A DNA stretch of 64,000 nt, taken from positions 64,001 to 128,000 of the IMG/VR virus record IMGVR_UViG_3300020045_008999. The stretch is one strand, 5' to 3'. This document shows positions 1-64,000 of the stretch, in pieces. This stretch comes from a virus (lineage: Duplodnaviria > Heunggongvirae > Uroviricota > Caudoviricetes). The notes below the pieces were generated by a model that made no database searches, had not been told where the DNA came from, and worked only from the letters and a program-made list of their open reading frames with translations. Numbering within the stretch: the stretch's first letter is position 1; the number at the start of each line of letters is the position of its first letter. The position numbers were made by a program, and so were the translations under genes.

Positions 1-221
1 ATGTTCGGGTTTATGATATATTGGTTTTTTTTATTTATTACACTATTTAAGCACAATGTCTGAAAACACCACAGTCATACAACCGAACATGTGGTTAAAC
101 CACTTGAACGACTTTTTAAATGTTGTATGTATTGTATTTGTTCTCATTATTGTATATATTAACTTTTTTTTCTTCCTTTTGATTATTATAGGACAAATGT
201 ATAAAAAAGTTCTGAAATAAA

Positions 222-479
222 CTATTTTTGTGTAGATAAAAATAAAAAAGATCGTTCTATTATTTGTTCTCGATCTTCTTCTGAACACAACATTTCCTCT
301 AATAGGTAATCATCAAACTCATCAAGCCCATTCCCGGTGTTGTTTAGGTTGACTATTTTCTCTATTACCGTATTGATATCCATAGATTCTGAGCCTAAAT
401 CAGAAGTATCAAATACCAATTCACCACTGTCTAATGCTACCACTTGCTGTTCATCTTTTAAGAATGTCCATTTTTTCAT
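222..479 (-). CDS. hypothetical protein
   Basis: 85-aa acidic ORF co-oriented with the upstream gene; no recognisable motif. Confidence 0.6.
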   Translation of the reverse strand: MKKWTFLKDEQQVVALDSGELVFDTSDLGSESMDINTVIEKIVNLNNTGNGLDEFDDYLLEEMLCSEEDREQIIERSFLFLSTQK

Positions 480-508
480 GTTACTTATGTTTTACTTTGT
501 TAACTTTT

Positions 509-1336
509 TTAATGCCACCACCCGTCTGGTATAATAATTGATTGTCGGCGTTGGTGATTGAATTCTGCCAATGCATAATCCACTTTATCATCTGTCTTTA
601 GTAAATGGTAAAAATCAGTAATCATCCAAATAGTGAGTTCAAGTCCATCAACATTTGGTGAGTATCGAATATTTGGTGCATTTACTGGAATCCATTTGGC
701 TGCTTTCATAATGCCCCAATTATGATCAATATTATCCCGATCTCTTTGTAGCATTGGGACATAATCATCCGCAAATGCACTACTGGCTTCGTCATCGCGT
801 AACCATTTGGGTCTACCATTTTTATGTAAAATTTCATCCAAACGCATCGCGATTTCAACTGGTGTTTTTCCCTTCAATACCCCGTGCATCATCCGTAAAG
901 AATTTCGATTTTCTAAATATGTTCTAAGTTCCGGGAAAGTATTCCAGAGATGTTCAGCAAACATAAATTCAGTCATGGTGAGTACGGATACTTCACCACA
1001 CATTTGTGCTCTTTTACTAACATAAAACTCTTCTTCACTAAATTCAATTGACGGAATGGGAATCCCCCATAATTGGTGGAAGCAATCGTGCATTTTGAAC
1101 ATACATGTTTTCAGTGCCGAGTCTAATTCATCGACACCTACTTTTTTAGTATTGGGAATGTCCGACCACCCAATCAACCATTTACACATACCACTATCAA
1201 ACTTAACGCCAGATTCAATTATTCTTGCTACTATAGGATGCCATTCAATAGGGCATAAGATTTTCATAAATGTTTCGATGTCGTTAGACATCGAGGCTTT
1301 TATGACTGGGTGATTATTATTTATATTATTTTCCAT
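509..1336 (-). CDS. hypothetical protein (HDxxH motif)
   Basis: 275-aa ORF; MHDCFHQ could be a metal-binding helix; TATATTTG box at 1341-1348 (-). Confidence 0.75.
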   Translation of the reverse strand: MENNINNNHPVIKASMSNDIETFMKILCPIEWHPIVARIIESGVKFDSGMCKWLIGWSDIPNTKKVGVDELDSALKTCMFKMHDCFHQLWGIPIPSIEFSEEEFYVSKRAQMCGEVSVLTMTEFMFAEHLWNTFPELRTYLENRNSLRMMHGVLKGKTPVEIAMRLDEILHKNGRPKWLRDDEASSAFADDYVPMLQRDRDNIDHNWGIMKAAKWIPVNAPNIRYSPNVDGLELTIWMITDFYHLLKTDDKVDYALAEFNHQRRQSIIIPDGWWH

Positions 1337-1356
1337 AATACAAATATATAAAATAT

Positions 1357-2034
1357 TTATAACAATCCATCTTTTATTTCTTCTAATAAATCATTAAAGT
1401 TTTTCATATTCAATGTTCCATCAGTATTCCATATTTCGAAATGTCGTTGATACTTTAAAACCATTCGAATAGTTGGTGCATCACATGAAGAAATGATATT
1501 TGGTATCTGGCTTCTTTCTGATGTGATCAAATTGCCCATTAATTCAATATCGGTGTTGCCCGCAAATGTCGATATTAATCTAGGATTTTGACCAACTTGT
1601 AAGTTTCCAAGTATTTTTTCCGCGCAACCTACCAATGACTCTAAATTGTTTACAGCTACATTATAATTACCACCTACATGTATAGGTCCATCGATTAGAT
1701 TTACTATTGAATTATGAGTACATATAAAATCGCCATGTATTTTCTTCGGGCAAAATTTTAATGAAGTAATACGATTTCCTGAACAATTAAAGCTGCCACC
1801 TACATATTTAGGACATCCTTTTAAAGTAGATAATGTTTGATTCTTACATATAAAACTACCACCAACTATATTAAATTTAAGTGGAATATTTTTATACTTA
1901 TATCCTAATATAATATTCACATTACCATCAACATTAATAGTGCGGTCGCTATTAATTGTATAATTCCTAATGCCTAATTCTCTACATAATCCATCTATAG
2001 CATTTTTTTCATCCTGAGTAATTATATTCTTCAT
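1357..2034 (-). CDS. LRR-like repeat family protein
   Basis: N-cap MKNIITQDEK..ID, 22-aa GG-F-C--N-LTSL-G-P repeats, C-cap LKYQRHFEIWN..EIKDGLL. Confidence 0.9.
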   Translation of the reverse strand: MKNIITQDEKNAIDGLCRELGIRNYTINSDRTINVDGNVNIILGYKYKNIPLKFNIVGGSFICKNQTLSTLKGCPKYVGGSFNCSGNRITSLKFCPKKIHGDFICTHNSIVNLIDGPIHVGGNYNVAVNNLESLVGCAEKILGNLQVGQNPRLISTFAGNTDIELMGNLITSERSQIPNIISSCDAPTIRMVLKYQRHFEIWNTDGTLNMKNFNDLLEEIKDGLL

Positions 2035-2052
2035 TGTTTATATATAAATAAT

Positions 2053-2085
2053 AAAAAAGTCCAATACGTTAATATTGGACTTTTT
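2053..2085. terminator. intrinsic (bidirectional-type) terminator
   Basis: AAAAAAGTCCAATA-cgttaa-TATTGGACTTTTT perfect hairpin with A/T tails. Confidence 0.8.
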
Positions 2086-2103
2086 ATAAGAATTATGATT
2101 ATT

Positions 2104-2796
2104 TTATTCAATGAGCTTTCTCAATACATCTCTTAATGGGATTAGTGTATTGCTGTGAATGTGGTTATTTTGTTTAATCATGTTGTCTAGTTTGTGTATT
2201 TCGTTCAATATGTCGGCTTTCATTTTATCTAATTCATCTTTCTTAGAAGATCTGATACCCGAAACTGCTTCAATGTACTTGGCAATGATTGTCATTTTTA
2301 CCCGTGTTGCAATAAAATTGAATTTAGCATCGCCTTTTAATATTGGCCTTAGTAATGGATACATATTCACTGGTTTATCCCCCACAATTTCCGCGGCCCG
2401 CTTTACATTAATGCCATGCTCTTCCATTAGTGTTATGAAATCAATTCGTCTGAGTCGTTCGGCAGAATAGGCATTGGCTTGTGTCACAGATAGTCGCAAT
2501 TTTTCCTCATCAACTTCCACCTGGGTTTTAATTGGGTTGAATTTTTCTTTATCAACCACTACATCCCGGAGTTCGCCAATGGAATACGTTTGATCGACAC
2601 CAGGGTTTAAAATTAACGACATGCTATATTCCACATCTTTTGGTAATGAAGCTATGAATTCCATCACATCCTTATGATCAATAAGTTTAGTAATCATAAT
2701 TTCGGCACTGGCAAAGTAAGCCCCAATGTTGGATCCAATTTTACGAACGATGCCCTCTTCTAATGGGATTACTTCGATTTTTACTTGATTTGTCAT
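2104..2796 (-). CDS. hypothetical protein
   Basis: 230-aa ORF ending just before the 2053-2085 terminator. Confidence 0.75.
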   Translation of the reverse strand: MTNQVKIEVIPLEEGIVRKIGSNIGAYFASAEIMITKLIDHKDVMEFIASLPKDVEYSMSLILNPGVDQTYSIGELRDVVVDKEKFNPIKTQVEVDEEKLRLSVTQANAYSAERLRRIDFITLMEEHGINVKRAAEIVGDKPVNMYPLLRPILKGDAKFNFIATRVKMTIIAKYIEAVSGIRSSKKDELDKMKADILNEIHKLDNMIKQNNHIHSNTLIPLRDVLRKLIE

Positions 2797-3090
2797 TTTT
2801 GTATTAATTTAAAATAATATATTTTTATATATAAATATAATCAATAATACAACAAAATCCTATAACTTTAACAAAAATTTATTATTATTGTATTAATTAA
2901 CTGATGATTTATAACAGTGATGGTAAATTAGAAACTTGATTTGGAGTGACTTATAACCGGTTCATTTAATAATTAGTACGCGTAGGTGCCTCTGAATGTG
3001 TATGTAGTTGGCGGGATATTTATGAATTTTAATTTGGAAATGTGGATTATAATCAGTATTTTTACTAATTATAATAACATCTTATAATTT

Positions 3091-3600
3091 ATGACACAGA
3101 ATATAATCGAACAATGGAAGTTTCTTTATGATAGTCGATATTACCAAATATCTAACTTGGGAAATATACGAAGTATTGATCGCGTTACGACATCTAGGAA
3201 TGGGAATCAGGTCTCTCGATCCGGCAGGGTCCTAAGAGTGCGTCGAACCAAAAATGATCCACATATATTCACGTCGGTATCATTTGGTTTTGATGAGTTG
3301 GGTAACAACCTATCATCAACAGTTTACATACATAAGGCAGTAGCCGACCATTTTGTACCAAAACCATTTATGCATGATGTTGGCAGTACACTTACTAATT
3401 ATCAATATGCTACACATATTGAACCGGATTATGAGAATAACACCGAAAGCAATATAATGTGGATTACGTACTATGAACTTATGGAACGGCAGCCACATCG
3501 ACCGGGTGCCGCTCACCGATCTTGGAAAACTCGCCGCGAATTATACGGTAAATCAGGAACTAATAAATTATCAAAAAACAAAAAGCATTCTTTAGTTTAA
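3091..3600 (+). CDS. NUMOD4-domain protein with degenerate HNH motif
   Basis: EQWK..YQISNLGNIRS (NUMOD4); VYIHKAVADHF..THIEPDYENN..NIMW resembles an HNH endonuclease core with substitutions. Confidence 0.75.
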   Translation: MTQNIIEQWKFLYDSRYYQISNLGNIRSIDRVTTSRNGNQVSRSGRVLRVRRTKNDPHIFTSVSFGFDELGNNLSSTVYIHKAVADHFVPKPFMHDVGSTLTNYQYATHIEPDYENNTESNIMWITYYELMERQPHRPGAAHRSWKTRRELYGKSGTNKLSKNKKHSLV

Positions 3601-3613
3601 AGAATGCTTTTTT
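3580..3613. terminator. bidirectional terminator
   Basis: AAAAAGCATTCTTT-agttt-AAAGAATGCTTTTTT between convergent genes. Confidence 0.8.
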
Positions 3614-3614
3614 A

Positions 3615-4010
3615 TTATTGGTTAATATTTATGATTTTAATATTTTCCACACCGGCTAAATACATCGCCATCAATTTGTGGTTGCCATCAATTACTACAT
3701 TCGTATCTAAGTCAACTATGATTGGTTTATTTTTAACTGAATCAATATTTGTGATAAATTGAGATACTAATTCTCGTTGCCATTTTTCAGCATTTTGATC
3801 ATAATTAGATATGAAATTCGGGGTACAAAACTTTCGGATGGGTGAAGTAGCAACACCGAAATCTATATTTTCAAAATCTATTTGTCCTATGAATTGCCAA
3901 ATTAATTCAGTATCATCCGGGTAACATCCAAACACATCAATTAATTTCATTTCATTGATGTGTTTATAAATTACTAAAAAGTCAGTTATTTTAGTTTTTA
4001 TATAAGTCAT
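3615..4010 (-). CDS. ParB/Srx N-terminal-like domain protein
   Basis: PIIVDLDTNVVIDGNHKLMA motif typical of the ParB-N fold. Confidence 0.65.
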   Translation of the reverse strand: MTYIKTKITDFLVIYKHINEMKLIDVFGCYPDDTELIWQFIGQIDFENIDFGVATSPIRKFCTPNFISNYDQNAEKWQRELVSQFITNIDSVKNKPIIVDLDTNVVIDGNHKLMAMYLAGVENIKIININQ

Positions 4011-4046
4011 AATAGGTATTGCTAATTATACTTATATATAAAATAA

Positions 4047-4643
4047 CTATTGCCATTTATCATTCAACATAGTCATCATTGAATTTCGAATTACTACTTC
4101 ACCAATTTTACCAATCGCTGCTTCCATTGAATCGTATTGAGCCTGTGATGTAATTGTAGTGTTGTTTAATTTCTCTATTAATTTTTCTACATGTGATTTT
4201 CCAAAATTAGAAACATTTGTCCCATCGGCCACATCTTTGAACAATTCATTTTCAATTAATTCATAACGAATATCATGAATATTGGCCATTAATGTTTTGA
4301 TCGGGCATGGTACAATTTTTCCAGATTCCGTCATTACTCGAACATTATCACCAACCATTTGTGTGATAATTTCGTTGCTGGTAGTAATGATTAATGCTTC
4401 GCTATATTTAGGTGAAGCAACAATCATAGCTATCAGTGATGATAAACTTGAAACCGGCATAGTATTCTCCGGAAATACAAAAGTATTATTTGCCCATTCT
4501 AGATTATCTTCAAAATAAGCGGACGTGTGGTATGGTGCAACTAAACATTTTATAACCTTACCGTCATAAAACATTTTAGTAGTGCTTTCTTGATTCGCGT
4601 CCATTTGAAATATTGCTGCGGGAATTTTACTAGTTGTGTTCAT
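4047..4643 (-). CDS. hypothetical protein
   Basis: 198-aa ORF with TATATTTG box at 4666-4673 (-). Confidence 0.75.
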   Translation of the reverse strand: MNTTSKIPAAIFQMDANQESTTKMFYDGKVIKCLVAPYHTSAYFEDNLEWANNTFVFPENTMPVSSLSSLIAMIVASPKYSEALIITTSNEIITQMVGDNVRVMTESGKIVPCPIKTLMANIHDIRYELIENELFKDVADGTNVSNFGKSHVEKLIEKLNNTTITSQAQYDSMEAAIGKIGEVVIRNSMMTMLNDKWQ

Positions 4644-4708
4644 TTTTATATGTTTAGAATTTTTACAAATATAATACTAAAATAATTATTTTATACCATT
4701 TTTTGCAT

Positions 4709-4716
4709 TATATTTG
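4709..4716 (+). promoter_or_regulatory. Bacteroidota-type -7 promoter box TAnnTTTG
   Basis: TATATTTG about 30 nt upstream of ATG 4748; motif recurs before many genes. Confidence 0.65.
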
Positions 4717-4747
4717 TGCGTTGAAAAATATTTAAAAATAAACAAAT

Positions 4748-5233
4748 ATGGAAAGTGCTATAAAAATGGAATACATGGGATTGGTTAATTTCACAACCCC
4801 TGATGGATCTAAACAAAAAATTTATAGAGATTTGGTTCTCAAAACAAACACCTCGTTAGTTTCAGAATCAACTGATGATCTAGAAGAATCTATTGAATAC
4901 CTTGGCGAAGTGCAAACACTAAAATTTAAAAAAGGTGATAGCGTAGGTTTTTTATATTGTGCGGATGATTTCGATGACAGCATTTATGACACTGCGTATA
5001 GTTTAGACGCACAAATCACGTTTATCAATGAGGGCTCAATTCAACATAACGGGGAAGATGATGCAAGTGGTGAGGTGAATAGTTATGTCATTATGTTAAA
5101 CGATGAAAAATTTCTATCAGATAGCGGGGAGTTTTCAATAATCACTAAAGAAAATCAAGATAAATCCGAGTTGGATAATATCAATAAGGCTCTTGGCAAA
5201 GATTTCAAAGCAATAATTTGGTCGATGGTGTAG
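4748..5233 (+). CDS. hypothetical protein
   Basis: 161-aa acidic ORF after promoter box. Confidence 0.7.
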   Translation: MESAIKMEYMGLVNFTTPDGSKQKIYRDLVLKTNTSLVSESTDDLEESIEYLGEVQTLKFKKGDSVGFLYCADDFDDSIYDTAYSLDAQITFINEGSIQHNGEDDASGEVNSYVIMLNDEKFLSDSGEFSIITKENQDKSELDNINKALGKDFKAIIWSMV

Positions 5234-5309
5234 TACCCGGCTGGTTTTCTGTTGTGTAAGAAAACCCAAATGTAATGGATTCAGAACAATAAAAACTAAA
5301 TACAAGATT

Positions 5310-5717
5310 ATGCCAAAATCAAATAGTCAAGAAGAGGTTAGTAAGCAAGCAGTTGTAAGTATTTCGGCTGGATTATCAGGGAAAGCGAAAGAAGCGTTTG
5401 AAGATTGGTTATTTACAACTCGAAATGAAGAAATAATCGATGGTGAAGCAAAATATGATCTATATTACATGTTTATGTATATGTTGCCAGAAACTTGTAA
5501 AAACGCATTGATAATAGAATGGTTCGACAGCGAGGAAATATATTGTTATTTTGATTGTCAATGGAGTAGCATTTATAATATATGGTGGAGATTTCATTTA
5601 TCTGGTAAAAGGATAAAAGAGAATATAGTAGTTAGCGATTTTAAAAATAGGCAAGATGCTATAAATGCAAGTATTGAAAAGGCAGTAGAAATCTACAATA
5701 CGGAATCTGGATACTAA
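5310..5717 (+). CDS. hypothetical protein, paralog of 23499..23864
   Basis: Shared FExWL / IxEWFD / AxxxAIExAxxxYN pattern. Confidence 0.7.
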   Translation: MPKSNSQEEVSKQAVVSISAGLSGKAKEAFEDWLFTTRNEEIIDGEAKYDLYYMFMYMLPETCKNALIIEWFDSEEIYCYFDCQWSSIYNIWWRFHLSGKRIKENIVVSDFKNRQDAINASIEKAVEIYNTESGY

Positions 5718-5790
5718 CATATTGTGTAAATTTGTTATAAATATTAGAAAAATTACAAAAGGAAGTAGAATAAATTAATATATACTAAAT

Positions 5791-5862
5791 ATGAAAACTA
5801 TTAACAACACATCTAGTTCGTCAAGACGCTCAATTCCGAGTGAGGTTCATCTGTGTTTATAA
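5791..5862 (+). CDS. putative attenuator leader peptide (MKTINNTSSSSRRSIPSEVHLCL)
   Basis: 23-codon ORF not in the track; TCT AGT TCG TCA AGA CGC TCA run; AATATATA motif at 5777-5784 upstream; terminator and tRNA genes downstream. Confidence 0.7.
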   Translation: MKTINNTSSSSRRSIPSEVHLCL

Positions 5863-5881
5863 TAATCATAAAAATATTATC

Positions 5882-5915
5882 AAACCCCTTGGACTAAAAA
5901 TTCAAGGGGTTTTTT
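5882..5915 (+). terminator. intrinsic terminator (attenuator) upstream of tRNA cluster
   Basis: AAACCCCTTG / CAAGGGGTTT 10-bp stem followed by T tract, 12 nt before the first tRNA. Confidence 0.85.
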
Positions 5916-5927
5916 GTTATAAAAAAT

Positions 5928-6021
5928 GGAGAAATAAGCCGAAAGATTCTGGGTATCGGCAGCATTCTTGAAAAATGTTAATCCTTTAAAGGGTGTGCGG
6001 GTTCGAATCCCGCTTTCTCCG
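5928..6021 (+). tRNA. tRNA-Ser (anticodon UGA)
   Basis: GGAGAAA/TTTCTCC acceptor, GCATT-CTTGAAA-AATGT anticodon arm, long variable arm, GGTTCGAATCC T arm; enlarged D loop. Confidence 0.85.
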
Positions 6022-6026
6022 CAAAT

Positions 6027-6099
6027 AGTTCCAAAGCTCAAATGGACGAGTCCCCGAATACGGATCGGGTGGTTGTGGGTTCGAATCCCATTGGAACTT
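6027..6099 (+). tRNA. tRNA-Arg (anticodon ACG)
   Basis: AGTTCCA/TGGAACT acceptor, GCTC/GAGT D stem, CCCGA-ATACGGA-TCGGG anticodon arm, GTGGG-TTCGAAT-CCCAT T arm; atypical A8 and A32. Confidence 0.8.
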
Positions 6100-6107
6100 C
6101 TAAATAT

Positions 6108-6193
6108 AGGGAAGTAAGCATAGTGGTACTGCAGCGGTTTGCTAAATCGTTCACCGTTCATTCGGTGCGTGGGTTCGAGTCCCACTTTCTCTG
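6108..6193 (+). tRNA. tRNA-Ser (anticodon GCU)
   Basis: AGGGAAG/TTTCTCT acceptor, GCGGT-TTGCTAA-ATCGT anticodon arm, long variable arm, GTGGG-TTCGAGT-CCCAC T arm. Confidence 0.85.
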
Positions 6194-6260
6194 CTAATTT
6201 TTAGTATCATTGTCATTTATTTTATGTATTTTTGTTGTGAAATTAATTTAATTAAATAGT

Positions 6261-6785
6261 ATGGAAAAATTATTTGACGACACGTCGTTTATTGTGGATA
6301 AAAGGCCTTTGGAAATCACCGAGCAGCAAAGAGAATCAATGTTTATAACTTTGGCAAACCAAGTTATTGAATATAATTATTCTAATGATGATGTTGAGAC
6401 CATTGCATATGATTTAGCGCAATTATCAAAGTATGATACTGGATTTGATAGAGCAAAGGATTTGGAAGATAACGGGAATGGTGATTATACATTTGATGGT
6501 GAATTCATAAGTTGGTTGGATAATATGGATTACGAAGAACGATCAATTTTATCAAAAAATGTAAAGTTATGGGTGAGCGTATATAACCCGCAACCTAAAT
6601 TTGAAATAGGTGATGAATTGATAATAAATTCAAGGCTGAACTCAAAAATGCCTGTGGGTTTGGTAATTTATATCACCAGCTTTCTAATGGAAGAAGCATT
6701 GTATACAGTTTCTGCCAATAAAGATGAACAAGGTGGGTATATGATACCATTCGAATACGTAGAGGATAAATGTCGTAAGCTATAA
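6261..6785 (+). CDS. hypothetical protein
   Basis: 174-aa ORF followed by terminator hairpin. Confidence 0.75.
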   Translation: MEKLFDDTSFIVDKRPLEITEQQRESMFITLANQVIEYNYSNDDVETIAYDLAQLSKYDTGFDRAKDLEDNGNGDYTFDGEFISWLDNMDYEERSILSKNVKLWVSVYNPQPKFEIGDELIINSRLNSKMPVGLVIYITSFLMEEALYTVSANKDEQGGYMIPFEYVEDKCRKL

Positions 6786-6797
6786 ATACTATAACCA

Positions 6798-6825
6798 AAA
6801 TAAAGAACCTAATGGTTCTTTATTT
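6798..6825. terminator. bidirectional terminator
   Basis: AAATAAAGAACC-taat-GGTTCTTTATTT between convergent genes. Confidence 0.75.
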
Positions 6826-7014
6826 AATTGTATCGAAGTATTCTCTTATCTCATTTTCATATTCTGGATGCATTTCAATATAAACTTCCAGTTTATCTAA
6901 TTTATCTTCTAAATTGTTTGATTTTGACATGTCTATGTCTGAATAAATGTCATTTAGAATTATATCTAAATCATTAGTATGAGTGCTCTCATTAAATCGC
7001 TTAAGGTGTTTCAT
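6820..7014 (-). CDS. small protein with capsid-targeting-like N terminus
   Basis: Starts MKHLKRFNES; AATATATA motif upstream. Confidence 0.65.
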   Translation of the reverse strand: MKHLKRFNESTHTNDLDIILNDIYSDIDMSKSNNLEDKLDKLEVYIEMHPEYENEIREYFDTIK

Positions 7015-7068
7015 GATTATTTGTTATTTAGTGTATATATTAATTATGTTACGTGCTTTTTGTATAAA

Positions 7069-7617
7069 TTATTCTTTAAATTTTTTAAAAATATATCTGT
7101 GCAAATCGTCGTAACCTAAATTAGGCGAAATTGTTTTTATTGGATTAATTTTTATTTCTAATTCAATATTGAGGGGTTTATTTAATATTTTAGCGGCCAT
7201 ATATCGGTGGTGTCCGTCTTCTATATAAAAACCCCTTTCATGATCTTCATCTTCCCAATAAGAAACATCTATTGGTTCACTTAAATTTATTTTAGATGCC
7301 CATTTAATATTCGATAATCCACTTTGTTTTATTTCCCATTCTACATTCTCTAGATCTTCTACCCATTTTATTTTTAATTCAGATGGCATTAGTTGCTGGA
7401 CATCATCTATATAAAACCCAAATGCTATTCGGTATAATAATTTATTTGAAATTCCACCACTTCGTAATAGTTCTTCATCTGTATTAAATGGTAATAATTC
7501 AGCTTTTAAATCATCAAAATATTTTGAATTTATGTCAGTATTGATATTTGAATTTTCCTTCAAATATTCAAGTAGTGATGTATGTATTGCCTTACCTAAA
7601 TTAAATCGGTTCTTCAT
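7069..7617 (-). CDS. ParB N-terminal-like domain protein
   Basis: EPIDVS..FYIEDGHHRYMAAKIL motif. Confidence 0.7.
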   Translation of the reverse strand: MKNRFNLGKAIHTSLLEYLKENSNINTDINSKYFDDLKAELLPFNTDEELLRSGGISNKLLYRIAFGFYIDDVQQLMPSELKIKWVEDLENVEWEIKQSGLSNIKWASKINLSEPIDVSYWEDEDHERGFYIEDGHHRYMAAKILNKPLNIELEIKINPIKTISPNLGYDDLHRYIFKKFKE

Positions 7618-7710
7618 AATAATATATTTACCAGTATATATAAAATATTTGTAACACTTTCACAACAATAGTAATGTATTTCAGTATATATAATATAAAA
7701 ATATATTATT

Positions 7711-8394
7711 ATGAAATACGTTGGTTCCAAGAATAGATATGCTAAAGCCATATTACCAATTATACTAAAAGGTCGCGGGGATTTACAATATGTAGAACCA
7801 TTTTGTGGTGGTTGTAATTTAATAGATAAAGTAGGAGGTCTGAGACTGGCGAATGATATTAATGGTCCACTTATATCATTGTTGCAAATGTTGGCCGGTG
7901 GATGGTCACCACCACCAGTTACCAAAGAAATGTATAAAACAATACAACATAATAAAGATAGTTACCCAGATTATTTGGTTGCTTATGTTGGATATCAATT
8001 ATCATTTGGTGCAAAGTATTTTGGGGGATATCGATCTGATAAAAGTGGTAAACGGGATTATAGCATAGAGGCTCAAACTAATGTTTTGAAACAAGCTCCC
8101 AATTTAGTTGGTATACAATTTAGTAATATGAATTACTACGATATGGTACTTGAGTCAAAATCGATAATATATTGTGATCCACCATACCGCAATGTCATGG
8201 GTTATGGTATTGAATTTGATCATGATCAATTTTATGACTGGTGTAGAAGTATGAAAAAAGATGGCCATATTGTATATGTGTCCGAATACGATATGCCTGA
8301 TGACTTCACCTGTGTTTGGGAAGTAGAAGTCAATCATAGCATAGACAGTTCAAATAAAATAAAGAAAGCTACTGAACGTTTATTTAAGTTGTAA
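7711..8394 (+). CDS. dam: DNA adenine methyltransferase (Dam/D12 class)
   Basis: KYVGSK, YVEPFCGG, LANDIN and YCDPPY motifs. Confidence 0.85.
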   Translation: MKYVGSKNRYAKAILPIILKGRGDLQYVEPFCGGCNLIDKVGGLRLANDINGPLISLLQMLAGGWSPPPVTKEMYKTIQHNKDSYPDYLVAYVGYQLSFGAKYFGGYRSDKSGKRDYSIEAQTNVLKQAPNLVGIQFSNMNYYDMVLESKSIIYCDPPYRNVMGYGIEFDHDQFYDWCRSMKKDGHIVYVSEYDMPDDFTCVWEVEVNHSIDSSNKIKKATERLFKL

Positions 8395-9039
8395 CATGGA
8401 AATGTGCATTAAGTGGCGACCACTTGTATAATACATTTCATTTAAAATTTTATATTTTAATTTTTTTAGAAACTTTGTACTATTTTTATCAATGCGATGA
8501 GTTAGTAAGATGGTATTGACTATTAATTGATTTATATCATTTACCCGACCAATTGTAAGTCGCCCTTCGAAATCTAAATTGATCGAATCGTCTGGTTTGT
8601 GAGGGAATTTAAATACATCACATCGAATTGCATCATTTACCAGTGGGGATTGGTCTATTTTAATTACTTCTTTGTCATTAATATAATTTACACAATGGGC
8701 CGTTGTTCCCGCTAAAGTGATCAAACGTTTGCCTGGTAATGACTGCAACCATTCGAAATACTCGGATGGTTTATCATAATTGTGTATTATATTATCAGAC
8801 TTACCAAGCATCCAATAAACCCCGCTTCCAATAAAGACCCGGTGATAATCTTTTAATAGGAATTCATATTTGTGTGCTGTTCTGAAAAAAGTACCTCTAA
8901 ATGATTCATAGGACCCCTTGGTTGGGTTGTTTTCATTGTAATATGATTTGGAAAGGTCTCTCAAAATATCACATTGTCTTATTGGTTCATCTTTTATATG
9001 TGTTTTGAAATACTGAAGAACGTGTTGTTTCATTGTCAT
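8380..9039 (-). CDS. hypothetical protein, possible SAM-dependent methyltransferase-like C terminus
   Basis: 219 aa; LITLAG..IKID..CDVF..INLDF loosely fits a class I MTase core; promoter box 9067-9074 (-). Confidence 0.5.
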   Translation of the reverse strand: MTMKQHVLQYFKTHIKDEPIRQCDILRDLSKSYYNENNPTKGSYESFRGTFFRTAHKYEFLLKDYHRVFIGSGVYWMLGKSDNIIHNYDKPSEYFEWLQSLPGKRLITLAGTTAHCVNYINDKEVIKIDQSPLVNDAIRCDVFKFPHKPDDSINLDFEGRLTIGRVNDINQLIVNTILLTHRIDKNSTKFLKKLKYKILNEMYYTSGRHLMHISMLQLK

Positions 9040-9129
9040 AGTTGAATTGGTATTTTTAATTTATTACAAATATATTAAAAATATCAAATAAACCTTATGA
9101 ATATTACTATTAATATATGAATTATTTAA

Positions 9130-9918
9130 TTATTGTAAGCCATCATTGATTTCAGAGATTAGTTCATCAAAATTATGCTCATTTAGTGACAAATCATTAT
9201 TCCAGATTTCAAAATGTCGTTGGTATTTTAGAATTATTCTAATGTGTATAATATTTCTTCTTAGTTGTTCTGGTAGGAATATTGATGCTATAATTATGTT
9301 TCCATTCACTTCGATATCAATATCACCGGAATACGTTGATTTTAAAAATTGTGAGTGACATATGAAATTTCCCTTAATATATTCGGGTGCCCCTAATAAC
9401 GATTCGAATGTATTTCCAGAACATACTAAGTCACCATCTATTTTACTAGGTAGTCCAATTAGGGTGGTTAAATGATTATTGTTACACATAATTCCACCGG
9501 TCACAACGCCAATTGCATTTAGGTTAACTAGCTTATTATTAACACACACTAAATCCCCATTGATTGTAGCTGGTAAACCTTCTAATGATTTTAATAAGTT
9601 ATTGTTGCACTGATAGTCACCAAGTACTATTTGTGGCCCACCGATCAATGATGTTATGATATTATAAGCACATGAGAATTTGCCATGTACTTCTATGGGA
9701 AACCCATTGCATGAAGTCAGTGAGTTGAAGCTAACTTTGAAGTCGCCCCTGATTTTACCAAACTGAATTGTAAAATCAAATAAATCTTTTTTATATAAAT
9801 TAACATTATCATTGACATCGACAGTGCCCAAGGAATTTACTACAACGTCGCGTATTAAATTTTCTCGACAGAATAAATCAATGCGATCTTTCTCATTTTT
9901 GGAAATTAAGTTTTTCAT
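9130..9918 (-). CDS. LRR-like repeat family protein
   Basis: MKNLISKNEKDRID N-cap, 22-aa repeats, LKYQRHFEIWN..EINDGLQ C-cap. Confidence 0.9.
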   Translation of the reverse strand: MKNLISKNEKDRIDLFCRENLIRDVVVNSLGTVDVNDNVNLYKKDLFDFTIQFGKIRGDFKVSFNSLTSCNGFPIEVHGKFSCAYNIITSLIGGPQIVLGDYQCNNNLLKSLEGLPATINGDLVCVNNKLVNLNAIGVVTGGIMCNNNHLTTLIGLPSKIDGDLVCSGNTFESLLGAPEYIKGNFICHSQFLKSTYSGDIDIEVNGNIIIASIFLPEQLRRNIIHIRIILKYQRHFEIWNNDLSLNEHNFDELISEINDGLQ

Positions 9919-9961
9919 TTAATTACGGAATCGTAGTTTATCTATATATAATTTATTGGAT

Positions 9962-10495
9962 TTATATAAAGACCCTGGATCGGTTGAATTTAGAAATTTC
10001 ATCATCACCACTATAATTGTTTGTGAAATCATCCACGTTATTCGATTCTAGAAATAAACGCATAGCTTTAGCGAAATTATAATTAAGTCTATCTATATCG
10101 TTCGGCATAGCACAAATTCCCTCATATATCGCTTCACATTCCTCGGATATAATCATCCCGGTATAGATCCCGGTAAGGTTGTATTTTTTAACAAACACAT
10201 CTGCATTACACCATACCGCAAACACTTCTTTTTTACGAAGAATTGATACCAGTTTAGAATCAATAATCATTCTACCATAACCATATAGACCATGTTGATC
10301 ACCGTGGCCTAACATAATAATTTGGTCATGGGTGTTTAATGCGAGTTTGAGTTCTTTGTGAGATGGATTATGCCAAATAGTGGTATATCCCTTTCCTTTA
10401 TATATTTCATATAAAAAATCAGTACTTGCATCACTTGGGTGTATTACGAGTACTCGTTTATCAACGGTTTTTGTGAATGGGTCGGATATTTCCAT
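9962..10495 (-). CDS. hypothetical protein, possible caspase/gingipain-like His-Cys fold
   Basis: IIMLGHG followed by VFAVWCNA, order of a clan CD catalytic dyad; promoter box 10516-10523 (-). Confidence 0.45.
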   Translation of the reverse strand: MEISDPFTKTVDKRVLVIHPSDASTDFLYEIYKGKGYTTIWHNPSHKELKLALNTHDQIIMLGHGDQHGLYGYGRMIIDSKLVSILRKKEVFAVWCNADVFVKKYNLTGIYTGMIISEECEAIYEGICAMPNDIDRLNYNFAKAMRLFLESNNVDDFTNNYSGDDEISKFNRSRVFI

Positions 10496-10559
10496 ATTTA
10501 GCTATTATTTATGTCCAAATGTAGTGTAAATATCTCAATAAACCTAATATATGTAGTAG

Positions 10560-11156
10560 TTATTGCAATCCTTCTTTGATTTCGTCAATTAAATCGTTGA
10601 AATTATCAATATTTAAAGTGAAGTCATCATTCCATATAAAAAAGTGTCTTTGGTATTTTAAAATTAATCTGATATGTTCTTTATCTGATTCTATTTCTTT
10701 TGGTAAAAGATCCCATTCGATGTAAACCGGGTAGCGAATTTCAGAACCTGTACCTAAATCGATGTCTGTGTCACCGGAATATGTAGTTGTCAAACCCATG
10801 TTGTTACTGACATCAGTATATCCGATTATTGTATTAGGAGCACCTACCAAATTTGTAAGTCTATTTTGGTAGCAGATCAAATCCCCACCTATATAAGTCG
10901 GTAATCCAATTAGTGTTGTTAGATCATTTTTTTGACAATAGAAGCTACCATCAACCCTACCAAACTTGATTGGTATTTCAGTAAGTCGTTTACCTGAAAT
11001 ATTAACATTGTCTGGCACATCCACCAAGCCATCTGAGGTAATAGTATACTTAAATATTTTGTATTTTCTACAAAATTGGTCTATTGAATTTTTTTCACTA
11101 ATTGATATTAAATTTTTCACTAATTTTTCACTAATTTTTCTTATTGATGTTCGCAC
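10560..11156 (-). CDS. LRR-like repeat family protein
   Basis: KNLISISEK N-cap, repeats, LKYQRHFFIWN..EIKEGLQ C-cap; true start may be GTG near 11120. Confidence 0.9.
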   Translation of the reverse strand: MRTSIRKISEKLVKNLISISEKNSIDQFCRKYKIFKYTITSDGLVDVPDNVNISGKRLTEIPIKFGRVDGSFYCQKNDLTTLIGLPTYIGGDLICYQNRLTNLVGAPNTIIGYTDVSNNMGLTTTYSGDTDIDLGTGSEIRYPVYIEWDLLPKEIESDKEHIRLILKYQRHFFIWNDDFTLNIDNFNDLIDEIKEGLQ

Positions 11157-11754
11157 ATTGTTGTGAAGTCAGTACCCTTATAAATAGATTACGTTCATTT
11201 GCATATGATGGCAATTCTGAATTAGTAAAGTACGTATCGAATAAACCAGTCGTTTTTTTCACTTCATAATTTAAGCTCATAGCATAAGCCGTTATTTCAG
11301 AGATACTTCCTTGTGAGAATATTTTATCAACAGGTCCAGAATTCCATTTCGAAACTAATGAATATGTTTGATTTTCAATCGCGTATAATAAACCAATTTT
11401 AAAGTCTTCGAAATCTAATTTGGGTATATCGAACGCGTACTGTGTGTAGTAAGTTTCCAACCCACCAGTCCAACCAGTATCTTCACCAACTCGAATACTA
11501 TATTTATCATTAAATTTATCAATTTCAATTAACAGGCCATGATCAAAACTTATATTTTTGACATTATTAAAATCAAATGGATTACCACTGTAAATATAAT
11601 CAAAATCTTCTAACTCTGAACTATCCACTGATTTAAAATTAATACTTTTTATTAAACTGATCATATCTGCTTTGGGAAATATATCAACCGATTTATGGTT
11701 ACTTTCAACTATAAACTCATTCCATTTTTTTATATTTGATAATTTATCTTTCAT
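11131..11754 (-). CDS. hypothetical protein with capsid-targeting-like N terminus
   Basis: N terminus ..NIKKWNEFIVES; TTTATATATAG motif at 11777-11787 (-). Confidence 0.7.
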   Translation of the reverse strand: MKDKLSNIKKWNEFIVESNHKSVDIFPKADMISLIKSINFKSVDSSELEDFDYIYSGNPFDFNNVKNISFDHGLLIEIDKFNDKYSIRVGEDTGWTGGLETYYTQYAFDIPKLDFEDFKIGLLYAIENQTYSLVSKWNSGPVDKIFSQGSISEITAYAMSLNYEVKKTTGLFDTYFTNSELPSYANERNLFIRVLTSQQCANINKKN

Positions 11755-11825
11755 AATTTTCTTTTTTTATCCTACACTATATATAAATATTATATATTTG
11801 TAAAAATAATATTCAATAGTATATA

Positions 11826-12047
11826 ATGCACCATTGTTACATTTGTTACAGCAGCCCGGTTGAAGAAGAATTCGTATGTGATATATGCGATAATTATTAT
11901 TGTGAAGATTGTAGCTATACATATTCGCTACATTATCAACACCAAGGATCCCGTTGTTATTGGTGTTCGCACCAGTCAAGACAAAGACATTTGAGTAAAG
12001 AAATGATTCGGTCAAACAAAATAAAATTAATATTAGGTACTGAATAA
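11826..12047 (+). CDS. small Cys-rich zinc-finger-like protein
   Basis: Four CxxC pairs; ends with IRSNKIKLILG tag motif. Confidence 0.7.
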   Translation: MHHCYICYSSPVEEEFVCDICDNYYCEDCSYTYSLHYQHQGSRCYWCSHQSRQRHLSKEMIRSNKIKLILGTE

Positions 12048-12071
12048 ATAGGTTTATATAAAATAAAGTCA

Positions 12072-12079
12072 TATATTTG
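12072..12079 (+). promoter_or_regulatory. Bacteroidota-type -7 promoter box
   Basis: TATATTTG(CAC) with no ORF downstream on +. Confidence 0.6.
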
Positions 12080-12089
12080 CACTTCATAT

Positions 12090-12457
12090 AGAGCTAAACA
12101 ATAAGAGCTACCGAATGTAAATATTCTAAGCGTTGAAAGATACGGTTCATGGGTTGTAAATAAAAGTACGCAGTTTGATAGTTTTAATTATCATTTGATA
12201 AAAAAATTACTAATTGTTAAAACCACTGGTGAGGTTGAAAAAGACCTGAATAATAAGTGCCGTTAGTAACTACTTTTGTTATAAAATCAGTACGCAATAA
12301 ACCAGCTCATGATGCAAGCATTGAAAGGGGAACTAAATTGGGACATGTGTTGATATAACACCGGGTGCGACTCCGATCATAGGTTAGTAAGTTAAGAATA
12401 TAATGATTATGACTAACACCAAAACTATGAAACAAGGCCAACACATGTTTATGCTTC
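12090..12457 (+). ncRNA. candidate structured non-coding RNA
   Basis: About 370 nt without ORF; long-range helices 12147-12156/12303-12312, 12343-12352/12439-12448, 12316-12321/12451-12456; own promoter box. Confidence 0.5.
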
Positions 12458-13132
12458 TTATAACAATCCATCTTCAATTTCTGAAATCAATTCATTAAAA
12501 TTTACTTCATTTAACGATAAATCGTCATTCCAAATGCTGTAATGTCGTTGGTATTTAAAAACAATTTTTAAATAATCCTCAGATATTGTTTGTAGTTCAA
12601 GTGGTAGATTAGTCCCAAACATGTATAATTCACCATCTAAGTCAACATCTAACTCATCATCTAAGTATAATGTGTGGAGGTGGCGGTTATTACCAATATG
12701 TAAATCGCCATGTATTTTATGTGGACATCCATTAAGGGTAGTCAACATGTTACTAACTGCAAGGAAATTACCATTTATGACAGATGGTGACCCATTTAAT
12801 TCCTGTAAATTATTAAAACTACATATAAAGTTCTCCCCAACCTCAACCGGGGCATATTTCAAATCTATCAATTGGTTTACGCCACAGTCAAAATCCTTAC
12901 CAACTTTATATGGGGCACCAAATAGTGTGGATATTACATTACCTGAACATATGAAGTCACCACTAACAGTTCCGAATTTCAGGGGCATTTCCTTGAGTCT
13001 TCTACGACTCAATACTACGCTGCCGTTAACATCAACTGTACCATCAGAATTTATAATATAATCAATAATGTTATGCGACTTACATATTTGATCAATGCGA
13101 TCTTTTTCGTCCTTTGATATTAAATTTCTCAT
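12458..13132 (-). CDS. LRR-like repeat family protein
   Basis: MRNLISKDEKDRID N-cap, repeats, FKYQRHYSIWN..EIEDGLL C-cap. Confidence 0.9.
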   Translation of the reverse strand: MRNLISKDEKDRIDQICKSHNIIDYIINSDGTVDVNGSVVLSRRRLKEMPLKFGTVSGDFICSGNVISTLFGAPYKVGKDFDCGVNQLIDLKYAPVEVGENFICSFNNLQELNGSPSVINGNFLAVSNMLTTLNGCPHKIHGDLHIGNNRHLHTLYLDDELDVDLDGELYMFGTNLPLELQTISEDYLKIVFKYQRHYSIWNDDLSLNEVNFNELISEIEDGLL

Positions 13133-13177
13133 ATATTGTATATATTAAAAAAATTATCATATCTTTGTAATTAATAA

Positions 13178-13921
13178 ATGATGCCTAATAATATGATATA
13201 CATACAATCCAATACCGACCGGACGTTACCACATCATTTTGATTGTGCCTGTGCTATGTACGGTGCAATTGAAAACGTCACTGATTATAGATTAACCACC
13301 TTTGAAGAGGTTTCAACGGGTAAGTTTGATATGGTATTGAGGAACCATTTGTTTATTGGTTCGGTTGAATTTATGCGAGAAGTGTTTAATCGCATTGGAT
13401 TATCTGATATTAGACTACCATTAAATTCAAACAGACAAAGTGAACGCATTACCCTTGGAGACGCGTATGAACGCGTAGCTGCCGGTGAAGTACTATTCAT
13501 TAAACCGATTGAGATAAAATTGTTTACCGGCTTGGTATTAGACCGTATGGTATATGGATGTCTTTCTAATTTATCTAGAAGCGTAGAAGTATTGGCATAT
13601 GATGCATTCCCTTACGCGATTGAAACCGAGTGGCGAATTTACGTATATCGAAACGAAATGTATGATGCTAGGAATTATTCAGGCGATTTCACATTATTAC
13701 CGGATTTTGAATACGTGCGAAAGATTATTGAAACAAATAAAACATCATTCCCTAATACATACACTATTGATGTTGGCATGTTAGCAAATGGTGAATGTGT
13801 GGTAATTGAATATAATGATATGTGGGCAATTGGAAACTATGGTGTTCAGAACCGAGATTATATTAAAATGTTGCATGAAAGGTATTTTGATATCATACGC
13901 AATCAATCAAATGTGAAATAA
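13178..13921 (+). CDS. ATP-grasp domain protein (DUF4343/R2K-like)
   Basis: LFIKP, TEWRIYV, YTIDVG..VVIEYND motifs; TATCTTTG box at 13160-13167. Confidence 0.75.
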   Translation: MMPNNMIYIQSNTDRTLPHHFDCACAMYGAIENVTDYRLTTFEEVSTGKFDMVLRNHLFIGSVEFMREVFNRIGLSDIRLPLNSNRQSERITLGDAYERVAAGEVLFIKPIEIKLFTGLVLDRMVYGCLSNLSRSVEVLAYDAFPYAIETEWRIYVYRNEMYDARNYSGDFTLLPDFEYVRKIIETNKTSFPNTYTIDVGMLANGECVVIEYNDMWAIGNYGVQNRDYIKMLHERYFDIIRNQSNVK

Positions 13922-13937
13922 CTAACAGTATAAAAAA

Positions 13938-14174
13938 ATGAGAAAATTTAGAGCATTAAAAAGTGAAAAAGGTCGAGATGATTTCGGAGCATCGGGAATA
14001 ACCTTTGAAGTTGATCAATTAATTGAGGGAAACGTGTATACTGAACAGGATACTAAACATTGGGATGAACGTGCCAAACGCTCAGCTCCTTTTTTTGTAG
14101 ATAGTAACGGGTGTTCCCGGAATATTGCGGACTGTATCAAAAATGGAATTATTGTTGAAATATTCGACTTGTAG
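13938..14174 (+). CDS. hypothetical protein
   Basis: 78-aa ORF in + strand run. Confidence 0.6.
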   Translation: MRKFRALKSEKGRDDFGASGITFEVDQLIEGNVYTEQDTKHWDERAKRSAPFFVDSNGCSRNIADCIKNGIIVEIFDL

Positions 14175-14197
14175 TAGCTATTAAATATATATATAAT

Positions 14198-14467
14198 ATG
14201 TTAAATTACATACGTGAATTGTGGATGTGGTATTCGTTATCAAACCCCAAAAATTGGTATTTATATTCTGAACAAAAATGGAGTCTTGAAATGGACGGTA
14301 TGAGTAAACCAAGAAAGTTTTACAGACACAAAAAACACTCTTATTATATTACTAATGTTTTTATTAAATCACCATTACATATTAGTGATTTAATTAATAG
14401 ATTCTTGTTAGATTATAAAACCAAAAAATTATTAATGGGTGAGACCCTTTATGTCGTAAGCGATTAG
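14198..14467 (+). CDS. hypothetical protein
   Basis: 89-aa ORF in + strand run. Confidence 0.55.
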   Translation: MLNYIRELWMWYSLSNPKNWYLYSEQKWSLEMDGMSKPRKFYRHKKHSYYITNVFIKSPLHISDLINRFLLDYKTKKLLMGETLYVVSD

Positions 14468-14483
14468 TAAAATAAGTAAAAAT

Positions 14484-15068
14484 ATGTCAAATCAATTAGA
14501 GAACAACAACCATGATCTTAGTGGTGATAATGATGCAGTCATTCGTTTTATTGTTGAAAATATAATAGTCGATGGTTTTCCAAGTTCTAATACAATAAAA
14601 CTAAATGGGATTCATAGTGATTGCCAGGTGGTAATTAATGTTTCTGATGAATTTTATTTAGGAAACTCTGAGGAACTGATGACCGAAGGAAAACTTAATT
14701 ATTATTTTCCAATGGGTGAAATGGGTGAGATAATGGGCATGAATTCGATATTTGGTGCATTGCAAGTATTGCACCAAATTTATAAATGGAATCCAGAATG
14801 GAAGGTGTTATTACATTGTCAAGCGGGTAGAAATCGAAGTCCTACAATAAAAGCAGCATTTTATTATATGATGCTTTGTGAACACGAACCAGATTTACTA
14901 AATAATAAATTGATTATTAACTGTGATAAGAATCATTTGCCAAAATTAGAAACCACCGAGTTATTTTTAACTAAGTGTAAAGAAGCATTTGATAACCCAC
15001 AGAATTTTTTTGGGGGAATGTTCGATTGGGTTATGAAAGAATCCGGTTTATCTAAAAATATGTACTAA
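14484..15068 (+). CDS. dual-specificity/tyrosine phosphatase-like protein
   Basis: VLLHCQAGRNRS, intact HCX5R P-loop. Confidence 0.8.
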   Translation: MSNQLENNNHDLSGDNDAVIRFIVENIIVDGFPSSNTIKLNGIHSDCQVVINVSDEFYLGNSEELMTEGKLNYYFPMGEMGEIMGMNSIFGALQVLHQIYKWNPEWKVLLHCQAGRNRSPTIKAAFYYMMLCEHEPDLLNNKLIINCDKNHLPKLETTELFLTKCKEAFDNPQNFFGGMFDWVMKESGLSKNMY

Positions 15069-15094
15069 GAATTTAAATTAACGAAATAAATATT

Positions 15095-15475
15095 ATGAAA
15101 GGAATTATTATAGAATTTAACGAAACCGGTAATTCGGTAATTGATGTTGATTTCGTTTGTAAAAAATGGAATGATCAATTTTTAATATCATCTTGGGCTA
15201 ATAACGATGGTGTACAATACACCTTGGTTATAAATGGTAAGCGGAAAAATACTAGATTGGTCAAAAGCCAAATATCGAATGAACAGGCAGAGGAAGTTAT
15301 TAGGAAATTGGAATTGGTAAATGTTAAAGATTCCACATTTAAAAGTGCAAGTGTTTTTATTTCAAGAAGTTTTGCAATTTCAGAATTGGAAAAATTTAAA
15401 GTGATGAATTATGAAAAGCAACAAGAGTTAAATATGATTTCTGAATATATTCGTAGTTATCGAAATGCACTGTAA
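15095..15475 (+). CDS. hypothetical protein
   Basis: 126-aa ORF. Confidence 0.65.
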   Translation: MKGIIIEFNETGNSVIDVDFVCKKWNDQFLISSWANNDGVQYTLVINGKRKNTRLVKSQISNEQAEEVIRKLELVNVKDSTFKSASVFISRSFAISELEKFKVMNYEKQQELNMISEYIRSYRNAL

Positions 15476-15510
15476 ATATTAAATATTAAATATGGTGCAA
15501 TTCGCTGCAC

Positions 15511-16368
15511 TTATAATAACCCATCTTGAATTTCTTCAATTAGTGATTTGAAATTCTCTTCATCCAGGGATAGGTCATCATTCCATATCATAAATGGTCT
15601 TTGGTATTTTAAAATTAATTGAATTTTATCCCAATTAGATAATAAAAGTTTTGGCAATGATGAGGTAGATGCACCATCAACCGTTACAGACTGAGCGTCT
15701 ATATCACTATTTCCTGAAAAGGTGCTTACGATACCGTTATCTTCTAGGTTTAAATTGTGTTTAATATATTCTGCGCACCCATCAAGTGTTTTTAGATTGT
15801 TGTCACTACAGTCATAATACCCACCAACTGAATTCGGCCCACCTACAAGTGTGGTCAATATATTATTAGTACATGCGAAATATTCACCAACTGTGGTACA
15901 CATCCCAGTTAAGGTTTCTAATTTATTAATGGAGCAATCGTAGTACCCACTAACCGATTCGGGTCCACCGAATAATGATGTTAATTTATTTTCTTCACAA
16001 TCAAAATTTCCGCTTATAGTTTTTGGTGCCCCTTCTAATGTAATTAAATTATTACCAGAACAATAATAATCAGATGCTGATAGTGGACCGCCAACGAGTG
16101 AGGTTATATTATTATATGAGCAACTGAAATATCCACCAATATGTCTTGGTGAATTTAACAATGATTTCAATGCTCCATGTGGGCATGTGAAATTACCACT
16201 TACATTATTAAACTTTATTGGAATTTTAGATGATTCAAGGTGTGAAAAAGTCACATCACCTTTAACGTCAATTGAACCATCTGAATTTATTTCATAATTT
16301 TCTATATTATATGCATTACAAATTTCTATAATACTATCAATTTTGCGCTTGTTCACTAAGTTTTTCAT
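15511..16368 (-). CDS. LRR-like repeat family protein
   Basis: N-cap, long repeat array, LKYQRPFMIWN..EIQDGLL C-cap. Confidence 0.9.
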   Translation of the reverse strand: MKNLVNKRKIDSIIEICNAYNIENYEINSDGSIDVKGDVTFSHLESSKIPIKFNNVSGNFTCPHGALKSLLNSPRHIGGYFSCSYNNITSLVGGPLSASDYYCSGNNLITLEGAPKTISGNFDCEENKLTSLFGGPESVSGYYDCSINKLETLTGMCTTVGEYFACTNNILTTLVGGPNSVGGYYDCSDNNLKTLDGCAEYIKHNLNLEDNGIVSTFSGNSDIDAQSVTVDGASTSSLPKLLLSNWDKIQLILKYQRPFMIWNDDLSLDEENFKSLIEEIQDGLL

Positions 16369-16384
16369 ATGTTATATATTTAAA

Positions 16385-17002
16385 TTATTCTAATCCATCG
16401 TTTATTTCATCTAACAGTTCTTGGAATTTTAACACATTCAGTGATAAATCATCGTTCCAAATCTCAAAATGTCGTTGGTAGCGAAGAATTATAGGCATGT
16501 GGTGGCGATTAATATAGATAAAATTTGGTAAAGCAGCTGCTAACGCATGTATTTTACCGATTAAGTCAATATCAGTGTAACCACTAAATGTATTGTTCAA
16601 TTGGCGATTTACACCACATCTAATATCTATTCCAATATATTCCGGGGCACCCTCTAGAGAGGTCAGTGAATTACCTGATAACCAGATACTACCGCCTACT
16701 GATATTGGTCCTCCGAATAAATTGGTTAAGTGGTTGGAAGAAACATCGAAGTCTAGACCAACAGATCTTGGTGCGTTATGTAAAGTGGTTATTACATTAG
16801 TTGAACATGTGAAGTCACCACTCACTTTGCCAAATTTTATAGGAATCGTAGCCAAATTAAGTCCTTCCATAAATACTGATCCATTCACATTTACAACGGC
16901 TTCTCGATTTGAATCTACGTCAATAGTATAATTCTGTATATTATATTGTTTACACAACATATTGATACGATCTAATTCACCTTTACTAATTATATTTTTC
17001 AT
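16385..17002 (-). CDS. LRR-like repeat family protein
   Basis: N-cap, repeats, LRYQRHFEIWN..EINDGLE C-cap. Confidence 0.9.
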   Translation of the reverse strand: MKNIISKGELDRINMLCKQYNIQNYTIDVDSNREAVVNVNGSVFMEGLNLATIPIKFGKVSGDFTCSTNVITTLHNAPRSVGLDFDVSSNHLTNLFGGPISVGGSIWLSGNSLTSLEGAPEYIGIDIRCGVNRQLNNTFSGYTDIDLIGKIHALAAALPNFIYINRHHMPIILRYQRHFEIWNDDLSLNVLKFQELLDEINDGLE

Positions 17003-17012
17003 AGTTGTCGTA

Positions 17013-17621
17013 TTATTCTAATCCATCGTTTATTTCATCTAGTAAAATATTGAAATTATCAATATTTAACGTCAAGTCACCATTCCATATTTCAAAGTGC
17101 CTCTGGTAACGAAGAATTGTGCGAATGTGGCTTTGATTCTCTTGGACTAAATTTGGTAAATTATAGTTCATGAACATAATAATTTTACCATTAACCTCAA
17201 GATCAATTTCACCTGAATAAGTACTCAGTAATGAATGATTTCCTACCATTGAAAAGTCCTTTCCTATTTTGCGTGGTATGCCAGTCAGGTTTGTTACATT
17301 AGATCGGTTACATGAAAAGTTCCCATCGACAATTTTCGGGCCACCCACTAATGATGATATTTTGGTATTACTACAATGGAAATCACCCTGCACATAAATA
17401 GGTGCACCTTTTAAAGAAGTCAGTGGTAAATCACAGCAATAAAAACCTCCATACACATTTCTAAAATTGATTGGTATTTCGATAATGGGAAACGAATCTA
17501 GATCTATATGCTGTTTAGCATCTATTGAACCATCCGCATTAATTGAATATTCAGTAATATTGTACCGTTTGCACAATGCATCAATTTGATTCATTTGTCG
17601 TTTAGAAATTAAATTTTTCAT
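17013..17621 (-). CDS. LRR-like repeat family protein
   Basis: N-cap, repeats, C-cap; TTTATATATAG motif at 17625-17635 (-). Confidence 0.9.
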   Translation of the reverse strand: MKNLISKRQMNQIDALCKRYNITEYSINADGSIDAKQHIDLDSFPIIEIPINFRNVYGGFYCCDLPLTSLKGAPIYVQGDFHCSNTKISSLVGGPKIVDGNFSCNRSNVTNLTGIPRKIGKDFSMVGNHSLLSTYSGEIDLEVNGKIIMFMNYNLPNLVQENQSHIRTILRYQRHFEIWNGDLTLNIDNFNILLDEINDGLE

Positions 17622-17702
17622 ATCCTATATATAAATTTATAGATGTGGTGTACATCATATTAAAAATAATAGTATATTTGTATTAATTAAAAATATCAAT
17701 AT

Positions 17703-18017
17703 ATGAAAATATTTAATCTCTTTAATAAAAATATAGTTTATAAATCATTTCAGTTATATAAATTGATAAAATTACTAAGTGGGTGGCGAACTAAATATAA
17801 TGTTGATCAATACGATGATGTAATTGGAAAAGCATTTACTATAATAAATAAATTTCGTTTACGAATCGGTAAAATATCACCATCATTTGTATTACCAGAT
17901 GATCAATTGTCAGAAGATTTTATCATTCGTTTTTTTGCTGCGGCAAAAACTAATAATTACGAAGTACTCTCACACAAATTGTCTGGATCTACTAAATTTA
18001 ATTTAATTAAGAAATAA
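17703..18017 (+). CDS. hypothetical protein
   Basis: First gene after TATATTTG box at 17673-17680. Confidence 0.65.
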   Translation: MKIFNLFNKNIVYKSFQLYKLIKLLSGWRTKYNVDQYDDVIGKAFTIINKFRLRIGKISPSFVLPDDQLSEDFIIRFFAAAKTNNYEVLSHKLSGSTKFNLIKK

Positions 18018-18021
18018 AATC

Positions 18022-18315
18022 ATGACACAATTAAAAAAGTTATATAACGGAATAATGAATGATGCGTCAATTCAACGATATTCAATGACATGGGTTGAGG
18101 TAGTTGTTATGATAAAAATGCGCTACAAAACCCCAATTATAAAGACTGATGAAGTATTCACCAACGATTTGCTATTAGATGCACTGTTAGTCACCCGCGG
18201 TAAGCTGCGAAAATTAATTGAATGTATGATCAATGAATTGGAAATTAACAACCAAACATTGTCAGATAAGCAACGTGTAGGTACCCAGCGAAGTCCATTT
18301 GGTATTGGATCTTAA
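18022..18315 (+). CDS. hypothetical protein
   Basis: 97-aa ORF, tight operon spacing. Confidence 0.6.
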   Translation: MTQLKKLYNGIMNDASIQRYSMTWVEVVVMIKMRYKTPIIKTDEVFTNDLLLDALLVTRGKLRKLIECMINELEINNQTLSDKQRVGTQRSPFGIGS

Positions 18316-18324
18316 TTATATAAT

Positions 18325-18741
18325 ATGAAAAAAATACTAAAAGCACTTCGGATAAAAAATTTCGATCATTTAAATATTCAATTTATATCAAGCGACGAAC
18401 CTAATTCATTCCCAATGTTAACTGGTAATTTATATACCAGAGGTGAAGTGGTAAACGATTCGGTTTATACCAATTTAGCGCGAGTAATAGATGGTGATAT
18501 AATAACCGAATATTTGAAAGACATTCTAAATCTTGAAACACATCCACTTATTTCGGAGTTTCTGACAATTGATGATACCCGTCTAAATAATTTGAAGCAG
18601 TATTGTATAAATAATAATTTTGAAACTTCTACATTCGATTATGATATTAAGAAACACCTAGAACATCATATATATTTTGAAATACCATGTGTTCCAGGTA
18701 CAATAGAATCAGAACTTAATAAACTATCAAAGTCAATATAA
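18325..18741 (+). CDS. hypothetical protein
   Basis: 138-aa ORF, tight operon spacing. Confidence 0.65.
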   Translation: MKKILKALRIKNFDHLNIQFISSDEPNSFPMLTGNLYTRGEVVNDSVYTNLARVIDGDIITEYLKDILNLETHPLISEFLTIDDTRLNNLKQYCINNNFETSTFDYDIKKHLEHHIYFEIPCVPGTIESELNKLSKSI

Positions 18742-18742
18742 T

Positions 18743-19135
18743 ATGAGTAATACAAAACAATACATTATAATCCGAAAGGATTTAAATATGTCAACCGGGA
18801 AAATTGCCGCGCAAGCATCTCACGCTTCAATGAAAGTCTTCTTTGATAAAATGCGTGTTGTGTCATCTGAACACGGTGATAATTATATATTTTCACCCAC
18901 AGCAGATGAAATAGAATGGATTACCGGAATGTTTACGAAGGTTGTGTTGGGTGTTAAAAATGAGGGGCAATTACTTAAAGTATATCAATTGGCACTAGAG
19001 GCCGGGTTAAATGTATCCTTAATTAAAGACGCTGGATTAACTGAGTTGGTTGGTGATAATTATACAGCTGTTGCGATTGGTCCAAATACCATAGCCGATT
19101 GTTATCCAATTGTCAATCGTTTGCGATTATTATAA
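18743..19135 (+). CDS. pth2: peptidyl-tRNA hydrolase, Pth2 family
   Basis: KQYIIIRKDLNMSTGKIAAQASHAS, KVVL, IKDAGLTE, TAVAIGP are Pth2 signatures. Confidence 0.9.
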   Translation: MSNTKQYIIIRKDLNMSTGKIAAQASHASMKVFFDKMRVVSSEHGDNYIFSPTADEIEWITGMFTKVVLGVKNEGQLLKVYQLALEAGLNVSLIKDAGLTELVGDNYTAVAIGPNTIADCYPIVNRLRLL

Positions 19136-19160
19136 TTAGTTAAATATAAAATGAAAATAC

Positions 19161-19463
19161 ATGAACCAAGATGTCAATAAAAATAATGCTCTGGATATCA
19201 ACCCGTCAAGTAATTGTGAAGATATTGAATTAATTTCGGCGGATGTCCTAGACGCTGGTACACTGCGTATGGTGTTCAGAATAAAGGGACATTTATTCAA
19301 GCGACTATCAAATCGGTATTATCCAGTAGTATGGAATGATGAAGAAGGGACATTTAACGATTGTTTAGCAATGAAACCAGAACAAGAAAAAGAACTGGAA
19401 GGAATATTCAAGGCGTGGGCAATTACAAACGGAATACAGGAACGATCCTGTTTAAAAAAATAA
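19161..19463 (+). CDS. hypothetical protein
   Basis: 100-aa ORF. Confidence 0.6.
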   Translation: MNQDVNKNNALDINPSSNCEDIELISADVLDAGTLRMVFRIKGHLFKRLSNRYYPVVWNDEEGTFNDCLAMKPEQEKELEGIFKAWAITNGIQERSCLKK

Positions 19464-19468
19464 TAATC

Positions 19469-19864
19469 ATGAAAAATATACAAAATTTTATATCACAACT
19501 CATAACTATTGAATTCATTTCAGATTCTCAATGTTATGGACATTACCCATTTCAAATGTTTGTAGAAACAAGTGATGGTGGGTTTGAATTAAACGCACTC
19601 GCATTGGGTGGTGATGTAGTATCGTGTTACCGAAGAGTAGCATCATATGTTAAGCAAAATGCTAAGCGTATTTACATGTCACTTGATTTTCCGGCCGGTG
19701 GTGATATTGAAAATGATTTCGTTTGTATCTTCTCTTACGAGGGAGGAGAGTTCGAATTGTTTGCAATGCCGTACGATCCAGAAGATGGTACTATGTATGA
19801 TCTGATTTTAGATAGCTCGTATTTAACCACTATTAAGGAACAGTTAATGTATCATATTTCTTAA
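19469..19864 (+). CDS. hypothetical protein
   Basis: Start moved to ATG 19469 to avoid overlap with upstream gene. Confidence 0.65.
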   Translation: MKNIQNFISQLITIEFISDSQCYGHYPFQMFVETSDGGFELNALALGGDVVSCYRRVASYVKQNAKRIYMSLDFPAGGDIENDFVCIFSYEGGEFELFAMPYDPEDGTMYDLILDSSYLTTIKEQLMYHIS

Positions 19865-19867
19865 ATT

Positions 19868-20398
19868 ATGAAGAATTTAAAAGAGATTTCAGAAAAATAT
19901 AAAGATGTTGGACTTGGCCACATCCGTTGGGGTGGCAAAAAGTATTATGAAATTAATTCGGATAAGGAAATTTCGTTAAATTCATATGGCGGATCTGCTG
20001 GATTTGTTTTAAATGATGCCGAACAGGTACAAACATATTATTTCACAGATGCACCATATCTATATTACAAAGGCAAAGAAGAGATAACAAGTGATGAATA
20101 TTACGCGTTACTAGCAGACATTGATGATGATTTAGAAAAAGAAGTAGCGTTGGATTTAAGTTTTGAAAGCGTTTCGACTATCCTGGAATGGGGTCTTACA
20201 CTTGATAATTATTACCCATATCCATGGTACCCTGAAAGAGAAATTACCGCATTTGAATTGATGATGGATATTCCTTTTCACCGAAAGGGGATTATTCTTA
20301 ATGTTTCCGAAACAGGTATGCTGATAGATGCAGTATATAACTTCAGTCTTGCATTATGTCTCGAACTTGCGGAATACTTCAAACCAATATATAAATAA
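19868..20398 (+). CDS. hypothetical protein
   Basis: 176-aa ORF. Confidence 0.7.
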   Translation: MKNLKEISEKYKDVGLGHIRWGGKKYYEINSDKEISLNSYGGSAGFVLNDAEQVQTYYFTDAPYLYYKGKEEITSDEYYALLADIDDDLEKEVALDLSFESVSTILEWGLTLDNYYPYPWYPEREITAFELMMDIPFHRKGIILNVSETGMLIDAVYNFSLALCLELAEYFKPIYK

Positions 20399-20399
20399 T

Positions 20400-20681
20400 A
20401 TGATAAAAATAGTTATTGATTATGGTAAAATAAATAATCTGAAACAACTGATTATTAAAAAATTAATCATACGTCGTGCATACAAAGGATATGTGTGGTA
20501 CGTTAGAAGTGGTGATGCTGAAATAATAGATGATAAAACACCACTACCATTCGGTGAATTTAACCAATTTGATTTTTGGAAAATTGAAATGTCATTCCGA
20601 ATTTATTTCAATAAATACCGAGGTGGGTTGTTTAACGGGAATTATATAAATTTCAAAGGGGTTGTGTTAAATAGAATATAA
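20400..20681 (+). CDS. hypothetical protein
   Basis: Start moved to ATG 20400 directly after upstream stop. Confidence 0.55.
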   Translation: MIKIVIDYGKINNLKQLIIKKLIIRRAYKGYVWYVRSGDAEIIDDKTPLPFGEFNQFDFWKIEMSFRIYFNKYRGGLFNGNYINFKGVVLNRI

Positions 20682-20706
20682 TCATTCAATATTAAATATT
20701 TACAGT

Positions 20707-21288
20707 ATGAAAAGTAGAGAACATATAGTAACAAATGGGCGCGCAGTATTCTACGCATGTTTATGGGAAGATCTCAGAAATGCTGCCTTAGATTGTGGGT
20801 GGGCATTGGGTTTGCATGGTAGTCTAAGTAGTGACATGGATATCATGGCTATGCCATGGGTTGAAAATGCCAAGTCTGTTGATGAAATGATTGAATCACT
20901 AGAAAGTTGTATGACTAAACCAGATGAACGGATATTCAAAACCACTAAAACTACAGCCAAGCCGAATAATCGTATAGTGTACACTATTCATATATTTTCT
21001 GATTTTTATTTAGATATAAATATAATCAACCCGGTTGGACTTGAAGATGATGGGGATGATGAGGTATTGGGTAGTTGTTTTAAATGGTCTACTGAATATT
21101 TCCATGTTGATAATTGTTTCACCATGAATGATTATTTAGATAATCATTTACCACAAGATGCAAATATAGTGTTTACTGATGGTTCATATGCGGAAATAAC
21201 CATTGGTGAACGTAAGTATGCATTAGATGCAAAAGGTGATGGTGATTCATATCACCACATTGTTAATATAATGCAACTATACAACTAA
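20707..21288 (+). CDS. hypothetical protein
   Basis: 193-aa ORF; GLHGSLSSDMD could be a nucleotidyltransferase-like GS..D.D motif (weak). Confidence 0.7.
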   Translation: MKSREHIVTNGRAVFYACLWEDLRNAALDCGWALGLHGSLSSDMDIMAMPWVENAKSVDEMIESLESCMTKPDERIFKTTKTTAKPNNRIVYTIHIFSDFYLDINIINPVGLEDDGDDEVLGSCFKWSTEYFHVDNCFTMNDYLDNHLPQDANIVFTDGSYAEITIGERKYALDAKGDGDSYHHIVNIMQLYN

Positions 21289-21307
21289 AAAAGTAATATT
21301 TTCAATT

Positions 21308-21757
21308 ATGAATAACGAAAAGCAACCCGAAGTAAGTCTAGAAAGCGAACCAATCGAGACCACTATTGAACAACTAGAAAATGATTATGATAGTTGGGAT
21401 TTAGATCAGGAAGATCAGTTAAGTAGTGATTTGATGCACGAATACTATGAAGAACAATATCGTTTAGATGAAAAAAACAAACGAATATCTGATAGAGTTT
21501 TGAAAGTTTTGAAAAGGTTAAAAGGTGATGAATGGTATTCCAATTTAATTGAATATGCTAAAGAGGCAGAAGCCCATAATCCATACTTGATCGTGAGGAA
21601 ACCGCTCGGACAATGGCAAGAGGAATCAGATTACGAATTATTAGGTGGTGTTTGGGTCGATCAATCATCATCTTATCCATGCGAAGATTGTTTTTTCGGA
21701 ACAGTTACTGTTAAAATAGATGATAGACGATGGCTCGAGATGCCATTTTCCTCTTAG
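21308..21757 (+). CDS. hypothetical protein
   Basis: 149-aa acidic ORF. Confidence 0.7.
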   Translation: MNNEKQPEVSLESEPIETTIEQLENDYDSWDLDQEDQLSSDLMHEYYEEQYRLDEKNKRISDRVLKVLKRLKGDEWYSNLIEYAKEAEAHNPYLIVRKPLGQWQEESDYELLGGVWVDQSSSYPCEDCFFGTVTVKIDDRRWLEMPFSS

Positions 21758-21793
21758 CGCATTATTGTGTATCTAACAACTTTGAGATCCCGA

Positions 21794-22486
21794 TTATATA
21801 TTTATAATCGGGATTTCGGTTATAGGTGTATTTCGAATTGAATGTATGCTGGATATGTCATAAAACACAAATTCCGCTGGATTTCGCTTACTAGTTCCCA
21901 TGTTTTTTGAGTGGAAATCATCAATTGGTATGTCATATTTCACACATTCATTATACACATTCATCCATTTAGAAAAAATATATAAAATATTTTCGCGCCC
22001 CAATGATAGTAACCGATCTTTAAAAAATGAATATACATCATCATCCGATGGAACTACACCAGTTCTAATCATTGCAGTTATTGGATTGTGTTTATTCAAA
22101 TAATCAACCATGTGTTTGAGTATCGAATACACTTGGGTGTTTAACTTCTCCATGTGAATTACAAATAATTCACCATAGTGGTGTGGTGATGTGATTCGCT
22201 TTACCTCATGAACTTTAACTAAATTTGGTGAATCTATCCCAATTAATTTATTTGCATAAAATGCCTCTGACTTATCGATGGTTATTTTTAAAACAGTGTC
22301 ATTGCCTAAATCAATCGCACTCCCATTTCCACCAATGCCCAGTGGTGAAATATTCTGATATGTGATTTTCAGTTCACTCAATACTAAGATAGCCCATTCA
22401 TTAATTGGAATATCAATTTCAAAATGTGATTCATCACTAAACTGGTCCCACTGATGATCTTCGAAGCATTTGATATATTTGTTCAT
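21794..22486 (-). CDS. protein kinase-like fold protein
   Basis: LGIGGNGSA glycine loop, VLKIT lysine, DDFHSKNMG catalytic loop, VFYDI; N terminus MNKYIKCFED; TTTTATATATAG at 22507-22518 (-). Confidence 0.75.
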   Translation of the reverse strand: MNKYIKCFEDHQWDQFSDESHFEIDIPINEWAILVLSELKITYQNISPLGIGGNGSAIDLGNDTVLKITIDKSEAFYANKLIGIDSPNLVKVHEVKRITSPHHYGELFVIHMEKLNTQVYSILKHMVDYLNKHNPITAMIRTGVVPSDDDVYSFFKDRLLSLGRENILYIFSKWMNVYNECVKYDIPIDDFHSKNMGTSKRNPAEFVFYDISSIHSIRNTPITEIPIINI

Positions 22487-22713
22487 TTATGACAATCGCG
22501 TTTCATCTATATATAAAAGTTTAGTAATTATTTAGATGGGTTATTGTACCTAGCTGAATTATTTATGAAAATATACAGTTTTCACAATTGAATAATGAAA
22601 TATAAGATTTATATTTGCATTCTAATGAATTAGCAAGTGACTAAAACATTAATAATGTATCCGCAATAGTATCGGTTTACAATTGGCATAAATAAACATT
22701 CAAATCAAATAAC

Positions 22714-22983
22714 ATGAAAATAGATCTAAAATCATTCGCATTTGGAATATTAATAATCGTATTAATATCCGCTGGTACAATTACTTCTGGCATAATTTCA
22801 TTTAAACCGGCCACTGCCAAAGAAGTTAAAGTACTCTCACTGTCAATTACTAATTTAAATACGGAAGATACCGAAAGGAATAAAATGATACTCACTAAAT
22901 ATTTACTAAAAGGATTTGTTATTACAAATACAATTCCGGCTGGAGAGGGATATAGTGTAGTTGTCGTGATGTCGAAATATTAA
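22714..22983 (+). CDS. small membrane-anchored hypothetical protein
   Basis: Hydrophobic N-terminal segment; promoter box 22610-22617. Confidence 0.6.
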   Translation: MKIDLKSFAFGILIIVLISAGTITSGIISFKPATAKEVKVLSLSITNLNTEDTERNKMILTKYLLKGFVITNTIPAGEGYSVVVVMSKY

Positions 22984-22986
22984 GTA

Positions 22987-23412
22987 ATGAGTATGAAATG
23001 CACTGGGATTATTAGAGGCATTATAATCGATTTAATGTTAGATATTCGCATAAGTCCTGCATTAATTTGGTTTGATAGTATTTGGAATGATTTACGTCCA
23101 TACCACACTACCATTTATTCCGAAAAGTGTACGGTTTATGTAAATTCTCATAATCAAGTTATTTTTGTGTATAATGAACGAGATGATTTTGGATGCAACC
23201 GAGATGATTTTTGGATGGTATTACAAAATTTTATATGCAAGGATGATGAAGCATATTACGAAACTCAACATTTGTGTAGTATTTTGATAACCAATAAACT
23301 TTCGAATAGACTAACCATTTTACCATCCTCTTTTTTCTACATGCATGATAAATACCTAGCAAGAGCTAGTATGGCATGTGGTATAGGAACACCGGGTCCA
23401 ATATTTAAATAA
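22987..23412 (+). CDS. N-terminal RxxxIDLxL family protein
   Basis: IIRGIIIDLMLD..LIWFDSIW. Confidence 0.65.
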   Translation: MSMKCTGIIRGIIIDLMLDIRISPALIWFDSIWNDLRPYHTTIYSEKCTVYVNSHNQVIFVYNERDDFGCNRDDFWMVLQNFICKDDEAYYETQHLCSILITNKLSNRLTILPSSFFYMHDKYLARASMACGIGTPGPIFK

Positions 23413-23416
23413 ATTA

Positions 23417-23555
23417 CACAAACGTTCTCTTGATTGTATAAGCTGGTAGAAGTAAGTCAAAATCGTCAAATTATAACTAATAAAAACAGGCACATACTAT
23501 GAATAGCGATAAGAATAATACCCAATTGCCACAATCAAGTGTTAGTAAATCGGTC
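23417..23555. repeat. attC-like hairpin site 1
   Basis: CACAAAC-5nt-CTTGATTGT ... ACAATCAAG-1nt-GTTAGTA; inner 9-bp perfect inverted repeat. Confidence 0.6.
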
Positions 23556-23864
23556 TTGGTTTCCGATAAGTGTAAGTTAGATTTCGAAAAATGGTTAGAC
23601 AAACAAAATGTTGCGCCATACAAAGTAATGTTTTATGATATTCCCGTAATAGTACAAATTGCTTATTTAGTAGAATGGTTTGATATTGTTGGATTAAATA
23701 TTTACACAAAACCAAGATTTCATGACGGCGGATTAAGTTTTGATGGATTTATTGACGGAATGAAAATATCAAAAATAGAAACTGAATATTTTAAATCAAG
23801 AACCGAAGCATTTTTAAAAGCAATAGAATTGGCAAATGTCTTTTATAACGATAATTTCGTTTAG
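23499..23864 (+). CDS. hypothetical protein in cassette-like unit, paralog of 5310..5717
   Basis: FEKWL, LVEWFD, AFLKAIELANVFYN; flanked by near-complementary GTTAGTAAATCGGTC and GACTGTTTGCTAAC. Confidence 0.7.
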   Translation: MNSDKNNTQLPQSSVSKSVLVSDKCKLDFEKWLDKQNVAPYKVMFYDIPVIVQIAYLVEWFDIVGLNIYTKPRFHDGGLSFDGFIDGMKISKIETEYFKSRTEAFLKAIELANVFYNDNFV

Positions 23865-24007
23865 ACTGTTTGCTAACGACCATCGATACATTTCCGGTTT
23901 GTAGTAAATAAGTGAGGTGCTTCGGGTGAAAACAATGGTTATAAATACAAAATAATATTAACACAATACCAAATACAAAAGCTGAAATATAGCGATTGTT
24001 AGTGGCA
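23864..24007. repeat. attC-like hairpin site 2
   Basis: GCTAAC-4nt-ATCGATACATTTC ... GAAATATAGCGAT-1nt-GTTAGTGG; inner arms 11/13 complementary. Confidence 0.65.
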
Positions 24008-24028
24008 TACCACGTAAAACTAGAAATT

Positions 24029-24241
24029 ATGTACTTAAAGAAACAATTTTCAAAAGCGAGATTAGATACTCAATTTGATAGCGGAATTAAATTTGAGCTT
24101 GAATGCGAAAAAATAGCAGATAAACACGCTATTGATTTTGCTAGATATGTTGCTAAAAACCCTAAACTATTCAATAATGGAATATCTATGGAAATGGCAT
24201 TAGAAAAGTTTAAATCAGAAATCAATTTTATGCAATCATAG
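24029..24241 (+). CDS. hypothetical protein in cassette-like unit
   Basis: ATG 24029; flanked by perfect 12-bp inverted repeat 23996-24007 / 24247-24258. Confidence 0.65.
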   Translation: MYLKKQFSKARLDTQFDSGIKFELECEKIADKHAIDFARYVAKNPKLFNNGISMEMALEKFKSEINFMQS

Positions 24242-24280
24242 GCGGTTGCCACTAACAATACTAATGATAATTACAATATA

Positions 24281-24742
24281 ATGGCAGATAACCGAATGAA
24301 TATGCGAAGTGTTAAGATTGATTTGATGTTAAATACTCAATCAAATCCAATTACATTTTGGTTTAATGGGTTTTTAGAAAAATTACACATAGTAGAAGCT
24401 AATGTGTATGGTCCTAGGGATGGTGAATTTATTTACTACATTATAGCAAACGGGCAAAAGCGTTGTATTTTTTATCAAAATAGCAACCGGGATATTACCT
24501 ATTATGATTCTACGTATTACTACACTTATATTGTACCCATAGTTGGATCTGCTCACGGATTCGGTAAACAATTAATTCAAATACTAATGAATTACGCTAT
24601 AGAGCATAATTTAATTAATGGTATCGAATTAATACAAAATAATCGTAAACCAAAACTTTTTGAAAGTCTTACCGATAAAGTTATGATCAAAGGTACTTTA
24701 ATTGGTGATATATTAATTGGATCATTTGTACAGAAGTTTTAA
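24281..24742 (+). CDS. N-terminal RxxxIDLxL family protein
   Basis: MRSVKIDLMLN..VY..DGEFIYY..IFYQ. Confidence 0.7.
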   Translation: MADNRMNMRSVKIDLMLNTQSNPITFWFNGFLEKLHIVEANVYGPRDGEFIYYIIANGQKRCIFYQNSNRDITYYDSTYYYTYIVPIVGSAHGFGKQLIQILMNYAIEHNLINGIELIQNNRKPKLFESLTDKVMIKGTLIGDILIGSFVQKF

Positions 24743-25248
24743 GTTATTTTATTAAATATTAATTTACATGATAAGTTGTGGGCAAGTTTGCGTATGAATG
24801 AACTACTTGCTTTAGTTCCGTGTAATAACGTTGGCTTGCGTATAATTTCAAATGTAAAATCTTCATTCATGTAAATTATCCCAGCATATTCGGGGACATC
24901 TCTTGGATCCACCAAACCTCTTGGGATTACAAAATTGAAATAGTTTGGTACCAAATAAACTACCTCACCCTTTGATATTTTAGTATATTTTTTATTGATT
25001 ATATTAGTATGCTTCAGTTTATTAAAATCTTTTTTAAAATCTGCTTTACTTATCTTAACTTCATATTCATAGATGTAATCCGATTTGGAAACTGAAATCA
25101 CATCACATTCAGAGAGGCCCATTCCGGTGAAATGGGTTGATATTGGTGAGTGTGATTTTTGATACAAATACATACACAGTGCCGCTTCTATATTCTTCGA
25201 TTTTGTATTATCTCTTTTAATTTTAGTTATTGAAGATTTTATACCCAT
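24739..25248 (-). CDS. MmcB-like PD-(D/E)XK nuclease family protein
   Basis: ECDVISV..YEYEVKISKADFKKD motif. Confidence 0.7.
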   Translation of the reverse strand: MGIKSSITKIKRDNTKSKNIEAALCMYLYQKSHSPISTHFTGMGLSECDVISVSKSDYIYEYEVKISKADFKKDFNKLKHTNIINKKYTKISKGEVVYLVPNYFNFVIPRGLVDPRDVPEYAGIIYMNEDFTFEIIRKPTLLHGTKASSSFIRKLAHNLSCKLIFNKIT

Positions 25249-25424
25249 TATTTTTTATATTATTTTATGCAAAATATACATGGTGACATTTCAGTATTTA
25301 ATCCCTTTGAATATTCTGATTAACATTAGATATATATTAAAATATTTCAATATCTTTCTATAACATAAAACAACTTATGGATGCCGACGACACATATTGT
25401 GTAATGTGATAAAAAACGCTGATA

Positions 25425-26072
25425 TTATTGCAGCCCATCGGAAATTTCATCTAGTAATTCTTGGTATTTTACTGTGTTTAATGACATATCATTGTTCCAA
25501 ATTTCAAAGTATCGCTGATATTTCAGTATTATATTAATATGTTCTAAATTCAACGTAGAATCATCATGATCTGGATCATAGTTTACGAAATTTTGAAGTT
25601 CATCCGGAAGATTGTAATTGTTGGCGAATGAACAATATCCACCAATTTTCACATCAACATTACCGGAATAGAGTGAAACCATTTCTCTATTATTGTCAAG
25701 TATTAAATCACCTTCAATACTTTCAGCTATCCCCTCTAATGATCTCAACACATTATAACTACAATCATAATCACCACCGACCGATGTTGGCCCACCTTCT
25801 AATGTGGTTATGTAATTACCACCACATTTAAAATCACCACCCACATGACGTGGACACCCCTCTAGTGTAGTTAAGTCGTTACCGGCAATATTTAAATTAC
25901 CACCAATTTTGTCAAAACGTATAGGAATGTAAGTCATCTTGTCAATCCATATTGATACGGTCATATCAGTATTAACCTCACCATTGGCATTTATTGTGTA
26001 TTCGGTTAATTCAATAGAATTACAAAATGCATCAATTTCGTCTTTTTGCTCTTTCGATATTAGATTTTTCAT
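25425..26072 (-). CDS. LRR-like repeat family protein
   Basis: N-cap, repeats, LKYQRYFEIWN..EISDGLQ C-cap. Confidence 0.9.
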   Translation of the reverse strand: MKNLISKEQKDEIDAFCNSIELTEYTINANGEVNTDMTVSIWIDKMTYIPIRFDKIGGNLNIAGNDLTTLEGCPRHVGGDFKCGGNYITTLEGGPTSVGGDYDCSYNVLRSLEGIAESIEGDLILDNNREMVSLYSGNVDVKIGGYCSFANNYNLPDELQNFVNYDPDHDDSTLNLEHINIILKYQRYFEIWNNDMSLNTVKYQELLDEISDGLQ

Positions 26073-26152
26073 AATCTATATATTACGTAATTTATTTGCA
26101 AATGATAAAAAAAAACAATATATTTGCGTCTATAACTTTTCAAAAATATACA

Positions 26153-26383
26153 ATGTTACAGTCATACAATCCTTTGTCTAAAATCGAATACCAATCAATC
26201 AAAGCCGGTGATACCATCGAGCGAATGTTGACATTTTCTATTCCAATGAATTTAATAGTGCAGTCAGTGTCAGAAACAACCATAGATGCTGGGTGGGTAT
26301 TTGATCGAACAACCGGTATTGAGATTGATGAGGATATTTCTGTCCCTGTATCATATATTTCAAAAATAATCAAACAATATTAG
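26153..26383 (+). CDS. hypothetical protein
   Basis: ATG 26153 downstream of TATATTTG box at 26119-26126. Confidence 0.65.
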   Translation: MLQSYNPLSKIEYQSIKAGDTIERMLTFSIPMNLIVQSVSETTIDAGWVFDRTTGIEIDEDISVPVSYISKIIKQY

Positions 26384-26391
26384 TATTAACT

Positions 26392-26526
26392 ATGGACGAA
26401 ATATGTGAAGTTTTCAATCAATTAAAAAAAGGATATATTAGCATAGAAAATGCTGAGACCCAAATATTAGACTTGTTTAATAGTAGTGCTACCGTTGAAT
26501 GTACATGTTGCTACATGACTACATGA
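26392..26526 (+). CDS. small hypothetical protein (44 aa)
   Basis: ORF below track cutoff filling an operon gap. Confidence 0.4.
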   Translation: MDEICEVFNQLKKGYISIENAETQILDLFNSSATVECTCCYMTT

Positions 26527-26651
26527 AGTCATTCAAACACATGTCCTAAATACTAAAATTGATTAATTATGAGGAATATATTTCGATTAATAACCAATGC
26601 CGAAAAATCTCTTAAAGCACTTGTCAGGGAATCGGTTTTATACCAAGAATT

Positions 26652-26897
26652 ATGAGCGGAAAAAAATCTTTAGGATTTATACTAACAATGGCTATGATGT
26701 CAGAAACAAATTTTGACCGAGAAAACGAAGTAAGAAATTTTAAAACACCAAAGGAAATTAAAAAAGTAATACCTAAAGGTTGTCAAGAATTTAAGTTCAT
26801 ATATGGAACTGGTCAAATTTACGAATGTATTGCAATATCTAAAAAATCAGCAGATAAGAAATTTGAAAACTTTCTTAAACGCAATGTTGATTTTTAA
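26652..26897 (+). CDS. hypothetical protein
   Basis: 81-aa ORF followed by a CACTAAC half-site. Confidence 0.65.
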   Translation: MSGKKSLGFILTMAMMSETNFDRENEVRNFKTPKEIKKVIPKGCQEFKFIYGTGQIYECIAISKKSADKKFENFLKRNVDF

Positions 26898-27037
26898 GCT
26901 GTTCACTAACGTTCTACCTCTTGGTGATGTAGAAAAATCACGAATTATTAATATTTTTACAAGTGTGTAAGGCACAAAATAAATTATAAATTAAGACTGA
27001 ACTTGTCATATTGACAAACGGTTATAAACTACAAAAT

Positions 27038-27421
27038 ATGATAGCACTAACGATTTTAAATACAATTATAATTATTTATTTACTTATAAAAGGGAATAAT
27101 AAATTACACATTACATTCAAGAAAGAACAGTCAAGTTGGGAAAGAACTTTATTAGGTTATTCACTAACTCTTTGGAAAAAACAAGAGTACGGATCAAGTG
27201 GTATCTATACAATTTATATTCCTGTTAAAAACAAGAGAAAAGTAGAATTATCAGAAGAAGTAAGTAGGCTTATTTCAGACCCAACTAATCGAAATTATAC
27301 ATTGAATGCAAAATTCTCTTGGTTAAAAACTTGGGAACAAGTAAGACAGTTTGAAAAAGATTATAGCATAGTGGATAGAAAAATTGTCGAAAGGTTGGTC
27401 GCTAATTTCGTTCCGAAGTAG
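27038..27421 (+). CDS. membrane-anchored hypothetical protein
   Basis: Hydrophobic N terminus from ATG 27038. Confidence 0.65.
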   Translation: MIALTILNTIIIIYLLIKGNNKLHITFKKEQSSWERTLLGYSLTLWKKQEYGSSGIYTIYIPVKNKRKVELSEEVSRLISDPTNRNYTLNAKFSWLKTWEQVRQFEKDYSIVDRKIVERLVANFVPK

Positions 27422-27495
27422 TAACGAAGTCTTGCACATAGCACGAGAATTGTCAACACTTTCAAATAAAATAGAAATCCTAGAACAACTTATAA

Positions 27496-27891
27496 ATGGA
27501 CAGTCGAGAAATAGAGCTCAATAAATTAGGATTTGAGAAAAACGAACACCAACAAAGCTATGGTTTGTATAAATTTAATACATCATGGTACGTAGATTTC
27601 TGGTACATTTTAGAGTATAGTGAGCATGAATGGCACATTCTAATGTCTGATCTAAAATACGATATCGAAATGATTAAATCACAATCTTATGAAGCTTTAA
27701 AAGTAAGTGATGGCTATAAATTAGCACAAAAAGAAAATAAAAAGAAGCTGGTAGATAAATACAATCACTTAAACAGCTTATTGACTCAGGCAAAGCATGT
27801 AAAATTAACGAAGATAATAAACGATGATCTAGTGAGAGATTTGACGATACAAGTTAAACTATTAAAAGAATTGATTGATGCAATTCAATAA
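27496..27891 (+). CDS. hypothetical protein
   Basis: 131-aa ORF. Confidence 0.65.
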   Translation: MDSREIELNKLGFEKNEHQQSYGLYKFNTSWYVDFWYILEYSEHEWHILMSDLKYDIEMIKSQSYEALKVSDGYKLAQKENKKKLVDKYNHLNSLLTQAKHVKLTKIINDDLVRDLTIQVKLLKELIDAIQ

Positions 27892-27922
27892 AAATAATTA
27901 CATGGCACTAACGAAACATTAA

Positions 27923-28255
27923 TTACCACTCACCCTGTAACGAATTTATACTATCCTCACTTTTTGGTAGAGACCAGAAACCACCGGCGTGTGGTGAATA
28001 TAAACGTTGATTAGTCAAGGTATAGACACTTATTGTGGAATTATTCACATCACATACCATTATTGGGGTTAGATGGACTGATGGGATTAAACGTTCTTTT
28101 CTAAAATTTGATGGGATTAATTTACCAGTTGCTAATTTTCTAGCACAAGTGCCATGACCTAAGACATGCATTTTAAGTGTGGGTGAATTTTGATATGGAT
28201 GGGTAGCAATCCCATGGCCGCACCCACATAATATTAAGTCTGTTGTATTATCCAT
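27923..28255 (-). CDS. hypothetical protein
   Basis: 110-aa ORF with CxCxH N terminus. Confidence 0.55.
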   Translation of the reverse strand: MDNTTDLILCGCGHGIATHPYQNSPTLKMHVLGHGTCARKLATGKLIPSNFRKERLIPSVHLTPIMVCDVNNSTISVYTLTNQRLYSPHAGGFWSLPKSEDSINSLQGEW

Positions 28256-28328
28256 TATATATTATATCTTTGTATAGTATACCTCAAATACCTGTCAAAG
28301 TTTCAATTTTGAAAACAAATTTAAAAAT

Positions 28329-28799
28329 ATGCACAAACCAATTAATGAAAATATTGTTATATCGGATATTCCAGATCATGGTAGGTTTGGTGGAATCCGG
28401 AAACATGACATACACACAGGTGTTGATTTATATTGTAACGACCGTGACGTCATATATGCTATGGAAAGTGGTACTATTGTGAATATAGTAGACTTTACCG
28501 GTACCCAAGCCAATTCTCCTTGGTGGGAGGATACTAAGGCCATTTTGGTTGAGGGACCGTCCGGTGTTATTCTATATGGTGAATTATATCCAGGGAATTT
28601 AACAATTGGTGATACCGTTAATGCAGGGAATGTTATCGGGAATGTGAAGCGAGTGTTGCGGAATGATAAAGGACTACCAATGACTATGCTGCACATTGAA
28701 CTGTATTCGAGCGGTTATAGAGGTAGTGGTGAGTGGTGGATAACTGACCGTCCCGAAAAATTATTAAATATTGAACAACTATTGAAACAGGCGTATTGA
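28329..28799 (+). CDS. M23 family peptidase
   Basis: HTGVDL (HxxxD) and LHIEL (distal His) motifs with LytM-like spacing. Confidence 0.8.
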   Translation: MHKPINENIVISDIPDHGRFGGIRKHDIHTGVDLYCNDRDVIYAMESGTIVNIVDFTGTQANSPWWEDTKAILVEGPSGVILYGELYPGNLTIGDTVNAGNVIGNVKRVLRNDKGLPMTMLHIELYSSGYRGSGEWWITDRPEKLLNIEQLLKQAY

Positions 28800-28916
28800 T
28801 TATTAAATGGTGGATTACGACAACATTTAAATATATTTCAATAATAAAGACAACGATAATAGTTATTCTGTCAATAATACTTATCTTTGGTATTATTAAT
28901 ATAAAAAACAATTATT

Positions 28917-29381
28917 ATGGGATTAATCGCGACAGAAGTTTTAAAAGGAAAATCAATACAGAACGAAGTTTTAATTGCTAATTTATTAGCTAGATGTTAC
29001 AATAATCCAAAATTAAAATTTGCGTTAACTGAAATATTAGAACGCAATAATAGTTTGCGAAGTACTGTGAGATATTTAGAATGTGATGATAGTCCATTTG
29101 AGATTGAATTAAAAGAAACTGCGTTTATTGATGTATTTTTTTACCACAAAGATGATTCGGACCATTTTAATAAATTGCATCGATTTTGCGTGACTCCATT
29201 CCGTAAAAATGGATTAGATGGTATCAAAACTAATGATGGAAGGTGTGTGTTGATAGAGAGTATAGTTAACCGACTCAATGATCGCAAAACGCATTACAAC
29301 ATTTGTGTATTTCATCCTAAAAATTGGGTGAGCGGTAAGTTGAAAAAACAACGAGACTATATCAGTACTTTAGAGGATTAA
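28917..29381 (+). CDS. hypothetical protein
   Basis: 154-aa ORF. Confidence 0.65.
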   Translation: MGLIATEVLKGKSIQNEVLIANLLARCYNNPKLKFALTEILERNNSLRSTVRYLECDDSPFEIELKETAFIDVFFYHKDDSDHFNKLHRFCVTPFRKNGLDGIKTNDGRCVLIESIVNRLNDRKTHYNICVFHPKNWVSGKLKKQRDYISTLED

Positions 29382-29469
29382 ATACTTTTTGGTGAGTTTA
29401 ATGAGCATTAGATATACCAGAATTAATTTTATAATTTTTACAATACAACCGACCTAACACTCTAACATA

Positions 29470-29871
29470 ATGAATAATCGAGTAAATCACACGGGTGTTG
29501 TATATAGAACACTCAGTATTGATTTGATTTTATCAAATTACAATAATCCAGTAATTAAATGGTTTCTATCTAATACTAGTGGGTTGGATAGTTTATATGC
29601 GGATCAAATGAAAGTAACAATTATGTTTGAAAGTAATAATCAATATCGAATCAAATATATACTCAAAGATAGTGCAATGTATTGTGATTTAGTTGTATGG
29701 ACAACATTTCCTTATGTGGAAACTAGTAATTATTTTGAGATTGAAGATATGATAAAGTTATTAATGATGCATTTTTTCAACATGGACTTGGATGAAGTAT
29801 CATACTATGGTTATTATATGGGATTGGTGTATAACGATCTTCTAATGGACACACTAAAAACTGGCATATGA
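29470..29871 (+). CDS. N-terminal RxxxIDLxL family protein
   Basis: YRTLSIDLILS..PVIKWF. Confidence 0.65.
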   Translation: MNNRVNHTGVVYRTLSIDLILSNYNNPVIKWFLSNTSGLDSLYADQMKVTIMFESNNQYRIKYILKDSAMYCDLVVWTTFPYVETSNYFEIEDMIKLLMMHFFNMDLDEVSYYGYYMGLVYNDLLMDTLKTGI

Positions 29872-30296
29872 TAATGATAACGGATGATTATAAATCACAA
29901 ATTAGAACATTGGCAATTGACATAATATTAGGCAATCCTAATATATTATACGATTGGTTTGTGGATATAATTGATAATTCAAAATACATTGTTATTAGTC
30001 ACCCACCCAGCAATTTCGGAAAAATATATTATATAACTAATGAGATCGGTGAAAATATCTGGTTATTTTATCATAATACTGACACTGATATATTTCTATG
30101 CAATAAATATTTATATTGGTTATGTTTACCAGTTGAGAGAAAAATAACATATTCAGTAATTCAATTACTGACAACCTTACTTATAAGACATACGTTGAAT
30201 ATTGAAAATGAAGCCCCAACATATGGTACCGATAGTGATGATTACATAATTCAGAGAAATTTAGATGATTATTTAGATTTAGATATCGAAACATAA
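29868..30296 (+). CDS. N-terminal RxxxIDLxL family protein
   Basis: IRTLAIDIILG..WF..WLFYH..YW. Confidence 0.7.
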   Translation: MIMITDDYKSQIRTLAIDIILGNPNILYDWFVDIIDNSKYIVISHPPSNFGKIYYITNEIGENIWLFYHNTDTDIFLCNKYLYWLCLPVERKITYSVIQLLTTLLIRHTLNIENEAPTYGTDSDDYIIQRNLDDYLDLDIET

Positions 30297-30413
30297 GTGG
30301 TATAAATTGCTCACATGGTAAAACAATTGAATTTTGATAATATTTTATTCCAGACAGTCCTTACTATTATAATTATTCATATATTTGTTTTTTATTAATT
30401 TAACTCATAGTAC

Positions 30414-30656
30414 ATGTATAATACCTTGATCACCAACCGTATTACCAAAGCATTCAATAAAATCATTATAATTGTAACATTAGTGGTTATTATACAATCA
30501 TGTAAAGATGAACCCTATTCAGAAGGAATTCATTGGGACTACTCAATATCGTGCCAGGATGGATTCTTGTACAAATCATTGGACAATCATAGAGGCACGA
30601 TACCCGTACTCAATTCTGACGGAACCAGGCTTCGTTGTGGAAAAAAACGATATTAA
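30414..30656 (+). CDS. small putative lipoprotein
   Basis: Hydrophobic stretch ending IIQSC (lipobox-like); promoter box 30380-30387. Confidence 0.55.
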   Translation: MYNTLITNRITKAFNKIIIIVTLVVIIQSCKDEPYSEGIHWDYSISCQDGFLYKSLDNHRGTIPVLNSDGTRLRCGKKRY

Positions 30657-30675
30657 TATCATTAAACCTATAAAA

Positions 30676-30936
30676 ATGCCGCAAGAAGAAACCGCGATGA
30701 CTATACACATCAAGCATTTACAAAAAATGAAGAAGATGGTCATCGATAGCAATATAGATTTAGAGTTGACTGAGATCATTACCGAAACAATTGATGGTTG
30801 TATTGAAAATGCACAAAGTCATTTAGTAAGGGAAAAAAGTCAACTTAGAAAAACATTCAATCAAGTCGGTAAGTGGGCCTCGGAAATTACCAGTGAAGAT
30901 TATTTCAATCAAGAATATACACAAATTTCTAAATAA
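30676..30936 (+). CDS. hypothetical protein
   Basis: Start moved to ATG 30676 to avoid overlap. Confidence 0.55.
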   Translation: MPQEETAMTIHIKHLQKMKKMVIDSNIDLELTEIITETIDGCIENAQSHLVREKSQLRKTFNQVGKWASEITSEDYFNQEYTQISK

Positions 30937-30943
30937 TTATACG

Positions 30944-31270
30944 ATGACTTTTGAAAATGCAAAAAAATTAGCACAATATCATTCATATACTAAAATTGAA
31001 TTATATGAAATTCTCAAGGACGCTCTGGATAAATTGCCCGAGTCTCATTGGCCAATGGCAAGTTCGATCAATCCCTTGTTCGATAATGGATGTTACTTCA
31101 ACAAATGCCGAAAATGGATTGGTTATGATCCGGGGGTGAATGATAATACGTTTGTTGCGGAAATTGTAGTAATACGTATTTTAGAAGTATTTGGTGAATT
31201 TTCTGAAGTGCAGCTTCCGGTTAACAATACCAAGGTTGATATAATCGTGTCCGAAGTACCTACATTATAG
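30944..31270 (+). CDS. hypothetical protein
   Basis: ATG 30944; followed by terminator. Confidence 0.65.
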   Translation: MTFENAKKLAQYHSYTKIELYEILKDALDKLPESHWPMASSINPLFDNGCYFNKCRKWIGYDPGVNDNTFVAEIVVIRILEVFGEFSEVQLPVNNTKVDIIVSEVPTL

Positions 31271-31277
31271 ATTGGTC

Positions 31278-31312
31278 AAAATCCCAACCACTCGGGTAGT
31301 TGGGATTTTTTT
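31278..31312 (+). terminator. intrinsic terminator
   Basis: AAAATCCCAAC ... GTTGGGATTTTTTT hairpin with T tract. Confidence 0.8.
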
Positions 31313-31486
31313 AATATATATTATGGGTGTTCTTCGAATACATCATAGGTGTCGTTTGATTAGTGAAATTTTATCATAAAAAATATAAATCAAATTGAAC
31401 AATAAATTATCAAGTGGTAGAATTATAATGATGATTATTTTTTTTATATCATTATAATTCTATACATTTGTTTAAAAATTTTTAAT

Positions 31487-31750
31487 ATGTTGTATGTAAA
31501 TTCAATCGAAGAACTTCATTTAATAATACCAATTGAAGATTTTGAAGATTTGATAATCAATTCATTATATCTTAAATATGTACTTGATGAATTTCATGTG
31601 CGTGAAGTTTCAATACTATTATTGCAAATTGAGCGAATATACTCTTTTCGATTATCTGGAATTGTAAGGGGATATTTAGTACGTCATTCTTCAACGGTAT
31701 TATTGGCACACCACCGCACCCAAACCATAAACAATATATTAAATTCTTAA
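31487..31750 (+). CDS. small tandem-family protein with C-terminal RxxxIxxIL tag
   Basis: Ends HHRTQTINNILNS; first of five tandem paralogs after TACATTTG box 31463-31470. Confidence 0.7.
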   Translation: MLYVNSIEELHLIIPIEDFEDLIINSLYLKYVLDEFHVREVSILLLQIERIYSFRLSGIVRGYLVRHSSTVLLAHHRTQTINNILNS

Positions 31751-32028
31751 TGTTCAGAACACTCACCACCGTTTTTAACCTAAAGCACTTAAAGAGAATG
31801 CTTACTGAGGAATTTTTAAATAAATTGATACTAGATTCTTTATATATTGATTATGCTATGGTTGGGACTCTTAGTACTAAAGAGTTTTTAACTTTTATAG
31901 CGATTCTAGAAACTTCTTATGACATTAGGACTAATTATCACACTAGATGTGAGATTTGGGATCATGTTATCATTTTACACCGAATACATATGCGAACCGA
32001 GTCAATATATGGCATCATAAAACAATGA
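31750..32028 (+). CDS. small tandem-family protein with C-terminal tag
   Basis: Ends HMRTESIYGIIKQ. Confidence 0.7.
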   Translation: MFRTLTTVFNLKHLKRMLTEEFLNKLILDSLYIDYAMVGTLSTKEFLTFIAILETSYDIRTNYHTRCEIWDHVIILHRIHMRTESIYGIIKQ

Positions 32029-32321
32029 TAAATATGATCATATCAGTGATAAAGAATGATGCTGATTTATATGCAGCAATATCAACGGAATTTTTCGAAA
32101 TACAAGTTATTGATCGATTATACAAATCATATGTCATTTTTGGTGGGTTGTTGACCGCTTGGGATATGTTTAATTTTCAGAGATATCTGGAAGCACTATG
32201 TGGTGTTCTAATCGATGCCGGTTATATGCGTAGAATATCTGGTATAATCGGGAGTATTCTCAAAACACATTCAAGAACGCTTGTAATAAACAGTTTAATA
32301 GATGACACGAATTGTGAATAA
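32025..32321 (+). CDS. small tandem-family protein with C-terminal tag
   Basis: ATG 32025; ends HSRTLVINSLI.. Confidence 0.7.
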   Translation: MINMIISVIKNDADLYAAISTEFFEIQVIDRLYKSYVIFGGLLTAWDMFNFQRYLEALCGVLIDAGYMRRISGIIGSILKTHSRTLVINSLIDDTNCE

Positions 32322-32565
32322 CCATAATGACTTATTTAAGTATATATCACCGGAGGAATACCAGAAAGAAATGATTAATGCAATATATCCGGTGTATGGG
32401 AAATACCATATTGGATTTTACGAAGTGTATATGGCCATCGCTTATATAGAAGAATCTTATAATATATTAATCAGTGATGACTTTGTCTATAATGAACTTC
32501 CAAACATATTAAGTATGTTGAAAATGCACCATCGCTTGACAATAATCAATTCACTGACACTATGA
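32302..32565 (+). CDS. small tandem-family protein with C-terminal tag
   Basis: Ends HHRLTIINSLTL. Confidence 0.7.
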   Translation: MTRIVNNHNDLFKYISPEEYQKEMINAIYPVYGKYHIGFYEVYMAIAYIEESYNILISDDFVYNELPNILSMLKMHHRLTIINSLTL

Positions 32566-32837
32566 TCACTACTACCGCAGAATTTTATCGAAAAATTCCC
32601 CAAAATATTTTCACACAGGCAGTCATATACTATTTTTCAAATACGACAATATTTGAAAAGTCGCGGTCACCTGACACCATTGACAACACCATGTTTTTGT
32701 ATGGTTTGGAGGACGATTACGGAATTGATATTGATGAAATGGTAATTGAGCAATTAATTGCTGATATGAAAAATATTATAATAATTCATATCAGAACCAC
32801 TATAATTAATGACATATTGGGTGTGGATAAATACTAA
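32562..32837 (+). CDS. small tandem-family protein with C-terminal tag
   Basis: Ends HIRTTIINDILG.. Confidence 0.7.
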   Translation: MITTTAEFYRKIPQNIFTQAVIYYFSNTTIFEKSRSPDTIDNTMFLYGLEDDYGIDIDEMVIEQLIADMKNIIIIHIRTTIINDILGVDKY

Positions 32838-32877
32838 AATAATAAATACTTTCATTACATTTGTAAAAAATATAACT

Positions 32878-33159
32878 ATGAGAAATTTAAACATAACTAC
32901 ACTACCAACTGTCAAAGAAGGCTGGGTAGATCGTGATATGATAATGTTACATGCATGTTTTCAATTGTTAACTGATTTCGTTGAAAAGGAAGATGGGTTA
33001 GTGCATAGTAATTATGTGGAACATAAGGAAACAATCGATGAGCTAACTGAATTATATACTTGGTGGAAAAGTAGTTACACATCCGTTACAATTGATGATG
33101 TGGTTGCAGATGAAAATTTGGCCCGTTTAGTAAAACATCGCAGTTTTTTATGGACTTAA
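32878..33159 (+). CDS. hypothetical protein
   Basis: ATG 32878 after a TACATTTG box. Confidence 0.7.
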   Translation: MRNLNITTLPTVKEGWVDRDMIMLHACFQLLTDFVEKEDGLVHSNYVEHKETIDELTELYTWWKSSYTSVTIDDVVADENLARLVKHRSFLWT

Positions 33160-33181
33160 TCGTATCAAATACCACCAACCA

Positions 33182-34192
33182 ATGCAATATATGGAAAGTA
33201 TAGTCCAACTATTACCGAAGCTATCAAATACCTCGATTACCATCGCCGATCGTTTAGCGAATATCTACCGTATGGATATCATCATAAGTAACCGAAGTAG
33301 TGCACAATCATGGAATTTACAAAGACACTACCGGATCATTGAGTCTGTTCGAGTGTTAATTATGTCATTAGAATATCCATATGACTTAGGTGCCAATCTT
33401 GCAACTACACTAACTTATAATTTTAGGAATTCCACATTTACACAATCCGAAGCGGATGCTTTAATCATTGATCAATACCTAGATGAAAGGATTGAACTCG
33501 AGTATATAATTGATATAATCAATTATTATAACAAGGTGTGTGTTAATAATATATGTGAAAAGATAGATATCGATTATTTGTTAAAATGTAACACGCACTA
33601 TATTTTATATAATAATATGGATGCAATCGTTGCTGTACACAAACTTATTGATGGAATGTCAAATGGTAAATATGTTAGAAATAGTGCTGTTGGTAAAATT
33701 ATTAATAATCATTTAATAATCGATGGGGTACCATCTAAATTTAAAATTTCGCAGCGGGATAAATACGCAAGTGAATTGACAAAGTTGACCAACACTTGCT
33801 TAATTGATGAAATACCATTAGTAATGGATAACATTCGGATTGAAAAATGTCGAATACATTACATGGCATTACACAAAGATACATCACCCGAGGAAAAAGC
33901 AGAACTACAAGATCCGTATCTAAAATTCATCGACGATTCAGACTTATTAATGGAGATTATTTATTATATGGATAACAGTTATGAATTATGCGAAAATTTA
34001 TACTCGTGTATAGTGGATATGGTCCGATTTAATAATTATTTAGTAACCAATCGATTATACGCTCAAAATGATATACAGCCCTATGTTGATATGGCTTATA
34101 TAGCGAAAAATTGGATTGGTTCTAATACGGACATAATCAATCATTTGAAAGCGCACTTCCGTATAGATGTTATTAATGGGATATTAAAATAG
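33182..34192 (+). CDS. hypothetical protein, paralog of 35261..36298
   Basis: 336 aa; shared LPxLxxxxITIxDRLxNI and IIExxRVxxMxxEYP; ends FRIDVINGILK. Confidence 0.8.
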   Translation: MQYMESIVQLLPKLSNTSITIADRLANIYRMDIIISNRSSAQSWNLQRHYRIIESVRVLIMSLEYPYDLGANLATTLTYNFRNSTFTQSEADALIIDQYLDERIELEYIIDIINYYNKVCVNNICEKIDIDYLLKCNTHYILYNNMDAIVAVHKLIDGMSNGKYVRNSAVGKIINNHLIIDGVPSKFKISQRDKYASELTKLTNTCLIDEIPLVMDNIRIEKCRIHYMALHKDTSPEEKAELQDPYLKFIDDSDLLMEIIYYMDNSYELCENLYSCIVDMVRFNNYLVTNRLYAQNDIQPYVDMAYIAKNWIGSNTDIINHLKAHFRIDVINGILK

Positions 34193-34297
34193 ACAAATAT
34201 TTCACATAGGAATCAAACCGATAAATAACTCCACTAATTTGAATTCAATAATTGAATTGTGCTCAATTTGTAAATGGGTATTATAATATATAGCTAT

Positions 34298-34903
34298 ATG
34301 AATAACATCATTAGTAAAGAAGAAAAGGATCACATCGACAAAGTGTGTAAGTATTACTGCATCAGTAATTATTCGTTTAATCCGGATGGGTCAATTAATG
34401 TTGATGGTGACGTGAGTATAAGAAATTCAGAACTGAAAATTCTTCCTATTAAATTTGGTAGAGTAAGTGGTGGGTTTAGTTGTAGTAATAATACTCTGAG
34501 GTCACTTGTGGGGGCACCACATACGGTAGGCGGTAACTTCACTTGTTCGTTCAATTATTTGACTTCATTAATAGGGGGTCCTAGTGTGGTGGGTGGTATT
34601 TACACGTGTGGGTATAACCAACTGATTTCACTTAATGGATTAGCAGAGTCAATTGGTGGTATTTTCACTTGCAATGGTACTCGTGCATTAATATCAACTT
34701 ATTCAGGTGACGTGGATGTTGAAATTGCAGGTTATTGTGAAATTGTACAATCGGGAATACCAGAAATAATAGATGAGCATAGACAGTACCTTAATATAAT
34801 TTTAAAATACCAGCGTCATTTCTTGATATGGAATGATGATTTATCACTCAATGAAATCAATTTTCAAGAACTTCTGGATGAGATAAAAGATGGTCTCTTA
34901 TAA
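34298..34903 (+). CDS. LRR-like repeat family protein
   Basis: Family start MNNIISKEEK at 34298; repeats; LKYQRHFLIWN..EIKDGLL. Confidence 0.9.
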   Translation: MNNIISKEEKDHIDKVCKYYCISNYSFNPDGSINVDGDVSIRNSELKILPIKFGRVSGGFSCSNNTLRSLVGAPHTVGGNFTCSFNYLTSLIGGPSVVGGIYTCGYNQLISLNGLAESIGGIFTCNGTRALISTYSGDVDVEIAGYCEIVQSGIPEIIDEHRQYLNIILKYQRHFLIWNDDLSLNEINFQELLDEIKDGLL

Positions 34904-35034
34904 CGGTTGACGGCTATACGATGGTTGGGATAAAATAGCCGTAATTTTTCCGATTAACACAAATTATCCCCGACACAAACAAAACTTTAAATTAAACAAT
35001 TAACCCGACTATTGCATAACCGCTGTTAGCAGTA
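34898..35034. repeat. attC-like hairpin site 3
   Basis: TTATAAC-6nt-(34911-34929) ... (35004-35022)-2nt-GTTAGCA; inner arms 14/19 complementary, all differences transitions. Confidence 0.65.
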
Positions 35035-35052
35035 GTTATAATACGAAACTTT

Positions 35053-35196
35053 ATGGAAAAAGCATTAGAATGGTGGAATAAATTACCAAAATGGAAACAA
35101 GAAAAATACGCAAATGACGAACAATGGACAGATGCTAAAAGTATTACAAATCATCAAATTAAAATGATTTATGATGTGAAAGCAGATAGTTACTAA
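35053..35196 (+). CDS. small protein (47 aa) in cassette-like unit
   Basis: ORF below track cutoff (MEKALEWWNKLP..), flanked by perfect GTTAGCAGTA 35025-35034 / TACTGCTAAC 35201-35210. Confidence 0.65.
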   Translation: MEKALEWWNKLPKWKQEKYANDEQWTDAKSITNHQIKMIYDVKADSY

Positions 35197-35260
35197 TAAT
35201 TACTGCTAACATACTACTTAATCGAATCCCAATAATCATAACACGTACGTCAAATTCCAT

Positions 35261-36298
35261 ATGAAAGATATTATCATAAGTTTACCGAATTTAACACATA
35301 ACAACATTACTATACAAGATAGATTGTCAAATATCAGACATATAGATAGTGCTATGATTAATTTAAGCACAACTAGAGGGGATTTGCAATTCCAAAATAT
35401 AATTATAGAATGCCTTCGAGTAATAGTTATGGCGATCGAATATCCCGGTGATATTACCGAAGATGAGCGTTCATACATCCGAAAATTATTAAACAATCCT
35501 AAATCTTTGAACAGATCATATGCAGATTTAATACTAGATAAATATGTATATGACGTACTACCGGTTGAATATATAGCAGATATAATTAATTATTATAATA
35601 GAATTATCCCAATTGGTAAGTTAGAAGAAAATCCTTCAATAAATAATTGGCCTAGGATATATCGACTTATTACCACCGATACATTGTTAATTAATTGTGA
35701 GAAATATCTTCGTAAGTACAACAAAGAATTTGTTGTGAAGATGCATATGTTAATTGATGAAATAAGTAATGGTACGTATCATAGAAATAATACAGACATT
35801 CCATATAATAATATGCGTTTAATAACAAATGGTTATTGTTCCAGAATGACTATAAAAAACCGCTACAAGTACACTAAGCAGCTTGGACATTATCTCATGA
35901 GATGCCCAATTGCCGAAATTGATTTGTTGGTAGATCACATTGTTGTTGAGAAAATTAGGATGATGTGTATGTTGTTAGCTAGTCAGTCAATACCATTATA
36001 TATTAGAGATATCCATTATTCATACTTAAATGTTGGCAGTTTATCAAATTTCATGATGGATATTTTTGACTATTTTGACGAGCAGTATGAACTGCCAAGT
36101 GATTTATATATTGAAATATTAGACATCATGAAATATTATAATTACTTGACAGATAATAAATTAATTAAACAAAGTAGCAATCATCCACATATTGATATTA
36201 AATACTTGTCTAAGTTTTGGGATGGTGATAGCACGAAGCTAGTTGATTATATAAAGATACAATACCGCGTGGATACTATAAATGATTTAATTTCATAA
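35261..36298 (+). CDS. hypothetical protein, paralog of 33182..34192
   Basis: 345 aa; ends YRVDTINDLIS. Confidence 0.8.
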   Translation: MKDIIISLPNLTHNNITIQDRLSNIRHIDSAMINLSTTRGDLQFQNIIIECLRVIVMAIEYPGDITEDERSYIRKLLNNPKSLNRSYADLILDKYVYDVLPVEYIADIINYYNRIIPIGKLEENPSINNWPRIYRLITTDTLLINCEKYLRKYNKEFVVKMHMLIDEISNGTYHRNNTDIPYNNMRLITNGYCSRMTIKNRYKYTKQLGHYLMRCPIAEIDLLVDHIVVEKIRMMCMLLASQSIPLYIRDIHYSYLNVGSLSNFMMDIFDYFDEQYELPSDLYIEILDIMKYYNYLTDNKLIKQSSNHPHIDIKYLSKFWDGDSTKLVDYIKIQYRVDTINDLIS

Positions 36299-36335
36299 AA
36301 AAATCACCAGGTATTTTATAACACTTGGCGATTTT
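36299..36335. terminator. bidirectional terminator
   Basis: AAAATCACCAGGT ... ACTTGGCGATTTT imperfect hairpin between convergent genes. Confidence 0.6.
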
Positions 36336-36389
36336 AATCAAATCAAATCAAATCAAATCAAATCAAATCAAATCAAATCAAATCAAATC
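36336..36389. repeat. pentanucleotide microsatellite (AATCA)x10+
   Basis: Ten perfect AATCA units plus AATC. Confidence 0.95.
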
Positions 36390-37287
36390 CACATATTCTA
36401 TCAGATATATCTGGGCCACAGAATATTTGTTTTTCCAAAGGTGGGGAATAACCAAGATCTTCTGAAATAGCTGTAGATATTTTATATACTTCCGATGCAC
36501 TTAGTTGTTTTATTTGGAAATTTATATACTGACCATTCCCACTATCCGTCACGTGATACGCGAATACTTCCTCATAATTACTTGAATCCAATGTTCTAGA
36601 GCAAATTTCTGCTTGCCGACTTGAACTTATAATGGCGAACATCAATCGATGTTTCATTTTATCAGTTGGTAAGTTACTAAAACAATCGGTACCTGGTATT
36701 TTTGATAAACCGTAATCCACATATTGGTCGTTTAATAAATCCAAATAATCCGGACTCTGCTCATGCATAATTACTAGGTTGAAAGTGGTTTCTGGCTCAC
36801 TAAAAATAAAATTGATTAGTGATGTATTTTTTTTAGTATTCGATATGATCGAATCAATGACATTATCGTAACAGACTGTCATTTGAGTAATTGATTCGGC
36901 CATGGCATCATAAATATGACGATCTTTATCTATCTTGTTAAAAAGTACACTTTTTGGAATTATGGAATACAAGCCCTCTTTAGTTCGCTTAATTATAATA
37001 TGATCGCGTACCAACGTTTCATATTCCGAATTAGATTTGTAATATTCAAACGGAATATCACCCATTTTTTTACAACCAAATGCTTTACTTTCTTTTAGAG
37101 ATTTGGTATAACTGTCATTGCATGGGCCAACTATATCATATCGATTGAATTCAATCACGTGGTCAAGTAATTCTGATTTAGTCAAGTTTGCATATAAACT
37201 AGGATTCTCTTCTAACTTTTGGATATCAATTGTAGAGCTACGCAGCGGTGCGATGAAATAACATGATTTAATTTTTTTAGCAGTCAT
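36373..37287 (-). CDS. hypothetical protein
   Basis: 304-aa ORF whose last codons and stop lie in the microsatellite. Confidence 0.8.
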   Translation of the reverse strand: MTAKKIKSCYFIAPLRSSTIDIQKLEENPSLYANLTKSELLDHVIEFNRYDIVGPCNDSYTKSLKESKAFGCKKMGDIPFEYYKSNSEYETLVRDHIIIKRTKEGLYSIIPKSVLFNKIDKDRHIYDAMAESITQMTVCYDNVIDSIISNTKKNTSLINFIFSEPETTFNLVIMHEQSPDYLDLLNDQYVDYGLSKIPGTDCFSNLPTDKMKHRLMFAIISSSRQAEICSRTLDSSNYEEVFAYHVTDSGNGQYINFQIKQLSASEVYKISTAISEDLGYSPPLEKQIFCGPDISDRICGFDLI

Positions 37288-37395
37288 ATTTAATACATTT
37301 GAATTATACCGTTATACATCTAAAGCGTCGAAAAGTTTATTTTAGATTTTGATATGTGGTGAAAAAAAGTTATATTTGTATAAAAATATTTTAAT

Positions 37396-37704
37396 ATGCG
37401 ACAAATTACAGTAACGGAACAAAACGAGTGGGAAGGTGAAACTTTTAGTTATATCGTTACCGTGGATGATCAAACAATTGAAGATATCAAAACCGGTTTA
37501 GTAAAATACAAAAATGTAAAAATTGTAGAAAATACTACGTTCACATACGAAAATATTGTGGGGTTAAATGATTCTTCTTCAAATTCATATATGGATAGAT
37601 ACCAGTTCAATGTTTTAGTGTTGCCTGAAGGCGACTTTGATTGGTATTATGATGTTTTTTACAAAGCGACCGGATTGGGCAGAGATACCTCTAGCAAAAT
37701 ATAA
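37396..37704 (+). CDS. hypothetical protein
   Basis: After TATATTTG box 37371-37378. Confidence 0.7.
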   Translation: MRQITVTEQNEWEGETFSYIVTVDDQTIEDIKTGLVKYKNVKIVENTTFTYENIVGLNDSSSNSYMDRYQFNVLVLPEGDFDWYYDVFYKATGLGRDTSSKI

Positions 37705-37743
37705 ACATAATTAGCGTAAAAACTAGTTTTAAAAACACGAAAT

Positions 37744-38028
37744 ATGTCTCCTAAAGAAGAAGCGAAAGAAATATACCAAGTAATATATGGAATGGGTCCA
37801 AAACGCGAAAGTGTGGAAATGATTGAACAAGATAAAATTTTATCAAAAAAATGTGCTTTATATGCCATTGATTTGAAAATAAAATATCATGAATCATTAT
37901 TTGATAAAGGTTTCAAAGATGTTCACATTGCTATGTCTTCGCCAATAAAAACGTATAATCAAATTCTAAATCCTCTATTGAAACACTTACTTGAAGTGAA
38001 AAAAGAGATAGAACAATTGAATGTATAG
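37744..38028 (+). CDS. hypothetical protein
   Basis: 94-aa ORF. Confidence 0.7.
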   Translation: MSPKEEAKEIYQVIYGMGPKRESVEMIEQDKILSKKCALYAIDLKIKYHESLFDKGFKDVHIAMSSPIKTYNQILNPLLKHLLEVKKEIEQLNV

Positions 38029-38099
38029 GCACCTAGGCATTAATAAATAAACCCACCGGTTACTATTATAATGAGTACTGGTTTTTAAAATTTGAACTT

Positions 38100-38588
38100 A
38101 TGGATTTATCAAAATTAATAATTGACATCGATTACCAGAAAGAATACGATTATGAAAAAAGAGTTGATTTATTTAATAAGTACGGTGTTAGTGTGTCCGA
38201 AAAATTCTTTGTACCTATGTGGGCATTGGCAAATTATATAACTTCGCTATGCGGGATAATGACTAAAACCCACTATCCACAATATGGACATGGTCAAAAT
38301 GTTTTGTATGAAATAAACACGGTGGAATTAGAAAATGGATCAGTTCCTAGGATAAAAACTCATGGTGTTAATAAATCTATAATTGACATACATTTCTATA
38401 TACCAAATCTTCCAGAATGTAAATTTTATGGTAGACGACGAAAGGTTTTAAGGTTTAATCTTAAAAATAAAACAATTAATGTGAACAACTATTGCAATAG
38501 TAATTCTAGTAGTTGTTGTATACCTAGGAATTTATACGAGAAGATAGATGAATGGTTGGTGGATTTCGGATATGAAAAATGGTCATAG
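38100..38588 (+). CDS. hypothetical protein
   Basis: 162-aa ORF. Confidence 0.65.
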   Translation: MDLSKLIIDIDYQKEYDYEKRVDLFNKYGVSVSEKFFVPMWALANYITSLCGIMTKTHYPQYGHGQNVLYEINTVELENGSVPRIKTHGVNKSIIDIHFYIPNLPECKFYGRRRKVLRFNLKNKTINVNNYCNSNSSSCCIPRNLYEKIDEWLVDFGYEKWS

Positions 38589-38677
38589 CCCGGTTGTGTT
38601 AATTCGGCGTAACGATATTTTATAAATTTAATATATACCAGGTATTGAACGTTACAAAAAATAAAATAAAATAACAC

Positions 38678-38893
38678 ATGAAAACATTTACCGAAGCAAT
38701 TTCCACAAAGTGCCAAACCCCGAATGCTGAATTTAAAATTGAAATATCAGATAGTAAAGTATTGGTTGAGGTTGGATTGCCTATAAAGATGGATCTAACC
38801 GAAGCTCAGGCTAAATTATTGGAATTGAACATACACAATGCGATGGAACTGGTCCTTGCACCGTTCTTTAATAATTATGATGGCGCGGTTTAA
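38678..38893 (+). CDS. hypothetical protein
   Basis: 71-aa ORF. Confidence 0.6.
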   Translation: MKTFTEAISTKCQTPNAEFKIEISDSKVLVEVGLPIKMDLTEAQAKLLELNIHNAMELVLAPFFNNYDGAV

Positions 38894-38916
38894 TAAAATG
38901 GTATTTAGGTTTTTTA

Positions 38917-39717
38917 TTACATCAACCCGTCTTCAATTTCTTCGATTAGCATCAATAGATTACCCATATTAAGTTCTTGGTCACCATCCCATATTTCAAA
39001 TGGACGCTGGTATTTTAAAATTAATCGAATATGTTTGTTATAAGTAGTTCTGATTGGGTATGGTATGTTCGTCGAACCCCACATTACACCACCATCACCT
39101 AAATCAATATCAGTGTTTCCGGAATACGTACTACTAAGTTTGTTATTGCCAAAGCAATTTAAACCACCACCAATTTTTTCGGCGATGCCCATTAGATTAG
39201 TTATTTTGTTATATGAACAACTATAATCCCCACCGACATTAACCGGTGACCCATCTAAACTTATTAATAGATTAGCTCTGGCATTGAAATCACCACCGAT
39301 TGTATGAGGGCTTCCATCTAGGGTAGTTAGCATATTATCAGCACATATAAAGTCCTCGCCAATTTGTAATGGTGATCCGTATAAGTCAACTAATAGATTA
39401 CCTCTACAATTAAAATCACCCATCACCTCATCGGGTGCCCCGATTAATGATGTTAATCGATTGTTGAATACGAATAAATCCCCACCTACAATTTTAGGAC
39501 ATCCCTCTAAATTAGATAAGTAGTTATCATTACAACCAAAATCACCTGAAACATTATTGAACTTTATTGGTAGTTCAGTTAATTTCATAATAGACAAATC
39601 AACATCACCATCCACATCAATGGAACCATTTGAATTTATTGAATATTTTTTTATGCGATATTTTTCACACACTGAATCGATACGATCCTTTTCTTCTTTA
39701 GATATTAAGTTATTCAT
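38917..39717 (-). CDS. LRR-like repeat family protein
   Basis: N-cap, repeats, LKYQRPFEIWD..EIEDGLM. Confidence 0.9.
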   Translation of the reverse strand: MNNLISKEEKDRIDSVCEKYRIKKYSINSNGSIDVDGDVDLSIMKLTELPIKFNNVSGDFGCNDNYLSNLEGCPKIVGGDLFVFNNRLTSLIGAPDEVMGDFNCRGNLLVDLYGSPLQIGEDFICADNMLTTLDGSPHTIGGDFNARANLLISLDGSPVNVGGDYSCSYNKITNLMGIAEKIGGGLNCFGNNKLSSTYSGNTDIDLGDGGVMWGSTNIPYPIRTTYNKHIRLILKYQRPFEIWDGDQELNMGNLLMLIEEIEDGLM

Positions 39718-39809
39718 ATAACTATATATTATTTAATATGTATAGGTTTATTGTGTTAATAATAAGTGGTTATAACGAATTGTTATGGTACCTATTTCTG
39801 AAATGTTTT

Positions 39810-40412
39810 TCACAGAAGACCATCTTCTATTTCCAACATCAGTATAATAAAGTTTTCGATATTTAGACTTAGGTCATCATTCCAGATTTCGAAATGCCTC
39901 TGATACTTCAAAATCAGTTGGATATGATTGAGATTATTATGCAATGGTCTAGGTAATAATTGATACTCCGGTAGATAATCCCCAATCAATTCAATATCAA
40001 TGTCCCCGGAATAGGTGTTGTTTAATTTATTATCCTGGCTGCATAAATCACCACCAATGGTATGAGGGGCCCCTTCTAATGTAGATAATTGGTTATCATA
40101 ACATACAAAACTCCCACCCACACTTTTTGGACCACCTACCAATGAAGTTAAATCATTCGATGAACAATCGAAGTGACTACCCACCGTAGACGGCGCGCCC
40201 TCTAATGAAGTTATTTTATTGTCACTGCACGAAAAATAACCGGTCACTGTAGCAAACTTTAGTGGGATTCTCTCTAAGTGCCGGTGCCGTAAATCTACAT
40301 CACCATTAACATCAATCGATCCGTCCGAATTAATGCAATAGTTTTCAATTTCGAAGATCGAGCATAATGAATTTATGCTATGAGTATATTTAAAAATACG
40401 TTTGTGTAACAT
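39810..40412 (-). CDS. LRR-like repeat family protein (divergent N terminus)
   Basis: Repeats and C-cap intact; first residues do not follow the MKNLISKEEK pattern. Confidence 0.85.
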   Translation of the reverse strand: MLHKRIFKYTHSINSLCSIFEIENYCINSDGSIDVNGDVDLRHRHLERIPLKFATVTGYFSCSDNKITSLEGAPSTVGSHFDCSSNDLTSLVGGPKSVGGSFVCYDNQLSTLEGAPHTIGGDLCSQDNKLNNTYSGDIDIELIGDYLPEYQLLPRPLHNNLNHIQLILKYQRHFEIWNDDLSLNIENFIILMLEIEDGLL

Positions 40413-40488
40413 CTTTATTATTTATATATTTGTATTCCATTACAAATATAATCATTATATAGTAATTAAACATTATATTAATAATATT

Positions 40489-40929
40489 ATGACAGATATA
40501 TGCCCGGTACTTAGATCTACACAAATCCAAATGATATTAGGTGGGTCGAATCCATTAATTGATTGGTTTCGGTCTTTTTTAAGTAAATTATATGTAATCG
40601 AAATCGATACATACCACACACAAGGTGGTGAGTATATATTTTATATATTAACCACTGAGGGACATAAACAATGGGTATTTTTATATGATAAGTATGCTAA
40701 TGAATTTTGGTTTAACTATGTATTTTTTGAACCAATTTTATCATTGTATAACGTAAAAAATAATTCATACAACATGGCCATAAAACTTATGGTAGATGAT
40801 TGGTTTAAGGACTCTGAAAGGAATTTACCATTTCCGGAAGATGCCTATGGATTTAATATGATAGAAAATGTACTGTTGTATAATACTATAGACGGAATTC
40901 CAGCAAAAGATATGATAATTTTAATATAA
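40489..40929 (+). CDS. N-terminal RxxxIDLxL family protein
   Basis: ATG 40489; LRSTQIQMILG..YH..GGEYIFY..WVFLYD..FWFNY. Confidence 0.75.
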   Translation: MTDICPVLRSTQIQMILGGSNPLIDWFRSFLSKLYVIEIDTYHTQGGEYIFYILTTEGHKQWVFLYDKYANEFWFNYVFFEPILSLYNVKNNSYNMAIKLMVDDWFKDSERNLPFPEDAYGFNMIENVLLYNTIDGIPAKDMIILI

Positions 40930-40943
40930 ATAATACGAATTGG

Positions 40944-41330
40944 ATGGTATCAGTACTAGGGAGAACACTAAAAATTGATTTATTATTAGACAATCCAAAT
41001 GAAATTTCAACATACTTTAATAACATTTGCAAGAATATAATTATTGAAAATACAAATGCATATCATTCAAACGGTGGCGAATATATTTATTACATCAGAA
41101 GAAATAATGGAACTATAAGAATACTATTTTATCATGATGTTTTTCGCGGACTTTTTCGATGCAGCTATTCTTTAATTTGGATACGTATTAAGAAAAATTT
41201 TGATATAAATCGCGATAGTGAGGTCCAACAAATCATCAAAATTTTATTCGAAAATAAATATAACACAATCATACCAACACCACTATACATATTTAAATTC
41301 ATCCCGCTTTATTTACCACACAAATATTAA
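40944..41330 (+). CDS. N-terminal RxxxIDLxL family protein
   Basis: GRTLKIDLLLD..YHSNGGEYIYY..LFYHD. Confidence 0.75.
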   Translation: MVSVLGRTLKIDLLLDNPNEISTYFNNICKNIIIENTNAYHSNGGEYIYYIRRNNGTIRILFYHDVFRGLFRCSYSLIWIRIKKNFDINRDSEVQQIIKILFENKYNTIIPTPLYIFKFIPLYLPHKY

Positions 41331-41334
41331 TTTA

Positions 41335-42249
41335 TCATTCCAGGCCATCTTTAATTTCTGATATTAACTCATTGAAATTCTCATCATTCAAAGTTAAGTC
41401 ATCATTCCAGATACTAAAATAACGTTGATATTTTACGATGGTATTTAGACAATCCTTATTATCAATAAGTGGTTGTGGTAAATTATTACCAATCGAAAAC
41501 ATATCACCATTTATTTCAATATCATCATCGCCGGAATAGGTACTTATCATATTATTATGAGAATATATTAAATCACCTTCGACAATTTTAGGGGCACCCT
41601 CTAATGTTGATAATTTATTATTGTTACAATAAAAGGTACCATTGACTGCATTAGGACTACCGGTCAACGAAGTCAAACCATTATCACTACAATTATATCG
41701 ACCACCTACCGTTGATGGACCACCAACCAGATTATCCAAATTGTTTAAATTACATTCGAAATCCGCAGTAACTTTATCTGGCGAGTACTTTAACGAAACT
41801 AGATTATTGTCATTGCATAAATAGTATCTAATTGTGCTACTAGGACCACCTTTCAATGATGATAGTCTGTTATTAGAACAATTAAATGATAATCTTATAG
41901 TATGTGGAGAGCCGTACAATGATCTTAATTCATTGAGTTGGCACCAATAATTCCCATCCACACTATTAGGACCGTCCTCTAATGAAGTTAATTTGTTGTT
42001 ACCACAATAAAACCCATTTGCGTGTCTTGGAGAACCATTCAATGTAGTTAATCGGTTTGCATTACAGTAAAAATCACCACTTATAACACCAAATTTGATT
42101 GGCAATTCTGTTAAATCTCGATGCCGTAGATCGACATCACCATCAACGTCAACCGAGCCATCATAATCTATAATATAATTCTTTATATTGTATTGTATGC
42201 ATAGGGAATCAATCCGGTCCTTTTCCTGTTTACTTATTAAATTCTTCAT
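41335..42249 (-). CDS. LRR-like repeat family protein
   Basis: 304 aa; N-cap, long repeat array, C-cap. Confidence 0.9.
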   Translation of the reverse strand: MKNLISKQEKDRIDSLCIQYNIKNYIIDYDGSVDVDGDVDLRHRDLTELPIKFGVISGDFYCNANRLTTLNGSPRHANGFYCGNNKLTSLEDGPNSVDGNYWCQLNELRSLYGSPHTIRLSFNCSNNRLSSLKGGPSSTIRYYLCNDNNLVSLKYSPDKVTADFECNLNNLDNLVGGPSTVGGRYNCSDNGLTSLTGSPNAVNGTFYCNNNKLSTLEGAPKIVEGDLIYSHNNMISTYSGDDDIEINGDMFSIGNNLPQPLIDNKDCLNTIVKYQRYFSIWNDDLTLNDENFNELISEIKDGLE

Positions 42250-42268
42250 GGGAGCAACGTGTTTGGTC

Positions 42269-42284
42269 TATATATATATATATA
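42269..42284 (-). promoter_or_regulatory. (TA)8 tract at the TATATA-type motif of an LRR gene
   Basis: Expanded TA dinucleotide run where other copies have TATATA. Confidence 0.45.
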
Positions 42285-42327
42285 AAAATATGTTACAGTG
42301 TGTTTATCATTTAAATAAATACTATAT

Positions 42328-42714
42328 TTGCATGTAAATATAATCAAAATGGATCTTCAAAGTATAATTCGCAAAATAGAAATAGATTCAGTATTAGGAT
42401 TGTCTAATTCTACTATTGAGCATTTCAATAAAATCTGGTCAACTTTACCAGCTACTGACATCATTAATATATACCGTGATGATATTTATAAACCAGAATT
42501 TTTATATTTCGGTATAAATGAATTTAATAACAGTATAAACAGTATTAGTTTTTGGAGACCTTGTAGAGATGAGGATAGTATAATCCATTTTGACTCAGGC
42601 ACATATGTAGAATCATTGGAATATACATTCAATATTGATATACCGGACGGGCATATGTTAGCGGAATACCTACTGGATATTAAATTAAATGAAGTTATGA
42701 ATAATACGAAATGA
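42328..42714 (+). CDS. N-terminal RxxxIDLxL family protein (divergent)
   Basis: IRKIEIDSVLG..FNKIW; promoter box 42323-42330. Confidence 0.65.
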   Translation: MHVNIIKMDLQSIIRKIEIDSVLGLSNSTIEHFNKIWSTLPATDIINIYRDDIYKPEFLYFGINEFNNSINSISFWRPCRDEDSIIHFDSGTYVESLEYTFNIDIPDGHMLAEYLLDIKLNEVMNNTK

Positions 42715-42726
42715 TGTTCACATTTT

Positions 42727-43086
42727 TTACACCATAGTCAAGTGTGCAATTAGATCTTCATACCACCCATTATATTCATCACTCAAAACTTCATTCTCAT
42801 CATAAGTATCTTCCATCAAAACGCAGTCAAAAGTATCTGATAGTTCATCATTCCACAAAGTAGTGGTACATTTATCGATTTTTGATAATATTGCTATAAC
42901 ATTCGTATCATCTTTATACTGTTCTGCCAACTTATCCACCCAACCATTATCACATCGGGCACATGAAAAACTATTGTCCATATTGTTACCAAACCACCCA
43001 TTGTCGAATGATTTTTGAAGTAATGCAATCACATCATCACCCACATTACTTTCAAAGAAAGCATCAAATCGTTTAATTTTATCCAT
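42727..43086 (-). CDS. acidic protein with capsid-targeting-like N terminus
   Basis: Starts MDKIKRFDAFFES; TTTTATATATAG at 43104-43115 (-). Confidence 0.7.
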   Translation of the reverse strand: MDKIKRFDAFFESNVGDDVIALLQKSFDNGWFGNNMDNSFSCARCDNGWVDKLAEQYKDDTNVIAILSKIDKCTTTLWNDELSDTFDCVLMEDTYDENEVLSDEYNGWYEDLIAHLTMV

Positions 43087-43364
43087 AATGAAATATTTTT
43101 ATACTATATATAAAAATAAAATAGTTCAAATACAACAAAAAGACTGGGTGTTTGAAATATAACACATTAAATATTTTTGAATTTGCCTAACCGGGATTAT
43201 TATCAATAATTACTTTTTTAAATGTTCACTTTTTTAATTTAATATTAGGAAATGAACATTATTTATATTACATTTGTTCTATCAATATCACAACACAGAC
43301 TAAGAATTTGCTTACGTCATAAAACGATCAATAATATTTAAATATTAATAAACACATAGAAACC

Positions 43365-43736
43365 ATGGCATATATTACACCAGAAACAGTAAAGGGAATG
43401 AGAAACGAATTGAAAGTATTATTCCCGTCAAAAGACGGGTGGAAACTTTCGTTAACCTGTAGAAATTATTCAACGGTTTCCTGTAATATATTGGCGGCCC
43501 CGGTTGAGCTTAGAAGTGACCCAAGTAAAACAAATGAAAGTGTGAATAACTATTGGATTGAAACACATTACAAAGAAAATAAAGTGGCCAAAGATATATT
43601 GCTGAAAATTAATACAGTATTGAACCAAAATAATTACAATAACTCAGATACGATGACTGACTATTTTGATGTGGGACATTACGTAGCAATTGGAATTGGT
43701 TCCTGGGATAAACCATTCGTACTTAGTAAAAAATAA
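43365..43736 (+). CDS. hypothetical protein
   Basis: 123-aa ORF after TACATTTG box 43269-43276. Confidence 0.7.
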   Translation: MAYITPETVKGMRNELKVLFPSKDGWKLSLTCRNYSTVSCNILAAPVELRSDPSKTNESVNNYWIETHYKENKVAKDILLKINTVLNQNNYNNSDTMTDYFDVGHYVAIGIGSWDKPFVLSKK

Positions 43737-43756
43737 ATCATGTAATAAACCGAATA

Positions 43757-44095
43757 TTGATGGAAATTATTTCAAATAGCGATTCAGCAACATCTTCACC
43801 AATACCAGAATTAATAGTTATAGATTCACCACAAACTTTATTGGATTTTTTAAAGACAAAAAGATGTAGTGAATTCACTACTAAAGATATGACTATATGG
43901 TTAAAGGGCGATTTCAAGTTGTCTAAGATTAAAACTACGAAAATAATACAAGAGCTCAAAACAATGGGTGTTATTGAACGACGAAGCGTAAGTGGCAATT
44001 GTCAAAGTACCTGTGCATCATGTTATGAATATGGATGTGAAGCTGAACCAAGACCACCTATTAATTTTTGGAAGGTATTGCGTTGGTCAATTTAA
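43757..44095 (+). CDS. hypothetical protein, possible winged-helix DNA binder
   Basis: 112 aa; LKTMGVIERR end of a wHTH-like segment; directly upstream of recombinase (weak). Confidence 0.5.
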   Translation: MMEIISNSDSATSSPIPELIVIDSPQTLLDFLKTKRCSEFTTKDMTIWLKGDFKLSKIKTTKIIQELKTMGVIERRSVSGNCQSTCASCYEYGCEAEPRPPINFWKVLRWSI

Positions 44096-44697
44096 AAAGT
44101 ACTAGCTACTCATGTTGTGTAATTTTCACAAAATCGAAAAACATTATGTCCATAAAAAATAGTATTACCACATCTGACTACATCGAATACGACCTCGCTA
44201 CACAAACCGCTATCAAATTAATGAAGTCACCAAAGACCGAATTAATCGCACGGTATATTATAATTGCGATCAATACTGGATTAAGACCGATTGATATCCT
44301 AAATTTAGGCTATGGTGATCTTTCTAAGCAACAAATAGACATCAATGATCATAATGGTGTATTTAGGAAAGGTATTGCTATAAACGACGCTGTACGTGCG
44401 ATTATCCCACTTGATACTTCTCGGGGTTTGTTCACCACTCAAAAGGGTAGTACTATAACGATGCAGCACCTCAATCGACTATTAAAAGAAGCATTTAAAA
44501 ATGACGCAACCAGGATTAATGTTAGTTCGCATTCATTTCGCAAATGTTTTGGAAGACGGGTATTGTCTAATAATAACTATTCAGACATTTCTCTATCATT
44601 TCTTATGAATTTTTACAATCATTCTTCACGTAGTATAACTCGTCAATATTTGGGAATTCATAAAGAAGAATTATCGGATATGCATTTTAATATCTAA
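44068..44697 (+). CDS. tyrosine recombinase (catalytic domain only)
   Basis: INTGLRPIDIL (R), SSHSFRKCFG (HxxR), NHSS..TRQYLG (H, Y); about 200 aa. Confidence 0.85.
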   Translation: MEGIALVNLKSTSYSCCVIFTKSKNIMSIKNSITTSDYIEYDLATQTAIKLMKSPKTELIARYIIIAINTGLRPIDILNLGYGDLSKQQIDINDHNGVFRKGIAINDAVRAIIPLDTSRGLFTTQKGSTITMQHLNRLLKEAFKNDATRINVSSHSFRKCFGRRVLSNNNYSDISLSFLMNFYNHSSRSITRQYLGIHKEELSDMHFNI

Positions 44698-44948
44698 TAT
44701 GTATGTGGATAAACACCACTGTTTACATTGTCCAATGCATCTAATCTATCTTGGTGGCATGATGCTAAATAAACAGTATTATATTGGTCAATATTTGAAA
44801 ATGTACAAAATTTACCAATAGTTACTATACCTTCGTAATCACAAAAACAACACGAATCACCACAATCACATTCGGTAACATTTGAATTTTGACAAAATGG
44901 ACAGGGTTTAATTAACATGTTTTTTGTTTTACGGTTATTCCAATCCAT
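44694..44948 (-). CDS. small Cys-rich hypothetical protein
   Basis: CPFC..CDC..CCFC; likely start ATG 44918. Confidence 0.45.
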   Translation of the reverse strand: MDWNNRKTKNMLIKPCPFCQNSNVTECDCGDSCCFCDYEGIVTIGKFCTFSNIDQYNTVYLASCHQDRLDALDNVNSGVYPHTY

Positions 44949-45753
44949 CTTTAATTTCGCTTAGAAGTATATAAAAATTTTCTTCATTTAATGTAAGATT
45001 ATCATTCCAAATTTCAAAATGTCTTTGGTATTTTAAAATCAATTTAAGATGCTTAATATTATACCGCAGTGAATGTGGTAATCCAGTAAATCCATCTCTT
45101 GTAAAATCTATAAAATTACCAATATCAATATCAATATCACCACTATATGTGGATTCTAATCTAGAACAATTAGTGTGTATAAAATTACCATGAACAATTT
45201 CCGGAAACCCCACCAAGGAAGTTATATAATTGTAACAACAGTGAAAATCGCCTTTTACGATTTTTGGACCACCCAACAAAGTGGTTAATCTATTACGATC
45301 AACTGTTACACTCCCACCAATTGTCTCACTGATTCCATCCAAGTTAGTTATTGGTGTGAACGAACAATAGAACCCGGAACGAACGGTCTTCGGGGACCCC
45401 TTTAATGTAGTTAGGTTTATATTATTAGTACAGAAAAAGCTACCACCTACGAAGTCCGGTGCACCCTCCAGTGTTATTAACAAGTTATGGGTACAGTCGA
45501 AGTCACCTAATACTACAATCGGTCCACCTTTTAATGTGGTTAGCATGCTGGATTGACAATCGAAATCACCATGTATTTTATTAAATCTGAGTGGGAGTGT
45601 GTCTAAATAATGACCCCTTAGTTTTACATCACCATACACATCAATGGACCCATCGATATTAATTACATAGTCTTGAATGTGAAATTGCGAACATAACTTA
45701 GATATTTCAATATGCGACACTAGTTGAGCGGCTGGATTCGAATATTTCTCCAT
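44935..45753 (-). CDS. LRR-like repeat family protein
   Basis: Repeats and LKYQRHFEIWN..EIKDGLE C-cap; extended N terminus. Confidence 0.9.
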   Translation of the reverse strand: MEKYSNPAAQLVSHIEISKLCSQFHIQDYVINIDGSIDVYGDVKLRGHYLDTLPLRFNKIHGDFDCQSSMLTTLKGGPIVVLGDFDCTHNLLITLEGAPDFVGGSFFCTNNINLTTLKGSPKTVRSGFYCSFTPITNLDGISETIGGSVTVDRNRLTTLLGGPKIVKGDFHCCYNYITSLVGFPEIVHGNFIHTNCSRLESTYSGDIDIDIGNFIDFTRDGFTGLPHSLRYNIKHLKLILKYQRHFEIWNDNLTLNEENFYILLSEIKDGLE

Positions 45754-45775
45754 GAGTGCATTGGTTATTAATAAG

Positions 45776-45792
45776 CAAATGTAGTATATTTG
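45776..45792. promoter_or_regulatory. back-to-back TAnnTTTG boxes (near palindrome)
   Basis: CAAATGTA-G-TATATTTG between divergent genes. Confidence 0.55.
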
Positions 45793-45815
45793 TATAACTA
45801 ATCAAAAAATAAATA

Positions 45816-46253
45816 ATGAATAAATTCAATTCACGGGAAAATATTACTAAAAGGAATATTGGTATTGACTTATTATTAGGTCGAAAGAATCAATATGTTC
45901 AGAAATTTAATAAAATATGGAATTCTTTACAAGTTTTAGAAACCAATGTGTATCACAAATCTTTTAGTGGTGAGCTTATTTATTATCATGTAAATTCCCC
46001 AACCAATAGGGAATGGGTATTTTATCACGACACTAGACATGATGTATTATGGTACAGTCCTGAACGATACAATATATATTTTGAAACTGATTTTAATAAT
46101 CTTGAAATACGTGCTATTACAAAAACTATACTAGAATCTATATTTCCACTTTTCACCTCAGTACTGCTGCGTGCAGATCGTAGGACTAGTAATTTAGTAA
46201 CACATACGTTGGATAATAGAATAGATTCGTTGTTATACGGTACGGTTTATTAA
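45816..46253 (+). CDS. N-terminal RxxxIDLxL family protein
   Basis: KRNIGIDLLLG..FNKIW..VYH..GELIYY..WVFYHD. Confidence 0.75.
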   Translation: MNKFNSRENITKRNIGIDLLLGRKNQYVQKFNKIWNSLQVLETNVYHKSFSGELIYYHVNSPTNREWVFYHDTRHDVLWYSPERYNIYFETDFNNLEIRAITKTILESIFPLFTSVLLRADRRTSNLVTHTLDNRIDSLLYGTVY

Positions 46254-46304
46254 CTTTGTGGTTTTTTTTATATATAGATGAATACACAATAGATTACAAT
46301 AATT

Positions 46305-47045
46305 ATGAAGAACTTAGTTAATAAAGAGGAAAAGGATAGAATCGATTTGATATGTGGTGTATATAATATTAAAAAATATACAATAAAATCCGATGGTTAT
46401 ATAGATGTTGCTGGTGACGTCGAGTTGTTCGACAAACATTTAACACAACTTCCTCTAAAATTTGGCAAAATTCGCGGGTCTTTTAAATGTTTTGGCAATG
46501 ATTTAACCACATTACTTGGTGCACCCCACACAGTTGGTTTGCATTTCGAATGCCATGCTAATAAAATAACCTCATTAGAGGGTGGTCCATCATCGGTCGG
46601 TGGTAATTACTCATGTGGATCAAATAAATTAGATTCTTTAATTGGTGTGCCAAGTGTAGTTGGTGGCAGTTTTGACTGCAGTTATAATTCATTATCGACA
46701 TTGATTGGTGGTCCACTAGTGGTTGGTAGTAACTATTATTGTCTTAATAACAGTTTGACGTCACTAGAGGGATTGCCAACTATTCTAAATGCTAACATAA
46801 ATATGAGAACTAATCGAATCCGTACTACATATTCAGGAAATGATGATATTTTATTAAACGGTGCTGAAACAGATGTGTTTACTATAGATCCATATCATTT
46901 GCCTAAAGCAATCACGGATAACATATGGCATCTTGATAAAATTATGAAATATCAGCGATTCTTTGAAATTTGGAATGATGACCTAACATTAAGCGAAGAA
47001 AATTTTAAAGTGCTTCTAGATGAAATAAACGATGGACTAGAGTAG
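46305..47045 (+). CDS. LRR-like repeat family protein
   Basis: N-cap, repeats, C-cap; TTTTATATATAG at 46266-46277. Confidence 0.9.
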   Translation: MKNLVNKEEKDRIDLICGVYNIKKYTIKSDGYIDVAGDVELFDKHLTQLPLKFGKIRGSFKCFGNDLTTLLGAPHTVGLHFECHANKITSLEGGPSSVGGNYSCGSNKLDSLIGVPSVVGGSFDCSYNSLSTLIGGPLVVGSNYYCLNNSLTSLEGLPTILNANINMRTNRIRTTYSGNDDILLNGAETDVFTIDPYHLPKAITDNIWHLDKIMKYQRFFEIWNDDLTLSEENFKVLLDEINDGLE

Positions 47046-47054
47046 TTTTGGTGA

Positions 47055-47651
47055 TTATTCCAACCCATCATTAATCTCGTCCAATAATATTTGAAAATTA
47101 TTGACATTTAAGGTAAGATCATCATTCCAAATTTCATAAAACCGTTGGTACTTTAAAATTGGTTTAATATGATGAACATTATCAATTAATGCCCTGGGTA
47201 ATTTAGTATTTCGCCATTTAATATTTCGTTCTAATTCAATATCAATATTGCCAGAATATGTAGTTTCAAGTGGATTATTACCAATAGCTAGTACACTGAG
47301 TGTTGACGGGATACCCACTAACGATTGTATGAAGTTGTAGGTACAGTGTAACTCCCCACCAATCACATGCGCTAACCCTTCTAATGAAGTTAATTGATTA
47401 AACGAACATATGTATTTATCACCAACGATCTTTGGTCCATTGTGCAATGATGACAATTCATTGTTACTACATATAAATATACCAGAAACACTACCAAATA
47501 CCAATGGCATTTTTGTTAAATTAAAATGTCCTAAATCAACATCACCATCAACATCAACCGTACCATCTTTATTAATGGTGTAGTTATCTATCCAGTATCG
47601 TTTACATATTAAATCAATTCGATCCTTTTCTTTTTTAGTAACTAAATCCAT
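47055..47651 (-). CDS. LRR-like repeat family protein
   Basis: N-cap, repeats, C-cap; convergent with 46305..47045. Confidence 0.9.
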   Translation of the reverse strand: MDLVTKKEKDRIDLICKRYWIDNYTINKDGTVDVDGDVDLGHFNLTKMPLVFGSVSGIFICSNNELSSLHNGPKIVGDKYICSFNQLTSLEGLAHVIGGELHCTYNFIQSLVGIPSTLSVLAIGNNPLETTYSGNIDIELERNIKWRNTKLPRALIDNVHHIKPILKYQRFYEIWNDDLTLNVNNFQILLDEINDGLE

Positions 47652-47902
47652 TAATTAGATTATTAGAATATATATTATTCGCAATTCGATACCAAAAATA
47701 TGAAATTTTACTAACATATCCAAATATTTTCACCAAATACTTGATATATAATTGCATAAAAATCGTTATTATTGTCTTAGTCCGGTCACTATTGGGTGTT
47801 ATATTTTTTTGTTGTATATTTCGACAAATATGCATACATTTGTAACAAAGTTAATTATTTTTATATCATTTAATAATACACATAATCAAACATAGTTAAT
47901 AC

Positions 47903-48475
47903 ATGGTTAATGCACTTAGTAAAGAAGAAAAGGATCAAATTGATTTTATATGTAACGAATATGGGATTAAAAAATATTCAATCAATTCAAATGGGTCGAT
48001 TGATGTCAATGGTGATGTATATTTATCATATAGAAGAATTACTAAATTACCACTGAGATTTAATAATGTAGTTGGTAGTTTTTATTGTAACGAGACTAAT
48101 TTACTTAGTTTGGATGGATCACCTATTAAAGTTAGTAATGGTTTTTTTTGCTCACGTAATTTATTAACCTCATTGGTGGGTGGACCAGCTGATGTTGGTG
48201 GAAATTACGATTGTTCATATAATAAACTAACGTCATTGATGGGTGCTCCGGTTAGTGTCTTCGGTGACTTCTTTTGTACTGTTAATGATTTGACTTCATT
48301 AGAGGGTTCGCCTAATATGGTTGGTGGGAATTTTCACTGTGGTGGTAATAATAAATATCAATTAACATCATTAATGGGAATATCGGAAACTATCGGTGGG
48401 AATTTTTATCCCCATAATGACAATTTAATAAAAATTTATGATCGTATTGAGTCAATCAAAAAACTGTTAAATTAA
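47903..48475 (+). CDS. LRR-like repeat family protein lacking the standard C-cap
   Basis: N-cap and repeats present; ends YDRIESIKKLLN instead of the YQRHF..DGL cap. Confidence 0.85.
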   Translation: MVNALSKEEKDQIDFICNEYGIKKYSINSNGSIDVNGDVYLSYRRITKLPLRFNNVVGSFYCNETNLLSLDGSPIKVSNGFFCSRNLLTSLVGGPADVGGNYDCSYNKLTSLMGAPVSVFGDFFCTVNDLTSLEGSPNMVGGNFHCGGNNKYQLTSLMGISETIGGNFYPHNDNLIKIYDRIESIKKLLN

Positions 48476-48478
48476 CAA

Positions 48479-48997
48479 ATGTCACCCAACGAAATTGAAA
48501 TATTGTGCAAGAAATATAAAATTGAAAACTATTCAATTAATTCAAATGGGTCGATTGATGTGGATGGTGATGTAATATTAATATACATAGACTTAACTGA
48601 ATTACCATTAGTATTCAATAATGTTACTGGTTACTTTTGTTGCAATATCAATAAATTAACTACATTAGTGGGTGGACCATCATCGGTAGGTGGTACTTAT
48701 ACATGTAGTTCAAATAAATTAGAATCATTACTAGGTGCACCAAGTGTAGTTGGTGGAAATTTTGATTGCAGCTATAATTCCTTAATATCAACATATTCTG
48801 GTCTTACTGACATTGAAGTAGGTGGAGATGTTTATTTCATGGACTGTGAATTACCTGAATTGATTGAGAACAATTACATAAACATTAAATTGATTTTAAA
48901 ATATCAGAGGCACTTCGAAATTTGGAATGATGATTTATCATTAAATGTAGAAAATTACCAAATATTACTGGATGAAATTAATGATGGTTTGGAATAA
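48479..48997 (+). CDS. LRR-like repeat family protein
   Basis: Short N-cap, repeats, C-cap. Confidence 0.9.
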   Translation: MSPNEIEILCKKYKIENYSINSNGSIDVDGDVILIYIDLTELPLVFNNVTGYFCCNINKLTTLVGGPSSVGGTYTCSSNKLESLLGAPSVVGGNFDCSYNSLISTYSGLTDIEVGGDVYFMDCELPELIENNYINIKLILKYQRHFEIWNDDLSLNVENYQILLDEINDGLE

Positions 48998-49192
48998 TAT
49001 ATTGGGTGTTTAGATTTTATATATAATGAAATTGAAATAGTATGGTAAATTCAATAACTAACAGGTTGAAACGTACAAGATCGATTCATTAGGGAATAAA
49101 TAGGGAATACTGGCTTATCATTAAATGTGGAAAAAAACAATGGATTAATTTTTGAAATCGAAAATTGGTTGTATTGAAAATAAAAATGTATT

Positions 49193-50236
49193 ATGCAGAA
49201 CTTAATAGATAAAGAAGAAAAAGATCGAATTGATTCCATATGTATGTATTATGGAATTGAAAAATATACAATAAATTCCGATGGTTCGGTTGATGTAAAT
49301 GGATCAATTGATTTATCCAATCGCTTCCTTAATATTTTACCGGTGAAATTTGGTAAAGTGTATGGGAATTTTCTCTGTCATAATAATGCGTTAATTTCAC
49401 TAGAGGGGGCACCACATACCGTTTATGGTAACTTTTATTGCTATAATAATTCATTGCCTACATTAGCCGGTTCACCAAAAACAGTGACTGGTTATTTTTA
49501 TTGTAACCGGAATAATCTAATCACATTGGAATGGGCACCCACCAGTGTAGGGGCTGATTTCATATGTAGTTCTAATGTATTAACATCCTTAAAAGGATCA
49601 CCACAAGTTGTGGGTGGAATTTTTTCATGCGAGAGTAATAAATTGACTTCATTAGTAGGTGCACCAAGTAAAGTTGGTAGTGATTTTGATTGTTCGTATA
49701 ATAAACTAATATCATTAGATGCATGTCCTAGTACGATTCCCGGCGATTTTTGCTGTCATGAAAATCTATTAACATCATTAATAGGGTGTCCTACAACCGT
49801 TGGTAACAATTTTCAGTGTGAATACAATGAATTAACTACATTAGAGGGGTCACCTACAGCTGTGGGTGGTGGTTTTTTTTGTAGAAATAATAGACTAACT
49901 ACCCTAGAGGGCTCGCCCAAACACATCTACGGGGATTTCGATTGTAAGAATAATCTTCTTAAATCATTAGTTGGTTGCCCAGCGCAAATCAACTCACACG
50001 CTTTTTTCAATGGCAATTCGATAAAATCAACATATTCGGGAGATACTGATATCGAAATAAGTTCTAGTGTTGAAACGAGTTCATACTACCTACCATACAT
50101 CATTATACATAATATTACACACATTAAAATAATATTAAAATACCAGAGACACTTTGAAATTTGGAATAATGATTTATCTTTGAATCATGAAAATTTCAAG
50201 GTATTACTGGATGAAATTAACGATGGTTTGGAATAA
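49193..50236 (+). CDS. LRR-like repeat family protein (longest copy)
   Basis: 347 aa; very regular 22-aa repeats between caps. Confidence 0.9.
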   Translation: MQNLIDKEEKDRIDSICMYYGIEKYTINSDGSVDVNGSIDLSNRFLNILPVKFGKVYGNFLCHNNALISLEGAPHTVYGNFYCYNNSLPTLAGSPKTVTGYFYCNRNNLITLEWAPTSVGADFICSSNVLTSLKGSPQVVGGIFSCESNKLTSLVGAPSKVGSDFDCSYNKLISLDACPSTIPGDFCCHENLLTSLIGCPTTVGNNFQCEYNELTTLEGSPTAVGGGFFCRNNRLTTLEGSPKHIYGDFDCKNNLLKSLVGCPAQINSHAFFNGNSIKSTYSGDTDIEISSSVETSSYYLPYIIIHNITHIKIILKYQRHFEIWNNDLSLNHENFKVLLDEINDGLE

Positions 50237-50246
50237 AAAATGGCTT

Positions 50247-50855
50247 ATGCGAAAATCAATTAATATGGTCGAAAATGAACGAATTGATTCAATTTGTGCT
50301 CAATATAAAATTACAAATTATACAATTAATCTAGATGGTACTATTGATATAGATGGTAGTGTTGATTTAAATAATAGAAATCTAACTAAACTACCATTGA
50401 GATTCGGCGTAGTATCTGGAAACTTTCTCTGCTGTCTAAATCAATTAACTACCTTGGTGGGTAGTCCGCGTACAGTTGGTGGTGATTTTTATTCATATAG
50501 TAATAAATTACTACAAAATTTAATAGGCAGTCCTGTTAGTGTCGGTGGTAAGTTTCGTTGTTCCTTTAGTGGATTAACGTCATTGGAGGGATCACCAGCT
50601 AATGTTGGTAAATTATATGATTGTATCAGTAATCCGAATTTAAATAATACATATTCCGGCGGTGTAGATATTGAAGTAGGTGGTGGTTTTAAATCAATCA
50701 ACACCAAATTACCACTACAAATTGTAAATAACATAAAGCATATAAAAACGATTTTAAAATATCAGAGATATTTTTCAATATGGAATGATGATCTATCATT
50801 AAATATTAATAATTTCAATGATTTAATTACTGATATCGAAGAGGGATTGGAATAA
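50247..50855 (+). CDS. LRR-like repeat family protein
   Basis: ATG 50247 (MRKSINMVENERID); repeats; C-cap. Confidence 0.9.
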   Translation: MRKSINMVENERIDSICAQYKITNYTINLDGTIDIDGSVDLNNRNLTKLPLRFGVVSGNFLCCLNQLTTLVGSPRTVGGDFYSYSNKLLQNLIGSPVSVGGKFRCSFSGLTSLEGSPANVGKLYDCISNPNLNNTYSGGVDIEVGGGFKSINTKLPLQIVNNIKHIKTILKYQRYFSIWNDDLSLNINNFNDLITDIEEGLE

Positions 50856-50872
50856 TTACTAAATACACATTT

Positions 50873-51352
50873 ATGAAAGAATTAAATGACAAAGATGTGA
50901 CCCGACAAATATTATTAGTATGCAAGCGAAACCAATTAAAAAAATATACGATTAATTTAGATAAGTCTGTGGATGTCGATGGTGATGTAGATTTAGCTGC
51001 TAGAGATTTGGATAAAATCCCATTAGTATTTGGCAAAGTCACTGGTAATTTTAATTGTTCATACAATATTTTAACTACGTTAGAAGGTTTGCCTCATACG
51101 TTGCATGGTACCATTTATTGTCATAGTAATGAATTAATATCAACATATTCTGGTGATGTTGATATTGATTTACGAGGTAATTTTAAATGTTCAAACAATA
51201 AAAAAATGCCGTTGCTGTTGATGCGAAACTTGACACATATTAAACTGATTTTAAAATATCAGAGATATTTTTCAATATGGAATGATGATCTCTCATTTAA
51301 TGAAGATAATTTTCAAATTTTATTGGACGAAATTAACGATGGATTGGAATGA
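50873..51352 (+). CDS. LRR-like repeat family protein (shortest copy)
   Basis: 159 aa; only one to two repeats between caps. Confidence 0.9.
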   Translation: MKELNDKDVTRQILLVCKRNQLKKYTINLDKSVDVDGDVDLAARDLDKIPLVFGKVTGNFNCSYNILTTLEGLPHTLHGTIYCHSNELISTYSGDVDIDLRGNFKCSNNKKMPLLLMRNLTHIKLILKYQRYFSIWNDDLSFNEDNFQILLDEINDGLE

Positions 51353-51380
51353 AAATTGACAAATTATAGATTAGTATTTA

Positions 51381-52046
51381 TTACATCAGACCGTCTTCAA
51401 TTTCATTTAATAATTCTTGGAAGTTTTCTTCGTTCAATGTTAAGTCATCATTCCATATAAAGAAATGCCTCTGGTATTTTAAAATTAATTTAATGTGTAC
51501 AATATTGTCTACAAATAGAACAGGCAAGCATTGACTATCGAAGTATCCTTCACCACTTATTTCTATATCTACATCCCCCGAATAAGTAGAAATTAACTTG
51601 TTATATGAGCAAATTAAATCACCGCCAATGGTAACCGGAGCACCCTCTAGGGTAGTTAATTGATTTTCGTCACAATAAAAACTACCACCCACAGCTGTAG
51701 GTGCCCCCACTAATGAAGTTAAACCATTGTACCCACATCTGAAATTCCCACCAACAGATGTAGGTGATCCTTCCAATGATGTCAACATATTAATACTACA
51801 ATAAAAATCACCACCAATTATAGTAGGTGATCCCTCTAATGAAGTCAAATCATTATCAAAACAATTAAAGTTACCGGTCATATTACCAAATCGCAATGGT
51901 AATTGTTTTAAGCGTTTATGTTCTAAATCAGCATCTCCCTCAACATCAACCGTCCCATCTTCATTAATGATGTAGTTATCTATCCACTGTCGTTTACATA
52001 TTAAATCAATGCGATTCTTTTCTTCTTTAGTAATTATATTATTCAT
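51381..52046 (-). CDS. LRR-like repeat family protein
   Basis: Family start MNNIITKEEK at 52046; repeats; C-cap. Confidence 0.9.
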   Translation of the reverse strand: MNNIITKEEKNRIDLICKRQWIDNYIINEDGTVDVEGDADLEHKRLKQLPLRFGNMTGNFNCFDNDLTSLEGSPTIIGGDFYCSINMLTSLEGSPTSVGGNFRCGYNGLTSLVGAPTAVGGSFYCDENQLTTLEGAPVTIGGDLICSYNKLISTYSGDVDIEISGEGYFDSQCLPVLFVDNIVHIKLILKYQRHFFIWNDDLTLNEENFQELLNEIEDGLM

Positions 52047-52108
52047 ACGATATATTCTTTTTACCCACATTCAGATATCTACTATTGGTATAATTTCACA
52101 GAATCATA

Positions 52109-52954
52109 TCAACTAATCCAAATTTGCGCATAGCAATAATCGGTTAAGGGACTTTCATTCAATGTACCATAATAATGCTCAAAGCGGGCAATAGTTCCAT
52201 CAACTGGAATTTGTATTATTTCCTTTTCTTCGGCAAATGTAGATTGACTCAAAACTGTTTGCGAGTCGGCCGCTTCCCAACGCCACATACTGAGTGAAAT
52301 ATCACCCATGTCATTATACCCTTTTAATAATTTGCGATATCGTTTACCTTCTTTTGTTTTATCTTCTAAGCAGTCTAAGTTACGGCCTAATATAATATGG
52401 TTCGTATTCTCATTATAATAAACATTTAAGCTCATGTTACCCATTTGTCCATAGGCAATTTGGTTATTTTCTAAATACCATTTGGTAATACGTTTTCGAT
52501 CTTGATAGTAGTTAATATTAAACTGACCATATTCCGGTTCCGGATTTATTTTTTCAGAGAAGTTATTTGTTAAGAACAATAGTCCACTAGGGATGGCAAA
52601 AGAACCAGTGGTTACCTCAGCAATATCATGATCGATTTCTAAATGATTGTATACCGGTGATTCATCACACCAATCATATCTATGGAATTTTATTGTCTTG
52701 ATTTCATCATCTATAAATATACCAACATCATTGATCAGGAAACATGGGATTTTAAAGCGGGTATATGGTAAATTACTCTTAGATAATTCACCAAGAAAAT
52801 ATTTCTCTTGATCATCATACCCAAGAAAGAACTGGCCGTAGTCTACTGTTAAATCACCGGATATTATTCGTTCGCGAATTTCATTGGTAGTTTGAATTTT
52901 TAAACCATGAAATAAACTTTTTGCTATTTTTAATATTTTATTTAAAGAGATCAT
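52109..52954 (-). CDS. hypothetical protein
   Basis: Likely start ATG 52954; 281 aa, no recognised motif. Confidence 0.75.
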   Translation of the reverse strand: MISLNKILKIAKSLFHGLKIQTTNEIRERIISGDLTVDYGQFFLGYDDQEKYFLGELSKSNLPYTRFKIPCFLINDVGIFIDDEIKTIKFHRYDWCDESPVYNHLEIDHDIAEVTTGSFAIPSGLLFLTNNFSEKINPEPEYGQFNINYYQDRKRITKWYLENNQIAYGQMGNMSLNVYYNENTNHIILGRNLDCLEDKTKEGKRYRKLLKGYNDMGDISLSMWRWEAADSQTVLSQSTFAEEKEIIQIPVDGTIARFEHYYGTLNESPLTDYCYAQIWIS

Positions 52955-53029
52955 AGTATAAGTGTTTAGTGTAATATGATTGTTAAGTATGAAATAATTA
53001 TTATACACTAATCTTATGTACCACATATC

Positions 53030-53231
53030 ATAGCGTTTAGAGAATCATCAAATTCACCTGATACCTGGACCAAGTGCTAATGGCAATTCAAACAATACTA
53101 TATCATGAATATCTACGAATCCAACCACATCGACTAAGCCAGTCGATGTAATGGTATAGATCTCAATATTATATTCTTGACATATTGAATCGCTGCGATC
53201 TTTTTTTCACTTTACGAATTAAGTTCCTCAT
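53030..53231 (-). pseudogene. LRR-family pseudogene fragment
   Basis: MRNLIRKVKK, +1 frameshift in A7 run (53201-53207), DRSDSICQEYNIEIYTITSTGLVDVVG..ELPLALG, second frameshift, QVSGEF; rest missing. Confidence 0.75.
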
Positions 53232-53270
53232 ATACTTGTATAAAATATACATAATATTTATCAATGTTGA

Positions 53271-53291
53271 TACAAATGTAGTACATTTGTA
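53271..53291. promoter_or_regulatory. perfect palindrome of two divergent TAnnTTTG boxes
   Basis: TACAAATGTA-G-TACATTTGTA. Confidence 0.65.
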
Positions 53292-53323
53292 TCCATAATA
53301 CAAAGTTAATATAGAAATAATGT

Positions 53324-53788
53324 ATGAATGTCAAATTATTAAGATCAATAAATATCGATTTATTATTAGATCAACATAACCCGATCATCGATAGGTTCAA
53401 TTCGATATGGGTCAATTTACATATTGTGGAAACTAATGTATATCACAAAAACGGCGGTGAATTAGTATATTTCAGGATAGATAAAATGGGGAAGAAAGAG
53501 TGGATTTTCTACCAAGATATGCTAATGAATAAATTTTGGTGCAATTATAATAGATATTGGGTTATTTTAAAAGCTGATTTTAACATAAACTACGATGAAA
53601 TTCAAATAATTACAAAATTATTAGTAAATAATGCAAATTGTAATTTAACAACACCTCCACCAAGTCACACATTAGATACACTTGGTGCAATAGACATCAT
53701 TATTAACAATATTGATGTACCAATACCAATTTTCATACAGCATGACGGATTTGTTAATGTGATAGATACTAAAATAAACGACATATAA
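53324..53788 (+). CDS. N-terminal RxxxIDLxL family protein
   Basis: LRSINIDLLLD..VYHKNGGELVY..EWIFYQD..FWCNY..YW. Confidence 0.8.
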   Translation: MNVKLLRSINIDLLLDQHNPIIDRFNSIWVNLHIVETNVYHKNGGELVYFRIDKMGKKEWIFYQDMLMNKFWCNYNRYWVILKADFNINYDEIQIITKLLVNNANCNLTTPPPSHTLDTLGAIDIIINNIDVPIPIFIQHDGFVNVIDTKINDI

Positions 53789-53847
53789 AATAATAGCATA
53801 ACCTTCGAGTAAACCAATTCACATTTAATTAATCGATAAATATCGCC

Positions 53848-54288
53848 ATGAGTACCATACTAATAAGAACTACACAGATTGATTTATTATTAGGCAATAC
53901 TAATCATGTAATTGATTATTTTAATTCATTGTGGGCCACATTACACATTATAGAAGTTGATGTATATCACAAAAGCGGCGGAGAATTTATATATTATACA
54001 TTAAACAAGCTTGGGAATAAAGAATGGATTTTTTACCAAGATGTCGCCGCAAGTCATTTTTGGTGCAATTATTCTAAATATTGGATCGTTTTTTGTGTAG
54101 AGTTCGATCTTACGTACACTGAAACCCAGACCATTACGAAAATATTAATAGATAATGCATTAAAAATTAGCGTAGAATCTCCTATTGCATTTGGTCTCAA
54201 TAATTATAATGTAATTATAAATTCCAATAACGCAACTGTACACGCCAGTCGAGCAAATTTATGGTCAGAGATTCATAATGTTATATAA
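53848..54288 (+). CDS. N-terminal RxxxIDLxL family protein
   Basis: IRTTQIDLLLG..VYHKSGGEFIYY..EWIFYQD..FWCNY..YW; close paralog of 53324..53788. Confidence 0.8.
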   Translation: MSTILIRTTQIDLLLGNTNHVIDYFNSLWATLHIIEVDVYHKSGGEFIYYTLNKLGNKEWIFYQDVAASHFWCNYSKYWIVFCVEFDLTYTETQTITKILIDNALKISVESPIAFGLNNYNVIINSNNATVHASRANLWSEIHNVI

Positions 54289-54302
54289 TTCTAAGTATTA
54301 CA

Positions 54303-55136
54303 TTATTCTAAACCATCTTTGATTTCGTCAAGTAATACTTGAAAATTCACATCATTCAATGAAAGATCGACATTCCAGATTTCAAAGTGTCGCTGATACT
54401 TCAAGATCAATTTAATATTCTCTATATTATCGATAATCAATTGCGGTAGATTATGCTCGCGGCAATTAAATTCACCGTTAAACTCTATATCAACATTTCC
54501 GGAATAAGTGGATATTATTCCATTTCCATGACAATAAAATGATTCACCCACTGTGCTCGGTGATCCATCTAGTGTAATTATTCGATTTTTAATACAAAGA
54601 AAACTACCACCAATTGTGTCCGGAGCACCCACCAACGAAGTTATTTCATTATGCGAACAAGAAAAATCACCACCAACCGAAACCGGGGATCCCTCTAGTG
54701 AAGTTAATTTATTATCAAAACACGTGAAGTCCCCAGTAACTGTACGTGGTGCACCCACCAACGAGGTTAAATTATTAGAATTGATATCAAATGAACCACC
54801 AATTGTATCCGGAAATCCTTTTAATGACGTTACATAATTATCATAACAATAAAAACCACCACCAACTGTAATAGGACCACCTTCAAGTGAAGTTAATTTA
54901 TTATATGATGCATAAAAATTACCACCTACAATACGTGGCGCACCAAATAAGTTGGTTAATATATTACCATTGCATATAAAGTTTCCACTAACCTTATTAA
55001 AAGTCAATGGCAAAGTTAGCAATTTCTCATATCTTAGATCTACATCCCCATCAACATCAATCGATCCGTCAGAATTTATTAAATAGTTGAAAATTTGGTA
55101 TTGATTACATACCGAAACAATTTGATATTTTTTCAC
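54303..55136 (-). CDS. LRR-like repeat family protein (GTG start or +1 frameshifted from ATG 55158)
   Basis: Repeats and C-cap intact; MNNLINK from ATG 55158 is out of frame by one base. Confidence 0.85.
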   Translation of the reverse strand: MKKYQIVSVCNQYQIFNYLINSDGSIDVDGDVDLRYEKLLTLPLTFNKVSGNFICNGNILTNLFGAPRIVGGNFYASYNKLTSLEGGPITVGGGFYCYDNYVTSLKGFPDTIGGSFDINSNNLTSLVGAPRTVTGDFTCFDNKLTSLEGSPVSVGGDFSCSHNEITSLVGAPDTIGGSFLCIKNRIITLDGSPSTVGESFYCHGNGIISTYSGNVDIEFNGEFNCREHNLPQLIIDNIENIKLILKYQRHFEIWNVDLSLNDVNFQVLLDEIKDGLE

Positions 55137-55271
55137 TTTTATTGATTAAATTATTCATCTATTATATTAATACAGAAGAGTTAAATGCATTCAGAAAGCA
55201 CACATAGAAGCACTAAAAAAAGTAAAGATAATTATTTCCAATCAATATACTATTGTAAAAGTGATAAAAAT

Positions 55272-55952
55272 TTAATCCAATGTAAATATAGATTCCAGCC
55301 CATCATTGATTTCTGCTATTAAATCATTGAAGTTTTCCACATTCAATGACAAATCAGGGTTCCATATATCAAAATATCGCTGGTATTTTAGAATCAATTT
55401 AATCTGGTCCATATTATCGATTATTAGTTGTGGTAGCATAGTATTTTTTAAATAGATATAACCAATTAAGTCTATATCAACATCACCGGAATATGTAGAA
55501 ATTAATTCACTGTTAGAACATTGCCAGTTATTAATTGTGCGTGGTGCTCCATCAAACGAAGTTAATTTATTTTCGAAACAAGAAAAGACACCACTAATTG
55601 TTGTTGGTGATCCCACTAATGAAGTCAGTTTATTATTAGAACAATAGAAATTTCTACCCACCTTTTCCGGAGCACCAAATAATGTAGTCAATTTGTTATA
55701 CCCACAAAGAAAACTACCACCAACCGTAGTCGGACCGCCGGCCAAAGTAGTTAATTCATTACCTGAACAATAAAAATCTCCGGTTACATTGTTGAATACT
55801 AGTGGGAACTCAGTTAAAATTCCACGAGATAAACTGACATTCCCGACAACATCAATTGATCCATCCGAATTTATTGAATAGTTTTGTATTTTATATTTTT
55901 TACAAATTTTATCAATTCGGTCTTTTTCTTCTTTGGTAATTAAATTTTTCAT
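55272..55952 (-). CDS. LRR-like repeat family protein
   Basis: N-cap, repeats, C-cap with short extension. Confidence 0.9.
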   Translation of the reverse strand: MKNLITKEEKDRIDKICKKYKIQNYSINSDGSIDVVGNVSLSRGILTEFPLVFNNVTGDFYCSGNELTTLAGGPTTVGGSFLCGYNKLTTLFGAPEKVGRNFYCSNNKLTSLVGSPTTISGVFSCFENKLTSFDGAPRTINNWQCSNSELISTYSGDVDIDLIGYIYLKNTMLPQLIIDNMDQIKLILKYQRYFDIWNPDLSLNVENFNDLIAEINDGLESIFTLD

Positions 55953-55976
55953 GAGTTAACGCAGTTTGTCTATATA

Positions 55977-56579
55977 TTATTCTAATCCATCTTTAATTTC
56001 ATCAAGTAATATTTGGAAATTTACACCATTCAAGGATAGATCATCATTCCAAATCTCAAAGTGTCGCTGATACTTCAGAATCAGTTTAATATGTTCAATA
56101 TTGTCCTTTAAGGATTGTGGTAGATTACGCAATGAATAGGAAAAGACCCCACCCAACTCCACATCAACATCACCTGAATAAGTAGTGGATAATTTATCAT
56201 CAATGCAAATTAAATCCTTACCTATTGTACCAGGTAAACCCACTAACGAAGTTAAAATATTGTACGAACAACTAAAATTACCACCCACTACAATCGGTGA
56301 GCCCTCTAATGACGTTAATCCATTCCAATGGCATAAAAAACTACCACCAACTGTTTTAGGTGCCCCGTGCAACGAAGCTAAATGGTTTGAGCTACAATAA
56401 AATCCCCCGCTCACATTACCAAATACCAATGGTATTTTTTTTAATTTCTTACTTTGTAAATTAACATCACCATCCACATCTATAGATCCATCGGGGTTAA
56501 TTGAATAGTTTACTATTTTATATTTATTACAAATTGAATCAACACGATCCTTTTCCTCTTTACTAATTAAGTTTTTCAT
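55977..56579 (-). CDS. LRR-like repeat family protein
   Basis: Family start MKNLISKEEK at 56579; TTTTATATATAG at 56584-56595 (-). Confidence 0.9.
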   Translation of the reverse strand: MKNLISKEEKDRVDSICNKYKIVNYSINPDGSIDVDGDVNLQSKKLKKIPLVFGNVSGGFYCSSNHLASLHGAPKTVGGSFLCHWNGLTSLEGSPIVVGGNFSCSYNILTSLVGLPGTIGKDLICIDDKLSTTYSGDVDVELGGVFSYSLRNLPQSLKDNIEHIKLILKYQRHFEIWNDDLSLNGVNFQILLDEIKDGLE

Positions 56580-56664
56580 ATTTCTATATATAAAATTTGG
56601 CATAATGTTAATGACGTTATAAATTTTTTTATATTTGTATTTTATAAAGCTAAATATATAAAAA

Positions 56665-57093
56665 ATGCTTCTTTCGAAAACCATAAAGACTATTTTAACA
56701 TCAATATTTGATATTGATTATGCAAATGACACAAATAAAATTGAATACTTTCGATTCAAAGACAAATCTATTAGTACCGATCAGTTTTATATGGGATATG
56801 ATATCGATTATCAGATAAAAAAACCGTATCTTCTAGTAGGTTATTATTTCGATAACCAACAATCTGGTGAAAGTCATCGCTTGTATTCACTTGAAATTAA
56901 TTACGATCATTTCTCAGATTTCACATATGGTAAAATAATAATGCAAAAAGACTATAAATTACCAATTACTGCATGTAAAATATTTTATGACTTAAACATA
57001 CTAGTATGCTATTATGACATGGGTATTGTTACCATTGCATATGATAGTAAAATGATAGCGAGAAATATTGCAATTGATGATATTTTACAATAA
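56665..57093 (+). CDS. DKSISxDxFY family protein with C-terminal tag
   Basis: FKDKSISTDQFY; ends IARNIAIDDILQ. Confidence 0.75.
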   Translation: MLLSKTIKTILTSIFDIDYANDTNKIEYFRFKDKSISTDQFYMGYDIDYQIKKPYLLVGYYFDNQQSGESHRLYSLEINYDHFSDFTYGKIIMQKDYKLPITACKIFYDLNILVCYYDMGIVTIAYDSKMIARNIAIDDILQ

Positions 57094-57137
57094 TTTCAAA
57101 GACATCGTATATCACTACCACCATCTAAATTCATTTA

Positions 57138-57602
57138 ATGATTCAACAAATTAAACCAGATATTAAATTGAGACAAATTATGAAGTCGGTAGAAAAAATA
57201 CGTAATGTGTTATCATTGATTTTTGACATTATGATGAGTGATGGTACTGATGGAATTGAATACCTTTATTTCAAGGACAAATCAATTAGTAGTGATCGTT
57301 TTTACATAACATACAAAACCGATAGCTATAAAAATAATGGACATGAAATTGACTATTGCTTTGATAATATGAAAAAGGGTGCAAAATCTCGGGACTATTC
57401 ATTAATAATTAATTGTAATAATCTTACCAATGACATAATAGGTGAAATAACTATGAATGATGATTATAAATTATCTATTACTGCCTGTAAATTCTTCTAT
57501 AGATTAAATATAAAAATTTGGTATTTTGAAGATAATGCTCTAATAGAATATGATGGCGCAATGATTCAGAGAAGTATTACTATTGATGATATTTTATTCT
57601 AG
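57138..57602 (+). CDS. DKSISxDxFY family protein with C-terminal tag
   Basis: FKDKSISSDRFY; ends IQRSITIDDILF. Confidence 0.75.
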   Translation: MIQQIKPDIKLRQIMKSVEKIRNVLSLIFDIMMSDGTDGIEYLYFKDKSISSDRFYITYKTDSYKNNGHEIDYCFDNMKKGAKSRDYSLIINCNNLTNDIIGEITMNDDYKLSITACKFFYRLNIKIWYFEDNALIEYDGAMIQRSITIDDILF

Positions 57603-58268
57603 ACCATCTTCAATTTCACCCATCAAATCTTTGAAGTTTTCAATATTTAAAGTTAGATCATCATTCCATATAACGAAATGACGTTGGTACTTCAATATTA
57701 ATGAAATCGTATCCGGATCACATGATAAAATCTCATTTGGTATTTTGCTATTTCTGTTAGTAAGCAAGCGGCCCTTTAATTCAATGTCTGTGTGACCGGA
57801 CATGGTGGTTGATAGTAGATGGTTTTGACTAACTTGTAAATTACCATTTATTGTTTCTGCACAACCCACAAGTGTTTGTATATGGGTATTATATGCGCTG
57901 TAATCACCATTCACATAACTCGGCCCACCTACCAAATCAGATAATGGATTTTGCTCACATAAAAAATCACGATGTATTTTATTAGGTGCAAAATTAATGG
58001 AAACTAGGGCATTATTTGCACAGTCAAAAGTACCACCTACATATTTTGGACAACCTAGTAACGAGGTCAGTGAATTATAATTACAATAAAAACTACCAGT
58101 TACATTATTGAAGCGTAGTGGAATCGCGAGCAACCCGTTGAGACTTATATTGACACTACCATTCACATCTAACGAACCATCCGCATTAATTAAATAGTTT
58201 TTGATGTTGTATTGTTCACATATGGTATCAATTCGATCCTTTTCCTTTTTGCTTATTAAGTTTTGCAT
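57594..58268 (-). CDS. LRR-like repeat family protein
   Basis: N-cap, repeats, C-cap; closest in pattern to 1357..2034. Confidence 0.9.
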   Translation of the reverse strand: MQNLISKKEKDRIDTICEQYNIKNYLINADGSLDVNGSVNISLNGLLAIPLRFNNVTGSFYCNYNSLTSLLGCPKYVGGTFDCANNALVSINFAPNKIHRDFLCEQNPLSDLVGGPSYVNGDYSAYNTHIQTLVGCAETINGNLQVSQNHLLSTTMSGHTDIELKGRLLTNRNSKIPNEILSCDPDTISLILKYQRHFVIWNDDLTLNIENFKDLMGEIEDGLE

Positions 58269-58377
58269 GTACTAGCTTGGGTTATTTACCTATATATAAA
58301 ATTCAGAAGGATATTAAAGTTAACAAAAATGTTCATTATATTTGTACCCGGTCTTGACGATATTAATAAATCTAAAT

Positions 58378-58815
58378 ATGGGTAATATGAATACAAATTA
58401 TAAAATATATGACGTGTTGACTATTATTTTTAATGTGGTAATCAATATTGATGAGGATACAATTGATTATATTCAGTTCACCGATAAATCTATTAGTTCC
58501 GATCGTTTTTATATTACATATGCAAAAACTGTTAAGGGAAAGATAGGTGATCTAGTTGATTGTACATTTGATAATAATAAAATCGGAGATGATAATCGCA
58601 ATTATTCCTTAGAAATTGTGTGTGATAATACTAACAGTTTCAAGTTTGGTGCATTAACAATGGGTGCAGATTATAAACTAACTGTTGATAATTGCCGTTT
58701 CTTCTATGCTTTAAATATATCAATTTCTTATTACAATGATGATATTTCCGATATAATTGAATATGATGAGGTAGCAATTAAGCGAAGTATTACAATCAAT
58801 AATATTTTACAATGA
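58378..58815 (+). CDS. DKSISxDxFY family protein with C-terminal tag
   Basis: FTDKSISSDRFY; ends IKRSITINNILQ. Confidence 0.75.
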   Translation: MGNMNTNYKIYDVLTIIFNVVINIDEDTIDYIQFTDKSISSDRFYITYAKTVKGKIGDLVDCTFDNNKIGDDNRNYSLEIVCDNTNSFKFGALTMGADYKLTVDNCRFFYALNISISYYNDDISDIIEYDEVAIKRSITINNILQ

Positions 58816-58832
58816 CACTATTATCGATGTAC

Positions 58833-59435
58833 CTATTCCAATCCATCTTTAATTTCATCCAGCAGCTCTTTGAAATTATCCTCATTCAATGTAAGGTCTT
58901 CATTCCAGATGTAAAAGTGTCGCTGATATTTTAGAATTAATTTAATATGTTCAATATTGTCCTTTAAGGATTGTGGGAGTTTATTTTGTCCTAAAAAAAT
59001 ATCACCAGTCACTTCAATATCAATATCACCAGAATAAGTACAAATTATATCAGTATTGGTACTGATATAATCACCACGTACTATACTAGGCGATCCTATT
59101 AATGAAGTTAAATTATTATGAGAGCATTTATAATCACCACCCACCTCATTCGGTGACCCCACCAATGATGTTAATTTATTATTAGAACAATTGAAGCCAC
59201 CATCCACAGTAACCGGTGCGCCATCTAATGATGTCAATGCATTTGTATAACAATAAAAATCACCACTCACTTTTCCAAATCGCAATGGTATTTTTGTGAA
59301 AGTTTGCCAAACCAGAGCTACTGACGCATAAACATCTAGCGTGCCATCCACATTGACAGAATATCCTATTATATTATATTTTTTACATATTGAATAAATT
59401 CGATCATTTTCTTCTTTGTTAATTAAGTTAGTCAT
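58833..59435 (-). CDS. LRR-like repeat family protein
   Basis: N-cap, repeats, C-cap; best in-window match to CRISPR spacer 4. Confidence 0.9.
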   Translation of the reverse strand: MTNLINKEENDRIYSICKKYNIIGYSVNVDGTLDVYASVALVWQTFTKIPLRFGKVSGDFYCYTNALTSLDGAPVTVDGGFNCSNNKLTSLVGSPNEVGGDYKCSHNNLTSLIGSPSIVRGDYISTNTDIICTYSGDIDIEVTGDIFLGQNKLPQSLKDNIEHIKLILKYQRHFYIWNEDLTLNEDNFKELLDEIKDGLE

Positions 59436-59548
59436 GACCTATATATAAAACCCGGTAGTTACTGAATGTTCCAGTATATGAATATTTAATAAAAAATGTG
59501 AGTGAATATAACAAATAAATTAGGATATAATCAAATCAATTTTTATGT

Positions 59549-61204
59549 TTGTATTCTAAAATATTAAATATGCCCAGTACCGGAATTTATTTACAATGCG
59601 AGTATAATCTTGCCACAATAGAATACGATAATTTATATTACAGCAAATCAAAAAATAATAGCAATGGGAATATGCTTGCCCTGCAAATCAACAAAGATGG
59701 GTTTATCTTAGGTGATTATGATGCTGCTAAAAATAAACTTTTCAACATAACTAGTCCGTACGACAAATCACTTATTAATGAAGTCGATAATGTAGTAACC
59801 CCATTAGTCATAAATATACAACAAAAGTTATCCCCCACATCATCAGAATATCACCTGATGTTGACTTCCAATAAAATAAGAAATTTAGCATTGGGCATCT
59901 GGAAAAAATCGTATGATCGAATGAAACTAAGAATGCCGAGCAACTATATTTATAAGCATAGGGACGAGGAATATATAACAGTACCTACTTTACACAAGCA
60001 TAAAACCGATCAAGAGTATTTAAGAATAGAAGTCGAAAAGATTCTAGATGATCCTTACTATGTGGTATCAGAATTTGATGTTATAGGAATTTTGCGCGAG
60101 GTAAAGCACCCACTTTTTTATAGCATACCACCGGCCACGTCAGCCGCTACTGTAGGGCATACATTTTCAGAAATTAAATCTTATTTAGCCGCATTAAAAA
60201 AGTGGTTCACTAATACGACAGAAGATATGCCAAAATGCCCCGGGTTCAAAAATAGTAAATCGTTATATAAAATTACATTTCAAGGTACGAGCCAATTAAA
60301 GGTGACTAAGAATATTACACTACCAAGTCTCAAAAAATTTAATTTGTCCGATATAGTACCCATTGTTATACCTTCCAAAGTTACCGGGGACATCAAGACA
60401 GTTAGCTTTGTCCCATGTAGAAAAGGGTTTATGATTAGTATTACTTATAATAATACCCACAAAGCATTAATGGCATATAAGGATGAAACTTGGATGGGTA
60501 TCGATCCGGGTGTTAGAAATGTACTGGCGATAGAAACCGCTAAAACTAGCAGGGTATTTGATGGATCGGCATTCTTATCCGAACAAAAACATTATCAAAA
60601 TAAAAAGGATAAAATGCAGTCTGTTTTAATGACCAACAAGGATAACGTGATAATGGTTGATGGTCTAGTTAGATGTAAAAAAGGTGCACTCAATACCAAA
60701 CGGTTCAGAGCTCTCAGTTTAAAGCATAATAATAAGGTTGACAATTTCGTACATAAAATAACGGCTGAGATTATCAATATTTGTAAAGCTGATGGAATTA
60801 CTAAGATTTTCTTCGGGCAAAATATCAATTGGAAAAAAGGTAAAAAAATGAGTAAAAAGAATCATGTTCAATTTACTGCTATTCCACATGCCAAGATACT
60901 TGAAAAATTAACATACAAGGCAAAATTGATCGGGGTTGAAGTAATTGGACAAGAAGAAAGTTACACTAGTAAATGTTCATTTCTCGACAACGAACCAATA
61001 CGTAAACATTCCTCATATAAAGGAAATCGTAAACTTGGTCTATTTAAAACTGCAAATGGTATAATAATAAACGCCGATAGTAATGCAGCCTTAAACATCG
61101 CAAAAAAATCATTAAATGCACTGGAAGCTAAAGGGCAGATTATTAACCCACTACCAATAAAATGGTCCGGATGTCATCCAAAAAAAGAAAAAATATTCAA
61201 ATAA
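59549..61204 (+). CDS. tnpB: TnpB/Cas12-like RuvC nuclease, CRISPR-adjacent
   Basis: WMGIDPG (RuvC-I), IFFGQNINWK then QEESYTSKCS (rearranged RuvC-II Glu clade), INADSNAALNI (RuvC-III); 551 aa, longer than typical TnpB; ATG also at 59570. Confidence 0.85.
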   Translation: MYSKILNMPSTGIYLQCEYNLATIEYDNLYYSKSKNNSNGNMLALQINKDGFILGDYDAAKNKLFNITSPYDKSLINEVDNVVTPLVINIQQKLSPTSSEYHLMLTSNKIRNLALGIWKKSYDRMKLRMPSNYIYKHRDEEYITVPTLHKHKTDQEYLRIEVEKILDDPYYVVSEFDVIGILREVKHPLFYSIPPATSAATVGHTFSEIKSYLAALKKWFTNTTEDMPKCPGFKNSKSLYKITFQGTSQLKVTKNITLPSLKKFNLSDIVPIVIPSKVTGDIKTVSFVPCRKGFMISITYNNTHKALMAYKDETWMGIDPGVRNVLAIETAKTSRVFDGSAFLSEQKHYQNKKDKMQSVLMTNKDNVIMVDGLVRCKKGALNTKRFRALSLKHNNKVDNFVHKITAEIINICKADGITKIFFGQNINWKKGKKMSKKNHVQFTAIPHAKILEKLTYKAKLIGVEVIGQEESYTSKCSFLDNEPIRKHSSYKGNRKLGLFKTANGIIINADSNAALNIAKKSLNALEAKGQIINPLPIKWSGCHPKKEKIFK

Positions 61205-61229
61205 TGTTGTGTGTGAATATATAAAGATA

Positions 61230-61237
61230 TATATTTG
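61230..61237 (+). promoter_or_regulatory. Bacteroidota-type -7 promoter box
   Basis: TATATTTG(CAC) between nuclease stop and CRISPR array. Confidence 0.6.
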
Positions 61238-61249
61238 CACCAGTAAAAT

Positions 61250-61360
61250 AATAGGTCGTGAGGCCTTAGCATAAGAAATGCATTGCTTGTAAAAGTATTC
61301 ATTGACAATGTAAGTGGCACGGTGTATGCCCAGAATAGAGTTAATATATTAACTTGAACA
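61250..61360 (+). ncRNA. candidate scaffold (omega/tracr-like) RNA or structured leader
   Basis: Consecutive hairpins incl. AGGTC-GTGA-GGCCT (GNRA loop), GGCA/TGCC, AGTTAA-TATA-TTAACT. Confidence 0.4.
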
Positions 61361-61482
61361 AAATACCAAATAAATTGAAATTGATAATCGGTTATTTCAC
61401 AACATAGATATGAGTTTTATTTCATTTTTTATAAAGAGAATTGAAGATAAACCTAGTGTTTGTAAAGCATTGCGAGGGATAG

Positions 61483-61915
61483 GTTGGGGATGACTACAAT
61501 TTGAAAGGTATATCCACCGGCAAATGGAATCAAAATGGGTTTCGGTAAGTTGGGGATGACTACAATTTGAAAGGTATATCCACCTACCGACGTCTTTAAG
61601 TTCAATTACGTTAGTTGGGAATGACCACAATTTGAAAGGTATATCCACCTCGTGTTGATTAATACAGTGTATTTATATTTGTTGGGGATGACCACAATTT
61701 GAAAGGTATATCCACCAAGAACTACTAGAAGAGATTAAAGATGGATGTTGGGGATGACTACAATTTGAAAGGTATAACCACCGTTAGAGTAGTTTAGGTC
61801 TTCTTTGCGATAGTTGGGGATGACCACAATTTGAAAGGTATATCCACCTTGTTTGATCTTGGAATTGTGATGTTTTTGTTGGGGATGATCACAATTGTAA
61901 AAGGCATGTTCCACC
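61483..61915 (+). CRISPR. CRISPR array, 7 repeats / 6 spacers
   Basis: 36-nt GTTGGGGATGAC(T/C)ACAATTTGAAAGGTATATCCACC at 61483, 61549, 61614, 61681, 61747, 61813 and degenerate 61878; spacers 30, 29, 31, 30, 30, 29 nt. Confidence 0.97.
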
Positions 61916-61951
61916 TTATCATAAACGGTACAATAATATTAAAAACCAATT

Positions 61952-62233
61952 ATGAATTACACTAGGCCGAATAATATTGATCATGAAGATACACCAGAAG
62001 ATATTCTTAATGGTGCATTGATTTTTTGTAGAACAATTAGTATTCTTCTTGAAGATAATACGGGAATTATTGTTGGGTTACATGGTGATATGCGAAGTCC
62101 AACAAATAAAAAAAATGCTACTAAAGTTGTTGTATTCAAAAGTCATAACATGATCCATATTGATGATATTTCGGATGAAGAAGAAGAAATATTATTAGAG
62201 GGTCAATTAATCGCAATACAAAAGGGTAATTAA
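61952..62233 (+). CDS. hypothetical protein
   Basis: 93-aa ORF directly after the array; no Cas2/Csx27/Csx28 features recognised. Confidence 0.65.
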   Translation: MNYTRPNNIDHEDTPEDILNGALIFCRTISILLEDNTGIIVGLHGDMRSPTNKKNATKVVVFKSHNMIHIDDISDEEEEILLEGQLIAIQKGN

Positions 62234-62251
62234 TTTTTGATAATTTTCCAT

Positions 62252-63052
62252 CTATTCCAACCCATCTTCAATTTCGGCGATTAGTTCATTAAATTTTCCA
62301 ACATTCAACGAAAGATCATCATTCCAAATCTCAAAATGTCGTTGATACCTCAAAATTATTTTAATATGTTTTAGATTATCAATAAATATTTTAGGTAACA
62401 TATGATCGTAACCGGAATATCCGCCGCCATATTCAATATCGACATCCCCTGAATACGTCGATATAATACTGTTTCTAAAATATTGAATATTGCCACCAAT
62501 TGTGGCAGCACAGCCTTTTAATGAAATAATTGAAGTGTTTCCACCAAAATTATAATCACCACCTACTGTTTTTGGACCACCTACTAAATTAGTTAGGCTA
62601 TTACCAGCACAGTTAAAAGAGCCGGTAACTGTCGATGGACTACCAATTAAATTCAATAGCTTATTCCCGGTACACGTAAATGTACCAGTGATCATATCTG
62701 GAACACCATCAAGTGCTGATATTGCATTCGCGGTTATTATATAATCTCCACCAACAATACTAGGACCACCTACCATCGAAGTTAGATTCCAACTATAAGA
62801 ACAAATGAAATGACCACCCACTGTGTGTGGAAATCCATCGAATGTATATATCCCCAATGAAATACAAGTGAAATCACCTGTGATTTTACCAAATCTTATT
62901 GGTAATTTATTGATTTCCGTATAGTTTTTTAAATTAACGTCACCGTTTACATCAATAGAGCCATCCGAATTTATTGAATAGTTTTGTATTTCATATTTTT
63001 TACAAACTTTATCAATTCTATCTTTTTCTTTTTTAGTGATTAAATTTTTCAT
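62252..63052 (-). CDS. LRR-like repeat family protein
   Basis: N-cap, repeats, C-cap. Confidence 0.9.
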   Translation of the reverse strand: MKNLITKKEKDRIDKVCKKYEIQNYSINSDGSIDVNGDVNLKNYTEINKLPIRFGKITGDFTCISLGIYTFDGFPHTVGGHFICSYSWNLTSMVGGPSIVGGDYIITANAISALDGVPDMITGTFTCTGNKLLNLIGSPSTVTGSFNCAGNSLTNLVGGPKTVGGDYNFGGNTSIISLKGCAATIGGNIQYFRNSIISTYSGDVDIEYGGGYSGYDHMLPKIFIDNLKHIKIILRYQRHFEIWNDDLSLNVGKFNELIAEIEDGLE

Positions 63053-63065
63053 ATACCTATATATT

Positions 63066-63710
63066 TTATTTTAATCCGTCTTTTATTTCTGTTATTAAGT
63101 CATTGAAATTATTTACATTCAATGTAAGATCCTCATTCCAGATTTCAAAGTGTCGCTGATATTTTAAAACTAGGGGTATGTGATCGTGATTATCGTCAAA
63201 TTGTAGTGGTAGATTATTTCCATGTAAGTAAACAGCTCCACCAATTTCTAGGTCAGCATAACCGGTATAAGTGGATGATAATTTATTTCTTTGGCATGAG
63301 AAATCTCCAACCACTACTGTGGGTGCACCCTCTAATGAAGTTATTTGATTAAAGTGGCAGTAGAAATCACCACCAACTGTAGTAGGTGCGCCCTCTAATG
63401 AAGTTAATATACTATACATACATGAAAAATCCCCACCAACGGTAACCGGAGCACCCTCTAATGTAGATAGTTGATTATTATAGCACTGAAAATTACCACC
63501 TACCGATGATGGACCTCCTACTAATGAAGACAAATCATTATTAGAACAATAAAAATCGCCACTTACTTTTCCAAATCGTAATGGTAATGTAGTTAGCAAT
63601 CCTTTGGAAAATTTAACATTACCATCCACATCAATAGAACCATCTGAGTTAATGGTATAATTTTTAATTTTATATTCGGTACAAATTGAATCGATATGGT
63701 CCTTTTCCAC
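63066..63710 (-). CDS. LRR-like repeat family protein (GTG start)
   Basis: Repeats and C-cap intact; in-frame ATG 63737 is separated by a TAA at 63720-63722. Confidence 0.85.
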   Translation of the reverse strand: MEKDHIDSICTEYKIKNYTINSDGSIDVDGNVKFSKGLLTTLPLRFGKVSGDFYCSNNDLSSLVGGPSSVGGNFQCYNNQLSTLEGAPVTVGGDFSCMYSILTSLEGAPTTVGGDFYCHFNQITSLEGAPTVVVGDFSCQRNKLSSTYTGYADLEIGGAVYLHGNNLPLQFDDNHDHIPLVLKYQRHFEIWNEDLTLNVNNFNDLITEIKDGLK

Positions 63711-63778
63711 TTTTATTGATTAAATTATAGGTTTCATATTCATATTTATTAAATATAAATTAAATTTCGCGTCATATA

Positions 63779-64000
63779 CTATTTCAATCCTTCGTCAATA
63801 TCATCTATTAACATCTGAAAGTTTTCCTCGTTCAAGGTTAAATCATCATCCCATATAAAGAAGTGTCGCTGGTACTTTAAGATCAATTTAATGCGATTGT
63901 CATAAAATGGGTCGTGATATAGATTATTAACATAAAGGTAAATACTCCCACCAATTTCAATATCAATATCACCGGAATAAGTAGAAGTTAAATTATTACT
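63779..64000 (-). CDS. LRR-like repeat family protein, 3' part (runs off window)
   Basis: ..LILKYQRHFFIWDDDLTLNEENFQMLIDDIDEGLK-stop read from the minus strand. Confidence 0.85.
   Translation of the reverse strand, partial: SNNLTSTYSGDIDIEIGGSIYLYVNNLYHDPFYDNRIKLILKYQRHFFIWDDDLTLNEENFQMLIDDIDEGLK

Follow-up and report, generated by a model that had tools for sequence, protein, structure and literature searches.

A 597-kb bacteriophage carries a gene for an enlarged TnpB-derived nuclease just upstream of a CRISPR array, and, judging from its sequence, we consider it on balance probable that the encoded protein is a type V-like, DNA-targeting effector that uses a captured array of type VI-B derivation. 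Cas12 effectors are thought to descend from TnpB in about 50 separate events, and the source of each Cas12 lineage's array is unsettled, the two candidate routes being duplication of the element's own guide RNA and landing beside an existing array. The locus described here looks like a caught-in-the-act case of the latter route, in which the donor array type (VI-B) is still recognizable and the transposon right end still lies alongside.

Genomic Context of the Locus

The stretch of DNA analyzed (herein the window, 64,000 nucleotides) is part of a virus record of 596,785 bp. The features discussed below are the following.

59497–59512, + strand: possible, degenerate remnant of the ancestral TnpB element's left end (weak; similarity by eye only)
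59544–59551, + strand: Bacteroidota-type -7 box TAnnTTTG, promoter element of the nuclease gene (motif match)
59549–61204, + strand: open reading frame of 551 aa from TTG
59570–61204, + strand: TnpB-derived nuclease gene, 544 aa from ATG (family assignment, alignment and model)
61206–61241, + strand: retained omegaRNA/right-end terminus, an AT hairpin then TTGCACC, also a degenerate repeat-like 36-mer (position and pattern as in relatives)
61230–61237, + strand: second TAnnTTTG box, possible promoter for spacer-region RNA and pre-crRNA (motif match only)
61242–61482, + strand: strongly conserved and non-coding; may be a tracrRNA-like scaffold, the CRISPR leader or both (conservation against the relative L001)
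61413–61482, + strand: leader-proximal 70 nt, similar to the type VI-B leader of Flavobacterium columnare (in-register comparison)
61483–61915, + strand: CRISPR array of six 36-nt repeats, six spacers and a degenerate 38-nt terminal repeat (repeat detection)
61717–61746, + strand: spacer 4, a sense-strand copy of the sequence for the C-terminal cap in the LRR-like gene family of the phage (paralog matches)

The TnpB-family gene lies upstream of the array, in the same orientation and 278 nt from it, and no second TnpB or CRISPR array was found in the 596,785-bp record; this pairing of one TnpB with one array favors their functional coupling. The original prediction had reported that the window lacks cas1, cas2, cas4, cas13 and tnpA, and the absence extends to the full record for cas1, cas2, cas4, cas13b (by both HMM and tblastn) and Y1 tnpA. 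The nuclease gene shows no sign of mobility (single copy; no Y1 TnpA in 597 kb).

The 93-aa ORF downstream has a homolog on an NCBI contig that sits among unrelated genes, and the TAnnTTTG box is also found just 5′ of many other ORF starts in the window. Rfam returned no match in 60700–62000 at either gathering or permissive thresholds. No RNA sequencing runs holding the locus are listed, and three DNA runs from a single riverine study contain only fragments of an L001-like relative.

An Enlarged TnpB with a Rearranged RuvC-II Glutamate

The 551-aa ORF of the original prediction is present with all three of its RuvC motifs, and GIDPG, EESYTS and NADSN fall on invariant columns of a 40-sequence alignment. 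The catalytic triad is intact (D312, E463 and D503, all invariant), which favors a working nuclease coupled to the array. The likelier start is ATG 59570 (544 aa) rather than TTG 59549, since the promoter box occupies 59544–59551; the entry on record for this protein is also of 544 aa. Pfam assigns it to OrfB_IS605 and Cas12f1-like_TNB (PF01385, PF07282), and NCBIfam guided_TnpB (NF040570) covers residues 209–520 at 95.6 bits, under the cut-off of 100, with the N-terminal 200 residues outside the model. The Cas12f2 model scores 56 bits, below its threshold of 450, and the match to PADLOC Cas12f models is confined to the RuvC half. With the single nuclease sequence as query no PDB chain was found, and a clade profile matched TnpB and Cas12f structures weakly (E 1e-13 to 1e-19). 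For the AlphaFold model (pLDDT 73.5, its N-terminal 74 residues modelled poorly), the best Foldseek matches to the predicted fold were AsCas12f, Fanzor2, ISFba1 and ISDra2 TnpB, and LaTranC was also among the matches.

Gly stands in place of the RuvC-II Glu (IVIGxNxxWKQ), an alternative Glu is present in EESYTS, and the protein has a single Cys instead of the C4 zinc finger. The alignment thus agrees with the earlier assignment to a TnpB clade with a rearranged RuvC-II Glu, and the published description of RIIr-5 TnpB fits the same Gly-for-Glu and EESYTS pattern (PMC10691335). Phages commonly carry TnpBs of this clade, 399 stretches having been confirmed in IMG/VR. Their expected size of about 400 aa and lack of an array held as well: no array lies within 3 kb in any of 80 ordinary viral relatives, which makes the adjacency seen here the more telling for coupling.

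The nuclease exceeds the roughly 400 aa of its relatives by about 140 aa, including two lineage-specific segments, an N-terminal stretch of 75 aa and, in REC, an insert of 50 aa. Against the 87%-identical homolog dN/dS is 0.17 (0.15 in the N-terminus, 0.24 in the REC insert), and, by this measure, purifying selection acts on the added segments as well. Among 1.84 billion cluster representatives no protein neighbor falls between that homolog and others at 36–38% identity, and no close protein relative was found in IMG/VR. Linkage to an array and enlargement are found in one and the same member (the others among the matches listed being about 400 aa), and we take this coincidence, together with selection on the added segments, as a further argument for coupling.

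The Association Is Conserved in One Lineage with Spacer Turnover

In the 87%-identical relative (L001/L115), gene, spacer region and array recur at the same site with different spacers, an architecture whose retention favors coupling. Repeats and flanks are conserved around other spacers on the relative's contigs, and the combination of differing spacers with fixed repeats and flanks points to turnover rather than decay; the relative's terminal spacer has no match in the window's phage. In nearly all Cas12 loci the array lies downstream of the effector (PMC10691335). Such adjacency of a RuvC effector and a co-oriented downstream array is conserved here in one lineage, represented by two loci at 89% nucleotide identity; as to the proposed check for homologs that are repeatedly array-adjacent, recurrence cannot be claimed from a single lineage.

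Repeats and Leader of Type VI-B Ancestry

The seven-repeat array with 36-nt repeats and 29–31-nt spacers that was originally described resolves into six good repeats, almost identical to one another (starting at 61483, 61549, 61614, 61681, 61747 and 61813), and a degenerate seventh at 61878–61915, with spacers of 30, 29, 31, 30, 30 and 29 nt in order. The repeat hairpin survived in part: the repeat folds end to end with position 13 (C or U) paired to G25, but its energy is no improvement over that of shuffles.

A likeness to Bacteroidota type VI-B repeats had also been proposed, and the evidence bears it out. The repeat carries a 19-position VI-B motif (GTTGG start, central TTTGAA.GGTAT and 3′ CA.C), and a scan with the VI-B motif recovered multi-copy arrays, of which the four checked all lie beside cas13b genes scoring 780–910 bits. 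Repeats adjoining real cas13b genes are identical to the window repeat at 24–27 of 36 positions; the repeat beside Riemerella cas13b gives 24/36, within the 24–25/36 given at the outset. The central 13-mer AATTTGAAAGGTA is identical in a VI-B repeat that was found via its cas13b gene, not by repeat pattern. The strict repeat pattern had no match in IMG/VR, 185,579 species genomes or JGI metagenome contigs, and cas13b occurred in 2 of 401 sampled genomes of the F. columnare class (L012), a number too small to build a repeat logo independently.

The 3′ end of the window repeat is CACC, whereas it is CAAC in every multi-copy VI-B array recovered, and the GUUG/CAAC terminal pairing kept in all recovered VI-B repeats is broken here without a compensating change. 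The argument that the repeat has been retuned is thin, because CACC is one base away from the ends of some Bacteroides-type VI-B repeats.

The leader-proximal 70 nt (61413–61482) are identical to the F. columnare VI-B leader at 35/70 positions, the best of 331 registers and a value reached in 0 of 5000 shuffles; gapped local alignment with VI-B leaders was not significant, so that significance is confined to this in-register F. columnare comparison. On the strength of these likenesses, we regard repeats and leader as being of type VI-B (Cas13b) ancestry.

A Constrained Region between Gene and Array

The 278 nt separating stop codon and array (61205–61482) are 97.5% identical to L001, compared with 89% for the gene and 81–83% for neighboring genes, and their divergence (about 0.026) is some 15-fold below that of synonymous sites (dS 0.40). 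CRISPR leaders can show high conservation by themselves. Within the last 70 codons, to which the omegaRNA scaffold of relatives maps, third-position conservation is an unremarkable 0.68–0.80. Constraint therefore appears to have shifted from the ORF 3′ end to the sequence past the stop, which again favors coupling. The region 61190–61518 has no stable fold (z-score only -1.4), the best duplex between repeat and flank (-19.4 kcal/mol, compared with -21 +/- 2 for shuffled repeats) identifies no significant anti-repeat, and BLAST of the spacer region against the downstream regions of relatives gave coding similarity only.

A Retained Right End and a Possible Left End

The right-end terminus finishes 37 nt past the nuclease stop; in more than 50 viral relatives the right end lies 29–48 nt after the stop and consists of a hairpin followed by AAT(C/T)ACC. 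The window's right-end 36-mer is identical to the CRISPR repeat at 22/36 positions in register, a likeness spotted post hoc, with about 14 matches as good in 1.19 million genome positions. Both begin with GTTG and finish with CACC, whereas the right ends of relatives have neither the GTTG start nor the central repeat motif. In relatives, one covarying family pair backs a possible pseudoknot that joins a GGUG loop to the CACC terminus; it has no confident placement in the window. At the other side, the left ends of relatives (GGTGATTATATA...) are found about 77 nt 5′ of the ATG as an inverted repeat of their right ends, and the window has GAGTGAATATAAC, loosely left-end-like as judged by eye, about 70 nt 5′ of ATG 59570.

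Spacer Matches

Spacer 4 matches more than 40 LRR-like paralogs at 21–25/30, always in the coding sense and with two codons and a stop coming next. The best of these matches is 58841–58870 on the minus strand, and their 5′ flank is GAAAAYTTY(C/A). It is the only spacer that can be oriented, the other five having given no orientation. Of the spacers in natural F. columnare VI-B arrays that match phages, 15 of 15 are aimed at the mRNA strand (PMC8092290), and a sense spacer 4, as its matches place it, does not fit mRNA targeting. No protospacers were found: the phage holds no self-target beyond the family likeness of spacer 4, cultured phages gave no significant target, and IMG/VR has no exact match to the 24-nt cores of spacers 1, 2, 4 or 5.

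Proposed Origin and Mechanism

We hypothesize a cross-type capture, which is quite possible though less secure than use of the array itself, in which a zinc-finger-less TnpB with a rearranged RuvC-II would have taken over an existing VI-B array together with its leader, the 3′ end of the repeat would have come to mimic the omegaRNA terminus, and spacers would be supplied by host adaptation machinery. Under this hypothesis an RIIr-5-like TnpB became fixed directly 5′ of an array and leader of VI-B ancestry and, as a captured-array nuclease, would have gained about 140 residues. Transcription would run from about 61245 onward, through the conserved spacer region and into the array, and each crRNA would present a repeat hairpin finishing in CACC immediately 5′ of a guide of about 30 nt, a layout like that of the ancestral omegaRNA (hairpin, CACC, then guide). 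The conserved 240-nt region may provide the remaining scaffold in trans in the manner of a tracrRNA. Most likely the nuclease takes array crRNAs as guides and would cleave the DNA of competing, closely related phages, and host Cas1–Cas2 probably inserts new spacers by acting on the VI-B-type leader. We thus infer crRNA loading, DNA targeting, a T-rich 5′ PAM and adaptation in trans. The resemblance of the terminus to the repeat, the CACC end, the constrained spacer region, the turnover of spacers and the sense orientation of spacer 4 all favor coupling of nuclease and array, and the system is likely young, independently born and phage-borne. Of the TnpB-to-type-V transition with a captured VI-B array as originally put forward, the clade, the small array-free relatives, the VI-B likeness of the repeats and the absence of adaptation genes find support, so that the proposal is borne out in part.

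The repeat and leader are still so clearly VI-B-like that a host Cas13b could be the user. The array would then be an orphan, virus-borne VI-B array, and the adjoining TnpB an ordinary immobile element with its own omegaRNA and a fixed guide from 61242, their adjacency being the result of an insertion and without function. This reading, the main rival, which we hold to be unlikely, accounts for the VI-B signature, length and spacer size of the array, its F. columnare-like leader, the mobile-element-like left and right ends that the nuclease gene retains and the frequency of same-clade TnpBs in phages; moreover, effector-less arrays are frequent in huge phages, where host Cas proteins may serve them (PMC7162821), and VI-B loci obtain spacers in trans (PMC8092290). 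Chance, however, would place a single TnpB within 300 nt of a single co-oriented array in 597 kb at about 5 in 10,000, and the explanation leaves aside the lineage-specific enlargement of the protein under selection. It also sits poorly with a CACC end that breaks a pairing kept by every recovered VI-B repeat, with the modest identity (24–27/36) of even the closest VI-B repeats and the absence of the strict pattern from species genomes and JGI contigs, and with spacer 4 being sense rather than antisense.

Improbable in our judgment is that the nuclease works with its own omegaRNA alone, whether in homing, in the exclusion of related phages' markers or in regulation, beside an array that is a decaying or regulatory relic with no interference effector. 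The surviving right-end terminus, the shortness of the array, its degenerate terminal repeat and the lack of any spacer target apart from the self-related spacer 4 agree with such a relic, but six near-identical repeats, turnover of spacers between fixed repeats and flanks and strong constraint on leader and spacer region do not. That the array was born de novo, from a right-end segment of the element duplicated in series, and came to look VI-B-like by convergence is very improbable: although omegaRNA-segment duplication is the favored general route (PMC10691335) and the 36-mer right after the stop shares 22/36 positions with the repeat, including its GTTG start and CACC end, the repeat fits the VI-B motif, length and spacer size, shares AATTTGAAAGGTA with the cas13b-recovered repeat and follows a leader matching a VI-B leader in register, and the right ends of relatives lack both the GTTG start and the central motif.

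Implications and Comparison with Known Systems

Insertion next to a pre-existing array is a route to Cas12 that "cannot be ruled out" (PMC10691335), and cross-type capture, if true, would make this locus its first documented instance; an array of an RNA-targeting system would have been re-used for DNA targeting. Should the protein use these crRNAs, arrays would be exchangeable between RNA-targeting and DNA-targeting effectors, the rearranged-RuvC TnpB clade would be a further source of CRISPR effectors, and this compact, zinc-finger-less nuclease one to test as an editor. The locus also bears on how huge Bacteroidota phages fight related phages.

Among known systems, RIIr-5 TnpB (Altae-Tran et al. 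2023, PMC10691335) shares the Gly RuvC-II, the EESYTS Glu, an NADxN RuvC-III, the single Cys and a right-end hairpin then ...CACC just past the stop. The window protein, in contrast, is about 140 aa longer, single copy and without a sign of mobility, has an array downstream, shows no extra RNA-level constraint at its ORF 3′ end and scores just under the guided_TnpB cut-off. TranC, young V-U and Cas12f-like systems, which also occur in phages, share a compact RuvC effector with a downstream array and no adaptation genes, a conserved gene–array region of 100–300 nt (where their tracrRNAs lie) and a predicted structure matching AsCas12f and TnpB, with LaTranC among the matches. Unlike those systems, the window protein belongs to the TnpB clade with the rearranged RuvC-II (Cas12f2 at 56 bits against 450), and its repeats appear captured from VI-B rather than derived from right-end RNA, with no tracrRNA anti-repeat demonstrable. 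In TranC the repeat corresponds to the 3′ part of an ancestral right-end RNA and the rest serves as tracrRNA; such a split RNA may have a counterpart here in the 36-mer (22/36 to the repeat, CACC common to both), and the repeat is nearer to VI-B (24–27/36).

Huge-phage effector-less arrays and virus-borne mini-arrays are similarly short (7 repeats here; huge-phage median 6), lack Cas1 and Cas2 and have among their spacers one related to a gene family from the phage's kin, whereas the window array adjoins a candidate effector gene in a conserved association. The VI-B arrays of F. columnare, Chryseobacterium and Riemerella differ from the window locus in that the phage genome has no cas13b, the repeat ends in CACC rather than CAAC at 24–27/36 identity and spacer 4 is sense, and yet they share with it the 36-nt repeat motifs, the 30-nt spacers, the leader likeness and an order of effector gene, leader and array in the GTTG direction.

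An Enlarged TnpB-Family Nuclease beside the Only Array in the Genome

The window covers positions 64001-128000 of an IMG/VR record that is 596,785 bp long, with a completeness rating of 98%. The window has a GC content of ~31% and numerous small ORFs on both strands, many with a motif match to the TAnnTTTG box (the Bacteroidota -7 promoter element) closely 5' of their starts; two neighbouring tRNA genes lie at 6027-6193 (Rfam, 47 and 44 bits). The TnpB-type ORF with RuvC motifs and the adjoining seven-repeat array of the original prediction were both recovered: the ORF (59549-61204) translates with no internal stop and its catalytic residues are invariant. ATG 59570 is the likelier start, since the resulting 544 aa match the length of the database entry (P0002) and a -7 box (59544-59551) stands 19 nt ahead. 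The absence of cas1, cas2, cas4, cas13, and tnpA, originally claimed for the window, extends to the whole 597 kb, in which no cas1, cas2, cas4, cas13b, or Y1 tnpA, no second TnpB gene, and no other such array were found. The locus comprises:

59570-61204 (+), TnpB-family nuclease gene
61206-61241 (+), retained right-end terminus (omegaRNA-type), a hairpin then TTGCACC, ending 37 nt past the stop codon
61483-61915 (+), CRISPR array; six repeats of 36 nt, then a terminal one that is degenerate and 38 nt long; spacer length 29-31 nt

The degenerate repeat at the distal end places the leader on the nuclease-gene side.

The nuclease matches the Pfam families OrfB_IS605 and Cas12f1-like_TNB; the NCBIfam guided_TnpB model scores 95.6 bits across residues 209-520, slightly below its cut-off of 100, and the Cas12f2 model reaches 56 bits where 450 is required. 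Exhaustive HMMER scanning of 1.84 billion cluster representatives agreed with a word-indexed search of 5.8 billion proteins: both returned one close homolog (P0003, 87% identity), after which the best matches are ~400-aa TnpBs at 30-38% identity, with alignments beginning at query residue ~165-180. A 40-sequence alignment contains the clade-wide motifs IVIGxNxxWKQ, EESYTSKCSFLDNE, and INADxNGAxNI, invariant D312, E463, and D503, and a single Cys at the place of a C4 zinc finger. The clade matches the description of RIIr-5, a RuvC-II-rearranged TnpB clade in which the RuvC-II Glu has become Gly, its loss is offset by an alternative Glu, and the RuvC-III motif is NADxN (PMC10691335). Relative to its clade, the nuclease is longer by ~75 residues at the N-terminus and by two inserts, one of ~50 residues within the helical REC region and a small one past RuvC-I. 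Its AlphaFold model (pLDDT 73.5; core confident, N-terminus poor) structurally matches AsCas12f (E 7e-15), Fanzor2, ISFba1 TnpB, ISDra2 TnpB, Cas12p, and LaTranC. The single sequence matched no PDB chain; the clade profile found TnpB and Cas12f there at E 1e-13 to 1e-19.

Ordinary Relatives and the Retained Right End

At least 399 IMG/VR stretches encode TnpB relatives, and none of the 80 loci fetched (L031-L110) has an array within 3 kb, in keeping with the predicted membership of a rearranged clade of ~400-aa, array-less proteins. Copy-to-copy similarity among these relatives stops 29-48 nt past the stop codon, where an AT-rich hairpin leads into AAT(C/T)ACC; their left ends lie ~77 nt 5' of the ATG and are an inverted repeat of the right ends (~12 nt; left GGTGATTATATA, right TATATAATCACC). 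The last four bases ahead of the right-end boundary and the loop of a hairpin conserved further upstream vary in concert (GGUG/CACC in 29 loci, GGUA/UACC in 18), which, on the basis of one family pair, suggests a guide-adjacent pseudoknot in the ordinary relatives.

The right-end 36-mer runs from GTTG to CACC; aligned in register, it shares 22/36 positions with the array repeat. Equally good repeat matches occur at ~14 of 1.19 million genome positions, which gives ~0.005 for one in this gap and on this strand, for a likeness noticed post hoc. At 61316-61330 there is a small hairpin (GGCA, 7-nt loop, UGCC) whose loop contains GGUGUA, complementary to the right-end UGCACC with one wobble pair and, across four bases, to the terminal CACC of the repeat; this complementarity could be chance (~0.1).

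Type VI-B Ancestry of Repeat and Leader

A search of one genome per species with a loosened repeat motif, GTTGG-N12-TTTGAA.GGTAT-N3-CA.C, returned 20 loci, nearly all in Bacteroidota. Of the multi-copy arrays, the four checked (F. columnare, Chryseobacterium, Bergeyella, Riemerella) all have a cas13b neighbour (ORFs of 780-910 bits with the Cas13b model). The window repeat is identical to VI-B repeats at 24-27/36 positions, mostly family-conserved ones, and shares the central AATTTGAAAGGTA with a VI-B array located independently via cas13b (25/36 by hand count), bearing out the VI-B likeness originally proposed. All of the multi-copy VI-B arrays recovered have repeats that close with CAAC, the pairing partner of the 5' GUUG; the window repeat closes with CACC and shows no change that would compensate.

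The F. columnare locus runs from cas13b through a 140-nt leader into an array in the GTTG direction, a layout that the window reproduces with the TnpB-like gene at cas13b's place. The 70 nt adjoining the first repeat agree in register with the F. columnare leader at 35/70 positions, the top of 331 registers and equalled in 0/5000 shuffles; gapped local alignment on its own, of window leader against VI-B leaders, was not significant. In several natural VI-B arrays (L012, L017, L021, L022; e.g. F. covae, Bergeyella) there are repeats split by an inserted segment of ~55-70 nt. Among 401 sampled genomes of the class of the F. columnare genome behind L012, two carry cas13b, so VI-B hosts are a small minority of the genomes searched.

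Constraint and Spacer Turnover in a Diverged Relative

A 4,207-bp contig from a riverine metagenome run (L001) bears the 87% homolog, the same gene-array gap, and the beginning of repeat 1. Nucleotide identity between contig and window stands at 89% for the gene, drops to 81-83% for the genes around it, and reaches 97.5% across the 278-nt gap, whose divergence is ~15-fold below that of synonymous sites. For the gene, dS is 0.40 and dN/dS 0.17 (N-terminal extension 0.15, REC insert 0.24); third-codon identity over its last 70 codons is at the ordinary level (0.68-0.80). The nearly invariant gap carries in L001 (3955-3970) a 15-nt tandem duplication (CTTGCAAAAGTATTC) at window 61285/61286. Contigs of the same study keep the repeats, terminal repeat, and downstream gene and have exchanged the spacers at 61650-61680 and 61849-61877, indicating that spacer content turns over. 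Over window positions 58853-59502, the LRR gene just 5' of the nuclease gene is mostly replaced in L001 and the other riverine contigs, with 648 nt skipped and 183 other letters between; flanking gene content is therefore fluid, while nuclease, gap, and array are fixed.

Small LRR-like genes of one expanded family dominate the window; one lies at 58833-59435 (minus strand), with >40 other sites in the genome. Spacer 4 resembles the C-terminal cap conserved in this family (..LLDEIKDG followed by two codons and the stop), matching >40 paralogs at 21-25/30, always in the coding sense and with a 5' flank of GAAAAYTTY(C/A); the best match (25/30) is the paralog directly 5' of the nuclease gene, with mismatches at third-codon positions. 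No other protospacers were found for the array's spacers. The true target is likely the LRR gene of a related phage, and the wobble mismatches would spare the phage's own copies.

Are Nuclease and Array Coupled?

We consider it somewhat probable, from these sequence comparisons, that nuclease and array form a young, coupled type V-like system. A single TnpB adjoins a single array in 597 kb, and a diverged relative has kept this adjacency through spacer turnover. In a very large family, the one protein linked to an array is also the one that is enlarged, and it evolves under purifying selection; constraint has moved from the ORF end to the gap, and right end and repeat have the CACC terminus in common. 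Spacer 4 also favours coupling: with transcription in the GTTG direction, its crRNA would be in mRNA sense, unable to base-pair with the transcript. VI-B spacers in natural F. columnare isolates are directed against the mRNA strand in 15/15 cases; laboratory acquisition yields many non-mRNA spacers (PMC8092290). The coupled reading is weakened by the lack of a demonstrable anti-repeat and by an association carried by one lineage; moreover, CACC is just one base from some VI-B repeats, and leaders can stay conserved for their own reasons. The proposed TnpB-to-type-V transition with a captured VI-B array is partly supported.

The main rival, in which a host Cas13b uses an orphan VI-B array and the adjoining TnpB is an immobilised element, is still plausible because huge phages do bear effector-less arrays (PMC7162821), but we judge it rather unlikely. 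What probability remains falls to relic or de novo scenarios for the array.

Because both repeat and leader are of VI-B ancestry, a pairing of nuclease and array would exemplify array capture, a route to Cas12 left open by PMC10691335. In the coupled reading the locus would thereby differ from TranC systems, which arose by right-end duplication.

Follow-up and report, generated by a model that had tools for sequence, protein, structure and literature searches.

A CRISPR spacer of a 597-kb phage that resembles the carrier's own expanded repeat-protein family: a possible guide against related phages

Introduction

Virus-borne CRISPR arrays directed at other viruses are the closest described precedents for the locus reported here. 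Medvedeva et al. 2019 (PMC6858448) described arrays of this kind in the portogloboviruses SPV1 and SPV2, whose spacers are directed against closely related viruses, and the same paper cites phage mini-arrays whose targets in close relatives are adjacent genes. Virus mini-arrays were modeled by Iranzo et al. 2020 (PMC7099407), who also discussed the cost of imperfect self-matching spacers. For huge phages, passages of Al-Shayeb et al. 2020 (PMC7162821) describe Cas1-less systems and compact arrays, with a type I variant and a small type V effector among them, and infer that the spacers are aimed at competing phages, some being directed against host genes.

Here we describe an array in a tailed phage, one spacer of which resembles the DNA of its carrier. 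The stretch analyzed (the window) comprises 64,000 nucleotides, positions 64,001-128,000 of IMG/VR record IMGVR_UViG_3300020045_008999; coordinates below are those of the window unless they are given as genome positions. The full record is 596,785 bp long, has a GC content of 31.9% and is rated 98% complete by IMG/VR. The carrier of the array is a viral genome: this contig has the tail sheath and endolysin-like genes of a tailed phage, along with 18 tRNAs and a tmRNA.

The likeness to SPV1 and SPV2 extends over several features. In both cases the array is carried by the virus, a spacer is nearly identical to a gene of the carrier, which would be spared by point differences, a related genome has a deletion at that position, the array has the best-matching locus as its neighbor, and the virus has no adaptation genes. 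The differences lie in the carrier, here a tailed phage of 597 kb that brings two effectors of its own, a TnpB-derived nuclease and a type I-Fv-like system; in the matched gene, which comes from a family of at least 91 copies and gives dozens of own near-matches, not one; and in the perfectly matching reciprocal rival, which was not found for the 597-kb phage in the collections searched. With the huge phages, as passages of PMC7162821 portray them, it shares a compact array, here with six intact repeats and a degenerate seventh, the lack of Cas1, Cas2 and Cas4, and a small type V-like effector beside the array in addition to a variant type I system. However, the effector in those passages is CasPhi, whereas here it is a 551-aa protein whose nearest relatives are TnpBs of about 400 aa at about 30% identity, and text searches of that paper show no spacer resembling a multigene family of its carrier. 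On this comparison, the phage fits the known virus-borne interviral arrays in every feature tested except the decisive one, a perfectly matching rival. Our best explanation, to which we give about even credence, is that this spacer (spacer 4) is a guide acquired from a related phage, perhaps out of the ortholog there of the gene adjoining the locus, and serves heterotypic exclusion.

The CRISPR array and the CRISPR-associated genes

The array occupies 61483-61916 on the + strand and consists of six good 36-nt repeats (61483-61848), with the sequence GTTGGGGATGACYACAATTTGAAAGGTATATCCACC, a degenerate seventh repeat at the terminus (61879-61916), and six spacers of 29-31 nt. Within the 596,785-bp genome the repeat is confined to this array, and it has no match in IMG/VR or in GTDB genomes, the latter thus yielding no host array with this repeat. 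The array begins 278 nt downstream of a co-oriented gene for a 551-aa TnpB-derived, Cas12-like nuclease (59549-61204, + strand), which lies directly upstream of it. The 278-nt non-coding segment between them (61205-61482, + strand) is about 97% identical to that of the only related phage found, whereas identity is 88.6% over the aligned block 59473-61512, made up mostly of the nuclease gene; its main difference from positions 3884-4170 of the relative's 4.2-kb contig is a single 15-nt duplication. Such conservation suggests a conserved RNA, which might be a scaffold, a tracr-like RNA or a leader. A search for an anti-repeat gave no convincing candidate, the repeat-flank duplex energies falling inside the shuffle range; Rfam gave no match on 59000-62300; and a promoter and terminator scan of 61100-62300 returned nothing exceeding shuffles. 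Four features make transcription of the array from the + strand most likely: the degenerate repeat stands at its right end; a conserved leader separates it from the nuclease gene; array and gene are co-oriented; and its GTTGG-first polarity is that of the type I arrays of this phage, which are situated downstream of the respective cas genes.

The 551-aa protein scores above the cut-offs of both Pfam OrfB_IS605 and Cas12f1-like_TNB. The RuvC residues D319, E469/E470 and D510 are conserved, so the catalytic triad reads as intact and the enzyme is predicted to be active. It does not reach the curated score of a named Cas12 subtype model (56 bits with NCBIfam Cas12f2 against a cut-off of 450), and guided_TnpB gives 95.6 against 100. 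A riverine metagenome contig of 4.2 kb encodes its sole close homolog, which is 87% identical; the remaining homologs are TnpBs of about 400 aa that align at about 30% identity to the C-terminal two thirds. The N-terminal extension of about 140 aa (59549-59970) is common to the 87%-identical relative only and has no counterpart in the approximately 400-aa TnpBs. Sequence searches of the PDB gave no match, and IMG/VR holds no relatives of the nuclease besides the phage's own record, in which it is the only TnpB-like gene.

A second, type I-Fv-like system lies outside the window, at genome positions 559,651-566,989 and 595,592-596,513. Its genes (559.6-565 kb) encode Cas3, a Cas7fv-like protein, an unassigned 337-aa protein and Cas6, and its two arrays (565,060-566,989 and 595,592-596,483) hold 38 spacers in total between repeats of the sequence GTTGGTACTTATAGTAATCCGTAAGGGAATCACAAC, which is absent from GTDB genomes. 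Possibly the array beside the TnpB-derived nuclease derives from this type I system and was co-opted by the nuclease. No Cas1 was found anywhere in the phage genome, and Cas13 models match none of the large ORFs without an assigned function. Interference genes, as known from sequence, are thus at hand in the form of the adjacent nuclease with its conserved triad and, elsewhere, of Cas3, the Cas7fv-like protein and Cas6. Since both the RuvC-intact nuclease and the Cas3-containing system are of kinds that act on DNA, DNA targeting is plausible.

The LRR-like gene family

At least 91 paralogs of a repeat protein are distributed over genome positions 33-220 kb, a range that includes the window, many of them in head-to-tail runs, and the family makes up roughly a tenth of the phage genome. 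Its members share a layout of an N-terminal helix, a variable number of 21-residue repeats and a C-terminus of the form KYQRHFxIWNDDLTLNxx followed by NFxxLLxEIxDGLE. One 200-aa paralog (58833-59435, - strand) adjoins the nuclease gene in divergent orientation. Its structure model, with a pLDDT of 96, is a solenoid with helical caps. The best PDB matches of this model are weak and fall on the LRR domains of IpaH/SspH (E 0.017, TM 0.4), and the top AlphaFold-cluster match is a 212-aa cellular protein with 40% identity and a TM of 0.75, in which the C-terminal cap is covered. AlphaFold-cluster matches of the family carry both the names "pentapeptide repeat" and "LRR", and Pfam, LRR models included, gives no match at E <=0.01. 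LRR-like is a fair label for a family whose kinship with the LRR proteins proper is putative.

The family is rare outside this phage, with about 30 non-self proteins among 5.8 billion, and has no homologs in IMG/VR besides the phage's own record. Two otherwise diverged paralogs share an identical tract of 36 nt (56085-56120 and 58941-58976), which agrees with a possible exchange of segments between paralogs.

Spacer 4 and its near-matches in the phage genome

Spacer 4 (61717-61746, + strand), read in the family's sense frame as xAA GAA CTA CTA GAA GAG ATT AAA GAT GGA T, gives (K/Q/E)ELLEEIKDG, the C-terminal end of the LRR-like family. The best own near-match (58841-58870, - strand) lies in the 200-aa paralog beside the nuclease gene and agrees at 25 of 30 positions. 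Its five mismatches (5, 8, 11, 14 and 17) all fall on third codon positions, four of them being synonymous and that at position 14 exchanging E for D (GAA to GAT), and the last 13 nt are identical; its 5' flank, AATTTCA, corresponds to the N-F codons plus one base. Matches of 24/30 are found at 34866-34895 (+ strand; C-terminus of paralog 34274-34903; flank AATTTTC), 1365-1394 (- strand; paralog 1357-2034, ending in LLEEIKDGLL), 16393-16422 (- strand; paralog 16385-17002) and 55985-56014 (- strand; paralog 55977-56684), and the window holds two more sites at 23/30 and seven at 22/30. A first-pass annotation of the window, made from its letters, had quoted the spacer and its family reading exactly as re-read here; recomputation likewise returned its positions and its count of identities for the best match, its 24/30 site preceded by TTTC, and its range of about 22-24/30 for other paralogs (three more at 24/30, and those at 23/30 and 22/30). 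The E-to-D exchange at position 14 is absent from that annotation.

Over the whole genome, 28 sites lie within eight mismatches of spacer 4, and all except one, a chance match with eight mismatches, occupy the same in-frame position at the C-terminus of a family member. Six sites besides the best one have six mismatches, and no site with fewer than five exists in the 596,785-bp record, 98% complete as it is. The suggestion in the first-pass annotation that the guide might be aimed at a paralog elsewhere in the genome is thereby refuted as far as the assembled record goes.

A resemblance of this degree might arise by chance in AT-rich DNA. Indeed, one of 300 random 30-mers drawn from unrelated AT-rich contigs reaches five mismatches in the genome, and in very large collections ELLEEIKDG is also encoded by two genes that are unrelated to the family and agree with the spacer at 24-25/30. 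Against this, none of 300 shuffles of spacer 4 comes as close as five mismatches (their best matches have 6-10, mostly 8-9), and the mean number of sites within eight mismatches is 0.4-0.95 in the controls, as against 28 observed, of which 27 belong to one family at one in-frame position. Moreover, the spacer is identical to the family consensus at every invariant column. Because shuffles never reach five mismatches and fewer than one site within eight is expected, the resemblance is, by these sequence comparisons, homology, and the flank table (see below), the consensus comparison and the shuffles effectively refute chance, whose probability we regard as negligible.

The distance of spacer 4 from the phage's own copies is of an ordinary size. 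At the equivalent site, the median nearest-neighbor distance among own paralogs is 4, with 39% of them at 5 or more, and paralogs on the relatives' contigs lie 2-7 from the nearest own copy. A distance of five from spacer 4 to the nearest own copy would thus be typical of one more family member. Nor is the site the most conserved sequence of the family, as had been proposed: mean pairwise identity is 0.655 over its 30 nt versus 0.78 in the KYQRHF-IWN block 55-61 nt upstream, and it is among the less conserved parts of the family's C-terminal 100 nt. The guide is therefore specific for particular paralogs and would reach one or a few copies in a rival, not the family as a whole.

Resemblance to own DNA is seen in only one of the 44 spacers of the phage, namely spacer 4, and in none of the other 43 (five in the window array and 38 in the type I arrays). 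Bacterial self-targeting spacers are comparable in resembling the DNA of their carrier. They differ in that self-targeting is usually defined by a perfect match, or one with at most about two mismatches, in the same genome, whereas the minimum here is five and there is no perfect self-match, so that spacer 4 does not count as one of them.

The 5' flank and the PAM-proximal mismatches

All 89 family sites tabulated have the 5' flank AAYTTYN or a near variant of it, because the site follows the conserved N-F codons, and a donor copy would therefore carry a T-rich 5' flank too. T-rich 5' flanks are of the kind used by Cas12 enzymes and several type I systems. TTY plus one base, present 5' of all family near-matches, is thus a PAM candidate. 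At every own site, at least two mismatches to spacer 4 fall within the first 14 PAM-proximal nucleotides, in line with the seed-side changes that the first-pass annotation had ascribed to the phage's own copies. PAM-proximal mismatches of this number would block R-loop formation by Cas12 and TnpB enzymes and at the seed of Cascade.

A guide transcribed from the + strand has the sense sequence, and therefore cannot pair with family mRNA; it would pair with the template strand of the DNA. The first-pass annotation had likewise taken the same-sense orientation to fit DNA targeting and not Cas13, and the likely + strand transcription, the DNA-targeting effectors and the lack of a recognizable Cas13 bear this out. 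Taken as a whole, its interpretation holds as regards the family origin of the spacer and the plausibility of DNA targeting, and fails as regards a target elsewhere in the genome and the choice of a most conserved site.

These data also bear on the idea that the guide acts on the phage's own paralogs in spite of the mismatches, either repressing copies or nicking them to provoke recombination and diversification. It would suit this idea that the best near-match lies in the very gene adjoining the locus, that the paralogs are mosaic, and that the last 13 nt are identical to those of several copies. Yet the identical stretch lies at the PAM-distal end, the two or more mismatches near the PAM would prevent R-loop formation at every own site by what is generally known of Cas12, TnpB and Cascade, and the sense-strand guide leaves the mRNA out of reach. 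We therefore consider such action very improbable.

A related phage

Only one relative was found, as fragmentary contigs from a single riverine metagenome run (Logan sample SRR31615993). Around the CRISPR locus it is 80-89% identical to the window, and its 4.2-kb contig keeps the gene order. At this level of identity, orthologs should differ at 4-6 positions in every 30 nt, and chiefly at wobble positions, as is seen between spacer 4 and its best near-match. On the 4.2-kb contig, the ortholog of 58833-59435 is a remnant of the 3' third of the gene (contig positions 1950-2140), the 5' two thirds being missing, and a gap of about 37 bp within the remnant removes the ...DNFKELLDEIK stretch, that is, the flank and most of the protospacer-like site.

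The 4.2-kb contig ends in the first repeat; the riverine contigs, aligned over 54000-64000, show the relative but break at repeats, and spacers are mostly invisible in them. On another contig of the relative, however, positions 1-100, aligned with window 61819-61916, hold the same degenerate terminal repeat and flanks with a different last spacer, TAACAAGAGTTTCCAAGGAATCTCAATCAT. Given the same flanks and a different last spacer, the content of the array changes faster than its flanks diverge. The relative's last spacer has no match in the 597-kb genome, and no reciprocal targeting was seen.

Searches for a target or donor

Spacer 4 is exactly matched in no IMG/VR or JGI metagenome contig. A wobble-degenerate pattern for xELLEEIKDG gave one match in each of these two collections, and both were rejected: one lies in a phage ORF and one in a gene resembling short-chain dehydrogenases, both unrelated to the family, and they differ from the spacer by 5-6 nt. 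Searched against cultured phages (INPHARED; blastn, E up to 10), the whole array gave chance-level matches only. In about 35 kb of contig stretches from the relatives, the best matches to spacer 4 have 6-7 mismatches, and the other spacers match nothing. None of the family homologs among 5.8 billion proteins ends in ELLEEIKDG. For the other five spacers of the window array no target was found in the phage's own genome or by blastn against cultured phages, and the first 24 nt of spacers 1, 2 and 5 were not found in IMG/VR.

These results count against a guide from a kindred phage: no collection searched holds a perfect or near-perfect protospacer; no family protein among 5.8 billion has the ELLEEIKDG end, and the relative's stretches differ by 6-7 mismatches; the other five spacers of the array have no target found; and, with no Cas1 found in the phage and no host array bearing the repeat found in GTDB genomes, spacers have no evident route into the array. 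The same results lend themselves to the view that spacer 4 is a relic or an accident, that is, own or kindred DNA captured by host adaptation proteins or recombination, the source copy having since been lost, converted or diverged, with no selected function today. Stray spacers would readily come from a family that takes up roughly a tenth of the genome; segment exchange of the kind that the 36-nt tract suggests could have overwritten a source copy in the phage itself; and own paralogs often lie five or more from their nearest neighbor. A perfect self-match would, however, be lethal with an active nuclease, and five evenly spaced wobble differences resemble orthologous divergence, whereas escape usually takes one or two changes in the PAM or seed. 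Furthermore, the other 43 spacers show no bias toward own DNA, and the difference in array content between close relatives argues for turnover under selection. On balance, a relic comes next after our preferred reading, and we think it rather unlikely.

The true target might instead be a cellular or mobile-element homolog, for instance a host gene whose product carries this C-terminal cap. The fold does have cellular relatives, among them the 212-aa protein noted above (40% identity, TM 0.75), one family homolog comes from an NCBI assembly, and phage spacers against host genes are reported in passages of PMC7162821. Against this stand the absence of the spacer from every genome and metagenome contig searched and the lack of any contig that encodes the peptide in family context, the two pattern matches being unrelated genes. 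In addition, the identity over the last 13 nt, third positions included, points to close kin and not to a protein of 40% identity. We hold this alternative to be decidedly improbable.

Spacer 4 as a possible guide against kin

In the reading we prefer, spacer 4 would be a 30-nt segment from the 3' coding end of an LRR-like family member that the phage itself lacks, most likely taken from a related, coinfecting phage and possibly from its ortholog of 58833-59435. The array would be transcribed from the + strand into a repeat-spacer crRNA with the sense sequence. In the target gene this crRNA would base-pair with the template strand, and it would direct one of two effectors to cleave the rival's DNA: the type I-Fv-like complex or the adjacent TnpB-derived nuclease, whose RuvC domain is putatively active. 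The cut would be made beside the T-rich stretch, TTY plus one base, that the conserved Phe codon provides on the 5' side, and the carrier would be spared by the differences of its at least 91 own copies, which number five or more per copy and include PAM-proximal ones. In this way a virus-borne array would bring about heterotypic superinfection exclusion. We observe that the spacer stems from the family, that the genome has no own target, that the nuclease triad is intact and that array content turns over between relatives; the donor, the PAM, transcription with processing, and cleavage are what we infer. The biological claim that spacer 4 is a targeting guide thus goes a step further than the observations.

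Several lines of evidence favor this reading. The mismatches to the best own copy fall on wobble positions alone, the pattern expected of orthologs under purifying selection, and a distance of five is what one more family member would typically show. Only one of 44 spacers resembles own DNA; 27 of the 28 sites within eight mismatches fall on the same position at the family C-terminus, none in the 98%-complete genome comes closer than five mismatches, and all 89 family sites tabulated have the AAYTTYN-type flank that a donor would share. As for the machinery, the RuvC triad is intact, and Cas3, Cas7fv and Cas6 are present. The different last spacer of the relative indicates fast change of array content, the best near-match adjoins the locus, and the matching stretch is deleted in the relative's remnant. 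Finally, the reading parallels the virus-borne arrays of Medvedeva et al. 2019 (PMC6858448), as well as the Cas1-less systems and compact arrays against other phages described for huge phages in passages of PMC7162821. The adjacent gene 58833-59435 as the specific source is suggestive only, since it rests on a single mismatch, five against six for six other sites.

One may go further and regard the mosaic, expanded family as a kin-recognition barcode, in which lineages carry guides against paralog alleles that they lack and their rivals hold, with exclusion by CRISPR driving turnover, point divergence, deletion of 3' ends and diversification of the family. A possible example would then be the gene remnant that adjoins the related phage's nuclease gene. 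This is a speculation to which we assign a low probability.

Should spacer 4 indeed be a guide against kin, a phage-borne CRISPR system would here provide a clean example of near-self discrimination, the guide coming from a family of about 90 copies of which the carrier holds none that is targetable. Interviral conflict by means of virus-borne arrays would then be extended, beyond prophages and small archaeal viruses, to a phage of 597 kb, one that carries two effector systems, of which one is a little-diverged TnpB derivative. The locus also offers a natural test set for the mismatch tolerance of the nuclease, in the form of one perfect guide and 27 graded own near-targets.

Two further observations concern the arrays themselves. 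The repeats GTTGGGGATGACYACAATTTGAAAGGTATATCCACC and GTTGGTACTTATAGTAATCCGTAAGGGAATCACAAC are both 36 nt long, begin with GTTGG and, by a count made by eye, agree at 19 of the 36 positions, and the spacers are 29-31 nt long with both repeat types (window 61483-61848; genome 595,592-596,483). The phage contig ends just past the last type I-Fv-like array.
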